A stretch of DNA of 63,236 nucleotides, filler included, from Octopus bimaculoides (lineage: Eukaryota): assembly GCF_001194135.2 (NCBI RefSeq). It is 3 parts of 3 records of this genome, joined end to end, with 100 filler letters (N's around TTAATTAATTAA, not from the genome) between each part and the next. Parts side by side here need not be neighbours in the genome. Positions count along the whole stretch, not along the records: positions 1 to 29,600 come from NC_068993.1; 2 more parts are not named here. One strand, written 5' to 3'. Below the pieces are notes generated by a model that saw only the letters and a program-made list of their open reading frames with translations, was not told the DNA's origin and did no database searches. Each line of letters starts with the position of its first letter. Positions within the stretch are counted from its first letter, which is position 1. Below, piece after piece: positions 1-63,236 of the stretch. The position numbers and the translations under genes were made by a program.

Positions 1-360
1 AAATCAATATTTTTCTATCCTTCCTTAATACTGGTTCCCATATGCTGCTCATATCTACACTCGGTCTGCTTAGGAGGTTGTTGTGTCCTAACATATGTGC
101 TGCTTCTTTTAGTTTTCGTATTTTCCAGTGGTGTTCTCTGTCTATTAGTTTAACTTCATCCCACAGGGAGAGGTGGTCTACATTTTTCCATACATGATCA
201 GCTATACCCGATTTATCAATATCTCCTCGTGTCACAAATTTGCGATGTTCGTCTACCCTTATTTTGAGGGGGCGACATGTTTCACCTTTATATAACCTAC
301 CACAGTTGCATGGGATGGAGTACACGCAGTCTTTGGTCATATTCTCTTCTATTGGTGTTC
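1..360 (-). mobile_element. Penelope-like element, GIY-YIG endonuclease coding fragment (5'-truncated, runs off window start)
   Basis: Manual minus-strand translation is open for about 120 codons: RTPIEENMTKDCVYSIPCNCGRLYKGETCRPLKIRVDEHRKFVTRGDIDKSGIADHVWKNVDHLSLWDEVKLIDREHHWKIRKLKEAAHM. This shows the VY-x-IPC-x-CG-x2-YxGET-x-R-x-L-x2-R-x2-EH pattern of PLE GIY-YIG domains. It is absent from the ORF track, probably because no stop falls in the window. Confidence 0.9.
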
Positions 361-371
361 TTTTTATTATT

Positions 372-455
372 AACAGCGACTTTGAAGTTTCCGCCAGCTA
401 AGCCATTGTCAGACAATGGCTTAACAAGCCAAAACTTTGAACTCCCTGTCAACAA
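372..455. ncRNA. Head-to-head pair of degenerate hammerhead-like cores (PLE pLTR-type)
   Basis: Minus from 412: CTGACAAT-GGC-TTAGCTG-GCG-GAAAC-TTCAAA-GTC. Plus from 412: GACAAT-GGC-TTAACAA-GCC-AAAAC-TTTGAA-CTC. The perfect 12-bp inverted repeat 399-410/412-423 marks the junction. Confidence 0.6.
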
Positions 456-759
456 CATTCTTGTTTAAGGATAATAAATTTGTAGTGTACCGAAGTATAG
501 ATTAATGTGAAGCTGTTTTTTTACATTCCCTACTCTTTCTACAAATGGTGGGTGCAGCAATGAGCTATTACAGTGCATGGCCCTTTACTACTACTACTAC
601 TACTACTGGGTCAGGTGGGATTTACTAAAGCAGATGAAAATAAGATGAGGGTAATAAAGATGTTGATGGTGATAACAAAATGTGGGAATGGTGTTGATGA
701 CAAGCATTATGATGACAAAGGCCATGATAATAATAATGTTGAGCGGGGAGATGAGAACA

Positions 760-925
760 GCAATGATGATGATGATGATGACAGTGACGACAAGAATGAT
801 GACAAGGATAATGATGAAAGTAATAATGACAATGATGATGACGATGACGACAACATCTACTTGTGCTGTTCCTGACAATGATAACGTTAATGATGATAAA
901 AAGAATGATGTTGATGATGATGACA
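760..925. repeat. Degenerate (GAT/GAC)n trinucleotide microsatellite
   Basis: Direct inspection; it gives the poly-D, poly-M and poly-I ORFs at 573-951. Confidence 0.9.
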
Positions 926-1479
926 ATGATGGTAATAAAGCTTTGATTTAAATAGACAAACTAATAATGATAATAAAAAGAAACAAACATCACTTAGCAA
1001 ATAAAGAAAACATCTTCCCCTTCCTCCTCCTCTCCCAAGAAAACAACAATCAAGAAAACAGAAAAAAGAATTTAAAAAAAAATCACTAAATTTTCTGTGA
1101 TAATATTTTATTCCCTAAATTGATAATATTTTAATCCCTTAATTTTGAATACTGATCCGATGTTGATAGAATCCTAGCCAGAAATATATGTCATTAATTT
1201 TATCGTTCATTAATTAAGTAGGGGCACATAATTATTTAGGTTTAAATCAGAATAAAAAAATAATAAAACAAGAAAATAAGTTGATAACAAAAATTAAAAC
1301 AATAAAAAGCAGAAAAATGAAAAGAAAAATAGAAAAATAATAAAAAGGGGAACACCAAAAACAAAAACTAGGGAAATTAAGCAAAAACATAAACAGTAAG
1401 GATACAATAAAGAACAAAAACTGAAAAGAGCAACCAAAAATATATATAAGAATGCATAAAAAGCATATAAAAACATACT

Positions 1480-1700
1480 CTTTTACTTGTTTCAGTCATT
1501 TGACTGTGGTCATGCTGGAGCACCACATTTAGTTGAGCAAATCGACCCCAGGACTTATTCTTTGTAAGCCTAGTACTTATTCTATCGGTCTCTTTTGCCA
1601 AACCGCTAAGTTACAGGGACGTAAACACACCAGCATCGGTTGTCAAGTGATGTTGGGGGGACAAACACAGAAACTCAAACATATACACACACATACATAC
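1480..1700 (-). mobile_element. SINE family B, 3' portion
   Basis: CTCTTTTACTTGTTTCAGTCATTTGACTG...GCTGGAGCACC...GACAAACACAG matches 8815-9030 and the fragments at 17700 and 34715. Confidence 0.75.
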
Positions 1701-1825
1701 ACATATATATACATATATATACGATGTTTGTGAATTGAAACAATTGTAGGTGAATATGTTGATTAATTAATAAATTAATTTGTATCCATTAGATCTGTTT
1801 TCTAGCTTTAATATATATATATATA

Positions 1826-1858
<33 letters not shown>

Positions 1859-2303
1859 ACATATACATACATACATACACACGTGCACATATACATACAC
1901 ACGTGCACATATACAGGCTGCGATAGGTAAATTGTTGCCATTTTATATCTTTAATTTTCTCACATGCATATTGTTTGGATTTTGATTTTATCGACTACAC
2001 AGAATAGTAGGGTCAGTTGGGCACCATCTATGAGAAAAACAGCACCATGGCGCAATTCACTCTGCCAGAAATTTAGAAATGACATGCTGTACTCTTTGGC
2101 ATTCCCACTGGAAGATCTAATACAAACAGATGGTGAACACAACAACCATTGGCTTGCTTTGTCCCCAAAACATATACTGAGAGTGATAAAAATCAAACAT
2201 CCAGTCAACACCATATTGTTTGGAGTGATCACTGTTTTTTTTTTCCCTTTGTCATCTCATTTTCTTATTACCTCTTCATACTCATCCTACACTTCGTTTT
2301 GAA

Positions 2304-2342
<39 letters not shown>

Positions 2343-2541
2343 AGACAATATGGCAAATGTTAGGGTGAAAGTATAGAGATTACTAAAAGAAAATCAAAAG
2401 AGAAAGAATACAGAAAACAGATATGATAATGGTAAAGTAAGAAGAGAAAATGGTAAAATAATGGAGTTGATTTTCTTTGGTTGTTGATAATTAATTATTG
2501 TATCTTTTGACTATCTTACACTTCATTAAACCTTAACACAT

Positions 2542-2596
<55 letters not shown>

Positions 2597-2667
2597 CACA
2601 TAATATAATAATGTTTGTACTCATGCATTCACTATACATACTTGTATATATACTTCATTCTTGTGAT

Positions 2668-2698
<31 letters not shown>

Positions 2699-2885
2699 CA
2701 TACATACATACACACACACATGTATATATGCACTTCTCCCTATTTCGTTTGATTCCGGCACTTCCTTGGTTGATGTAATTCCTCTTCATCTTTCGTGCAA
2801 AGGTCCAGTAAACATATTCATGCATAATTCATTTAGCGTAGCATCGTGAAGTCAATTGTAACAGCCACAATAGATATGCACTACC

Positions 2886-2917
<32 letters not shown>

Positions 2918-3775
2918 ACTCATATGATGTAGCTATATATAATACATATATATTTATGTGTGTGTGTGTGTATATACATATAAAGATATAACTATATGTA
3001 TATATAGACATATATTTATATATATGCAGGCTCATTTTTACATTATTTAGCCATGCTAAATATATACATAGAAAACACATATATACATAAAACATACTTA
3101 TATACATACACACGCACACACACACATATATACAGTCGTTTTATCATCATTATTTTATGATTTTTACTTTGTATTACATTATACTTATTTATCGTGCATT
3201 TACTTATTAATTTTTCTATATGTGACTGTGGATTTTCATGGATGAGTTCATGAACTTTGGTTCTTTTCTCTAAAACTATATATTCATATATATATATATA
3301 TATATATATAAGCATGCAATTACACAAATATGTTGGGCGATATACNNNNNNNNNNNNNNNNNNNNNNNNNNNNNNNNNNNNNNNNNNNNNNNNNNNNNNN
3401 NNNNNNNNNNNNNNNNNNNNNNNNNNNNNNNNNNNNNNNNNNNNNNNNNNNNNNNNNNNNNNNNNNNNNNNNNNNNNNNNNNNNNNNNNNNNNNNNNNNN
3501 NNNNNNNNNNNNNNNNNNNNCTGCTTAATGAGACAATACATGTTTGTCTTTCAAATTTAAACATTTTTTTTATATTTGCTATTTTGATTTTGCAAAATAT
3601 CGTAGTGAAAATATTTGCCATTTGTAAACTCTCCAAAAATTAATTTGAAGTTCAACACACACATACACACACATGTTAACTCATAAACACATAGAAAGTG
3701 AGATTGGGGCACCTCAGCCTTGGAGAAACAAGAAAGATGTACTTCAAAAATGTAGACCTAAGCAGAAGGATATAG

Positions 3776-3860
<85 letters not shown>

Positions 3861-3974
3861 GGATAGTGTAGAAATCTGAGAGAAATGAAGGGGAGGAGGA
3901 GAGTGAGAGGTGGTAGAAAGAGAGAGGGAAGAGAAGGAAGGAGAGAGTTACCATTTAATGGGTGCCATTTAAAG

Positions 3975-4215
3975 GTTTAGTGCTTTAGGGTTTTGGTCCC
4001 ATGATCGTAAGATTGTGGTTTGGATTCTTGGACCAGGTGAAGCATTGTGTTCTTGAGCAAAACACTTCATATCACATTGTCCCAGTCTACTCAGCCAGCA
4101 AAAGTGAGTTATCCTGCAATGGACTGGCATCCTATCCAGATGGTGAATATTTACACCATGAAACCAGGAAACTGGCCCCTATGAGTCTGTGTGATTCAAG
4201 AAGATAACTTTACCT
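3975..4215 (+). mobile_element. tRNA-head SINE (family G)
   Basis: ATCGTAAGATTGTGGTTTGGATTC...TTGTGTTCTTGAGCAAAACACTTC aligns with the reverse complement of 31335-31452. Confidence 0.55.
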
Positions 4216-4249
4216 TATTTTTTAAAACTATTTTAGAAGCATGATCCCT

Positions 4250-5223
4250 TGACCTTTGCCTTTCATCTATCCCAGGTCAATAAAATAAGTAGCAATCTGG
4301 TAGTGGAGTTGATGTGTTCAACTAGCCCATCCCCTCAAAATTTCAGGCTTTGTGTCTAAATTAGAGACGAGTGTGGTGGAGTGGGACAATGGTTAGAATG
4401 CCTTGTGATATGTGTTATGCTGCTTTACATTCAGAGTTCAAATCCTGGCTGAGGACCACTTCATCTTTCACAAACAGTGGATTGATAGAATCAGAGTGTC
4501 ATAAAAATATGTGTTGTGGTATCTTCTAGGTCTTTATGTCCTGAGTTCAATTCTCACTTGAATCAACTTTATTTTTCATCTTTTCAGGGTTGATGTACCA
4601 GCTAGACACTGGGGGTCAATGTAATCAACTTACTTCTCCCTTAAAATTCTTAAGCTTCTGCCAAAATTGATTCTTAAGGCAGTGAGCTGGCAGAATTATT
4701 AGTACATTGGACAAAATGCTTAGCAGCACTTCTTCCAGCTCTTTATGTTCTGAGTTCAAATTCTGTCAAAGTCAGCTTTATCACTCATTCTTTCAGGGCC
4801 AGTAAGAGGAACCAGTTGAGCACTGAAATCGATGTAATTGACTAGCCCCTCCCCACAAAATTTCCATCTTTCTGTCTATAGTAAATATAATAATTATTAT
4901 GATTTTTAAGGCATTGAGATGGCAGAGTCATTAGTGTATTCGACAAAATCATTTGCAGCATTTCTTCTGGCTCTTTGGTTCTAAGTTCAAATTCTACCAA
5001 GGTCTTGACTGACATACTTTGGGGGTTGATGAAATAAAGTACCAGTTGAGTAATGCATGTCAATGGGATCAATTTACCCCTTCCTGAAAATTACTATTAT
5101 TAGGTCAACTTTGCCTTTCATCTTTTTGGGGTTGATAAATTAAGTAGCAGTTGCATCCTGAGGTAGATCTAATCGACTGGCCCCCTCCCCCAAAACTTCG
5201 GGCCTTGTACCTAGAGTAGAAAA

Positions 5224-5271
<48 letters not shown>

Positions 5272-6121
5272 AGGCAGCGAGCTGGCAGAATCATTAGCAC
5301 GCTGGGTGAAATGCTTAGTGGTATTTTGTCTGCCGCTATGTTGCAAGTTCAAATTCCACCAAAGTCAACTTTGCCTTTCGGGGTTGGTTAAATAAGTACC
5401 AGTTATGCACTGGGGTCGATGAGATCGACTAGCTCCTCCCCCAAATTTCAGGCCTTGTGCCTATAGTAGAAAGGATTATTATTATTTTTATTGGTGAGTT
5501 GCTGACGGAACTGTTAGCACACCAGGCAAAATCCTTTGCAGCATTTTGTCCATCTTTATATCGTGAGTTCAAATCCTGCCAAGGTTGACTTTGCCTTTCA
5601 TCCTATTGGGTTCGATAAAATAAGTATCTGTTGAACACTAGGTTGATATAATCCACTTACACCCTCCCTTGATCTTGCTGGTCTTGTGCCAAAATTTGAA
5701 ACCATTATTATTGTTATTATTATTAAGGCGGTGAGCTGGCGGAATCATTAGTATATGGGGCCAAATTTCTTCATAGCATTTCATCAGTCTTTACATCCTG
5801 CCCGAGTTTGAATTCCACTGAAGCTGATTTTACCTTTCATCCTTCTGGGTTTGATCAAATAAGCACTGGTCAAATACTGGGGTTAATGTGATCAACTAGC
5901 CCCCTCTCCCAAAATTTCAGACTTTGTGTTTATAGTAGAAAGGAGGGAAGGGGAATAGTCGATCACTTCGACTCCAGTGTTTCACTGGTACTTGATTTAT
6001 CGACCCTGAAAGATGAAAGGCAAAGTCAACCTCGGTGGAATTTGAACACAGAACGTGAAGATGGATGTATATCACTAATCATTTCACCCAGTGAGCTAAT
6101 GAATCTGCCAGCTAGCTGTCT
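4250..6121. mobile_element. Cluster of about 9 full or partial family A tRNA-derived SINEs (mostly +, last copy -)
   Basis: Repeated head AAGGCRGYGAGCTGGCAGAATC, box-B-like GAGTTCAAATTC and body CTTTGCCTTTCATCC-GGGGTYGATAAAATAAGTACCAG. Starts at about 4676, 4913, 5271, 5490 and 5725 (+), and 5950-6121 (-); several follow (ATT)n tracts. Confidence 0.9.
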
Positions 6122-6953
6122 TTCTAAAAACAATTAAATAATGGCTATTGTTTTAATTGAAGTAACTTGAGAAATAATTCCATAAACTGAAAGTCATATT
6201 CCAATCTTTATTTACTTTCTCACAAAATTTTATTTTTCCTGCCCATTTTGTAATCCCTGTCAAAGTTACATGCACATACATACAAACATGTGCACTTATA
6301 GACACAATTATAAACACACATACAAACACCCACACAGACATACATGCATGTATATACATAATTAAGCGTACTACCAAAAATGTATCTTAGAATTATAGAT
6401 TTGTAAATTAAATTTATTTTTGCTTAACCTAGGATTTGAAAAGAATAAAAAGAAATAATTTTTTTTTTAAACAAAGCAAAATATGTCAATAACAAAAAAA
6501 AAAGTTATGTGACATGAAAGAAAATAAAAAAAATTGATACCCAGGCATTCTCTCTTATTATTTTCAATCTCTTTTGAATAAATGGAATCTTTTTAAGTTC
6601 ATATTTTTTTGTTTTTATAACCAGTATGAATATCTAATTAAGACATTATTACTTTAATAACAACTTTAGAATTATAGATTTTTTTTGTTTGTATAAAACA
6701 ATATATATGTGTGTGTGCATGCGCGTGTGTGTGTGTGTATGTGTGTGTGTGTTACAATGGTTCAGTATTATTGATTTCCAATAGTGAATATTGGAATTAG
6801 GAATTACCTTTAAGATATATATTCTGTCTTCAATATTCTGTTATTGCCACCTCTCTCCCAGCCCAAAAATCAAATCCAAAACCATCTCTATTAAATATAT
6901 TCATATATATATGGGTGTGTATGTGTGTGTATGTACATTTCACATACATTTCT

Positions 6954-6992
<39 letters not shown>

Positions 6993-7070
6993 TGTGTTTA
7001 TATAGATATATATGTGTATGTATGTATGTGTATATATATTTGTATGTATATATGTTCATATAAGTTTATA

Positions 7071-7110
<40 letters not shown>

Positions 7111-8140
7111 TGTATATGTGTGTGTGTGTATATATATATTCATATAGATAGATATGTATATATATATGTGTATGTATGCGTGTGTGTATGTGTGTATATA
7201 TATATCTGTATATATATATATATATATTTATTTATTTATTAATACTATATATCTATATTTTCTTTTTATGTGATTTGTAATTTTTTATGTCCATAAAAAA
7301 ACAAGTTTATGATGTTTGAAAAAAAACACATTCACACTTAAATTCTTGCTTTGGCATTTGAAATACATTGCTGAAATGAAATTGAATTTAGAAATTAAGT
7401 TTGTTCTTATTCTTCCTTTAAGTAAATATATTACTCTTTGTCTCTCCCGATTTTTTCTGTACCATTTTTTCAGCAACAGGAATAAAATTTAAAAAAAAAA
7501 AGACCAAACAAATCTTTTGTTTTTTTTTATGAAGTTTTGAAAAATATGCTCTTTAATTTTGAATTCTTGAAGAAATTTTAGAAAAAAGAAATATAATAGA
7601 AATACTTTATTGAATAGTCCCTTCCCTTCAAGAATTTCGCTATGTTATGACTTCTGGGGCAAGCAAAAAGAAAAAGAAATAAAAAAGAGAAAAGAAATTG
7701 AAATGAAAATAAAAAGAAAGAAGTAAAAGTTCTGCCTGCGCATGTGAATAAAACGTTTAATTTTGTTTAATGTTGTATTGAGAAAACAGAAATCAGGTGT
7801 TGGGCTACGATTGGGTAAGGTGGTGGGTGGTTGAAATCATTGTTAAATTAATTTTTGTAAGGAATTGCCTTGAAATGAAATTTGAATTACACAGGGGGAT
7901 ATTTTTCTGAATTTATTGGAAAATAATTTCTTCTCCCTGCCAGGACTTTATGAATTTGCTGAAAGAAAATTATTGGAAACGGTTTATAATGAAAGCATAT
8001 GTATGCGAATACTATTTTGTACATGTGTTTCTAGATGTGCATCTCTCTCTTTCTCTCTCTCTATATATATGTATATCTACCCTGTATGTATATATGTATA
8101 CATATATGTGTGAGTGTGTGTATGTATATATACATATACA

Positions 8141-8281
8141 CCTCTGTTTATTTCTGCATTCCTTTCTAGCGAAGAGCATAGGCTTAAAACGTAAAAGACT
8201 TTCTCACTTCCTGAGCGTTAAACTAATACATCTGTTTGTAGTTTACACACCCATCTTCATCTTTTGCTCTTTTGTAAATTC

Positions 8282-8285
<4 letters not shown>
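8141..8285 (+). mobile_element. About 145-bp interspersed repeat (family E) with degenerate hammerhead-like core
   Basis: Aligns over its length with the reverse complement of 63091-63236. Core 8161-8197: CCTTT-CTAGCGA-A-GAGC-ATAG-GCTT-AAAAC-GT-A-AAAG. Confidence 0.65.
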
Positions 8286-8318
<33 letters not shown>

Positions 8319-8319
8319 T

Positions 8320-8530
8320 GCTGAGTTGCAGAATCATTAGCACACTGGCTGAAATGCTTAATGGTATTTCATCTGCCCCTATGTTCTGAGTTCAAATTTC
8401 ACTGAGGCCACCTTTACCTTTTATTCTTTCAGGGTCGGTAAAATAAGTACTATTGAAACAATGGGGTCGATGTAATTGACTCTTCCTTTCCCCAACATTT
8501 CAGTCCTTGTGCCTATAGTAGGAAAGGAAA
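8320..8530 (+). mobile_element. Family A SINE
   Basis: GCTGAGTTGCAGAATCATTAGCAC...GAGTTCAAATTTC...GGGTCGGTAAAATAAGTAC...CCTTGTGCCTATAGTAGG. Confidence 0.85.
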
Positions 8531-8762
8531 GTGTGTGTGTGTATATATATATATATATGTATATATATATGCTAGCATGGAAAACAGATGATAAATGATG
8601 ATGGTGATGATGACAATACACACACACATATATATAATTCAATAATAGGATAAAGTCTTTAAGAATTTATCAAGTAGTTAGCATGAAAAATACTCATAAG
8701 GGAAAAACCCATTTATTTCCTATAAATATATTTATTAATTTATAGTAATGCCCTTACATAAA

Positions 8763-8802
<40 letters not shown>

Positions 8803-8814
8803 TATATCTTCTGT

Positions 8815-9200
8815 CATTTATTTGTTTCAATCATTAGATTGAGCCAATGCTGGAGCAGTGCCTTTAAGAATTTTTGTTGCATGAATCAACTATATTATTT
8901 ACTATTTTTTAAGTCTGGTGCTTATAATATCAATCTTTTTTGCTGAACAGTGAAGTTGCAGGGATATAAACACACCAACACCAGTCGTCAAGCAGTGATT
9001 GAGGACAAACAGATACAAAGACACACACACATGAACGATAGGCTTCTTTTAGTTTCTGTCTACCAAATTCACTCACTAGGCTTTGGTCAGCCTAAGACCA
9101 CAATAGGAGACATGTGCCTAAGGTGTCACACAGTGGGACTGAACCTGGAACTATGTGGTTGAAAAGCAAGCTTCTTGCTACACAGCCACACCTGTGCCTA
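8815..9200 (-). mobile_element. Family B SINE (tRNA head, CORE-like CTTGGGCAAGTG body), near full length
   Basis: Minus-strand head GTGGCTGTGTAGCAAGAAGCTTGC...GGTTCAGTCCCACTG; the same head occurs at 22505-22660 (-), 26915 (+) and 61490 (+). The CORE assignment is by resemblance only. Confidence 0.75.
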
Positions 9201-9407
9201 TATATATATATTTACCAAGATACTTATTTGAGCATCTGGGACATTTTCTTCAATTAATTGTTCCCTAAACAGTCTGTTTCTTCTCAGTCTTGGACATTTA
9301 GTTGCTTGTTTTCATTTTCTCTTTTGGGGTTTTGGCCATCGAGGTGTTTAGTTGATTAGCATAATAATGAGTAGTAACCAGTTTGGATGTAAAAATGTTA
9401 TCATCAT

Positions 9408-9855
9408 CATCGTTTAACGTCCGCTTTCCATGCTAGCATGGGTTGTACGATTTGACTGAGGACTGGTGGACCAGGAGGTGACACCAGGCTCCAATCTGAT
9501 TTGGCAGAGTTTCTACAGCTGGATGCCCTTCCTAACGCCAACCACTCTGAGAGTGTAGTGGGTGCTTTTACGTGTCACCGGCACGAAGGCCAGTCAGGAG
9601 GTACTGGCAACAGCCACGCTCGAAATGGTGTATTTTACGTGCCACCTGCACAAGGGCCAGTCCAGCGGTACTGGCAATGAACTCGCTCGAATGTCTTTTC
9701 ACGTGCTACTGGCACAAGTGCCAGGAAGGCGACGTTGGTAATGGTCACGCTCAAATGGTGCTATTTACGGGCCACCGGCACGAAAGCCAGACAGCTGGTG
9801 CTCTGGCAACGATCACACTCGGACGGTGCTCTTAGTGATTTACTGGTACAGGTGT
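9408..9855 (-). mobile_element. Family C retroposon with (GAT)n tail and about 60-bp internal tandem modules
   Basis: Shares GGTTGGCGTTAGGAAGGGCATCCAGCTGTAGAAAC and the tail with 15262-15457 (+), 13880-14065 (+), 25688-26270 (-) and 26700-26880 (-). Confidence 0.85.
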
Positions 9856-10077
9856 TATGTATCTGAATAAAATTTTAAAAGCTTGTAAAACAAACTTTAC
9901 ATTTTTGATGTCTGCCCTTGTGTATCAAGGGCAAGCCCTTCCTTAGATAATTTAAGTCCTGTTTTTTTTTCCTTTCACAAGTACTCTAAGGAAATTTTCA
10001 TTTGGTAAGGCTTAAAGAAGTTAAGTCTTGAAGAGAAAAGCAAAAGCTATCTCATCCCATTACAAGAGTCAATTATA

Positions 10078-10094
<17 letters not shown>

Positions 10095-10108
<14 letters not shown>

Positions 10109-10712
10109 TAATAATCTTTTCTATAAGCACAAGGCCTGAAATTTTTTGGGGAAGGGACTAGTCGATTACATCGACCCAGTGTTTCACTGGTACTTTTTAA
10201 ATCAGCCCTGAAAGGATGAAAGGCTGAATTTGAACTCAGAACGTAAATACTGCAAAGCATTTTGCCTGGTGTGCTAACAATTCTGCCAGCTTGGCACCAT
10301 AACAACAACAAATACTACTACTACGATAATAATAATAATAATAATAACAATAATAATAATAATAATAATTTAACTCTTTATTGCCCACAGGGGTTAAACA
10401 GACGCCAGAGCATAACTGGTACTTACTTAATTGACCCCAGAAGGATGAAAAGCAAAGTTGGCCTCGGTGGAATTTGAACTCAGAATGTAACGGCAGACAA
10501 AATACCGCTAAGCATTTTGCCTGGTGTGCAAATGATTCTGCCAGCTCGTTAGTTTGAAATTCTGGTACAAGGCCAGAAATTTTGGAGGAGGAGTAAATCA
10601 ATCATATTGATGACTGTGTTTAACTGGTACTTATTTTGGTCGACAGTGAAAGACAGTCAACCTTGGAAGAATTTGAACCCATTTTGTCCGCTAATGATTC
10701 TACCAGCTCACC
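10095..10712 (-). mobile_element. Three adjacent family A SINEs
   Basis: Reverse-complement head GATTCTGCCAGCT at about 10280, 10535 and 10697; AATTTGAACTCAGAACGT box at 10228 and 10471. Confidence 0.85.
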
Positions 10713-11424
10713 ACTTTACCACCACCAACAACACCAACGATAATAATAATAATAGTAATAACAAATTATTTATGAATGGGAATTTGTAAATACTTTTTAA
10801 GCTTCTTTCTTTAAACCGGACATTTCCATATTTTCATTCAGTAAGAATTTTCAATTAAAAATAAAAACAAGATATTTCTACTTTCCTTTATTATTATTAT
10901 TATTATTATTATGATTATTGTTGTTACTGCTGCTGCTATTATTGTTATTATTATTATTATTGCTGTTGTTGTTGATAGTCATATCGTGGGTGGAAATTTC
11001 ATTATAATGATATGTGTTTATTATATTATTATTTTTTGTTGTTGTAGTTGATATTTTTGATTATTCTACACTAAATTATCGGTCCATATGGAATATGGCA
11101 AAAATATAAAGAGCAGTAAAATAAATGAATAAAAATAGATAGAAATATAAAAAAAAATATATAAGGAGTGTATATAAAAAAATGTTATAATTTCAATTTT
11201 TTATGGCTCATGACCAACTCGTAAACCCACAAGTATACACACAACACCCATACACACACAAATGTACACACACACACAAATATTTGCTTGTATAAAATAT
11301 ATATTCAATTACTTATCTGTGTAAGTGTGGGTGTGTGTGCATACACACACAGGCACACACATATACATGCATATATATGTTTATATAAATGTGTATATAT
11401 ATGTGTGCGTGTGTATATATTATA

Positions 11425-11482
<58 letters not shown>

Positions 11483-11897
11483 CATATACACACGTGCACA
11501 CACACACACACACACAGATATTTACGTGTGTGTGTGTGTGTGTGTGTGTGTGAAGGCTGAGTGAAGGTGAGAGGTGTACAAGATTACTTTGCACTTGTAT
11601 CCAGTAGGTCGTCAGTCTGTTGATGGCATCTAAGCCATATCTAAGAAATGTTCAGGTCATAATCAGTGGCACCATTATTAATTTGATAACTTGAACTATA
11701 TCAAATTATATCNNNNNNNNNNGCACCATTATTAATTTGATAACTTGAACTATATCAAATTATATCGGCCCAGGGGTGTGGCTGTGTGTGTGTGTGTGTA
11801 TGGTCGTGGCAGGGGAAGTGGCGAGTTGGAGAAGGAAGAGGAAGAAAGTAGAAGGTGAGGAATAGAAAGCAAAGAAGGGAGCAACAGCAGCTACCTA

Positions 11898-11929
<32 letters not shown>

Positions 11930-11999
11930 GAACTCCCACTACTACTATTACCACCACTACTATCACCACCACTGCCACCTATATAATGATAATACATTC

Positions 12000-12215
12000 T
12001 CCTAAAAGCACAAGGCCTGAAATTTGGCAGGAGGGGGTTTAGTCAACTACATTGACCGCAGTGTTTCACTGGTACTTAATTTATTGGTCCTGAAAGGATG
12101 AAAGGCAAAGTCAACCTCAGCAGAATTTGAAAAATTTGGACTCAGATTGTAGCAATGAATAAAATGCTGGAAAGCATTTTGCCAGCTTTGCTACCGATTC
12201 TGCCAGCTCACCTCC
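12000..12215 (-). mobile_element. Family A SINE
   Basis: GCACAAGGCCTGAAATT...GGATGAAAGGCAAAGTCAACCTC...GATTCTGCCAGCTCAC. Confidence 0.85.
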
Positions 12216-12249
12216 TTAACAGTAATAATAATAATATATAAGGATAATG

Positions 12250-12281
<32 letters not shown>

Positions 12282-12782
12282 TGTTATCATGTACATTGTT
12301 TTGTCTTGGTATAAAAGATGGGCTACAGCAAATATTCTGCTTAATACTACAGATTTGCTTGTCAGTTGTTTGACCATAACCAGTTGAGCATGTCCCTTAG
12401 TGGCTGACGATATGTGCATCTCTGATCATGAGCAGAAGTAGTAGGGGAAGCATCAAAGTCATGTGTTGAGGGGAATTCTTTGGGGTTTGAATTATTCACC
12501 TTTGGAAACATGGGTGTTTTGCTCAACATCCTTAAACAACCCTTATTCAGGGACATTTTGAGTGGGATAGGCTACTCGACCTGAAGAAAATTCTAACTGA
12601 GCCCCACCTGCGAGGTCATGTACTGTTTATTTTGATAAGAGATCACCATGTCATGCACATATGGTTGTGATGCATGTGCCTGGTGTACCCTTATCAGATG
12701 GGTAGTCATGATGGGTATATTGGGCTTCGTATATTTTACCCCAGTGTCACTTTGATGGCATGCACTGCTCTCTCAGTCAATA
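12282..12782 (-). mobile_element. About 500-bp interspersed repeat (family D), flanked by (TAA)n
   Basis: The reverse complement matches 48486-48848; the two ORF-track peptides MHISSATK(G/S)HAQLV(M/K)VKQLT show the same homology. No protein family recognised. Confidence 0.8.
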
Positions 12783-13429
12783 ATAATAATAATAATAATG
12801 ATAGTGGTTTCAAATTTTGACACACGGCCAACAATTTTCGGTGGAGGGGCTAAGCCAATTACTCTGATCCCAGTGTCCATCTGTTACTCATTTTATTGAC
12901 CCAAAAGGATAAAAGGCAAAGTCAATTCTGGTGAAATTTAACAGCAAAAACAACAACAATAATAATCTTTTCTACTCTAGGCACAAGGCCAGAAATTTCT
13001 GGGGAGGCGGGCAGTTGATTTGATCGACCCCCTCCTCAGTACAATAATAATAATAATAATAATGAGTTAATTTATTTGCCACAAGGGCGAAGGATGAGGG
13101 GGACAATACAGAGACAGACATAGTGTTGGGGGGTTTACATTTAATAATAAACTGATAAAAAAAGATGAAAGAAAGTATACATGGTATACACTGTAAAAGA
13201 AGGGACATATGCATAGCATACATAGGTTTAAAAAAAAGGGTGTAAGGAGGATGATAGAGATATGCCCCCCCCCCACCACCACTTCCTAATACAAGAAGGT
13301 CTCTAGGAATACTCGAGGAACCCCACTGTCTGAGATTTCAATGAAACCTCAGGTGCAAGTGCCCTCTCCAGTTCCTTGTCTCTGACTCACAGGTTTACAC
13401 TTAGAGAGGTATCATCCATTCTTGCCATA

Positions 13430-13640
13430 ATCTTTTCTAGTATAAGTACAAGAGCTAAAATCTTTTGTGGAGAGGCTAGTTGATTACATCGACCTCAATG
13501 TATGACTGGTACTTATTTTATCGACTCCCAGAAGGACGAAAGGTGAAGTTAACCTTGGTGGAATTTGAACTCAAAGCACAAAGCTAGAAGTATCCCTTAA
13601 CCATTTTGCCAGATGCAGTAATGATTCTGCCAGCTCACAA
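13430..13640 (-). mobile_element. Family A SINE
   Basis: GTACAAGAGCTAAAATC...GGAATTTGAACTC...GATTCTGCCAGCTCAC. Confidence 0.8.
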
Positions 13641-13655
13641 TCTTAATAATAATGG

Positions 13656-13814
13656 TTATGCTGGTTTGGTCATGTGATGGGGATGGACGAGGACAGTTGC
13701 CCAAAGAAATGCCAATCACTTAAAGGGGAGGGAAGCTGTGGAAGAGGGGAACCTAGGAAGTCACAGGACAAAGTATTGAACGCCAATCTCAAAACACTGA
13801 ACCTCATGACTTAG
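13656..13814 (+). pseudogene. RTE-clade LINE ORF C-terminal fragment
   Basis: Translates as LCWFGHVMGMDEDSCPKKCQSLKGEGSCGRGGPRKSQDKVLNANLKTL, matching the LRWFGHVxRM...GxRGRPRKxW motif that ends RTE ORFs. Confidence 0.8.
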
Positions 13815-13879
13815 ATGACCTGCCCTCTATGACAGAACCGAGATCCTAAAACCAAAGTGCCACGTAATAAGTATTGATA

Positions 13880-14065
13880 GGGGTGCTGGTGCACCCAGGA
13901 CACTTTGTGGAGTGGTTGGTGTTAGGAAGAGCATCCAGCCGTAGAAACTAAACCAAAACAAACTATAGGATCTGGTGCAGCCTTTGGTCTTATCAGTTCC
14001 TGCCAAACTGTCCAAACCCATGCTAACATGGAAAACAGATGTTAAATGTTGATGATGATGATGAT
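13880..14065 (+). mobile_element. Family C tail with (GAT)n end
   Basis: GGAGTGGTTGGTGTTAGGAAGAGCATCCAGCCGTAGAAAC...CCATGCTAACATGGAAAACAGATGTTAAATGTTGATGATGAT. Confidence 0.8.
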
Positions 14066-14239
14066 ATATACATACATAGATATTTTGTAACTGGATACCT
14101 TCAAGTGTTCTTTGATGACCAGTTGTCGTTGAGTATGAAAATGCACTTGAAACACCTATAACAGGGTTCCAAACGAACATAATGGTGAAACATGCAAGGA
14201 TCCATGATATAAACTTGTGTTATCCTTATTTCTCACACG

Positions 14240-14302
<63 letters not shown>

Positions 14303-14911
14303 TGCTGTATTAACCTCTAAATGTGTTAATCTGACTATCTATTTTAAACTCTACTGTTTCCAACACACTTATATATATTTAGTGTATTAATCAGATGAAA
14401 GGATGATGTTGCTGTTGTTGTTGTTGCTATGATGAAATGATAATGTTGTTGTTCATGTTAAAGCAGCTGTTATATAGCTACATTGCCGATAAAACATCAA
14501 CTTCAATTATCTATTGGCTGCAAGGTATATATGTTAAACTCATCATTTCTCATAACTCCAGTAATAGTAGTAGCAGCAGCAGCAGCAGCAGTAGTTGTTG
14601 TGTTAATGTAACAGTAGTGGTGGTCGTAGTGGTCATTTTTATTATTATAGTGGCATCTTTATAATTACAATAATTAAGGTGTGATAAGCTGGCAGAATCA
14701 TTAACAAAAAGGTTTGCAACATTTTTTTAGGCTCTTTACTTTCTGAATTCGTTTTCTGATGAGGTTGATTTTGTCTCTAATCCTTTCAGGGGTCAATAAA
14801 ATAATCACCAGATAGGCCCCAGGGTCTGCTTTGCTTGTTGCAAAATTAGCGACTGAGTGGTGCTTGATTTTCTATATATCAAACTGCAGCAAACTAGTGC
14901 CGTCTCTTGCA

Positions 14912-14978
14912 GACAGGGTGTCCAGCACTGAGGATGGGCAATACTAGCCTGAAACCACACTGGTCTGTTGGTCCTGTC
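14912..14978 (+). ncRNA. Type I hammerhead ribozyme (complete fold, GUC cleavage after 14965)
   Basis: Stem I: GACAGGG-[UGU]-CCAGCA (14912-14927) pairs with UGUUGG-UCCUGUC (14966-14978). Core CUGAGGA 14928-14934 plus an extra U. Stem II GGGC/GCCU with loop AAUACUA. GAAA 14951-14954. Stem III ACCA/UGGU with loop CAC. C17 = 14965. Confidence 0.85.
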
Positions 14979-15261
14979 ACTAGAAGGTGGTAGGGGTTTG
15001 TTCCCCTGATTGCAATATATTAGATGCAGCTGTGCATCATTAACCAGTTAGAGGAAATGTCCTTTTGGGGTTAAAAAAATTATAGTAATATCCGTTCATA
15101 TGGAACAGCAATGTTGAAGTAGGGAGTAACTGTTGTGGAAGGATCCTGACCACCCCCACGTAACCAAAAAGTGGTCAGATGCATTTCAATGAAATAAAGA
15201 AACGTGGGCTGGTATTCACTCCTGAATTATTTGCTCATTATTGGAATTGCCTGATTGGCCT

Positions 15262-15457
15262 TCATGCCGGTGGCACGTAAAAGCTCTCACTACACTCTCG
15301 GAGTGGTTGGTGTTAGGAAGGGTATCCAGCTGTAGAAACTCTGCCAAATCAGATTGGAGCCTGGTGTAGCCATCTGGCTCACCAGTCCTCAGTCAAATCA
15401 TCCAACCCATGCAAGCATGGAAAGTGGACGTTAAACGATGATGATGATGATGATGAT
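15262..15457 (+). mobile_element. Family C retroposon, 3' part with (GAT)n tail
   Basis: Near-exact reverse complement of 9408-9590. Confidence 0.9.
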
Positions 15458-15954
15458 TGGAATTATTTTCACACTATGATTTGGTGCAAAACAAATCAGA
15501 GCATCACAGACTTGAACGTGATGGGTTGGGAGATTTTTCATCATGGTAATACGTGCTGAGAGAGGAGAGGCTATAATGCCAGTCCATGTGAGTCCCAAAA
15601 CTAGAAAATATTTAGCTGGTTGCTATATAGGTATGCTGAATGATCTTCTTGACCCTTTTGCTCATAGATGGTTGATTTCTGTAGTTATTATCAGTGTTAC
15701 TTTTTTCGGCAGTTAGATAAGAGTTTTGACTGTTATTTCCAGCAGGTAAACATACTCAGTATGTCTTTTGATTAATATAAATTTTAATCCTTCAGCTATT
15801 TAATACTTTTCTGGGGCTTGCAATTGCCTATATTATTAATTCTGTTATTATCAATTTAATTATATTACCCTAGATAATAATAGAGTTAATAATATCTTCA
15901 CAACTATTCACTCCTGAGTTATTTGTTCATTATATATATATATATATATATATC

Positions 15955-15998
<44 letters not shown>

Positions 15999-16078
15999 TG
16001 TACATATATAATATATATACACACACATATATGTATATATATATATATATACATACATATATATATATATTATATATA

Positions 16079-16272
16079 TATATACATCTATATATCTGTA
16101 TACATATATATACATCTATATATCTATATACATATTTATACATCTATATATCTATATACATATATATCTATCTATATATCTATATACATATATATACATC
16201 TATATATCTATATACATATATATACATCTTATATCTATATGCATATATATACATCTATATATCTATATACAT
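16079..16272. repeat. 28-bp minisatellite, about 7 copies, inside a (TA)n-rich tract
   Basis: CATCT anchor at 16085, 16113, 16141, (16169), 16197, 16225 and 16252. Confidence 0.85.
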
Positions 16273-16273
16273 A

Positions 16274-16309
<36 letters not shown>

Positions 16310-17829
16310 CACACATATACATATATACATACATATATACAAACATATATATACAAACATATACATATATACATACACCCCCACACACGCATATACACAT
16401 GCATATACACATGCATATATATACATATATATCCTCATTTAGGCAGACACTTTTCCATGCTTGCATTGCCCAGATGAAACGAGGTAGATTCACAATGGTT
16501 GCATGTACTCCCTTCCTCTCTTCAGCCTGTTTCAAATCAAAGCCTCTTAGCAGGACATATTATTGTGGAAGACTAGAAATGAATGACACTGCTTGTATGA
16601 CAGTGACTCTCACTTACAAATATCATGTGATGTCAAGACAGAAGGATTCAAAGACAGACTTGCTTTGTCCTTCCTTCTTCTCTCTCTCCCTCCCCAGTCT
16701 CTCTGTAAATGCTTGTAATGGCATATTTTTCCATTCTCCATCATAAGTGTGGGAATGGAATATATATATATATATATATTGTATTTGTGTAACATTGTCT
16801 GTTTTTTTCCGTCTTTGTTTTCGTATACATTCGCTGTTTTCTTCCAAGGAATCTAATGCTCTTAGCTTAGTTTTTCTTCGGAGCTGGTCAGATTGGAGCA
16901 ACCTCAAGTATAATCAGCTGAAATTGCGAAGATAATCTGAAACTTGACTGAGGAAAGAAAACTCTGAATGACCCGTCCTTGTTTTCTTTGTATCGTCCAT
17001 CTGGATTCTGGATGTATCCCTTTCTTGTATCACCTAACTGCCAAGATGTTTTGCTGTCTTGTCCCATTTTGTATTTTCATATATATATACATACATACAT
17101 ATATATANNNNNNNNNNNNNNNNNNNNNNNNNNNNNNNNNNNNNNNNNNNNNNNNNNNNNNNNNNNNNNNNNNNNNNNNNNNNNNNNNNNNNNNNNNNNN
17201 NNNNNNNNNNNNNNNNNNNNNNNNNNNNNNNNNNNNNNNNNNNNNNNNNNNNNNNNNNNNNNNNNNNNNNNNNNNNNNNNNNNNNNNNNNNNNNNNNNNN
17301 NNNNNNNNNNNNNNNNNNNNNNNNNNNNNNNNNNNNNNNNNNNNNNNNNNNNNNNNNNNNNNNNNNNNNNNNNNNNNNNNNNNNNNNNNNNNNNNNNNNN
17401 NNNNNNNNNNNNNNNNNNNNNNNNNNNNNNNNNNNNNNNNNNNNNNNNNNNNNNNNNNNNNNNNNNNNNNNNNNNNNNNNNNNNNNNNNNNNNNNNNNNN
17501 NNNNNNNNNNNNNNNNNNNNNNNNNNNNNNNNNNNNNNNNNNNNNNNNNNNNNNNNNNNNNNNNNNNNNNNNNNNNNNNNNNNNNNNNNNNNNNNNNNNN
17601 NNNNNNNNNNNNNNNNNNNNNNNNNNNNNNNNNNNNNNNNNNNNNNNNNNNNNNNNNNNNNNNNNNNNNNNNNNNNNNNNNNNNNNNNNNNNNNNNNGAC
17701 TGAAACAAGTAAAAGAGTAAAAGAGCATATGTAATTACTTGGACTTTCGGTATATGTCTCTTGGTATGTCGATTAAAGCCCATTCACCGTTTGGGCTACC
17801 TGATGTCATCCACAGTAATATAATTTTCA

Positions 17830-18067
17830 AGGCAGCGAGCTGGCAGAAACGATAGCATGCCGGGCGAAATTCTTAATGGGTTTTTGTCTGCCGCTATGTT
17901 CTGAGTTTAAATTCCGCTGAGGTCGACTTAGCCTTTCATCTTTTCGGGGTTGATTAAATAAGTACCAGTTACGCACTGGGGTCGATGTAATCGACTTTAT
18001 CCCTTTGTCTGTCCTTGTTTGTCCCCTCTGTGTGTAGCCCCTTGTGGGCAATAAAGAAATAAGTAAC
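17830..18067 (+). mobile_element. Full-length family A SINE with 13-bp target-site duplication
   Basis: AATATAATTTTCA at 17817-17829 and 18068-18080 flanks the complete head, body and tail. Confidence 0.92.
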
Positions 18068-18108
18068 AATATAATTTTCACTGGATCTATGTCAGGAAAT
18101 CTGCAGTG

Positions 18109-18533
18109 TTTGTTGAATTTATAGTTGATAAAGGAACCGGAAGATGGATTTATTCAGCACGGTAATCATTTCCACCCATCCTCAATCTGTCCGATAGGGG
18201 TAGAATATTGTGCATCTTATTTCTTTACTGCCCACAAGAGGCTAAACATAGAGGAGACAAACAAGGACAGACAAAGGGATTAAGTCGATTACATTGACCC
18301 AGTGTGTAACTGGTACTTAATTTATTGACCCCGATGTTGTGCATCTTGCTGCATTGTATCAATCAGTGCAGGCTGTGTCACTTCAGATGCTTGGTGTAGG
18401 ATGCACCTGAAGTGTAAGATGCACCTGTAAGAAGTACCTGAAGTGACACAGATGCAGGATGAAATGGTTGTAGTGCTGAATAAAGATTTATACTAAATCC
18501 ATCTTCTGTCTCTTTTATCAACTATGAACAAAT
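18109..18533. mobile_element. MITE/foldback-like element with long imperfect terminal inverted repeats
   Basis: 18109-18182 is an imperfect reverse complement of 18456-18533 (ATAGTTGATAAA, GAAGATGGATTTA and TTCAGCAC blocks). A perfect inner 14-bp inverted repeat lies at 18373-18386/18438-18451. Confidence 0.65.
18219..18336 (-). mobile_element. 5'-truncated family A SINE nested in the MITE, 11-bp target-site duplication
   Basis: TTGTGCATCTT at 18208-18218 and 18337-18347. Confidence 0.85.
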
Positions 18534-18714
18534 ATATGTCTGCATATATATATATATATATATATGCATGCATGCATGTGTGTGTGTGTGCAATGTCATC
18601 TTGACATTATGTGATTGTTGTAAACAATTGTCACAGTCATACAAGTAGTTTCCAGTCTTCCATAAAAACATGTCCGGTCATGGGGAAACATGAACTTGCT
18701 TGGAAACAAAAGAT

Positions 18715-19110
18715 GGTTGGGTGGATGGATAGATGGATGGATGAAAAGACAGAAGTATGGATGGGTGGATGAAAGGATTAATGGATGGCGGTATGGGTGG
18801 ATGGGTGGAGGACTGGATGGAAGGAAGGATAGATGGATGATTGGATGGTTGACAGTAGAAGGTAGTGGCTGATGAGATGTGGTGACAGGAGTTCAAGAGA
18901 TTGGATGGTGGATGGCTCGTGGAGGCGGTGGTGCTGGTGGCTGAGGGTAGCCAGTGAATAAGGGTGGATTGTAATAGAGGGTAGATGGTAGTTCAGGATA
19001 GATGGTGGAGGGATTGTAGCAGTGGTGGATAATGTTGAGATTTTATGGTAGTTAAGGGTGGATAGCATTTAGGGGTAGATGGGGGTAGTTCAGGGGTGGA
19101 TGGTTAGATG
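18715..19110. repeat. Degenerate (GGAT)n / G-rich simple repeat
   Basis: Direct inspection. Confidence 0.8.
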
Positions 19111-19782
19111 GAGGATGTGATCTTTGAATTTGGCAAATTAATCTTGTAGAAGCATTTGGTGAAGGTTTTTATTTTTAAACCTAGCAACATTGATTAATGG
19201 TCAGCACTATAAATTTGGGTGGGGTGGCAGTGGTTGGGGTGGTGATGGCGAGTAAAGTGATCTGAGAAAGGGAGGGAGGGAGTCAAAATGAGGGAAAAAA
19301 AACTAAAGACAAAAAAAAAAGTAAAGAACTAGGTGGAAGGGTAGATGCTATGGCACTCCACTTTGTGTTTCACTACATTAAAATAATATTTTCAGTTAAT
19401 GAAATTGGATTCCAATTGAAAAAGGCAAAAAAAGATATTAATTAAAATTTTGGCTTCAATAATTCTGCTGGATGACTGGGATGAAAAACTACTCATGATG
19501 ATGATGACATCAATGATGATGATGATGATGATGACACTGCTGCTGCTGCTGTGGATGATAATGATGACATTGATGGTGATGATGACAGCAACGATGATGA
19601 TGAGGTTGTTGGTGGTGGTAGTGGTGGTGATGCTGATGATGATGACAATGATGATGGGGACGATAACAATGTAATTGTTTTTATTATTATTAATAATAAT
19701 CTTCTTCTTAATAATAATAATAATAATAATAATAATATTAACAACAACAAAACAACAAAACAATGCAAAATAACCACAGCAA

Positions 19783-19816
<34 letters not shown>

Positions 19817-20286
19817 GTTGTTGTTGTTGTCATTGTTGTTGTTATTACTTTTACTTTTCTTTCCCCTCATCTTTTATGTAAACCCCCGTCATACATTGTA
19901 GACTGTCCTTGTGATGTACCCCTCATCTATGCCCCTATGGCAAATGAAAGAAATCATTATTGTTGTTCTTGTTAATAATAACAATGAGAATTATGATGAT
20001 TATGGTGATGATGATCAATCTGGAACAAAGGATCTAAATTTCAAGATGAAATGGAATTCTGTAATGTTCATGCCTCTCCCAAGGGCATTATCTGTGTAAG
20101 TGATGCAAGCTGGCCTCAAGTAACAATTGCAAGTGATTCAGAGTCTTGGCTTGCTAGAAGCTTCTAACTTACTCTCAAATTCACAGAATAACAACAACAA
20201 CAGTGATAATAATAATGCTAGGAATGCTCAAAAAGTTACTGAAAATAGTAGAAAAATTCAAGAAAAGAAGGTAGGACAATGGAGGA

Positions 20287-20830
20287 AGGTGGTGGAAAGA
20301 AATGAAATTACATGGCCAATTCCTGCAACAAACTGAGGTTGTTTGAAGTAAAGAACATTGGCCATAGCTGACAGATTGAAGCCTGGAATGAGAGACAGAA
20401 GGGCTAATTATAGCCACTCAGGTACATGTCATTAGGATGAAACTGGTAAAGGCGAGGATTGAAAAGACTCAGTCAGAGAGCAAATGAAGAATCTGTTGGA
20501 AAGGTGACAAAAGTATCAGTCACCTCTTAAGTGAATGCAGTAAACTAGCACAAAAAGAGTGTAAGTCTTGGCATGACCGTGTAAGTATAAGTTTGCATTG
20601 GGATGTTAGCCAAGTGTGTGGCTTTGAGATAACAGGAAAGTGATATGAACATGAGAAAGAGGTTGTGATTGAAAAAAGGAACTGCAGGATCTTATGGGTC
20701 TTCATCAGAAAGACTGACCATACTATTTAAGCAAGAAGACCAGATATGATTATAAAGGACAAAATGAATGAACAGTGTGAGATCATAGACTTTGTAATTC
20801 AATATAATAACTGGGTCAATATCAAATTGA
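20287..20830 (+). pseudogene. R4/Dong-like non-LTR retrotransposon C-terminal fragment (CCHC knuckle plus restriction-like endonuclease)
   Basis: One frame with scattered stops: WWKEMKLHGQF...ETEGLIIATQ...*RICWKGDKSISHLLSECSKLAQKECKSWHDRV...LHW...*YEH...ILWVF...TDHTI*ARRPDMIIKDKMNEQCEIIDF. Confidence 0.85.
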
Positions 20831-20989
20831 AGACTAAAACTGAAAGACATTGGAATTGAGATCTGCTGGAAAGTTCCATCCGATACTCTGCAATAATCCT
20901 AAGAAAGATTCTTAAGATTTAAAGAGACATCTTGTCATCAAACCTCAAAATAACACATCTTCTAATTAAGTTAGCATGTAATAGCTGGG

Positions 20990-21412
20990 GTTGACTATGC
21001 TTTTCATCTTTTTGGGGTTCGATGAAATAAGTAACAGTTAAGTATTAGGTTGAGGTAAATGATTAGCCCCTCCCCACAAATTTCAGGCCTTGTGCCTATA
21101 GTAAAACAGGATTATAATTATTATCATTATTATTATTATTATTATTATAGTTATTATTATAATCATCAGTATTATTTTTATTATAAGAATAATAGGAACC
21201 CTTTCTACTAAAGGCACAAGGCCTGAAATTTGGAGGAGGGGGCCTGTTGATTAGATTGCCCCCAGTATGCAACTGCTACTTAATTTATCGACCCCAATAG
21301 GATGAAAGACAAAGTCAACCCGGGCGGAATTTGAACTCAGAACGTAAAGATGGATGAAATGCTGTCAAACGTTTTGCCTGGCATGCTAACGATTCTGCCA
21401 GCTCGCTGCCTT
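20990..21412. mobile_element. Two family A SINEs in inverted (tail-to-tail) orientation
   Basis: 3' part on + at about 20990-21105; complete copy on - at about 21200-21412, separated by an (ATT)n tract. Confidence 0.85.
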
Positions 21413-21718
21413 CTATAGAAATAATAACAACAACAGCAACAACTATAATAATCCTGATGATGATAATGATGATGATGATGGTGATGAGGATGAGAGGGCA
21501 AGTGATAGAGAAAGGGGGAAGATGGGTATGCAGGTTAAGGTGAGACATGCCACAAAATCCAGCTGGTTACCTTGAAATATCATTTGCAGATATTTTCCCA
21601 TTCAGCGGAAAGTTTTAAAACAAATATTGTTGAAACTGTTTTACCCAGAGAGAAAGCACCACTTCTTTGGTGCTCGCTAAGACATCATGAAAAGTAGAAG
21701 AAAAAGAAGACAAATCCT

Positions 21719-21826
<108 letters not shown>

Positions 21827-22089
21827 GTATGTATATATAGGAACAAAAATTAGAATAAAAAAGGATGAGGAGAGAAAAGGAAAGGAACGAAGCCATAAGC
21901 CAAATATAGGAAAACAGGGTCAAACTAAATATTTATAGATGACATGGTTTCTATTATTATTTATATCGACAGTAGTCTTATTGTTGTTGCTGTTGTTGTT
22001 GTAGGGGTGTTAGTTTCTTTTCTGTTTGATATATTTGGTTGTTTGGGTGTTGTATAAACATGTGTAAAAATGTGTATGTCAATATATAG

Positions 22090-22461
22090 TAAGATGATGA
22101 TGATCATCATCATCATCGTCGTTAGCATCATCATCATTATCACTGTCAATGCCATTGTCATTATCATGGTCATCATTTTCATTGTTAATGTCATCGGTGT
22201 AATCATCATTATATTGTCATGATCATCGTCGACGTCGTCATCATCATCATCGTCATCGTCATCCTCATAATCATTGTGATTGCCATGGACATTCTAATCA
22301 TCATCATTATCATCATCCTCGTTATCATCATCATTGTCATCATCGTCATCACTATCATCATCATCAACATCATCACCATCATCATCGTCGTCATCATCTT
22401 CAACATCATCATCGTCATCATCATCATCACCATTGTCATCATCCTCATCATCACCATCGTC

Positions 22462-22462
<1 letters not shown>
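22090..22462. repeat. Degenerate (CAT)n microsatellite
   Basis: Direct inspection. Confidence 0.9.
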
Positions 22463-22503
<41 letters not shown>

Positions 22504-22504
22504 G

Positions 22505-22660
22505 CAATAGGCTTCTTTCTGTTTCCATCTATCAAATCCACTCACAAGCCTTTGGTCAGCATGAGGCTATAAAAGAAGACACTTGCCCAAGCTGCTACGC
22601 TGTGGGACTGAACCCAGAATGACATGGTTGGGAAGCAAGTTTCTTACCACTCAACCACAA
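22505..22660 (-). mobile_element. Family B SINE head
   Basis: GGCTTCTTTCTGTTTCCATC...GACACTTGCCCAAG...GGGACTGAACCCAG...CTTACCACTCAACCAC. Confidence 0.8.
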
Positions 22661-23522
22661 GATATACATCATCACCATCACTATCATATCATGTTAATGT
22701 CCACTTTTTCATGTTTGGATCGGCCATGCTGTTCTACATATTCTGAGTTCAAATTCCACTGAGGTTACCTTTGTCTTTCATTTCTTCAGGGACTGATAAA
22801 CTGAGTACCAGTCAATTACTAAACAACTTATTTCCTCCCCTCAAAATTGCTGGCCCTGTGCCAAAATTTGAAACCATTATGTTTAGCTAGTGAGTGCAAG
22901 TATGACTGTTTGGATAAGAAGTCTAATTCATGTGCGTGTATGTGTGTGTGTGCGTGCATGTGTGCATGTGTGTATGTGTGCGTGCATGTGTGTGTGTTAT
23001 TCTTCTTTAAAGAACAGATTTAAGTATACATAGAGTAAAAACATGAAAAAGAGAGGGGAATGAAAGGGGTGGGGGAGTGGTTGGTTGGGTGGATTGTTGT
23101 TGAGGAGGGGTGGGCACAGAGGGAAAAGAAGGGTATAGGGCGAAGGGTGAGGGCAGGTGAGATAGAGATATGGGATGGGTAACTCAGTGTTAGGTGTATG
23201 GAACATTGGACAGCAGGGAGGGCAGAGACACATGGTGGGGGATTTGGAAAGAAATATTGGAATGAGTGGTGAGTGTACCTTATATTTAGATACAGAAACC
23301 CAGGTGAGGAGAAATGCTTCAGGTAGATTATATACATACACACCCCGTGCGTGTGCACACGCGTACGTGCACGCACACACATGCCCTCTCACATATGTGT
23401 ATATGTTTATATATCTATATATATTAAATGTGCATATATATATAGATAGACATGCACACACACACACACACACACATATATGTATATATACATGCATTCA
23501 TACAAATGTACATATACAGATA

Positions 23523-23568
<46 letters not shown>

Positions 23569-23577
23569 CACATATGA

Positions 23578-23880
23578 ATAGCTATCTATCTATTTATCTA
23601 TTTATCTATCTGTCTATCTATCTGTCTGTCTGTCTGTCTGTCTGTCTACATATCTGTATGTCTGTTTATCTATCTATCTATCTATCTATCTATCAATCTA
23701 CATATCTGTCTGTCTGTCTGTTTATCTATCTATCTATCCATCTATCTATCTACATATCTATCTATCTATCTATCCATCTATCTATCTATCTACCTACCTA
23801 CCTACCTACCTATATATCTATCTATCTACATATCTATCTACATATCTATGTATCTATCTATCTATCTATCTCTCTATCTA
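23578..23880. repeat. (ATCT)n/(GTCT)n tetranucleotide array
   Basis: Direct inspection. Confidence 0.92.
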
Positions 23881-24393
23881 ATTTGGTTTTATTTGTTTGT
23901 TTCTTTGTACCAGTTGTTCTTATAATATGAATAAACATATCATCACTAAAAATCAGATTCTTTCAATTTCCTTTGATCTCTTACACTTATCATTTTGAAT
24001 AAAAATACTATTTTTTTGTACAACTGTGAAATATTTCTCAGTACAATTCCTCTGTGTGTGTATGCACAAACCTATGTATATTTCCACACACACACACATA
24101 CACACCTACACATGTAATCTAACACTGAAATATATATGTACACATACATATATATATATACATACATGTGTACATGTGTGTGTCTGTGTGTATGTGTATG
24201 TGTGTGTTTGCATGTGTTTCCGAAGGAGTATGAAGAAAAATAGCATTATGTTTTCATTTCGAACTCTTTGGCCCAGGATTTTGCCACATGTGGTTATGAC
24301 ATCACCATTTCTCTGAATCTTCCTGCCGATATTCTTCAGAAATAGGATGAAAGGAATGACAGTGGGAGATTTTGTTTTCTTTTAATATCTCCC

Positions 24394-24860
24394 CTTCCAT
24401 CCATCCATCCATCCATCCATCCATCCATTCTATCCACACCTCTATCAATCCATCCAGCTATCCATTCATCCACCCATTCTTACCTCCATCCAACCGTGTA
24501 CCCATCCATCCACCCATCCTTACCTACATTAATCCATCCATCCATCTATTCATCCACCCACCCATCCATCCATCCAGCCAACCAGCCACCCATCCACACC
24601 TCCATCCATCCATCCACTCATCCACACCTCCATCTGTTCATCCCTCCACACCTCCATCCATCCATCCATCCATCCATCCATCCATTCAGCCAGCCACACA
24701 TCCACCCGTTAATCTCTCCACACCTTCATCCATCCACCCATCCACACCTCTATCCGTTCATCCCTCCATTCACCCATCCACACCTCCATCCCTCCATCTC
24801 CCATCCCTCCATCTCCCATCCCTCCATCCACCCTTCTCTCTCTCCCTCCATCCATCCACT
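24394..24860. repeat. Degenerate (ATCC)n array
   Basis: Direct inspection; source of the HPSI-repeat ORFs. Confidence 0.9.
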
Positions 24861-25246
24861 CATTTCCCGTCTTCTTATGTTCTACTTTCACTTTTATCTA
24901 ATAGCATATCTTCTAATTGTAATCTCTCATGTATAAACTAACATGCAACTATCCATAAGTGTGTGTATGTCAGTGTATGTAATGTGCATTTGTATGTGTG
25001 TGTGTATGGTCGTGTATGTGTTCTTTGCATATGTATGAATGGGTGTATGTATTTTTATATGTGCATATGAGTGGATCTTTACACCACTTGACTGCATTTG
25101 TAGTCAGGGGAGGGGCAACAATTACCCTTTTACATACCCTTATTACATACAAAGTGCTCAGAGCATCATATAAGAATATATACATATATGCAAGCATGCA
25201 TCATGCGCACACACACACACACCCATATACATATATATATTATATA

Positions 25247-25301
<55 letters not shown>

Positions 25302-25687
25302 NNNNNNNNNNNNNNNNNNNNNNNNNNNNNNNNNNNNNNNNNNNNNNNNNNNNNNNNNNNNNNNNNNNNNNNNNNNNNNNNNNNNNNNNNNNNNNNNNNN
25401 NNNNNNNNNNNNNNNNNNNNNNNNNNNNNNNNNNNNNNNNNNNNNNNNNNNNNNNNNNNNNNNNNNNNNNNNNNNNNNNNNNNNNNNNNNNNNNNNNNNN
25501 NNNNNNNNNNNNNNNNNNNNNNNNNNNNNNNNNNNNNNNNNNNNNNNNNNNNNNNNNNNNNNNNNNNNNNNNNNNNNNNNNNNNNNNNNNNNNNNNNNNN
25601 NNNNNNNNNNNNNNNNNNNNNNNNNNNNNNNNNNNNNNNNNNNNNNNNNNNNNNNNNNNNNNNNNNNNNNNNNNNNNNNNNNNNNNT

Positions 25688-26270
25688 GGATGCCCTTCCT
25701 AATGCCAACCACTCCGAGCATGTAGTGGGTGCTTTTACATACCACCGGCACAAAGGCCAGTCAGGTGATACTGGCAATGGCCACGCTCAAAATGGTGTAT
25801 TTTACGTACCATCTGCACAAGAGCCAGTCCAGCGGTACTGGCAATGACCTCGCTCGAATGCTTTTTCATGTGCCACTGGCAAAAGTGCCAGTGAGGCGAC
25901 GCTGGTAATGGTCATGCTCAAATGGAGCTATTTATGTGCCACTGGCATGGAAGCCAGACAGCTGCTCTGGCAATGATCTCACTCAGACGGTGCTCTTAGT
26001 GCTTCACTGGTATAGGTGCCATCACGATTTCGATTTCACTTGCCCCAACAGGTCTTTGCAAGCAGAGTTTAGTGTCCAATGAAGGAGAGGTTGGTATGGC
26101 TGCCAGTCATCGAATTTGGTTCGATTTCGATTTCACTTGCCCCAACAGGTCTTCGCAAGCCGAGTTTAGTGTCCAATGAAGGAGAGGTTGGTATGGGTGC
26201 CAGTCGTCAAATTTGGTTCGATTTCGATTTCACTTGCCTCAACAGGTGCTTTTTATGTGCCATTGGCATA
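25688..26270 (-). mobile_element. Family C composite element with 60-bp modules and a 97-bp tandem repeat (about 2.3 copies)
   Basis: 25688-26020 is collinear with 9520-9855. CGATTTCGATTTCACTTGCC recurs at 26025, 26122 and 26219 (period 97). Confidence 0.85.
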
Positions 26271-26699
26271 CACACACATATATATATACACACATATACA
26301 TACACACACACACGCACACACACACACATATATATAAAGTGGGTGATGGGCAGAACTGCTTGAGAATCAGATAGATTACTTGCAGCATTTGTTCCTGTTC
26401 TCTACACCCAAGTTTCAATTCCTGCTGAGGTCAACTTTGCCTTTCATCCAATTGAGGGTTGATAGATATAGTACCAGTCTAGTACTGGGGCCAATTCTTG
26501 TTTTTCTCTCAATCTTTCAGTCTATCTGACTTTTCCTCACTTGGAAGAAATCTGCTGTCAGAACAGAAAGCAGGATGGCAGGAATTAGCAAGTCTAAAAA
26601 TACTTATGACTTGTCATAAGCATTTATGACACACCACTATGACTCCATTAAGTAGTTGACAGCCCAAGGTAAGCCATATATGCATATATATTGATATAT

Positions 26700-27305
26700 C
26701 ATCATCATCATCATCATTATTTAATGTCTGTTTTCCATGCTGGTATGGGTTAGATAATTTGACATGGAGCTAGCCAGCTAGGGAGCTGTCCAAATCCAAT
26801 TGTCTGTTGTAGCATGGTTTCTATAGATGGATGCCATTCCTAATGCCAACCACCTTACAGAGTGTACTGGGTGCTTTTTGCATTAAATTTGCTTGACAAG
26901 TACATGGTTTTTGGTTCAGTCCCACTGCATGCCATCTTGGGAAAATATCTTCAAATATTTCCCTTGGCCGATCAAAGCCTTGTGAGTGGATTTGTTAGGC
27001 AGAAACTGAAAGAAGCCTATAATATATTTATATAAGTATATGTGTGTGCATGTGGGTATATTTGTGTGAGTGTGATTTTGACTTAGCATTGGATGACAAT
27101 TGTAAAGGAGTGCCACTGTCATACAAGCAGTGTCATTCATTTCTAATATTGTGTGAAAACATATCTGAATATTGAGAAATATTACCATGCTTGAAAACAG
27201 GTGAGGGTTGATGACAAGAAAGGCATCTTGCCATAAAAAACCCGCCTCAAAAATCTCTGTCCAACCAATGGAAGCATGGAAAATTGGACACTGAAATGAC
27301 AATGA
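26700..27305. mobile_element. Family C tail (-) followed by family B-related SINE (+)
   Basis: (CAT)n-TTTAATGTCTGTTTTCCATGC at 26700; GGTTCAGTCCCACTGC...CTTGTGAGTGGATTTG at 26912-26995; the tail is shared with 18590-18715 and 16570-16640. Confidence 0.7.
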
Positions 27306-28055
27306 CTATATATATATATATANNNNNNNNNNNNNNNNNNNNNNNNNNNNNNNNNNNNNNNNNNNNNNNNNNNNNNNNNNNNNNNNNNNNNNNNNNNNNN
27401 NNNNNNNNNNNNNNNNNNNNNNNNNNNNNNNNNNNNNNNNNNNNNNNNNNNNNNNNNNNNNNNNNNNNNNNNNNNNNNNNNNNNNNNNNNNNNNNNNNNN
27501 NNNNNNNNNNNNNNNNNNNNNNNNNNNNNNNNNNNNNNNNNNNNNNNNNNNNNNNNNNNNNNNNNNNNNNNNNNNNNNNNNNNNNNNNNNNNNNNNNNNN
27601 NNNNNNNNNNNNNNNNNNNNNNNNNNNNNNNNNNNNNNNNNNNNNNNNNNNNNNNNNNNNNNNNNNNNNNNNNNNNNNNNNNNNNNNNNNNNNNNNNNNN
27701 NNNNNNNNNNNNNNNNNNNNNNNNNNNNNNNNNNNNNNNNNNNNNNNNNNNNNNNNNNNNNNNNNNNNNNNNNNNNNNNNNNNNNNNNNNNNNNNNNNNN
27801 NNNNNNNNNNNNNNNNNNNNNNNNNNNNNNNNNNNNNNNNNNNNNNNNNNNNNNNNNNNNNNNNNNNNNNNNNNNNNNNNNNNNNNNNNNNNNNNNNNNN
27901 NNNNNNNNNNNNNNNNNNNNNNNNNNNNNNNNNNNNNNNNNNNNNNNNNNNNNNNNNNNNNNNNNNNNNNNNNNNNNNNNNNNNNNNNNNNNNNNNNNNN
28001 NNNNNNNNNNNNNNNNNNNNNNNNNNNNNNNNNNNNNNNNNNNNNNNNNNNNNNN

Positions 28056-28121
<66 letters not shown>

Positions 28122-28194
28122 ATGTATATTATATATATATATGCATGTTTGTATGCATGTATATTATATATATACTTTATATATATATAGTCTG

Positions 28195-28875
28195 TGCGAT
28201 GAAATTAGACATCACACAACTAAGGACTCCAAAAGAAAATAACAAGGAACATACTATTCCATTTATTAATACACACAAACCTGGAATAACCAATATTTTC
28301 CATGTTATACAATTAAACCTATCATTACTCTTATAGAGCACCAAAATGAGAAATCTGATAGATAAAAGCTATCTATGAAATAGTAAATGCCAAAGAAAAA
28401 AAAAATAACCTTAAAAAAATAACACAGAAGGGCAAAATTCACATCAGAGAATGAAACAGAATTCTCCATAAAAGAATGTGGAGATAGAAGATGTGGAATA
28501 TGCAACAGCAGCAATAACTTCAAATATATAGATGGTGACACCCATATAAAATTTAAGAGTGGATTCTCATTCAACGTAAATGCAAATAAGAACTGCAAGA
28601 CACAAAATCTCATTTACTGCATTACTTGCCCCAAATTCAAGGAAAATTATATTGGTGAAAACAATAATTCCCTTTGCCAACACACAAGAATCCACAGACA
28701 GCAAATCTGACATGAGGAACTATGGAAAATTTCACAGAGCAAATGTTTGGAAATATGTAGATAAGGAAAATTCAAGATCTTTCCCTTCTATAAATGCTCA
28801 AGGAATGGCTCAAACTTCCAAAAGACAATGGAACTATATTTCATAAAGAAGTTCTCGCCAAAGTTAAATGGTTGA
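28195..28875 (+). pseudogene. Penelope-like element (Neptune-type) linker, Cys cluster and GIY-YIG endonuclease
   Basis: 28441-28875 in one frame: FSIKECGDRRCGIC...FKSGFSFNVNANKNCKTQNLIYCITCPKFKENYIGENNNSLCQHTRIHRQQI*...FKIFPFYK...ELYFIKKFSPKLNG*. Upstream is LDITQLRTPKE...IPFINTHKP. The Neptune assignment rests on the CxxxxCxxC cluster before the LIY...YIG motif. Confidence 0.85.
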
Positions 28876-29519
28876 TTTGGAAATATGTGGATAAGGAAAA
28901 TCTAAGGAACGCAGATCATATTTATGATTTTTTAAAGAAATTCAGATTATGTTTATAACTGAGAAACACTATCCCACACTTAGACTTATTTCAGATTGTA
29001 TTTAAAATCATACCTATTCTTACTTTAAAATCACTCTTTTAAAAACAGCCATAAAACTGCTAAATCAAAAACAATATCTGGAATTTTAATCAAAAAAATT
29101 TGACCACATCCATACACCCATTCTCTCCCCCCTTACATTAATGAATACCAAAGAATTTAAAAAAAAAGCAAGACCTTGAAATGTAATTATAATTCTTACT
29201 GGAGAAAATCAAAAACAAGATCTGGTTTTCTAATTAAAAATCTTGACCACTTGAATACAAAAAATTCCTTTCCTTCCCCACCCAAAAGGTCACTAAAAAG
29301 GGAAAAAAACAACATACTGAATCCTTAATCAAGCAAGTTTGACCACATTGATACAAAAGCCATGCCTCCTTTACCTTCCCCTTACTCACAAACATTTTTT
29401 TGATAAATCCAATAATGGAAGAAAACACTGAAAATGTAAATATAAATATATATAATCATCCAGCATTCTGTCTACCTTGTTATTATCAATATACAATACC
29501 TGTACATCACTTCAAAAAC

Positions 29520-29521
29520 TT

Positions 29522-29600
<79 letters not shown>
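29520..29600. repeat. (CT)n microsatellite
   Basis: Direct inspection; ends at a gap. Confidence 0.95.
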
Positions 29601-29700
29601 NNNNNNNNNNNNNNNNNNNNNNNNNNNNNNNNNNNNNNNNNNNNTTAATTAATTAANNNNNNNNNNNNNNNNNNNNNNNNNNNNNNNNNNNNNNNNNNNN

Positions 29701-30786
29701 GGAGCATACTGGCTTCATTCCTTGCGAGCCTACGCATGTCCTCAGCAGTCACGGCCCATGTTTCACTGCCATGAAGCATGGCTGTTCGTACACATGCGTC
29801 ATACAATCTGCCTTTTACTCTGAGAGAGAGACCCTTTGTCGCCAGCAGAGGTAAGAGCTCTGTGAACTTTGCCCAGGCTATTCTAATTCTAGCAGCTACG
29901 CTTTCAGTGCACCCACCTCCACTGCTAATTTGGTCACCAAGATAGCGGTAGCTATCAACCACTTCTAGTTTTTCTCCCTGGAATGTGGCAGAAGTAGTTT
30001 TCTGCACATTCCCAGTATTTATAGCTCCAGAACATCTGCTGCAAACAAAAACTAACTTCCTAGTTAACCTTCCTTTGATATTGCTGCACCTCTTATGTGT
30101 CCATAGCTTGCACTGGGTGCATCTTATAGAGTTACTTCCCACTCCTTTTCTACAGATCGAGCAGGTTTGTGTTTTGCCTGCCTTCCTACTTATGAGGACT
30201 TTGGTTTTAGCTAGGTTGACTCTAAGGCCCTTCGATGCTAGTCCTTGCTTCCATACCTGAAACTTCTCCTCTAATTGTGATAGTGATTCAGCAATTAGTG
30301 CAAGGTCATCAGCATAGAGGAGCTCCCAGGGGCATTCTGTCTTGAATTCCTCTGTTATAGCCTGGAGAACTATGATAAATAGGAGGGGGCTGAGGACAGA
30401 ACCTTGGTGGACCCCTACCTCCACCCGGAATTCTTCACTGTACTCTCTTCCAACCCTCACCTTACTGACAGTGTTTCTGTACATGGCTCGCACAGCTCTC
30501 ACTAACCACTCATCTATCCCTAGTTTCCTCATTGACCACTAAATAAGAGATCGGGGGACCCTGTCAAAGGCTTTCTCCATATCAACGAAAGCCAGGAACA
30601 GAGGTTTATCCTTGGCTAGGTATTTCTCCTGAAGTTGTCTTACCAGAAATATAGCATCAATGGTGCTTTTCCCAGGCACGAACCCAAACTGCATCTCATC
30701 TAAACTGACTCGCTCCCTAAGCAGTTGAGCTATGACCCTCTCCGTGACTTTCATTACCTGATCTAAAAGCTTGATACCTCTGTAAT
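29701..30786 (-). pseudogene. RTE-clade LINE reverse transcriptase fragment, 5'-truncated, one premature stop, 3' end lost in gap
   Basis: Continuous frame YRGIKLL...QFGFVPGKST...FVDMEKAFDRVPR...GVHQGSVLSPLLF...LLYADDL (YADD 30305-30316)...YRYLG...RLYDACVRTAMLHGSETW. The ORF-track entries 30539-30754 and 29645-30532 are in frame, split only by TAG at 30539-30541 (probably from TGG). Confidence 0.95.
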
Positions 30787-30928
30787 ATGTATTTATACTA
30801 TTTCCTTTTGTGTATCACATTTAAGTTTAATGCCTTTTAGGTACATGGCATTTCATTATATAAAGTATATTAAATGTTTTATAAGTCAACACCACGTCCT
30901 ACTACGTTAGAAGTTCATTTTACACTAT

Positions 30929-31194
30929 TCTACAGAAATTATAACCAGCACTCATTTTTCGCTACAACGTTTCGTATTGAGACATTAGATGTCTCATTTG
31001 AGACGTTAGACAATGAGATCGAAGACGAAAATGGTTAATGAATGTATATGCCATATACCGGATGGGGTTGTACTCCGTTATTAGTGTTTTACATTATCCG
31101 TTTGAGGTTTTTCTACAGATATACTATAGAATATTCCAATTTACATATTAATCGCATTGTACAAAAAATCAGGGCTGGCTATAATTTCTGTAGA
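30929..31194. mobile_element. Possible MITE (21-bp inverted repeats, 1 mismatch)
   Basis: TCTACAGAAATTATAACCAGC (30929-30949) versus GCTGGCTATAATTTCTGTAGA (31174-31194); no target-site duplication identified. Confidence 0.45.
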
Positions 31195-31334
31195 TTATCT
31201 GTAGAAATAACCTTTACAGAATAATCTAGAAAGCACTGAAATTACGCCAACTGTAGAAACCTGTTGCACTGAGAGGTGCGTAAGTGTCTCATCAATGGGC
31301 AAAAATCAAACTGATTTCGTGATTTAGTGCTAAT

Positions 31335-31452
31335 TTAACTGATTGAACTGGAGAAACGTAGAAAGAAATGTTCTGTTCAAGAACACAAAGTAACGCCAGT
31401 CTCAGAATGGAAACTACGATCTTATGATTGCAAATGTATCCCCCTAACTCTC
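31335..31452 (-). mobile_element. Family G SINE head fragment
   Basis: The reverse complement aligns with 3990-4100. Confidence 0.5.
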
Positions 31453-33208
31453 TCTCTATATATATATATACATATGTTCATGTATATATGTGTGTATTCT
31501 CATTGATGTATGTGTGTATGTATGTATGTATGTATGTATAGTGCGAGAGGACTTGAAATACAAACTTAGTCACACATATCGATGGAACGATATGTGTGAC
31601 ATGACAATCTTGATGGAACGGGGAACTTATGAAATGGATCGATGGTTTCGCACCAGAAGCCATTCTTTGGTTCAATTTGGCAAACGACTTTATTCTTGAT
31701 AAGTAGTACCGTTGATAAGAGCGATAATTACGTTATACACATTTTAATTGGCGCAGAATAGATAACTAATATCCTTTCTTCGGTAAATAGATACTATTCT
31801 GATTTCTTAAAATAATTTTTGGCATGCCAGTCTTCGTTATGAGTTACTTGCTCTTGTTTACCACATAGTCTTAAACGTATGATATATCATCTGGAATTTG
31901 CGTCTAAAATAAATACATAGATGCAACAGTTCTGAAATGACAAAAACGCATAGAGTCATCTTTTCTATTCTATCTCTTTTCAGTAAACACAGTATATTCG
32001 ATATAGATCAATATAAGTTAAAGAAATGACCGACAATGCATTGTTACAAATAGATTTTCCTTAAGAGAAGCGGATATAATAATACAAATCTCTCTTTGAG
32101 CTACAATCCTTTACCAAATTATTCTCTTGGGAACGAATACGGAGCACGAAAAGATGGTAATCAATCACTTTAAGAAGGAAAAAGTAACGTTACTTATTTA
32201 TGTTCAGAGAGACAGAAGACTAGACACTGGTGACTGCTATTCACAAATAAATGTTTAGTAGTCCCATTAGGATCTAAATGAGCCAGGCTTGTAAAGAAAG
32301 ATTACAAAAAAAATATATTTTGTTGCACTCACGCATACTATATATGTATATATATATAGATATGCAGGGCAGGGAATCGCCAATCAGAAATATCGCTATC
32401 AATTTAGAGTAATAATTTGTAGTTTTGGAATCAGTAGTTCTTTGGCTGCTATTTCTGAATTCTCAGTATGTTGGAGAAGCAGGTTACTGTCAATCCCTAT
32501 ATATTTATGATTATATATATATATATATATATNNNNNNNNNNNNNNNNNNNNNNNNNNNNNNNNNNNNNNNNNNNNNNNNNNNNNNNNNNNNNNCACACA
32601 CACACACACAAACGCAAATAAATATGCGTATTTTAGTTATGTATTATATGGAAATTCTTAAACAAAATTTATTTCTTTACCTGAAAGCAAAAATAAATAT
32701 TTTGTTATTTTATTCAAACTCAGGTGACAACATTTAGACATGAATTTTTAGAAAGTTGTTTACGGAAAAATTATGAATGCATTAACTATCTCTGCGCATT
32801 AACAATTCATGCTTTTCTGCTGTTTAATAAAACATATACCGCATTTAATCTCACTGTAATTCGGATTCTAATGATGTAAGGTAAAACAAATATTAATACT
32901 GTATTCAGTGTTAAGTAATAAAGGGATTACAATATGTTGCATTTAGAAATAGATGTCAAATAAAATATTTACATACCAAGAATGTCCCATATAATGACGT
33001 TTAAATATCAGGGGGATTTACAGTTATAAAATAACTATTCACAATAAAATAACACTACAATTTTCAAATTAACGCAGATGTATTACTGTAATTGGCCTAT
33101 ACTATGACGATGAATCGTAATATCAGCACGGCATTAAATATTCATATTCTACTCTTACTTGGTTCAAACAGGTTTACTGCATCAGGAAAACAAAACAATA
33201 TTGTGTGC

Positions 33209-33253
<45 letters not shown>

Positions 33254-33344
33254 GGTGTGAGTGTGTATGTGTGTGTGTGTAGCAACATGTCAATTGTAGG
33301 CGATTTTTTTTCCTCCGTCTTCCTTTTCTACTAGACGTTCATCT

Positions 33345-33379
33345 GTTTCTGATGATGAGCTTTGCTCGAAGCGTTAAAC
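33345..33379 (+). ncRNA. Minimal hammerhead ribozyme motif with one core substitution
   Basis: GTTT-CTGATGA-T-GAGC-TTT-GCTC-GAAG-CGTT-AAAC: stem I GUUU/AAAC, stem II GAGC/GCUC, near-palindromic stem III; GAAG in place of GAAA. Confidence 0.65.
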
Positions 33380-33783
33380 CATATTTCTTNNNNNNNNNNN
33401 NNNNNNNNNNNNNNNNNNNNNNNNNNNNNNNNNNNNNNNNNNNNNNNNNNNNNNNNNNNNNNNNNNNNNNNNNNNNNNNNNNNNNNNNNNNNNNNNNNNN
33501 NNNNNNNNNNNNNNNNNNNNNNNNNNNNNNNNNNNNNNNNNNNNNNNNNNNNNNNNNNNNNNNNNNNNNNNNNNNNNNNNNNNNNNNNNNNNNNNNNNNN
33601 NNNNNNNNNNNNNNNNNNNNNNNNNNNNNNNNNNNNNNNNNNNNNNNNNNNNNNNNNNNNNNNNNNNNNNNNNNNNNNNNNNNNNNNNNNNNNNNNNNNN
33701 NNNNNNNNNNNNNNNNNNNNNNATATATTTCTGCCTTTAGGTTGTAAAATTGTGAATAAGCCATCCATACTAATTATGATATG

Positions 33784-33874
<91 letters not shown>

Positions 33875-34265
33875 ACACACACACACCATCATTGCTAGAA
33901 ATAAGAGTTTAAATGCTCTAATGCTGTACCACAAGCACGTAAATGAATACATGTATGCTTACGGAGCCTGCAATATCCAGAAAACACCAACTCAACAATT
34001 CCTTATTTCCTTATACTGAACGTTCACTTTCGGCTATTTCCGTAGTCTTTTCACTAAGGACTGCTCGCTCGGCTCATTCTGGGCTTAGTTTCCTGTCAGC
34101 AAACATGTATTTATCATCAAAAATTATGCACTAATGTGTATAAAGAAAATTAATACAAAACGCTAGGCACAGTTTGTTACAATAAAGGAAAAATATAGTT
34201 CTCATCATATGCGATTGTGTCAAGACACCTACATTCATATAAATAAGAGGTAAAATGTACTAACT

Positions 34266-34656
34266 TCTGACAAATGGTGTAAGCACTACACTGAGGTTGT
34301 AACTGAGGGAGAAAATATAACGATTACTTGGGACTGTCTAGTACACACAGTCAAAAGCATCAAAGCTAATAAATCGGATATTGTTGTAAAAGACAAAATC
34401 AATAATTTCTTTTTATTGATCGACGGGAGTATTCCTTCTGATCGTAATATCTCGGAAAAAGAATTTGGTAAACTGAGAAAATAAGATTTGCTGATTGAAT
34501 TCGAAAAATGTGGCATCTCAAGACGGTTACAATAACAATGATTGTAGGAGCACTTGGTATGATCAAAACAGGAACTGAAAATTACTTGGAAATGATCCTG
34601 GCTTATCATCCATGCAGGAAGTGCAAAAGATTGGTTTAACTAATATATCGCATCTA
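34266..34656 (+). pseudogene. R4/Dong-like restriction-like endonuclease fragment
   Basis: SDKWCKHYTEVVTEGENITITWD...IKANKSDIVVKDK...LLIDGSIPSDRNISEKEFGKL, then after frameshifts MWHLKTVTITMIVGALGMIK...EVQKI. Confidence 0.85.
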
Positions 34657-34971
34657 TTGTTTACTTGTCACTGCGAATTTTCGTTCCTCCATTCCGCTTT
34701 TTCGCTTCTTCCGTTATTTGCTTCAGTCATTTGACTATGGCTATGCTGGAGCACCGGAGTCATTTTGTTCCTCTTCTCTTTTTTTCTATATTTTGCTATT
34801 TTTTTTCCTTTTATCTTTTTTTTCCGTTTTCCCTCTATTTCTATTAGATAACTTGACGTCGTCAATGAACAATCTGGTGTTGTCTTTTGTTAATTTAACG
34901 GACTACCAATTGTTTGCCCTTGGTGTCAGGACGACACTCAGAAAGAAATGGAAATAAAATTTAGATGATAG

Positions 34972-35009
<38 letters not shown>

Positions 35010-35011
35010 AT

Positions 35012-35055
<44 letters not shown>

Positions 35056-35110
35056 TAATAATAATAATAATAACAACAACAACAACAACAATAACAACAA
35101 CAACAACAAC

Positions 35111-35141
<31 letters not shown>

Positions 35142-35265
35142 TAGGTATATAGACAGACAGATAGACAGACAGTCTCACATACAGGCAGACAGACAGACAG
35201 ACAGATAGATAGATAGATAGATAGATAGATATATAGATAGATAGATAGATAGATAGATAGACATA
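34972..35265. repeat. Compound microsatellite (TAC)n-(TAA)n-(CAA)n-(GAYA)n
   Basis: Direct inspection. Confidence 0.92.
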
Positions 35266-35271
35266 ATAAAT

Positions 35272-35512
35272 GCGCCGAGCTGGCAGAAATGTTAGCACAT
35301 CGGGCGAAATGCTTAGCGGTATTTCGTCTGCCGTTACCTACTGAGTTCAAATTCCGCCGAGGTCGACTTTGCCTTTCATCCTTTCGGGTGTCGATAAAAT
35401 AAGTACCAGTTACGCACTGGAGTCGATGTAATCGACTTAATCTCTTTGTCTATGCTTAACCCTCTATGTTAATCCCTCCATGTTTAACCCCTTGTGAGCA
35501 ATAAAGAAATAA
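35272..35512 (+). mobile_element. Family A SINE, full length, CpGs retained
   Basis: GCCGAGCTGGCAGAAATGTTAGCAC...GAGTTCAAATTCCGCCGAGGTCGAC...GCAATAAAGAAATAAG. Confidence 0.92.
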
Positions 35513-35532
35513 GATAGATAGATAGACAGATT

Positions 35533-35587
<55 letters not shown>

Positions 35588-36141
35588 GGATAGATAGATA
35601 GATATAACGGTGTGTATGTATGTTTCTATGTAGGTAGGTATGTATAAATGTGTATGTGGGTGTGAAAAACTACAATGTAACGACTTCTTTACTGGAAATA
35701 ACTTATGTTTCCAGATATACAAAATTTGAAATTTTTAAAGCGATTGCTTAACCGAATGTATGTTATTTGATTAGAAGTAAATATAGTTGAAGCCGGTATC
35801 GACCTACGCTTCAGAAGTATCTCTCACTCAGTTTCACGCCTACTTCACAGCCATCCAAATCCTCGCAGTGATAAATTGTACTTGAAATAAGTCAAAACTA
35901 TTACAGACTTACATATCTTGGAAATTATTGAAGTGAATATGTCAATGATTTACGTAAGTCACAAATACAAAGACGTCACGTCGAACAACAGAAGAAGCAG
36001 AGGAAAAAAAAACAGAACCAAAACTATCTTCAACATCCGAATCGTTACTAAATATTTCTAAAATATCAAAAGTGAAAGATTAGTTATATTTGGATGACCT
36101 CTGGTAAAGAAACACATACGCACACACACACAAACATGTGC

Positions 36142-36172
<31 letters not shown>

Positions 36173-37156
36173 TATACAGAGAGAGAGAGAGGTATTTAAT
36201 ATATATAAATATGTCAACATACACATATAGATATACATCTGTACATAAATATACACACACACATATTTATATATAAACATAAATATATATATATGTATGT
36301 GTGTGTGTGTGTAAACTTGGAGACATACACATACATGAACACACAGGCTTATATTTCTATAATATTATATCTGAAAAATAACAAAAAAAAAGATATAGAA
36401 ATATTGGAAAAGCTAAACAATTCATGCATAGTTTTGTTCGAAAATGTCAAAAGATTGTTTACACATATTAATGCAGAAAATAACCTTTAAATAATTTGTC
36501 AAAAAGTCAGAAAATCACCCAAGTGACAGAGACATTCTTCGAAAATTCGTATGAAAATACTATAAGAAAACTGAAAGATTATGGTTAAAGACTTCAGGAG
36601 AATGACCTCGACTTTAATAATATAGAATCGAACGTTGAATTTCATATGTACGCCATATTCAGTATGAGACCTAGAACAGTTTTAAATGAGAAGCATTAAA
36701 TAATGGAAACATAAAACAGAAAATATATTGGTAATATTTCTTATAACGTAAGTGAACTAGGCATAAATAACAACATTATTTCGAAATGGAAATACTTAAA
36801 CAATAAATACTGTAGTTTCTTTTGACATTTGTACCATATATATTGAAATTAAACGAGGACTAGATAATAATCTATAAACGTTAAATGCTCTCAACAACCA
36901 GTTATAAATTAAATTTTTCTAGTAAACCATTTTAGGTTGCTCGAACAAAAATCTAATTCCTGTTGCTCCGATACAGCAAAATGAATACGTCTTTTTAAAA
37001 GTGGTTGACTGGTAGTCTTTCTCATTTCCTGTGTCTGCTTGTATGTGCTTGGCTAAGTATTGAAATCAACAAATTTCTTAGAACCAGCACATTTCTTGTA
37101 ACATTCACTCCATTAATATATAGATACATAAGTGCATTATTTTTACATAAACACAT

Positions 37157-37265
<109 letters not shown>

Positions 37266-37980
37266 TATATATATATGGATGATTCAAAGTCAAAGATATC
37301 AAAATTGAAACAAGCCTAAGGCTTTCTATTCGTATAAAATTAAGATAGATCTAAGGATTACTCATTCAAGGAAGCTAATAAACGAATCTTATCAAAGATC
37401 TCATGTTACATTTGGGTTTTAGAAAGAAAATCTCCTGATTAGAATCAGCTGGCGAGGTTTTGAAAGATTGCTGACATTATGTAACTGATATGCAAAGATG
37501 TGGATACAATAAGCCAGAGAAATCACTGGCAGTGAAAGCCAAAACATGCTTATATATAAATGCTAACTTCAAGGTGTTCAGTAAAGGCAAACACGACAAT
37601 TTCATATTATATAATGGGATACCGTAAATATGATAGAGTATCTTAGCTGAGTGGCCGTGTCGTGATGTAAGTCTTTTGACACACATTTAAGTGTCCAGTA
37701 AGATATGAAAGCTTGGAATCTTGCGCAGATACATGTATAATCTTGGATCAACGTATATCTTCGGAAAAAGTTGCAAATAACGAGACTATGCGCAGTCCAT
37801 CATTTGGTTTCCTCAGCAATTTCAAAGTATATCCATACCAAACCTTAGAATACATTTCGTCGATTCCGTTTCATTAATGAAACTAACAGAAACACATTCA
37901 CATTTACATATTTGCATATATATATTCACATACATATACAAACACACACATACACACACACACATATATATATGCACATA

Positions 37981-38792
37981 TGAAGGGGTAGCCATAAGTA
38001 GCCGAAAACTGTCTCTGTGGGACAAACACGTTCTAGTTCAAGTCTCCACCGCTAGAAGACACATGATGTGATCTTCAGACATCGGTCTGCTGACTGATTT
38101 ACATCCGATGCAGCCGTACTCCCAAGTGGTGCGTCTTTGTTTTGAAGTGCTTCTCACCTATTCGTCGATGTTTGCGGTGGCTGAGAGGCGGAAACATTTG
38201 TCATGCTTCCAACAGTTTAGAAGGACACTGCCAGAAAGAAAACAGAGGTTTATGAGTGATTTTAACGTTTTAGGAACGGTCACTTGTCCCTTGAAGACCA
38301 ACCTAGTTCAGAACGACCATCAATCTCCCAAACGAATGGAAACATCCTAAAAATTCAGGAATTGATCTTGGAGGACTGTCACCGAAAAATTTGCAAACTT
38401 GCTGATATTACCAGAGTATCATGGGGCTACTGCCAACGAATTGTAAGCGAGCAAATGCAAATGAAAATAGTTGCAGCAAAATGTGTGCATCACTGGCTCG
38501 AGGAAGATCAAAATCAGTCACGATTGAATGTGTGTCGCGAACTGAAAGAACAGTTGGAAGTTGATCCGGACCTTTTCCGAAGGCCACGAATGCTGGTGCT
38601 ACAGAATTTGCAGATGTGGAAGAGGTGAAGGGAAAAACGGTGGAGGCATTACTTAGTAAGGGTACTAGTACCGCTTTGAATAGTGGAAAACGCACCTGGA
38701 TCGATGCATTACTTCAAATGCAGAATATTTTGAACGCGATAAAAGTGTAATCATGTAAGCTTAGTGAGTAGAATAATATTGCAAAATTCCGG

Positions 38793-38795
<3 letters not shown>
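37981..38795 (+). mobile_element. Mariner-like element, internally deleted (catalytic domain missing)
   Basis: AETFVML...KTEVYE*F*RFRNGHLSLEDQPSSERPS...VAAKCVHHWLEEDQ...DPDLF jumps to FADVEEVK...WKTHLDRCITSNAEYFE. It begins after TA at 37979-37980; a right TIR remnant AAATTCCGGTTA at 38784-38795 runs into (TA)n. Confidence 0.85.
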
Positions 38796-38858
<63 letters not shown>

Positions 38859-40339
38859 TATTGTTATTATTATTAATATTATTAATATTATTACTTTTAT
38901 TATCATTATTATTAAGACATCAAGCTAAATGGGATGTGAGTATCCTAGTTCTCCGGTTTATACTAGCGTTCAGGGAAAACCAAATATATTAGTTTTTCAC
39001 CGAAGCATATAAATACTTAACAAAAAAAAAAAACTTATCGAATAAAAAAAAAATGGATAAAATTGACATACAGATGCTATGTATTTAAAGTCATTCAAAT
39101 TCACACAGAGAAATTTCTGCCTACAGCTGTTTCCACATTAAATCAATTCAAATACAGCAACTAAATTCAGTTCAAATTCGCATATTCGAAATTAGTCACT
39201 TGGGTGACTCAAGGAGAATTTCAAAATGATGTCACAGTTCTACTTGTAACCTAACCTACGACAAACTTAGATGTGTGTGTTTCTTTTTCTTGAAAGCAAG
39301 AATCCCTTAGAAAAAAGGTTACTACCATGTACACATAAATAGATACATTCAGCATATTTGTGGTCGTGCAAATATGATACTCGATAGTTCATTGATGGTG
39401 TTATGGTAGTTAAGATATAGATATTATAGAGAGATGTTAGATATAAACGAGTGAATGGGTGAGTTGTTAAATATGTCAAGTAGTTGAGCTTATGCTTCGT
39501 AACAATACTGAAGAGAATAAAAAATATTATAATAAATTCCATTTAATCCCATGCAAAACTCTTACGTCATCAATATCTGCGTAACTATACTGTCAATACT
39601 TATTACGTAAACATAATCGGAACCCAAATATTACCAGATATTACACAGAAAAATCTACATGATAACTAAGCATAATTATGTATGCGTGTATGTGTTTATG
39701 TGTGNNNNNNNNNNNNNNNNNNNNNNNNNNNNNNNNNNNNNNNNNNNNNNNNNNNNNNNNNNNNNNNNNNNNNNNNNNNNNNNNNNNNNNNNNNNNNNNN
39801 NNNNNNNNNNNNNNNNNNNNNNNNNNNNNNNNNNNNNNNNNNNNNNNNNNNNNNNNNNNNNNNNNNNNNNNNNNNNNNNNNNNNNNNNNNNNNNNNNNNN
39901 NNNNNNNNNNNNNNNNNNNNNNNNNNNNNNNNNNNNNNNNNNNNNNNNNNNNNNNNNNNNNNNNNNNNNNNNNNNNNNNNNNNNNNNNNNNNNNNNNNNN
40001 NNNNNNNNNNNNNNNNNNNNNNNNNNNNNNNNNNNNNNNNNNNNNNNNNNNNNNNNNNNNNNNNNNNNNNNNNNNNNNNNNNNNNNNNNNNNNNNNNNNN
40101 NNNNNNNNNNNNNNNNNNNNNTTAAAAGCATCTGCCTTTAAATGTTTTTTTTTTTACATGCTGTTTAATTTAGAAACCCTCATACAAAATCATGGAGTAA
40201 AAACTTCTTCAGAAAATAAGAAATTGCAATCATTTCAATGTCATGATTAGCGAAACGCGAAACCGGTCGACTATCACAATACTCAACCTTCTAGAATATT
40301 TTAAAACTATGCAAAATGTATGTGTTTTCCTTCTTTTAT

Positions 40340-40381
<42 letters not shown>

Positions 40382-40403
40382 ATGCACACACACATACACA
40401 CAA

Positions 40404-40438
<35 letters not shown>

Positions 40439-43400
40439 AATTATGCCTCCCTTTGCGCATTAAGAAAATTCATGTTTATGTATTTAAATACGAGACGTTT
40501 TGTCGTATATTGCTTACGAGTTTAATTTTGTTTCATATTTCATATTTCATATGAAGGAATAAACTTTAGTTTTCTATAATCGGATGGCGGTCATTTTCGT
40601 GTCTAATATGATTATCGTGTAACAAATACATTTTCCTGACTAAAATGTAGAAATTTTGAAGTACTTTGAATTAATTGAAAATATATTTACGTTACAAAAC
40701 TCTGAACTTTCTCGGATACCTATAATCATAGCGAGACGTTCACTCAGATAACCTATGGTGTATTTGACTTAATACTTTCATGTTTTAATGCCTACAACAA
40801 ACATTGATGTATATCTTTCGAAGACAACTAATCAGAATTAAATAGGTAGTAGAGATACTCAGTGCCCTTCCCATCAAAGATCTGTGTCACTAAGAAATAT
40901 GACATAAAAGGAAAATGTGTTCAATTTCTGGTGATATAATGGTCTATATTCTCTTTCACACTATAGAGAACTTTCACAATACAAGATTAAGTGCACAACT
41001 TCCGGTCCGTCTGGCTAAATGGGCAAACCTCTATTTACTATGAACAAAACAATCGATTATTTCCCAACCATTTTCCTATTATTTAAATACAAAATACGTC
41101 TACGAATTCTGATCCACGTTTTGCTAATAAATTCCAGTTTGCAGTTTTATGTAGGAAAACTGTTTCTTTTTTATATAAACAGTCAGTGATTTGTAATGTC
41201 GAATAACGCATATGAGACTATAAGGCTTCGTTCCTTTAAATAATTTAGAATATGTTTTAGTTTTTCCCAGCAAGGTTATTATTGTTGTTGTTTAATTAGA
41301 AATAATTGTGCTGAAATCCTTTTCTATGTCTTTCCTTTCTCTATATAAATGTTAATCTTGAATCATCCATCGTAGCTAAAATTATGGTTAATGCATTATC
41401 AATGTTTTATCTACATAATTCTTTCTTATTTGAATGCATTTTATTTCAATTTCGAACATTTTATTTATAAACGTAATTTTTTAAGGAGACATATATAATT
41501 TCTTCTTACGAATAAATGAATAAAAGAAACATATTTTCTGCACAATTCGGAAATCTTATTATCTACGAATATCTTAGGAATCGTATTAATGGGCTCAAAT
41601 TAATGCATTTCTATTGTATATGGCCAAAATGCTTTCAGAGCAGGAAATATGTTTTAAAAGAGTTAATAGAACACTAGCAACAAAATCAAATGAAATACTA
41701 CATAAAAATAACACTTAATTCCTCGTAAGAAATCGAAGTGCGTTGCATTTGTAATAAAAGAGATCAATTGAGCATTTTTACCTAGCTATAAATTTTTCGG
41801 AAGCTCTTAGTGGCTGAATATTATCTATGCTAGTAAAGACAGTAAATAAAGTTCTACGCCAATTGGTTTGGAATATATTGCATAAAAACGAACGAGCAGA
41901 CGAGTAGTATTGACTGTGAGCAATTTTCCCATTTTATGAAGCTAAATCGCCATTTAATGTCTGATAACATAACATGGTTATTTAATCTTCCAGTTTACAT
42001 CTTGAAGTCAACTGCAGTAACATCAGAAACAGTAGCTATTTAACATAGTAGCAACAATAGTTTCTCACAAAAGGTTTGAGAGAGATATTTCTTTGCAAAC
42101 TATCACTTTATACAGCGAATTATTTCCTTTTATATTTTGAAACTTCAAAATGTTTCTTGATGTAATATTTCGAATATGTGGAATTGAATAACATTTTTTT
42201 TCACTATTATGTTACTCAGTCGCTAAATATTGATTTTTTGTTAAGCACAGACGTTTGATTGGAGAAACTATTTTACTGGATGTTTCTTCAACAGTAACGG
42301 ATGAATGAAAGAAATGTTTATAGATGAGGGATTTAGAATTCTAAGACAAAGACAGTTTAAAACATTGAAAATGATATCATGAATAATTTATAATGTAAAC
42401 CTATTGTATCAGCCACTTATACAAGTCTATCTTGAAGTTACTAGTAATACAGTTTTTTTAGTCATTAATAGGTTATTCCTTTCGCGAGTGCATAATTCCG
42501 TAAGCCGAATTATTCGTTCCGTATTTATGTAGTTTGCAACACTTTTAATGCTTGCATATTACAGCTAAACTTCCTTACGTGATTTAATACATGTATATCA
42601 AGCGGAAATAGAAATGAAGAAATTGTGATTCAGATTTTTGTGTCGCATAAAACTAAAAGACCATTCTCAAACAGGGCATAATTTCTCTGTGAATTAAAGC
42701 TTCATAGCTCGGAACTTTTCAAGCATTATATAATGTCATATATCAAATGCTTTTTTCCTGTTATTATATCTTATCGTAATATGAATGAAAATCATTTAAG
42801 CGCATTTAAGTAAGAAATATTAACCTATACACGCACCTCCAAACAGCACTGAATGTAAGAAAATTAGAATTTGATGCTTGTTATTTATATATTTATTAAA
42901 TGAGATTAAGCCATCGTTAAACGTCTTCCAACTCTGTATACGACTTATAAAGTCAGTTCTGTGTCGTGACAAGCTTCGCCAAGTGTAAATGTTTTTATTT
43001 CATTCTCGATTCTTTTGTATGAAAAAATAGCGGTCAATGTTTAAGATGTTGGTTTCGTTGATTTTTATGAGACAGAAGAAAAAGTCATTAATGGCAATGA
43101 TTTATTCATCGATATGTCTTTAGTCATTTTCTTTCTATCGTATACTGCAGGTTTAAATATTCATTTAATCTCTAGCGTGGCGATTACTGATCAATACTAT
43201 AAAGAACATTTTCCAAATTAAAACCATTAGGATATATTTAGAAGGGAATGGGTCTCAGAAAAATGTTAGATGATGTTTTGAATGTCAAATGCTAGAAGTT
43301 AATAAGTCATTTCTGAAATGAAAAGTACAATTGTAAGTCATAACAATTTGTCGAAAGGAAAATGTAATACATATACAGCAATTATATTTACATTTCTTGG

Positions 43401-44762
43401 CTGCCGTTTTGAATGTGTGACAGCGCACTATTGGTAAGACAATTGACAAATATATTTTCTTTTTCTGACTCAAAATAACTCATTTGATCGAATTTTTCTC
43501 AAAATAACTAACCCATTAATGGAAAAATGTTAATTGAAATGAAAAAGGAAATAAAAGCTTGGAAACTAAATTTAGTAAAATCTGTAGCCATCTCGACTTT
43601 CCAGATATCGTCCCTTTGGCAATATTTCTCACTAAAATGATATACTTGCACAATTGCACCTCAACAACTACCTTCTTAAGTACATTTTTTTTTTATTTGA
43701 TATTTCTATTTTAAAACATACGCCAATTCTCAAGATGCAATACAATTTACCTTGCACAGAGTGTATTCCAAGTTTCCCCACAGTAATATAATTTCATTAA
43801 CGTAGTCATTTTGCTGTTAATATTATATTTACAGCGTGCAGCATATTCTTTGTGCCACGTTTGACTATGCGACATAGAGAGAAGTGAAACGCCTTTAGAA
43901 ATTTTATATTCGTTTTTATTTAGAATATTCATATTTGTTTTACGAATAATCATAATGAGACTACCGTTGTTTCAAAATTACAGACAAAAATATATCTAAT
44001 TGCTATTCTATAATTAAACGTTGTTTGTTTACCCGATTCGTCTGCCAATAATAATCTAGGCATTTATAGCGTCCTTCTTCAAATAAACGTGTATACAAAA
44101 ACTAAATGTAGGTTTCTGCCTTAGTGCAATGCTACTAATATAATAAATGGTTATAATTGAATGCTTGATTGGTTCTTCTTTTATCAGTTGTGTAAGATAA
44201 ACGGCCCTGTCAAACGTAGTAGATGTTGAACTTTGGACATATGTGTTTGAGTGTCCTGCAAAATAATTTATTTGTCATTCTGCCAATCCAGTTCCGTAAT
44301 AAAACAATGGCGAAATATTATATTATTATTTTTGTAATTTTGTGTGTGCAGGGGTGTGTGCAGAGTTTACGTTTGACAATTGTATTAGAACACTAGCAGA
44401 CAGTTACTCGACGTTGATCACATATATCGTATTAATTGATTCTTTTCATATATTTATAAAATTGCTATGAGAAGAAAACATCTCTAACGGATTTTGCAAA
44501 ACGTTTGCTTTCTTAAAACGGCACCCAGTCATTATTCGTAATTAGGAATTTTGTAGATATTGAAGTCAAATGGTCACTTCTATATGTGTTCGGTTACAGA
44601 ATAGAAATGAAGATATTAGCGTTTTCTCAATCACATAAAGTAAATAATGTGTGTACAATTCATTTTACATCATCAATTTCAGGTATGGCTTCCGATGAGG
44701 ACACAAATTGTACGAAGAATACGAACTTTTCCAATTCTATTCATATTATGATACGGGGTAGT

Positions 44763-44965
44763 AATGGCGCTGAGCTGGTCGAATCTGGCCAAAGGTTTAG
44801 CGCCATTTCGTCAGTTTTTACGGTTGAAGTTCAAATTCCGTCGAGGTTGAATTTGCCTTTCATACTTTCCTGTCGATACAATTAGTACCAACTGAGCACA
44901 GGGGTCGCACTAAACAACTTACACCCTACCCCGAAGTTGCTAGCCTTGTCTCACAATTTGATTCC
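44763..44965 (+). mobile_element. Diverged family A SINE
   Basis: GGCGCTGAGCTGG...GAAGTTCAAATTCCGTCGAGG...TTTGCCTTTCAT...AGTACCAACTGAGCACAGGGGTCG. Confidence 0.75.
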
Positions 44966-45648
44966 ACTTCGAAGAAATATGATATGGGGTGTTGCAAAAA
45001 TTAGATGGAGAGGAATCAAAATAGTAATTGTTTTAAAACTCATTGCTTTTGTAAAACTCCTATTTACGTTTTCTTCAGTTTAATTGCATATTTACTTATG
45101 CACACGTACAAATATATACGGGGTTACAGAGAGTACATGATCTTGAAGGAGGCATCGACCTCATATTTGGAATTTCTTGAATTTAAATATGTCCTCAAAT
45201 GAAAGCGTGAGAGTATATTTAACGTAAAACAACACCGGCTATAAAGACATGAGACTTGAAGCGCAATTTCAATTATTTAAATATTTCAACCATTTTACAT
45301 GAATCACCTAATACTTCTCATATATATGAAAAGAGATCCATATTATCTGGTATTTAGTTTGAATTCTTCCAGTTTCCTGTAATTGGCTGTCATTATTTCG
45401 TCCCTGTGAAAATATAATTTGACCACAATATTTACATTATCATGCAGGAAAATCTGCTCTTATTTCTCTCATTTAAAACTTAGCCTTTTCAATATATTAT
45501 TTCAGTAGCAATATCTTACACATAAATTGAATTTGGGATTAGTAACCTATAGTGCTGCTTTAGTAGTTTGTACATAAAACAATTCAATATACAGGATAGG
45601 AATCCAATGTGTTTTACTCAAGATGCTGACATTTTGAACACCTCATTG

Positions 45649-45683
<35 letters not shown>

Positions 45684-46750
45684 CAATAATAGCCTTTAAA
45701 TGAGTAAATGAGCAGAGAAATAATTGACCGTAATTATTTTTATACAAGTGTAATAATTTAAGATATGGATCTGGAAATGCAAATAAATTTCAGTATCACC
45801 AACTTTCTGTTGGCATTTAATTGCACTTTGAAATGTTGTTATCAATAAAGACATTACTTCACCGTGCTTTTATAATGTTCCTCAGTTATTCTTAGCATTA
45901 AAATCTTCCAGTTTATCTTTTTTTACTCATTCCATCTACCCCCACTCCCTCAGCTTACGGCGTTTTACTCTAGTCCGTTATCTCTATTTTTCCTTCAGCT
46001 CTTCCCCGTCGCTTTATCTCTCATTCCATCGCCTTCCCTTTCGCTCCGTCTCATTCTCTCTCGCGCGCACAATGTTCCTCTTTTGTTATTTATGGTAACA
46101 CCGTCTGCATGATTCCTGCTGTTATTGTTTACTCTTTGTTTATTATTACACTCCTTGACGATTTATTTCACAACTATCTTCCTCACTTCTAAATGGTATC
46201 AAAACATTTAACATGTTTTAAGTGTGTACACGTGGATATATGTACGTATGTGTGTCGGTAAATATCTTTTATGTACATTCATGCATGAAGATATTTGTGT
46301 GTGTCTAGGCGTGTGTCTATATTCGCATGGGTGTGTTAACATGTGTGTGTGTGAGTGCGTGTGTGTATGTGTGTGAAAGTCTTTATGTGTCTATACAGTT
46401 TTCCATTGACTTTTGTCTTGTTCACTCTGTCTTCCATTATCACTAAATCTTTTCATTTTAATTCTTGGTGAGATATTGCACATATGATATTCAATCGTCT
46501 GTTCTTTCACTTTTGCTTCGTTTCGTTCTTTTTCTAAAATTCAAACAATGCAGTTTCTTGGTCGATTCTATCTCAATATATTTTATTTCATCGATTCTCT
46601 CATCTTCCATAACGCTATAAGTTTATCTATTTTGTATACTCAGTCGTCCAAAGCGTTCGATATTCTAACTAATCCTAGTTTATTCGATCATTATCGTATT
46701 TATCTCATTATATATTATTACAAAACTATTGCTGGTAATTTGTATGTGTG

Positions 46751-46833
<83 letters not shown>

Positions 46834-47058
46834 NNNNNNNNNNNNNNNNNNNNNNNNNNNNNNNNNNNNNNNNNNNNNNNNNNNNNNNNNNNNNNNNNNN
46901 NNNNNNNNNNNNNNNNNNNNNNNNNNNNNNNNNNNNNNNNNNNNNNNNNNNNNNNNNNNNNNNNNNNNNNNNNNNNNNNNNNNNNNNNNNNNNNNNNNNN
47001 NNNNNNNNNNNNNNNNNNNNNNNNNNNNNNNNNNNNNNNNNNNNNNNNNNNNNNNNNN

Positions 47059-47150
47059 GAGAGAGAGAGAGAAGGAGAGAGAGAGAGAAGGAGAGAGAGA
47101 GAGAAGGAGAGAGAGAGAGAAGGAGAGAGAGAGAGAAGGAGAGAGAGAGC
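47059..47150. repeat. (GA)n array with 14-bp higher-order unit GAAGGAGAGAGAGA
   Basis: Direct inspection. Confidence 0.85.
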
Positions 47151-47186
47151 TAAAAAGGGGGAGATGTGTGTGTGTGTGTTTATATA

Positions 47187-47890
47187 GGGTGCGGTGAATA
47201 AGCAGTCGTCTAAATCATGCAGAAATGAAAATAACACTGACATCTAATTTTAACAGATATGTTTACCAAAATTTCATAAAAATATCTTGAAATACGGAAG
47301 ATTAAATGTATTCAATATAATCGCCATTGGCTCTAACCACGGCCTCCAGACGTCTTCGGAATCTCCTGGACCTCTCTGGAGGGTGACCTTGTTTAAGTTG
47401 GTGAACGCTGCTATAATGTATGCCTTCAGTTCACTTTTGGTGTTACAAGGAATTTTGTTGGACGCTCGCTTAATTTCGTCCCCCCCCCCTTGCAATAATA
47501 ATCAAGAGAATTGCAGACTTGGACGTGAGGTGGCAAGATGTTAGGGATGATGTGATCGCAGAAATTCTCTAACACCTATGACTTGGCTTTCCTGCATGCA
47601 TGGTAAGATGTAGAGTCCTGTTGCCGGACATAGGATCTTCCAGCAGCCACCCTCTTGGCCCAGGACAGCCCTACCTCCTCCAGACACTTAATGTAAGCCA
47701 CCTTATTGAGTGTGAGACCGTGTAAGATGATAACTGGAGGCATAACGTGGCCAGCTCTATTGATGATACTGACTGGATGTTTGTTTTTTATCATTCTCGG
47801 TTCAGGTCCTCAGGATGCACTGTCCTCAGATTGAGAACCAGACATTCTGAAATGTTCTTATAGGAGCATTCGGCGCGAAAGCCAAGCGGT
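47187..47890 (-). mobile_element. Tc1/mariner superfamily DD37D (maT-type) element, internally deleted and frameshifted
   Basis: Minus strand HPV...VMPP...YIKCLEEV...YVRQQDSTSYH...ENFCDHIIPNILPP...CNSLDYY gives 37 residues between the QQD and LD aspartates (counting one stop). C-terminus RRFRRRLEAVVRANGDYIE. The N-terminal HTH piece LGFRAECSYKNISECLVLNLRTV abuts it directly. Confidence 0.85.
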
Positions 47891-48040
47891 GCAGCGTGGA
47901 AGGTGTTTACAAGCCATTTAAAATAACACACAAAATCCATCAGACTCACTTCAACATTTAAATATTTTGACAAATTAAATTTAAATCTGACGGCTTTTGT
48001 GTGTTATTTTAAATGGCTTATAAACACCTTCCACGCTGCA
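47890..48040. repeat. Long inverted repeat (46-bp arms, 1 mismatch)
   Basis: TGCAGCGTGGAAGGTGTTTACAAGCCATTTAAAATAACACACAAAA (47890-47935) versus the reverse complement of 47995-48040. Confidence 0.92.
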
Positions 48041-48485
48041 ATTGTTTTCGTTCTAGCACACCATCTCAGAACAGGTCATTTGCTATGCAAGTACATCTCC
48101 GTATATNNNNNNNNNNNNNNNNNNNNNNNNNNNNNNNNNNNNNNNNNNNNNNNNNNNNNNNNNNNNNNNNNNNNNNNNNNNNNNNNNNNNNNNNNNNNNN
48201 NNNNNNNNNNNNNNNNNNNNNNNNNNNNNNNNNNNNNNNNNNNNNNNNNNNNNNNNNNNNNNNNNNNNNNNNNNNNNNNNNNNNNNNNNNNNNNATATAT
48301 ATATATATATATAAATATATATACATATATACATACATACATATATATGGCATATAAATTAAGGGTAAAACCACTTATAACCCTCGCGCCTTATTATTAG
48401 AATTAGTAGGGTAATTGTCACGCAATAACCAACAATTGTGTATTAATTCGATATTCTATCAGCAGTATATTGAATAGATATTATC

Positions 48486-48848
48486 ACATATGTGCATGAC
48501 ATGGTGATCTCATATCAAGATAAACAGCGCATGGCCGTGCGGGTGGGGCCCAGTTAGAATTTTCTTCAGGTCGAGTAGCCCATCCCGCTCAAAAGGTCTC
48601 TGAATGAGGTTTGTTTAAGGATGTTGAGCAAAACACCCATGTTTCCAAAGGTGAATTATTCAAACCCCAAAGAATTCCTCTCAACACATGGCTATGATTC
48701 TCCCCTACTACCTCTGCTCATGATCAAAGATGCACATATCGTCAGCCACCAAGAGCCATGCTCAACTGGTTAAGGTCAAACAATTGACAATCAAATTTGT
48801 TATATTAAGCAGAATATTTGCTGTAGCCCATTTTTTATACCAAGACAT
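48486..48848 (+). mobile_element. Family D repeat (5'-truncated) ending in (TTA)n-(TAG)n
   Basis: Reverse complement of 12300-12665. Confidence 0.8.
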
Positions 48849-48872
48849 TATTATTATTATTATTATTATTAT

Positions 48873-48941
<69 letters not shown>

Positions 48942-49072
48942 CAGCAGCAGCAGCATTCAGGTCACTGCTTGGAATCGAACTCGGAAACTTGAGGTTAGAG
49001 TTTGGGTTACTAACCCAGGCAGTGACCTAATAACAACAACAACAACAACAACAACAACATCGGACAAATAAC

Positions 49073-49180
49073 TTAGGAAGGAAAACCCTGGTTCGAAATT
49101 CCTCCAGGACACCTGATGAACGCTGTGTAAACAACAAACAAGATGAGGACAAATATCTGTCAAATGTAAATGATATAAAT
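49073..49180 (+). mobile_element. Family F repeat with hammerhead remnant (stem II deleted)
   Basis: Shares CTTAGGAA...GGTTCRAAATT..TCCARGACACCTGATGAA and AACAACAAACAAGAYGAGGACAAATATC with 59356-59480. Confidence 0.7.
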
Positions 49181-50261
49181 AAAGTAGTGATGCACTCTAC
49201 GAGATATTCTGAAATAAATATTTAGAATTCCAAAAATATAAATTTCTACGTATGAACAAATGTCGATAAAGTGCACCACACTCCATTTCACATAACTACA
49301 GTAATGTGTACCACATAAATTTTAGTGCATCTCTCTTTTCTTTCAGCTGTTGCATCATAGATATTTCCTTGGGAGAGAGGGACCGTTGGGCATCTATGTG
49401 ATCTCGGGCCAATCTTAAGCACCAATAGCCTTTAACTAAAGCATCTACTATAATAATGCACTTGTGCTTTTTCTCCGTCATGAATGACAAAGGAAGGGGT
49501 GATAGATGAATAAGGAAGAAATGGCTGATGGGAAACTGGTAGTGGGTGCGTTTCAACTCTGTGTGAGTGTATGTGCGTATATATGTAAAAGGGAGGTATG
49601 TGAATGTTTGTGTGTGTGGAATGGAAGTGGGATCGTGAACATTCAACGCTGAAAATAAAATAAATCAAACAGTGTTTCAAACCTGTGCCAGTATATGTCT
49701 GTGTGTCTGTGTGTGTTTGTGTAAGATGGAAGTATGGGAATGTTTGTACGTGAACCAGGATTCTTTCAGTAACAAACGATGATCGATATCATATCTCAAA
49801 AGACCACCACTAGATAACATTGACAAGTGTATTAATTTGATTTACCATCCATATTTATATAATAAAATACTAAATTTTTGACGGCGAGGGGCCAGCTAAT
49901 GATACATGTTAAGTGGAAAAGCGGATTCTCGAGGAACGCTTAGTTGTACTGCACTTCCGGTTTGTACTGCACTTCCAGTTTGGTGTATTTGAGACAATAC
50001 ACAATGTGTTTCATATTTTGCACTCACATATCACACACAATGACTGTGAGCTTGGTTCTTTTTTATGCGACTCAGCTAATATATCATTTGCTGATTTGTG
50101 CTGGTATCGTCCAATCGATAATAGATACTCACGTGCACCGTTAACAAAGAAAATCAAAATGATGACACATTAAGTACTTACTAAGAATAAACGTGTGTGT
50201 CATCGTTTTGATTGTAGTTGTTCACTGTATACATGTCAGATTTATTACATTCTGTTTACAT

Positions 50262-50690
50262 AAGGCACTTATAGCAGAGACGTTAGTACGCCGGGCGAAA
50301 TGCTTAGCGGTATTACGTCTGCCGTTACGTTCTGAGTTCAAATTCCGCCGAGGTCGACTTTGCTTTTCATCCTTTCGGGGTCAATAAATTAAGTACCAGT
50401 TACGCACTGGGGTCAATACAACCGACTTAATCCGTTTGTCTGTTCTTTTTTGTCTCCTCTGTATGTAGTCCCTTGTGGGCAGTAAAGAAATAAGAAACGT
50501 TAGTATTCCGGGCGAAATGCTTAGCGGTAATTTGTCTGTCTTAAAGTTCTGAGTTCAAATTCCGCCGAGGTCGACTTTGCTTTTCATCCATTCTGGGTCG
50601 ATAAATTAAGTACCAGTTGCCTACTAGGGTCGATCTAATCGACTGGCCCCTCACCGAATATTTCGGGCCTTCTGCCTAGACTAGAAATGA
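50262..50690 (+). mobile_element. Head-to-tail dimer of family A SINEs with two different tails
   Basis: CCGGGCGAAATGCTTAGCGG and GAGTTCAAATTCCGCCGAGGTCGAC each occur twice; the first tail resembles 17830-18067, the second resembles 5271-5477. Confidence 0.92.
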
Positions 50691-53600
50691 TTATATTTTG
50701 TATAAATGGGTTATTGTGTATACCAGCCTATTTTGGCAGCGAGAAAAAACAAGCTTGGTGGAATCTTGAAACCAGGAACAGTAAGATTATTTCGTGTCCT
50801 CATCAGGCTAGAATTTCACTCATCACAAAACAATAATACGTGACAGAAGTTTTGATCTTTAATGCATCTTAGTACATTTCATTGTATAACATTAAACGAT
50901 AAAATCTTTCATGTATATAGTGATAAGAAATTTACTAGTTAAACAAATACCTGTAACATATAATAACGTTACATCATACATGATTGTAGCTGAATACTTC
51001 CGCAATGCTCAGCTTTCTTAATTGTATTTAGTTACGGAAACAAAATGCACCAGCTCTGAAAGATAACATTGCCGTCAAACCCTTGGCAAGTTGTTAGACA
51101 CGTTATTAACCCAGGCGGCTGGAAATTTCCATAATTTATGTATCGTAGTACAAATTCGTAAATTGCTCTTGACGCTGTAAGAATCCAGCATGATGTGTAA
51201 TTTTTTTTTTTCTTTACAAATATTTTCATCTCACTAGTACACACGTCTATTATGAAACACCGAGCAATATTTCAAGTAAAGAAAAAAAATAGTGTATGAA
51301 ATTATGATTAGAAACTAGAGTTACTTTAGATATATCTCACACATCAAAAAATGCATACACAGCATTTCAATGCTGAATATGTTTAATGTGACAACGTATA
51401 TCTAACGCTTTATACTATGAACATTTTTCATGATCCTATGAGATATAGCACTGGGGAAAATAGCATCATACTTCAACAAAATCCGCCATATATATATAAT
51501 GAAATCAATTTCTCTCTTAAGAAAGATCAATAGCTATTGAAAATACGTGATTTCTAAGCTGCTTGGCGCATGAGACTGTTGTACACTTTCTAAGCCATAA
51601 TGTGCGTGCGTGTGTATATAGCTGTGTATTTTGGCGAATCTGTGTGTGACAGTGAATATGTAAGTGGAACAGCAATAAGAAAGATGTTTGAATGTGTTGG
51701 TGCTTTTATCCGGGATGAATTATAAGGGTTACTGGAGAGAAATCAATAGACGAAACACAAACGTTTGCAAAGTCGATAAATATTACTTATCTCAACAGCT
51801 GGATGCAGGGAGCAAAATAATATTTTTTTTCCCAGCCGACTACAAAAGTGTTTTCAATGTAATTCTTCGCTTTTCATGAAAATAAAACGAAATATCTTAT
51901 TTAGAATGAAACCCTTTCTTTTTTTTTTTAATAAACACTACTATGGTCTAGAATATTGGCAACTGCTAATGTTACTATAAATTGTTCTATAAAAACGTAT
52001 AAATTATTTTTCATTTGCATAATGATGTTGATTATTTATGAAAGGAATCTATCATTTCATGTAACGTGTAAGAATAGTATTATGAGGCTATTATCTCCAA
52101 TGTACAATATTTCAGTTTATTTCACTCATAAGCGCTAAAGAACACACAGTACTTTATGGTTTAAAATATCAGTTTCCCCAATCTGTAATGGTTTTGCAAT
52201 AAGTGTGTCAACATTTATGCAGTGATTCTATGATCGATTATTTATAGATTTACCATTGAAAGAACTACTTATCACCAGGTCTCTTAGGTAATAAAAGCAA
52301 CTCACCGTGGCAGTTTCGTTTGTTAGAAATAACAACTAAATTTCCTTAAGATCACATGTTAGCCGCTTAAAAGAGAAAACCTATACTGGGAAATGTATCT
52401 GTAGATATATCCAATCTGAATAAAATAAAGCTGGCGAAGGTTGTGATATATGTGATCGTAGTTACATCGAACTGGAGCTGCCTTTGAGCTAAACAATAAC
52501 ATCAATATGAGGATATACTGTTAATGCAATCATTTCTGTATTTTAGAATCAGAACAGCTTTGAGCTAGTGATATAATTACAGATTAAAAACATCAATACA
52601 TGAGGCTATGAAGCTGATGTAACTATTTGAGATATCACCTAAAGAGTTGGCATCCTGAAATCAATACCAAACAAGAATGTTTAGGAAGACCAGCCTTGAA
52701 CAATGCCCTATCCAATGAAGAGTTTGAACTCACAAATCTAAGGAGTTCAAACAGATATCAATGATATTGACTTCCACTGTTTACAGGAGTAATTTATGTT
52801 TCCAAATGGTAATATCATCTTTTCTGATTTCAGAGAAGAAGTAACTGCTGTCAGAATATAATTTGAGCATCCGATTCTCTCTTGCATTTGCAAATATATA
52901 CAATATGCAAATACAGTTGTTGATACATAATGTTTTGCTGCATCAATTAAATACATTTCGCATTATTACTGCTTTAAAATGCAATAAAAAATCTATTATT
53001 GGTATAATATCATTTATTATAATGTACTCGTACCGAACACACTTGATACTACAGACAGATATATTATGCAAGTGTCGAACTATAAGATATTCACTTCCAT
53101 TGATACATTATTCTTACGATATTCCTTTGAAGTATTACATGACAGACATTGTTTTGGTAATTCATACTAGTGATTGTTCAGTGTAGATGGCGGAGAACAA
53201 AATATAAACGACAATGTTCTGAAGTTGATATGTTAATAATTATCATAATTTTATATTGTTTGATAAGCTAAACATAATCATAATTACAGACTTTATCAAT
53301 ACTGAATAGTTCACCCAGCCCTCACCTCATTAACTGGTGAAAGATAAGAACAGAAGCATTGGAGGGGGAGATATTATGTTGAGATTAAAAGATTTGAATG
53401 TCATTATAGCATTCAGCCGTGATCAGATCATGCAAATACATCATAACATGACGTAATGGTTTTAACAGATTTCTGAATATTCTCCATTCTCCTATTACTT
53501 CAAAGATTGGCAATAAGATTACGTAATGTATTTCTGAGTATATTAGCAAATAGATCTTGTCTAAGCTCTCCTTATGATCGTAGTAGATTTAGTTGGAACA

Positions 53601-54101
53601 TTAGTTAACAAATGGAAACAAGAAATATGAAAATATTGATTTGTTTTTCATTAGAAGCAAAAGTTTTATCAGGTCAAGTGTAGGCAACCTCTACTACGAT
53701 TACCAATCGTTTCCACCCCCCATGGATGTGTAACAATCTCGTGGAGTAACAAGGTTGCGAAACGATTTTGAATAGTTCAAATTAACGAAATGCTATTTCT
53801 TCCGTAGCATTGCTCCCGTACAAAATATTAAATTACATAATTCTATGTCAATAAATATACAATTAAAAACATATGACATCAAAAACACGTGAGACAAAAA
53901 ATTAAATGTAACGAACTGTCAATGAATGAAGATATTGGTTCAATGGCCTTTACATACCATTATATATGTCAGTCGAATATAAGCAAATAATCATTACGTC
54001 TACACATTCACAAAGATTTATATTCATATATATATANNNNNNNNNNNNNNNNNNNNNNNNNNNNNNNNNNNNNNNNNNNNNNNNNNNNNNNNNNNNNNNN
54101 N

Positions 54102-54143
<42 letters not shown>

Positions 54144-54565
54144 AATTGAAGTAATTGGTGTCAACAAGAAAGGAAACATTTATTTTTTAAACACTACAAT
54201 TCTTTCGACTCATGGTAGTTCACCAGGTGTGCATGTATTTGATTATGCAACTGTTTCCCGGAATAATGTGATCTACTCGGTTTTTCTTCAGGTGATATGT
54301 AAATATCGTCTCCGTAAGTTCATAATCCTCGGCTTCAGGAACATTCTCTGTCTGTCGTGGACTGAATTTAGTAGTAGTCACTTAGATTATCAGGGTGTTT
54401 TGCAGCTGAAGGGCCGTTGGCAGACTGCTTTAAATGTGTAGATGTAGTTGGATGGTGATTCTAGTACTGTGGAAGTGGTTGCCGTTTTAAGGGATTGGTA
54501 TTTTATCTTTTTGTACTGTTGACCATAAACATATATAAGTTTCTGCGTACCATATATGTGTGTGT

Positions 54566-54620
<55 letters not shown>

Positions 54621-54626
54621 TGGTTA

Positions 54627-54790
54627 TATCGTAGCACACCGTCCGTTACGACGACGAGGGTTCCAGTTGATCCAATCAGCGCAACAGCCTGCTCGTGAAA
54701 TTAACGCGCGAGTGGCTAAGCAGTCCACAGACACGTGTATACTTAAAGTTGTTCTTCGGCAGATTCACCGTGACACAGAGTATGACAAGG
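54627..54790 (+). mobile_element. Probable SINE-derived fragment
   Basis: CpG-rich block CCGTTACGACGACGAGGGTTCCAGTTGATCC...CTGCTCGTGAAATTAAC between (GT)n tracts. I recall it as a common octopus repeat; there is no second copy in the window. Confidence 0.4.
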
Positions 54791-56110
54791 TACAACAGAA
54801 ACAAGAACAAAGAGTGAGAGACATTTGGGGTGAAATATACAGCAGGGCTTATTAAGCTCGGTACTAAATCTAACATTCTCTTTTGCCGAACCATGCATCT
54901 CTGTATGTATATATACATATTTATGTATGTGTGTCTGTGTGTCTGTGTATCTGTGAGTGTGTGAATGTGTGTGCTTGCTTGTGTGTTTGTGTACGCGCGC
55001 ATTTTTATTTTTGAACGTGTGAGCGCCGCGCATTTCTGTGTATGTATATATATATCGTAATTATTACGTTGTTATATGCGATTCAAGCACAGACTGGGAT
55101 TAAAACACACATGAGAAACAACGTTTAAATGTAATTAATCTTCAGAATAAGAAATCTTTATTGCACAACAGACTGACAATATAGACAAATGAACAGATAA
55201 GCTCGGGCGGGTCACATTTTTGGACTCCAAATTCCTGATCAGACTAAAGTAGTCCTGTCGAAGAAGGGAATAGAAACCACTTCGCTCTAGGGAATCCTAA
55301 TGTCATGTAAGATATACAATTATATGAAATATTATATATACATATTTTATTACATGATAATGATATGTTTCTGTATAATGGGATCATGGTAGGAGAATTT
55401 ACGAAAATTTGATCTATATCGCATTCAAGGTTTCGCTCCCAAGAGAAAACTGTTCTTGGAATATGATCTGAAGATTATTATCTATCATGACTTTCAAATA
55501 TTTGAATGCCATATGAACTTGTTACAAACATTTACGTCAGCAAAATACCTCGCTTTTCATTCCTAATAAAATGTGTCAAATTTACTCATGTCTCACCAAT
55601 GATATTCTACAATATTTACGGATTTGAATAGCAAACGACTATTCATTATTACTTGAAATCTACGTAAAGCATGACACGTTTAAAAGTAGATAGGCATGAG
55701 TAATTGAATCGTGTCGTAATGTTTTACCTATTCTATTGAATTGGCATCAGTTAGGATGTGTAGAGTACCAATTTCATTGAGAATTCTAATAAACAAAACA
55801 TGTGAAAATATACATATCAATCTACTAATAGAGACATTAATATTTCATTAAATACATGTATATATATACATACTTCCACACTCACTCACACATACATACA
55901 TACATACATATATATNNNNNNNNNNNNNNNNNNNNNNNNNNNNNNNNNNNNNNNNNNNNNNNNNNNNNNNNNNNNNNNNNNNNNNNNNNNNNNNNNNNNN
56001 NNNNNNNNNNNNNNNNNNNNNNNNNNNNNNNNNNNNNNNNNNNNNNNNNNNNNNNNNNNNNTATATATATATATATACATATATACATACATAGATACAT
56101 ACATACACAG

Positions 56111-56154
<44 letters not shown>

Positions 56155-58020
56155 ACACAAAAACACGCATATATATATATTTATAGAGCAATTTATCATT
56201 TTAGATAACATTATTTGATTATTCAAATTAGTGTTCTGAAATTCATGGCTAGACAATAATTAAATTTTCAGGTAACTTAGATCGGAATATTTAGTTTTCA
56301 TAGTATTAAAGTGATATGAATTGTCATGTACGTTGTATTTTTTAATAATATATTAGCATATATTTGGAAAGTAAATTTATTTATAAAAGTTTCAAGACTT
56401 CATTTATGCAAACTAGGAATGTTAACTGCATTCTTAATATAGAACAATAAACCCTCAACTTCAAATTGGACTGATTTTAGCTTTGTATTATTGGAGAAAC
56501 CTAATATTAGTTTAAGAGAAATTTCAATCCATCTTGGCAAATAACAAGAACACAAATATTTTACTTACAAATCTAAAAGAAATGTTAAAAATACAGAAAT
56601 AACAATAGAAATTCGTCGTTTATATATAAATATATATATATGCGAACGTCACTTACCGACACTATGATAATAATGAGATTTCTGGTATCCAGCCATATAC
56701 GTACTTATTTAATGTCTGTCTCCATCATGTATAAATAGAAATCCATCAAATTATATTTTGACCGGTGCCAATGTAGATTGGTGTTCTATTTACAAAATTC
56801 TTTCAGCATTCCTAGCATCTTATTAATTTACAAACTGTCAGAAATTTTAAAAGTAATATTAAATATTTGGTTTCGTGCCGTGTCCCTGTATATTAGAAAA
56901 TACAATAAAAAATGATGCTAATCTCTGCTACTTAGATAAAAGTAAACTACCGAAAAGTTATACTCATAAACTCAATACTCCCAAAATTGCTATTGGCACC
57001 GCTTTTATAGTATTTTTACTGTTTTACCATATTTCTTTATTTTGTTAGTTATTTTGTTTTATCTTCATAGTGTTTGAGTATATTTGACATAAACGTCGTA
57101 TAAAGTTATATACTGGACGTTGTTTTGGAAAAGTGATTGAATAACCTAAAATAGTAATAGATAACTAAGCTTAATAACGATATGAGCGGCTGATACGTCG
57201 TAAAATATCTAAATGAGTAAGATAACGTCCACAAATTCTGAATCGCCTTAAGAGATGAGTAAAGAGAAATATTGATGATTCTAAACGAAAATATATAAAA
57301 TTTAGACTATGAATAAATCTGTTTAGTTAAAAATACAATTCTAATTTATTTTCGAGGCACTTCAGCTTTTACAACCACCTCATGATGGAAGAGAATTAAA
57401 TATTTAAAACAGGTTACAACACTTTTGCAACTAGATCTTATCAAATAATAAAGAATTCTCATCTTCAATAAAATCTAAATAACAATTGAAAAAAAATAAC
57501 GATTTTGAATTCTAATTCCAGTCTTCATACTGAGTTCAGTGCTATAAAATCTATTTCTGATTTTACCTTAAGAATATAAACAGGGAAATTAGGAACCTAT
57601 ATAATCGTTTACATCTGAAAGATAAAAGTGTATAGCTTTACGTTGATTACTTCTGTACATGATGTTCCAAAATAAGATTTAACTAAAATTACACCTTATT
57701 GATTTTCTTGATTTTATTACAGTACCCAGTTGTAAGGGAAAGGAAATTATAATATTTCACCGGGCCACATAACTGTTGCTATTTATCTAAATACTAAAAG
57801 TGATAATAATTACGACGTTTTATGATTTCCATATTCATTTCTATAATGCATTTCCATCAGTTCAGCAATACTGTTGCTATTAACTGATATGTGAAATTGA
57901 AAGGTGATTTCATTTGCATTAGTATTATACACTAGCCACGTAACTGAAATAACACAACGCTAAGTGTGTATGAATATAAATACATACATATACAAAGAGA
58001 TATATAGGTACACTACAAAT

Positions 58021-58063
<43 letters not shown>

Positions 58064-58597
58064 NNNNNNNNNNNNNNNNNNNNNNNNNNNNNNNNNNNNN
58101 NNNNNNNNNNNNNNNNNNNNNNNNNNNNNNNNNNNNNNNNNNNNNNNNNNNNNNNNNNNNNNNNNNNNNNNNNNNNNNNNNNNNNNNNNNNNNNNNNNNN
58201 NNNNNNNNNNNNNNNNNNNNNNNNNNNNNNNNNNNNNNNNNNNNNNNNNNNNNNNNNNNNNNNNNNNNNNNNNNNNNNNNNNNNNNNNNNNNNNNNNNNN
58301 NNNNNNNNNNNNNNNNNNNNNNNNNNNNNNNNNNNNNNNNNNNNNNNNNNNNNNNNNNNNNNNNNNNNNNNNNNNNNNNNNNNNNNNNNNNNNNNATATA
58401 TGTGTGTGTGTATGTATATATATATATGTATGTATAGATATATGTATGTTTGTATTTGGAACAGCGCTATATTTTTAACCTTAGATCATTTTTCCCCTTC
58501 GGACTCAACACAGCCCCCTCCTCCTTATGACTCTCCCCTTTACGACAATGCAACACTTTATTTATTTATTTATTTACTTTTTTTGTTTTATTTATTG

Positions 58598-58634
<37 letters not shown>

Positions 58635-58734
58635 AATATTTTTTTACCTCACCCCCCTCATCCACTTTACATTATTTCCATTATTCACTTTTTTATTACA
58701 ATCACTACAATTTTCCACAATTTATATCATCTCC

Positions 58735-59340
58735 TCCTACACGCACACATACCCACACACAAAAATACACGCACCCATACACACACATGTATGCACACCA
58801 ATCCCCCAACACACCACACACACACACAACATGCATGCATGCACTTACACGCTCAGATTCGCCCACACACTTATACAAACGCACATACACACGCACACTT
58901 GCGCATACACTCACACGCTAACAAACACGCAAACATACACACACACACGCACACCCAAGCATACACACCCTTGCACACATAACCCATATATACCCCCATT
59001 CACACATACCTCACATACCTCCCATACACCTAACACATACACCTCCCACACACCTTACATATATACCGCCCACACACATGACAAACATACATACGCGCCC
59101 TCACACACACATATAGACGAACGCACATATATACACACACACACACGCACAGTGGTAGAGACACACACCTTACACAGCCCTACACACACACAGACACACA
59201 CACACACACACCCATATATACGCGCACGCCTACATACACGTACCTACACAGCCGCATAGATATGCACACGGACACACACACAGAGGAGTGCACACACAAA
59301 ATAACACACATAACTGGCACACATCCTTACGCTCTCACAC
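58735..59340. repeat. Highly degenerate (CA)n-derived low-complexity tract
   Basis: Direct inspection. Confidence 0.85.
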
Positions 59341-59480
59341 ACTACGCTATATGCCCTTAGGAATGAGAAACCAGGTTCAAAATTTCTCCAAGACACCTGA
59401 TGAAGTCTGGAGGGCTTAACAACAAACAAGACGAGGACAAATATCCGTCAAATGTAAATAATGTAAATAATGTAAATATA
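59340..59480 (+). mobile_element. Family F repeat with hammerhead remnant (GAAA and stem III deleted)
   Basis: Homologous to 49073-49180; CTGATGA at 59397-59403; ends in (AATGTAAAT)n. Confidence 0.7.
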
Positions 59481-60946
59481 TTCATGTTGTGACAATACGA
59501 TCATTTTTCTAGACTAATTTATCAAATGTATCGTGCCATCTTACGACTACAGTATATAAATTAAGAGATAATTTAGTGGCTGACATTTCTAGCAGTTTAT
59601 TTCTCAACATCTGTTGTTTATTTTTGATTATGTGCAGGGAACTTAACTAGCCATAGCGGGCTGATATTAGGGTTTCCTCGGATACTTGCTTCTAAAAGAT
59701 TAGCCCCATTGGAAAATAGAAGAAATAGATGACGAGGGAGATCAAATGCGCTGATAAGCATTTTGCTCCACAGCATTGACTTTCAGAAGTCAAAAGATAT
59801 TTTAGAATTATCAGGGAAAACGAATTGAAATTCTGTCAGGTGGTGTGACAACTCTTACATAATATTTGTTAGTATTGATTCGAGTTTGTATAATTTTCTA
59901 ATGGAAATATAGTCAGTGTTTATGGGTATATTTTCCGATATGTCTGAATGTTACTTTGGACTGTCGTCTATAATGGTTGTCTTTCATAATAATAGAGTTC
60001 TTAGCGGTAAAAAGCTTAATTGAGTATGTAAGATGTCAAGTTGTAGTTCCCAGTTGCTTACATCCTTATTCTTTTTCGGTCTAGTATTAGAAACGTGTTT
60101 GGTATTTCAAAATACCTTTGTTACACTTACTTCTAACACGTAAATAGTCTTGTAGATATTAAAGGTACTACAGTCCTATTACGTTCAGAACACGGTATAT
60201 TGGAATTATCTAAACTACAAACCGCTATACTAAATTAATGTATTTAATATCTACAATTACCGATCACATTTTTTTCCATTTCTAGTTTAATCATTTTACT
60301 CCACGTATATTGACTGACTTAGTACATTGCCATTCAACACTGAGCATGAACCTAAAATTATATTAATCTTTCGTTTCCTTCTGATTTGAAGTTACAACTA
60401 ACGAACATGTTCAAACCTTTCTCCAGCTGAACATTTACCATAATATTGCATGACATCTTTTATTGCACATGCTTCTCGAAAATAGAGTTAATAACCTTGG
60501 GCATATTCGGGAAATCAATAGTTACCAAGATCTTGGTAGCGAAGTTAAGTGTCAGTGAAGCAAGCAAAGGCTATGCATACACTGGACTAATTGACATAAA
60601 CTTAACTCATTAAGTGCTTTATATAAACATGCACGCGCACACATATGTGTGCGTGTCTAGGAAGGAACAATGTAGAAAATATGCGTATACACAAGGAGGA
60701 CTAATACAATAATGTTACAGAGTTCTAATGCATAGTGGGCAGTTTGAACAAATATAAACTTATTATGCGTGTATGTGTGAATGTGTGTGAGTGTGCGCGG
60801 TTCTATGAATTGTAAAACTTGTGTTAGTCATAGCATGTCTAACTCGATGTATTTGTGTACTTTTAAGTATATTTTGATTCCGTTATACACACAGGCGCTG
60901 TATTAGGTTTTGATTGTGGCACTTCTCCTGTATCGCACACACACGT

Positions 60947-60989
<43 letters not shown>

Positions 60990-61489
60990 GACACACACAC
61001 ACATACGCACACACACACACACATACACACACACACACACACACGCACACGTATGTTATTTAGTGATTGTTAGTCATTAGATTGCGGCTATAGTAGAGTA
61101 CCGGCTTGAATTTTTAGTCGAATGAAGGAATCGATTTCCGTACTNNNNNNNNNNNNNNNNNNNNNNNNNNNNNNNNNNNNNNNNNNNNTTAATTAATTAA
61201 NNNNNNNNNNNNNNNNNNNNNNNNNNNNNNNNNNNNNNNNNNNNATATATATACACACATACATAGATAAATAGATAGATTCAAAGATAGATAGGTAGAT
61301 TGATATACAGAGAGACACAAAGACAGACAGACAGATAGATCAATAAAGAGATTGACAGGGAGATTAACAGCAACTTAACTAGATAGATAGATAAATAGAT
61401 AGACATAGAGAAAGAAACTGGCCATATCTTGCAAACTTAAAGAAATATTCTTTCGTGATACAAGAAACCACAATTGTGTATAAGTGATA

Positions 61490-61650
61490 GGTGCAGGCCT
61501 CACTCTGTTATTAAGACCTTCGCTTCCTAACCATATTGCTCTAGGTTCAATTCTGCTGTGTGGTACTTAGAGCAATTGTCATCTGCTATAGCTTTGGGTC
61601 GACCAAGGATTTTACATTTGGGTTTGGTAGACGGAAATTGCATAGAAATC
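61490..61650 (+). mobile_element. Family B SINE head
   Basis: GGTTCAATTCTGCTGTGTGGTACTTAGAGCAATTGTC...GGTCGACCAAGG...TTTGGTAGACGGAAA. Confidence 0.65.
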
Positions 61651-61901
61651 CCTGTCCATGTATGTCACCTGGATTGGCCAGGCTGTCTGGTGCCGAGTCG
61701 GATCCGCTGGCCACAGTATTTCTTCCATTCTCCTTGTGCTCTCACCTTTTTCCTCCACGTTGTTAGTCAAATGAAATCGCCCCGCAGTATTTATTTCCTT
61801 TTGTCGAACTTCTAAATTACAGGGACAAAAACAAACCAACACCAGTTGTCAAGTGGTGAAGGGAGAGTAACAGACACAAAGACAAACATACACATACATA
61901 A

Positions 61902-61973
<72 letters not shown>

Positions 61974-62671
61974 NNNNNNNNNNNNNNNNNNNNNNNNNNN
62001 NNNNNNNNNNNNNNNNNNNNNNNNNNNNNNNNNNNNNNNNNNNNNNNNNNNNNNNNNNNNNNNNNNNNNNNNNNNNNNNNNNNNNNNNNNNNNNNNNNNN
62101 NNNNNNNNNNNNNNNNNNNNNNNNNNNNNNNNNNNNNNNNNNNNNNNNNNNNNNNNNNNNNNNNNNNNNNNNNNNNNNNNNNNNNNNNNNNNNNNNNNNN
62201 NNNNNNNNNNNNNNNNNNNNNNNNNNNNNNNNNNNNNNNNNNNNNNNNNNNNNNNNNNNNNNNNNNNNNNNNNNNNNNNNNNNNNNNNNNNNNNNNNNNN
62301 NNNNNNNNNNNNNNNNNNNNNNNNNNNNNNNNNNNNNNNNNNNNNNNNNNNNNNNNNNNNNNNNNNNNNNNNNNNNNNNNNNNNNNNNNNNNNNNNNNNN
62401 NNNNNNNNNNNNNNNNNNNNNNNNNNNNNNNNNNNNNNNNNNNNNNNNNNNNNNNNNNNNNNNNNNNNNNNNNNNNNNNNNNNNNNNNNNNNNNNNNNNN
62501 NNNNNNNNNNNNNNNNNNNNNNNNNNNNNNNNNNNNNNNNNNNNNNNNNNNNNNNNNNNNNNNNNNNNNNNNNNNNNNNNNNNNNNNNNNNNNNNNNNNN
62601 NNNNNNNNNNNNNNNNNNNNNNNNNNNNNNNNNNNNNNNNNNNNNNNNNNNNNNNNNNNNNNNNNNNNNNN

Positions 62672-63010
62672 CCACCACCACCACCACCACGCAACAAGCA
62701 GCACTACCACCGCTACCGTCGCAGCAGCTATCGGCTCTGCTATACGTTTCACTCCCCCGCTCCCCATGCCAACAGCTCTACCGAATTCACAGCAATACTA
62801 CGACCACCACCACTGCTACCGCCAACACTACCACTACTACCACCACAGCCACTGCTGCCACCAACAACATCTCCACCACTATCGCCGCCACCAACACCAC
62901 CACCACCGGTATCATCACCAGCAACAGCAACATCACCACCATCATCACCAGCATCATTATCACCACCACCACCACCACCACCATCACCACCACCACTACC
63001 ATTATCATGG
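62672..63010. repeat. Degenerate (CAC/CAT)n microsatellite
   Basis: Direct inspection; source of the poly-T, poly-H, poly-V and poly-G ORFs. Confidence 0.9.
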
Positions 63011-63090
63011 ACCACTGATGGAAACTTCAGGTGGTTGTTTGGCCTGGTACAAGTATGGCTTTGTATAATGCATGGTACCATATATATATA

Positions 63091-63236
63091 TGGGAGAATT
63101 TACGAAAAAAACAACAGACGAAGACAGGTGGTGTAAGCAACAAATGGATGTATTAGTTTAACACTCGGGAATAGAGAAAGTCCTTGATGTTTTGAGCCTA
63201 CGCTCTTCAACAGAAAGGAACACAGAAAGAAACAAG
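63091..63236 (-). mobile_element. Family E repeat with degenerate hammerhead-like core
   Basis: Minus-strand core (63182-63218): CCTTT-CTGTTGA-A-GAGC-GTAG-GCTC-AAAAC-AT-C-AAGG; homologous to 8141-8285. Confidence 0.65.

What the first reader, a model, noticed from the sequence alone, without database searches (positions are those of the whole stretch)
14912..14978. Complete type I hammerhead ribozyme in apparently non-coding DNA
Seen: every hammerhead element is present in register. Core CUGAGGA, GAAA and a GUC site at 14963-14965. Stem II is 4 bp with a 7-nt loop, stem III is 4 bp, and stem I is 6+7 bp interrupted by a 3-nt UGU bulge. Known: a stem I bulge facing the stem II loop is the tertiary-contact architecture of fast natural type I hammerheads, as in Schistosoma Sm-alpha and metazoan retrozymes. 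An extra base after A9 occurs in some natural hammerheads. Inference: it is likely active or recently active. The one clear defect is G.U instead of G-C at the base of stem II, explicable as CpG decay of C14950. It is not inside any PLE coding remnant here.
Basis: partly seen in the sequence, partly recalled or inferred. Interest (0 to 1): 0.88.

Follow-up and report, generated by a model that had tools for sequence, protein, structure and literature searches.

The report
Solitary decaying hammerhead ribozyme in octopus DNA
A single, nearly intact copy of a well-known self-cleaving RNA motif (a type I hammerhead) sits in repeat-rich non-coding octopus DNA; it is very unlikely to be chance and is most likely a leftover of a retrotransposon-type element, which makes it ordinary for an animal genome.

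Summary
At 14912-14978 (+) every hammerhead element is present and in register: core CUGAGGA, GAAA, GUC, and helices I (6+7 bp with a UGU bulge), II (4 bp) and III (4 bp counting A15.1-U16.1).

A descriptor loosened just enough to admit it finds only this site in the window. In 120 Mb of composition-matched random sequence it found none with helix I of 5 bp or more, so I extrapolate about 1e-5 expected per window.

It is not a textbook copy:
- Rfam gives no hit at gathering score. The best match is the HH9 model, full length, at 13.3 bits against a 52-bit cut-off.
- The 10.1-11.1 pair is G.U.
- There is an extra U after A9.
- A shifted helix II register is predicted to be more stable than the active one.

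Changing T14950 back to C, which reverses one CpG-to-TpG decay (window CpG o/e is 0.33), makes the exact hammerhead fold the minimum-energy structure.

The window is octopus DNA. The motif is solitary: no tandem partner, no other copy in the window or in about 100 kb of related loci, and no homologue in the public collections I could search.

Best reading: a lone relic of a retrozyme- or Penelope-lineage type I hammerhead, with residual activity at most. It is a new member of a known kind, of low to moderate interest.

The parts
14912..14918 (+). Helix I, distal part, 5' strand (GACAGGG)
   Evidence: Pairs with 14972-14978, 7 bp. Pair probabilities are 0.83-0.99.
14919..14921 (+). UGU bulge in helix I, the candidate partner of loop 2
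   Evidence: It lies 6 bp from the core, where the HH9 model has its internal loop.
14922..14927 (+). Helix I, proximal part, 5' strand (CCAGCA)
   Evidence: Pairs with 14966-14971, 6 bp including one G.U. Pair probabilities are 0.69-0.90.
14928..14934 (+). Catalytic core C3-A9 (CUGAGGA; N7 = G)
14935..14935 (+). Extra unpaired U between A9 and G10.1
   Evidence: A nucleotide at this position is conserved in Penelope-element hammerheads (PMC4209133). The O. vulgaris min-hammerhead in L001 has an A at the same place.
14936..14950 (+). Helix II (GGGC / GCCU, 4 bp) with 7-nt loop 2 (AAUACUA). The 10.1-11.1 pair is G14936.U14950.
   Evidence: This register has only about 0.2 probability in the present sequence and 0.98-0.99 if T14950 is C.
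14951..14954 (+). Core G12 A13 A14 A15.1 (GAAA)
14955..14963 (+). Helix III (CCA / UGG) with 3-nt loop CAC. It is not palindromic.
   Evidence: Pair probabilities are 0.5-0.77.
14964..14965 (+). U16.1 and C17. The predicted cleavage is between C14965 and U14966.
   Evidence: The cleavage position is inferred from standard hammerhead numbering.
14966..14978 (+). Helix I, 3' strand (UGUUGG + UCCUGUC)
14687..14826 (-). Flanking copy of a roughly 160-nt interspersed (SINE-like) repeat. It is not part of the ribozyme.
   Evidence: It matches more than 10 other copies in the window and one in O. vulgaris locus L001.
15245..15450 (+). Flanking SINE insertion with an ATTGGAATT target-site duplication. 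It is not part of the ribozyme.

Best explanation
This is a solitary, slightly decayed copy of a type I hammerhead ribozyme in octopus non-coding DNA.

It most likely arrived as part of a retroelement of the Penelope/retrozyme lineage, either a solo retrozyme monomer or a pLTR fragment. Its surroundings have since been overwritten by SINE insertions.

If the + strand is transcribed, the RNA can form the three-way junction of helices I, II and III around the CUGAGGA/GAAA core. It could then cleave itself after C14965, leaving a 2',3'-cyclic phosphate and a 5'-OH at U14966.

One C-to-T change at a CpG (C11.1 to U, position 14950) turned the conserved G10.1-C11.1 pair into G.U and shifted the predicted folding towards a mis-registered helix II. 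Present activity is therefore probably weak or lost.

Shown: the motif, its non-random nature, its solitary state in the sequence examined, the octopus origin, and the effect of T14950 on predicted folding. Inferred: the retroelement origin, the direction of the mutation, and any catalysis.
For: - The motif is complete and in register.
- It is the only descriptor hit in the window. The random expectation is about 1e-5 per window.
- The Rfam HH9 model aligns over its whole length (positions 1-77) with matching helix lengths.
- Helices I and III are strongly predicted on the isolated 67-mer.
- The hammerhead fold lies 1 kcal/mol above the MFE. It becomes the MFE (-23.0 kcal/mol, helix II probability 0.98-0.99) when T14950 is changed to C.
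- The window is strongly CpG-depleted (o/e 0.33) with TpG in excess (1.36).
- Host is octopus: an ORF at 2-397(-) is 85% identical to an Octopus vulgaris protein, and the window shares SINE families with O. vulgaris chromosome OX597819.1.
- That O. vulgaris locus carries a Penelope-type min-hammerhead with the same extra nucleotide between A9 and G10.1. Its chance expectation is below 0.001 per 100 kb.
- Literature: the extra nucleotide between 9 and 10.1 is conserved in Penelope-element hammerheads, and canonical metazoan type I hammerheads have helix I of 6 bp and helix II of 4 bp (PMC4209133).
- Literature: solo retrozyme monomers are common in vertebrate genomes (bioRxiv 10.64898/2026.07.22.740005).
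- Literature: an axolotl hammerhead with a U.U at the base of helix II still cleaves 22% in one hour (PMC7229834).
Against: - There is no Rfam hit at gathering score. The HH9 match is 13.3 bits against 52, with E = 1.2 even in a 191-nt search.
- No other copy of 14813-15250 exists in the window or in about 100 kb of related loci.
- There is no tandem repeat and no adjacent RT/EN coding sequence, so the link to a retroelement is by analogy only.
- Six-frame protein searches and two exact-pattern metagenome scans found nothing.
- The 415-nt surrounding segment is not unusually structured (z = -0.67), unlike the highly self-paired retrozyme circRNAs.
- Loop 2 and the bulge do not show the conserved tertiary-contact nucleotides.
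- The descriptor statistics are post hoc.
Confidence: 0.6

Rival explanations
1. Member of a currently active retrozyme or Penelope-like family. The hammerhead is functional and processes element transcripts, possibly into circRNAs. The other copies simply lie outside the sequence I could see.
For: - All invariant core bases are intact, and all 21 helix pairs are standard pairs (three of them G.U).
- The architecture is that of canonical retrozyme-type hammerheads.
- Non-Watson-Crick pairs at the base of helix II are tolerated in a natural family.
- Penelope-type hammerheads do occur in octopus.
Against: - It is a single copy with no tandem partner within 29.6 kb. Helix III is not palindromic, so a dimer is not expected either.
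- The flanks are occupied by unrelated SINEs.
- No related sequence turned up in any search.
- The active helix II register is disfavoured in the present sequence.
Confidence: 0.12
2. Domesticated solitary hammerhead, comparable to the amniote intronic HH9/HH10 ribozymes. It would be kept by selection in a host transcript, where self-cleavage modulates RNA processing.
For: - It is isolated rather than tandem, as the mammalian intronic hammerheads are (PMC7229834; PMC6155905).
- The best Rfam match is the HH9 model, aligned over its full length.
- The core and helices are unusually clean for repeat-rich, CpG-decaying DNA.
Against: - No host gene is visible. The window is microsatellites, SINEs and TE fragments, with no convincing exon.
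- The conserved G10.1-C11.1 pair is damaged, and this misdirects predicted folding. That looks like neutral decay, not constraint.
- The HH9 score is far below threshold.
- Conservation could not be tested.
Confidence: 0.06
3. Chance resemblance. The pattern arose at random and was picked out because a very large amount of sequence was screened by eye.
For: - The Rfam covariance models do not find it significant.
- The fold energy of the 67-mer is not exceptional (z = -0.79).
- The loose core pattern alone occurs at chance frequency: 2 found against 0.97 expected.
- The number of windows scanned is unknown, and there is no independent copy.
Against: - With helices required, the expectation is about 1e-5 per window. 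The distal helix lowers it about another hundredfold. By my extrapolation that is well under one expected site in a genome of a few Gb.
- One CpG-type reversal yields a perfect MFE hammerhead.
- The extra nucleotide sits exactly where Penelope-type hammerheads carry one.
- Rfam also misses the clearly non-random O. vulgaris min-hammerhead, so its silence carries little weight here.
Confidence: 0.05

Closest known systems
Canonical metazoan type I hammerheads of non-LTR retrozymes (Schistosoma Sm-alpha, coral, mussel and amphibian satellite-type repeats)
   Same: - It is type I, with helix I open.
- Helix I has 6 bp up to an internal bulge, and helix II has 4 bp with a small loop.
- It has a full catalytic core with a GUC site.
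- It lies in low-GC, non-coding, repeat-rich DNA.
   Different: - It is not in a 170-400-bp tandem repeat; only a single copy is present.
- It has an extra U after A9 and a G.U at 10.1-11.1.
- The bulge is on the 5' strand only, and the loop/bulge sequences are not the conserved contact nucleotides.
- The surrounding 415 nt are not strongly self-paired.
Minimal hammerheads of Penelope-like elements (Cervera and de la Pena 2014, PMC4209133)
   Same: [quoted passage not shown]
- It occurs in a genome that carries Penelope-like remnants and at least one such min-hammerhead.
   Different: - Helix II is 4 bp, not 6-8 bp.
- Helix I is long (13 bp with a bulge), not 4-5 bp.
- Helix III is a real 4-bp hairpin with a non-palindromic loop, so it should act as a monomer rather than a dimer.
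- It is not in a pLTR next to an RT-EN ORF.
Rfam Hammerhead_HH9 (RF02275), the intronic hammerhead of amniote RECK genes
   Same: - It is the best-scoring Rfam family.
- The alignment covers the whole model, with the same order and nearly the same lengths of helices.
- It is solitary rather than tandem.
   Different: - The score is 13.3 bits against a gathering score of 52.
- The helix, loop and bulge sequences differ.
- The host is a cephalopod, not an amniote.
- No intron context or conservation has been shown.
CChMVd (+) and other hammerheads with an extra nucleotide after A9 (De la Pena and Flores 2001, cited in PMC4209133)
   Same: It has one extra nucleotide between A9 and G10.1 (for the citation; the details are from my own knowledge).
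   Different: Those are type III viroid ribozymes. They have no relation in sequence or setting to this motif.

Membership tests
Hammerhead ribozyme (Rfam clan CL00010) | Conserved core: C3 U4 G5 A6 N7 G8 A9, G12 A13 A14, A15.1-U16.1, H17 | tested here: met
   CUGAGGA 14928-14934, GAAA 14951-14954, U14964, C14965.
Hammerhead ribozyme (Rfam clan CL00010) | Three helices around the core forming a three-way junction | tested here: met
   Helix I is 6+7 bp, helix II 4 bp, helix III 4 bp. Helices I and III are in the MFE and the ensemble. Helix II in the active register has only about 0.2 probability.
Hammerhead ribozyme (Rfam clan CL00010) | Highly conserved G10.1-C11.1 Watson-Crick pair directly after A9 | tested here: not met
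   The pair is G14936.U14950, and an extra U14935 precedes it. C at 14950 would restore the pair and make the hammerhead fold the MFE.
Hammerhead ribozyme (Rfam clan CL00010) | Score at or above the gathering threshold of an Rfam hammerhead model | tested here: not met
   There were no hits at gathering. The best is HH9 at 13.3 bits against 52. A clearly non-random octopus min-hammerhead is also missed, so this test has low sensitivity here.
Hammerhead ribozyme (Rfam clan CL00010) | Mg2+-dependent self-cleavage 3' of position 17 | not testable with these tools
   This needs in vitro transcription and cleavage assays.
Canonical metazoan type I hammerhead / non-LTR retrozyme | Type I topology with helix I of about 6 bp up to an internal loop, and helix II of about 4 bp | tested here: met
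   Definition from PMC4209133. The lengths match the HH9 model structure line.
Canonical metazoan type I hammerhead / non-LTR retrozyme | Conserved loop 1 - loop 2 tertiary-contact nucleotides | tested here: inconclusive
   A UGU bulge and an AAUACUA loop are in the right places. However, they differ from the HH9 consensus (UUAC/UAC and CAAAA), and no 3D test was possible.
Canonical metazoan type I hammerhead / non-LTR retrozyme | Occurs in head-to-tail repeats of about 170-400 bp (dimers to multimers) | tested here: not met
   There is no second copy of 14813-15250 anywhere in the window. Solo monomers are, however, described for vertebrate retrozymes.
Penelope-like element min-hammerhead | [quoted passage not shown] | tested here: met
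   U14935. Feature from PMC4209133.
Penelope-like element min-hammerhead | Long helix II (6-8 bp), short helix I (4-5 bp), and helix III absent or palindromic (dimeric action) | tested here: not met
   Helix II is 4 bp and helix I is 13 bp. Helix III is CCA/UGG with loop CAC, which is not self-complementary.
Penelope-like element min-hammerhead | Located in a pseudo-LTR flanking an RT-GIY-YIG ORF | tested here: not met
   The nearest Penelope-like ORF remnants are at 2-397(-) and 28423-28707(+), at least 13 kb away. Their GIY-YIG identity rests on a motif I recognised and was not confirmed.
Hammerhead_HH9 (RF02275) | Sequence-level match to the ultraconserved amniote intronic ribozyme | tested here: not met
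   13.3 bits against a gathering score of 52.

The most novel reading that the evidence does not exclude
The motif may be the visible member of an undescribed cephalopod hammerhead class. That class would combine the canonical type I architecture (6-bp helix I plus bulge, 4-bp helix II, stable monomeric helix III) with the Penelope-type extra nucleotide after A9.

It could be either a retrozyme family still mobile in octopus or a solitary copy conserved and exapted in a host transcript. In either case it would be a structural intermediate linking retrozyme and Penelope hammerheads in molluscs.
Probability: 0.08. Interest if true: 0.55.

Novelty: new member of a known kind. Interest (0 to 1): 0.28.

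Why it matters
Type I hammerheads are already known in thousands of copies across animal genomes, tied to Penelope-like elements and retrozymes, so one more copy changes little.

It has two modest points of interest:
- My two full-text searches found no paper describing hammerheads in octopus or other cephalopods.
- This copy mixes a canonical architecture with the extra nucleotide typical of Penelope-element ribozymes. That fits the recent proposal that animal retrozymes derive from Penelope pLTRs.

It is also a clean example of a structural weakness of the motif. The conserved C11.1-G12 step is a CpG in DNA, so it is a built-in decay hotspot in methylated genomes. Here that single change is predicted to flip the fold.

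Tried and rejected
- Rfam at gathering score on the whole window gave nothing. At E up to 10 on 191 nt it gave only a weak HH9 match.
- The fold-energy z-scores of the 67-mer (-0.79) and of the 415-nt segment (-0.67) are uninformative.
- I searched for other copies in the window by BLAST at word sizes 11 and 7. There are none; only the flanking SINEs repeat.
- An 80-aa frame across the motif, and then all six frames of 14827-15240, were searched against 5.8 billion proteins to catch spurious ORFs on sister copies. There were no hits.
- Two exact-pattern scans of JGI metagenome contigs found nothing.
- Exact look-ups of three window ORFs, tried to locate the source contig, were not on record.
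- I fetched seven loci via homologues of the Penelope-like ORF.
  - None is orthologous to the window, and none contains the candidate's sequence.
  - Only one other hammerhead turned up, the L001 min-hammerhead.
- ARAGORN found no tRNA genes or tRNA-like heads.
- I tried to confirm the GIY-YIG nature of the 2-397(-) ORF. Pfam and PDB sequence searches found nothing, and the AlphaFold model was too poor to use (pLDDT 54). No fold search was run.
- Rejected: that the motif is the antisense of a SINE head. The SINE ends at about 14826, and none of its more than 10 other copies extends into this sequence.
- Rejected: dimeric action. Helix III is not palindromic.

Full report
**What is there.** The sequence at 14912-14978 (+) reads GACAGGG-UGU-CCAGCA-CUGAGGA-U-GGGC-AAUACUA-GCCU-GAAA-CCA-CAC-UGG-U-C / UGUUGG-UCCUGUC.
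- the core C3-A9 (N7 = G) and G12-A15.1;
- the A15.1-U16.1 pair and a GUC site with C17 = C14965;
- helix II of 4 bp with a 7-nt loop;
- helix III of 4 bp, counting A15.1-U16.1, with a 3-nt loop;
- helix I of 6 bp, a UGU bulge on the 5' strand, and 7 more bp.

There is an extra U14935 between A9 and G10.1, and G14936.U14950 stands in place of G10.1-C11.1.

**Is it more than chance?** The bare core pattern is not significant: 2 matches against 0.97 expected. With the helices required the picture changes.
- I wrote a type I descriptor loose enough to admit this site. It allows 0-1 inserted base, G-C or G-U at 10.1/11.1 and G.U pairs in stems. It requires helix II of at least 4 bp, helix III of at least 4 bp and helix I of at least 6 bp.
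- It finds only this site on both strands of the window.
- In 120 Mb of first-order Markov sequence with the window's dinucleotide frequencies, 31 sites matched without any helix I requirement. Ten had at least 1 bp of helix I, one had at least 4, and none had 5 or more.
- By my extrapolation this gives roughly 5e-6 to 1.4e-5 expected per window for a 6-bp helix I. The 7-bp distal helix lowers it about another hundredfold. That is well below one expected site even in a genome of a few Gb.
- The descriptor is post hoc and I do not know how much sequence the scan covered. The margin is nevertheless large.

**What the curated models say.** Rfam gives no match at gathering score anywhere in the window.
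- A permissive search of 191 nt gives Hammerhead_HH9 at 13.3 bits (gathering score 52, E = 1.2). It aligns over the full model, positions 1-77, with the same order and nearly the same lengths of helices.
- By the models' standards this is not a member of any curated hammerhead family.
- The same tool also misses, even at E up to 10, a Penelope-type min-hammerhead in Octopus vulgaris. That motif is itself far beyond chance. Rfam's silence is therefore weak evidence for this class of animal hammerheads.

**Folding.**
- On the isolated 67-mer the MFE keeps helices I and III exactly as in the hammerhead. It pairs A6-G8 with the 3' strand of helix II in a shifted register.
- The hammerhead fold is -20.6 kcal/mol and the MFE is -21.6 kcal/mol. 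The active helix II has about 0.2 probability and the shifted register about 0.64.
- If T14950 is replaced by C, the exact hammerhead structure becomes the MFE (-23.0 kcal/mol) and helix II reaches 0.98-0.99.
- T14950 is followed by G14951, so the change is the CpG-to-TpG type. The window has CpG o/e 0.33 and TpG o/e 1.36.
It also suggests that the present copy is damaged rather than maintained.

**Context.** The window is AT-rich (35% GC) and full of microsatellites, assembly gaps and interspersed repeats. It has no convincing exon.
- It is octopus DNA. An ORF at 2-397(-) is 85% identical to an Octopus vulgaris hypothetical protein.
- The window shares that element at 90% nucleotide identity, plus several SINE families, with O. 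vulgaris chromosome OX597819.1.
- The hammerhead lies in a roughly 415-nt stretch that is unique within the window. On one side is a SINE-like copy at 14687-14826(-). On the other is a SINE at 15245-15450 with an ATTGGAATT target duplication.
- There is no second copy, no tandem repeat and no adjacent RT or endonuclease coding sequence.
- The two ORF remnants that look Penelope-like to me, by a GIY-YIG-type motif I recognise from my own knowledge, are at 2-397(-) and 28423-28707(+), at least 13 kb away. Pfam, PDB sequence search and a low-confidence AlphaFold model did not confirm that assignment.

**Relatives elsewhere.** I could not reach an octopus genome by nucleotide search.
- These indirect routes found nothing: one 80-aa frame and then all six frames of the segment against 5.8 billion predicted proteins, two exact-pattern scans of metagenome contigs, and exact look-ups of window ORFs.
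- Seven loci fetched through homologues of the Penelope-like ORF, about 100 kb in all, contain no sequence related to the candidate.
- They do contain one Penelope-type min-hammerhead, in O. vulgaris locus L001 on the minus strand at about 11872-11925: GACAC CUGAUGA A GGCUGG..UCAGCC GAAA CG UU/GUGUU.
- It has an extra A at the same place where the candidate has its extra U. So octopus genomes do carry hammerheads of the Penelope lineage.
- No covariation test was possible.

**Comparison with what is known.**
- Cervera and de la Pena (PMC4209133) define canonical metazoan type I hammerheads by helix I of 6 bp and helix II of 4 bp interacting through loops. They define Penelope-element hammerheads by a conserved nucleotide between 9 and 10.1, G10.1-C11.1, a long helix II, a short helix I and a palindromic or absent helix III.
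- The candidate has the canonical helix lengths and a stable, non-palindromic helix III, so it would be expected to act as a monomer. It also has the Penelope-type extra nucleotide.
- Canonical type I hammerheads in animals normally sit in 170-400-bp tandem repeats called retrozymes (PMC7229834). A recent preprint derives these from Penelope pLTRs and reports many solo monomers in vertebrates.
- A natural axolotl family with a U.U at the base of helix II still cleaves, at 22% in one hour. The G.U here therefore does not exclude activity.

**Verdict.**
- The motif almost certainly descends from a real hammerhead; my estimate is about 0.9.
- The best single explanation is a solitary relic of a retrozyme- or Penelope-lineage type I hammerhead, weakened by one CpG transition, with residual self-cleavage at most (confidence 0.6).
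- The rivals are an active family member (0.12), a domesticated ribozyme (0.06) and pure chance (0.05).
- The remainder is uncertainty about origin that the tools cannot resolve.
- It is a new member of a known kind, and its interest is low to moderate.

Noticed in passing
window 2-397 (-): A 132-aa open frame cut by the window edge. It carries a motif (VYSIPCNCGRLYKGETCRPLKIRVDEHR) that I recognise as the GIY-YIG endonuclease of Penelope-like elements. It has 25 homologues, including an Octopus vulgaris 'hypothetical predicted protein' (85% identity) and many ENA contigs. Pfam, PDB sequence search and AlphaFold (pLDDT 54) do not confirm the fold.
   Followed up: partly
window 28423-28707 (+): A second open frame with a cysteine cluster followed by a GIY-YIG-like motif (NLIYCITCPKFKENYIGENNNSLCQHTRIH). 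It may be another Penelope-type endonuclease remnant. There is no Pfam hit and no hammerhead in the 900 nt downstream.
   Followed up: partly
L001 (O. vulgaris OX597819.1) about 11872-11925, minus strand: A Penelope-type minimal hammerhead next to an (AAC)n/(AAT)n microsatellite. It has an extra A after A9, a 6-bp helix II, a CG palindrome in place of helix III and a 5-bp helix I. It is far beyond chance yet invisible to Rfam even at E up to 10.
   Followed up: yes
window 15245-15450 (+); also 13891-14065, 9400-9598 (-), 26685-26874 (-), 25687-25765 (-): Copies of a roughly 200-nt SINE ending in (GAT)n. The copy at 15245 has a clean ATTGGAATT target-site duplication. A 67-bp partial tandem of its head lies at 9566-9724.
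   Followed up: partly
window 13478-13653 (+), 14687-14826 (-), and more than 10 others (for example 4670-6113, 8328-8450, 10412-10547, 12068-12226, 17837-17969, 21265-21404, 22744-22814): A second, very abundant interspersed repeat of about 160 nt, 68-83% identical between copies. It is clustered several times over in 4.6-6.1 kb and is also present in O. vulgaris L001.
   Followed up: no
window 15213-15241 and 15905-15933: A 29-nt direct repeat (93% identical) bracketing about 690 nt that includes the SINE at 15245. The second copy abuts a long (TA)n tract. Its origin is unexplained.
   Followed up: no
window 26025-26247: A 97-bp tandem repeat, 2.3 copies at 95% identity.
   Followed up: no
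window 20488-20640 (+): A short open frame (RICWKGDKSISHLLSECSKLAQKECKSWHDRV...) that resembles the C-terminal zinc-binding tail of non-LTR retrotransposon ORF2 proteins. That is from my own knowledge; there is no Pfam hit.
   Followed up: partly
window 3346-3520, 11713-11722, 17108-17697, 25302-25686, 27323-28055: Five runs of N (assembly gaps), each next to microsatellites. Any repeat structure across them is unknowable.
   Followed up: no
L002, L004, L005, L006 (ENA ERZ21867824 contigs): Long contigs from one ENA assembly carry homologues (55-60% identity) of the Penelope-like ORF, in three of the four loci with RVT_1 genes on the opposite strand within a few kb. They do not share the octopus SINEs, so they come from another, unidentified animal genome.
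   Followed up: no
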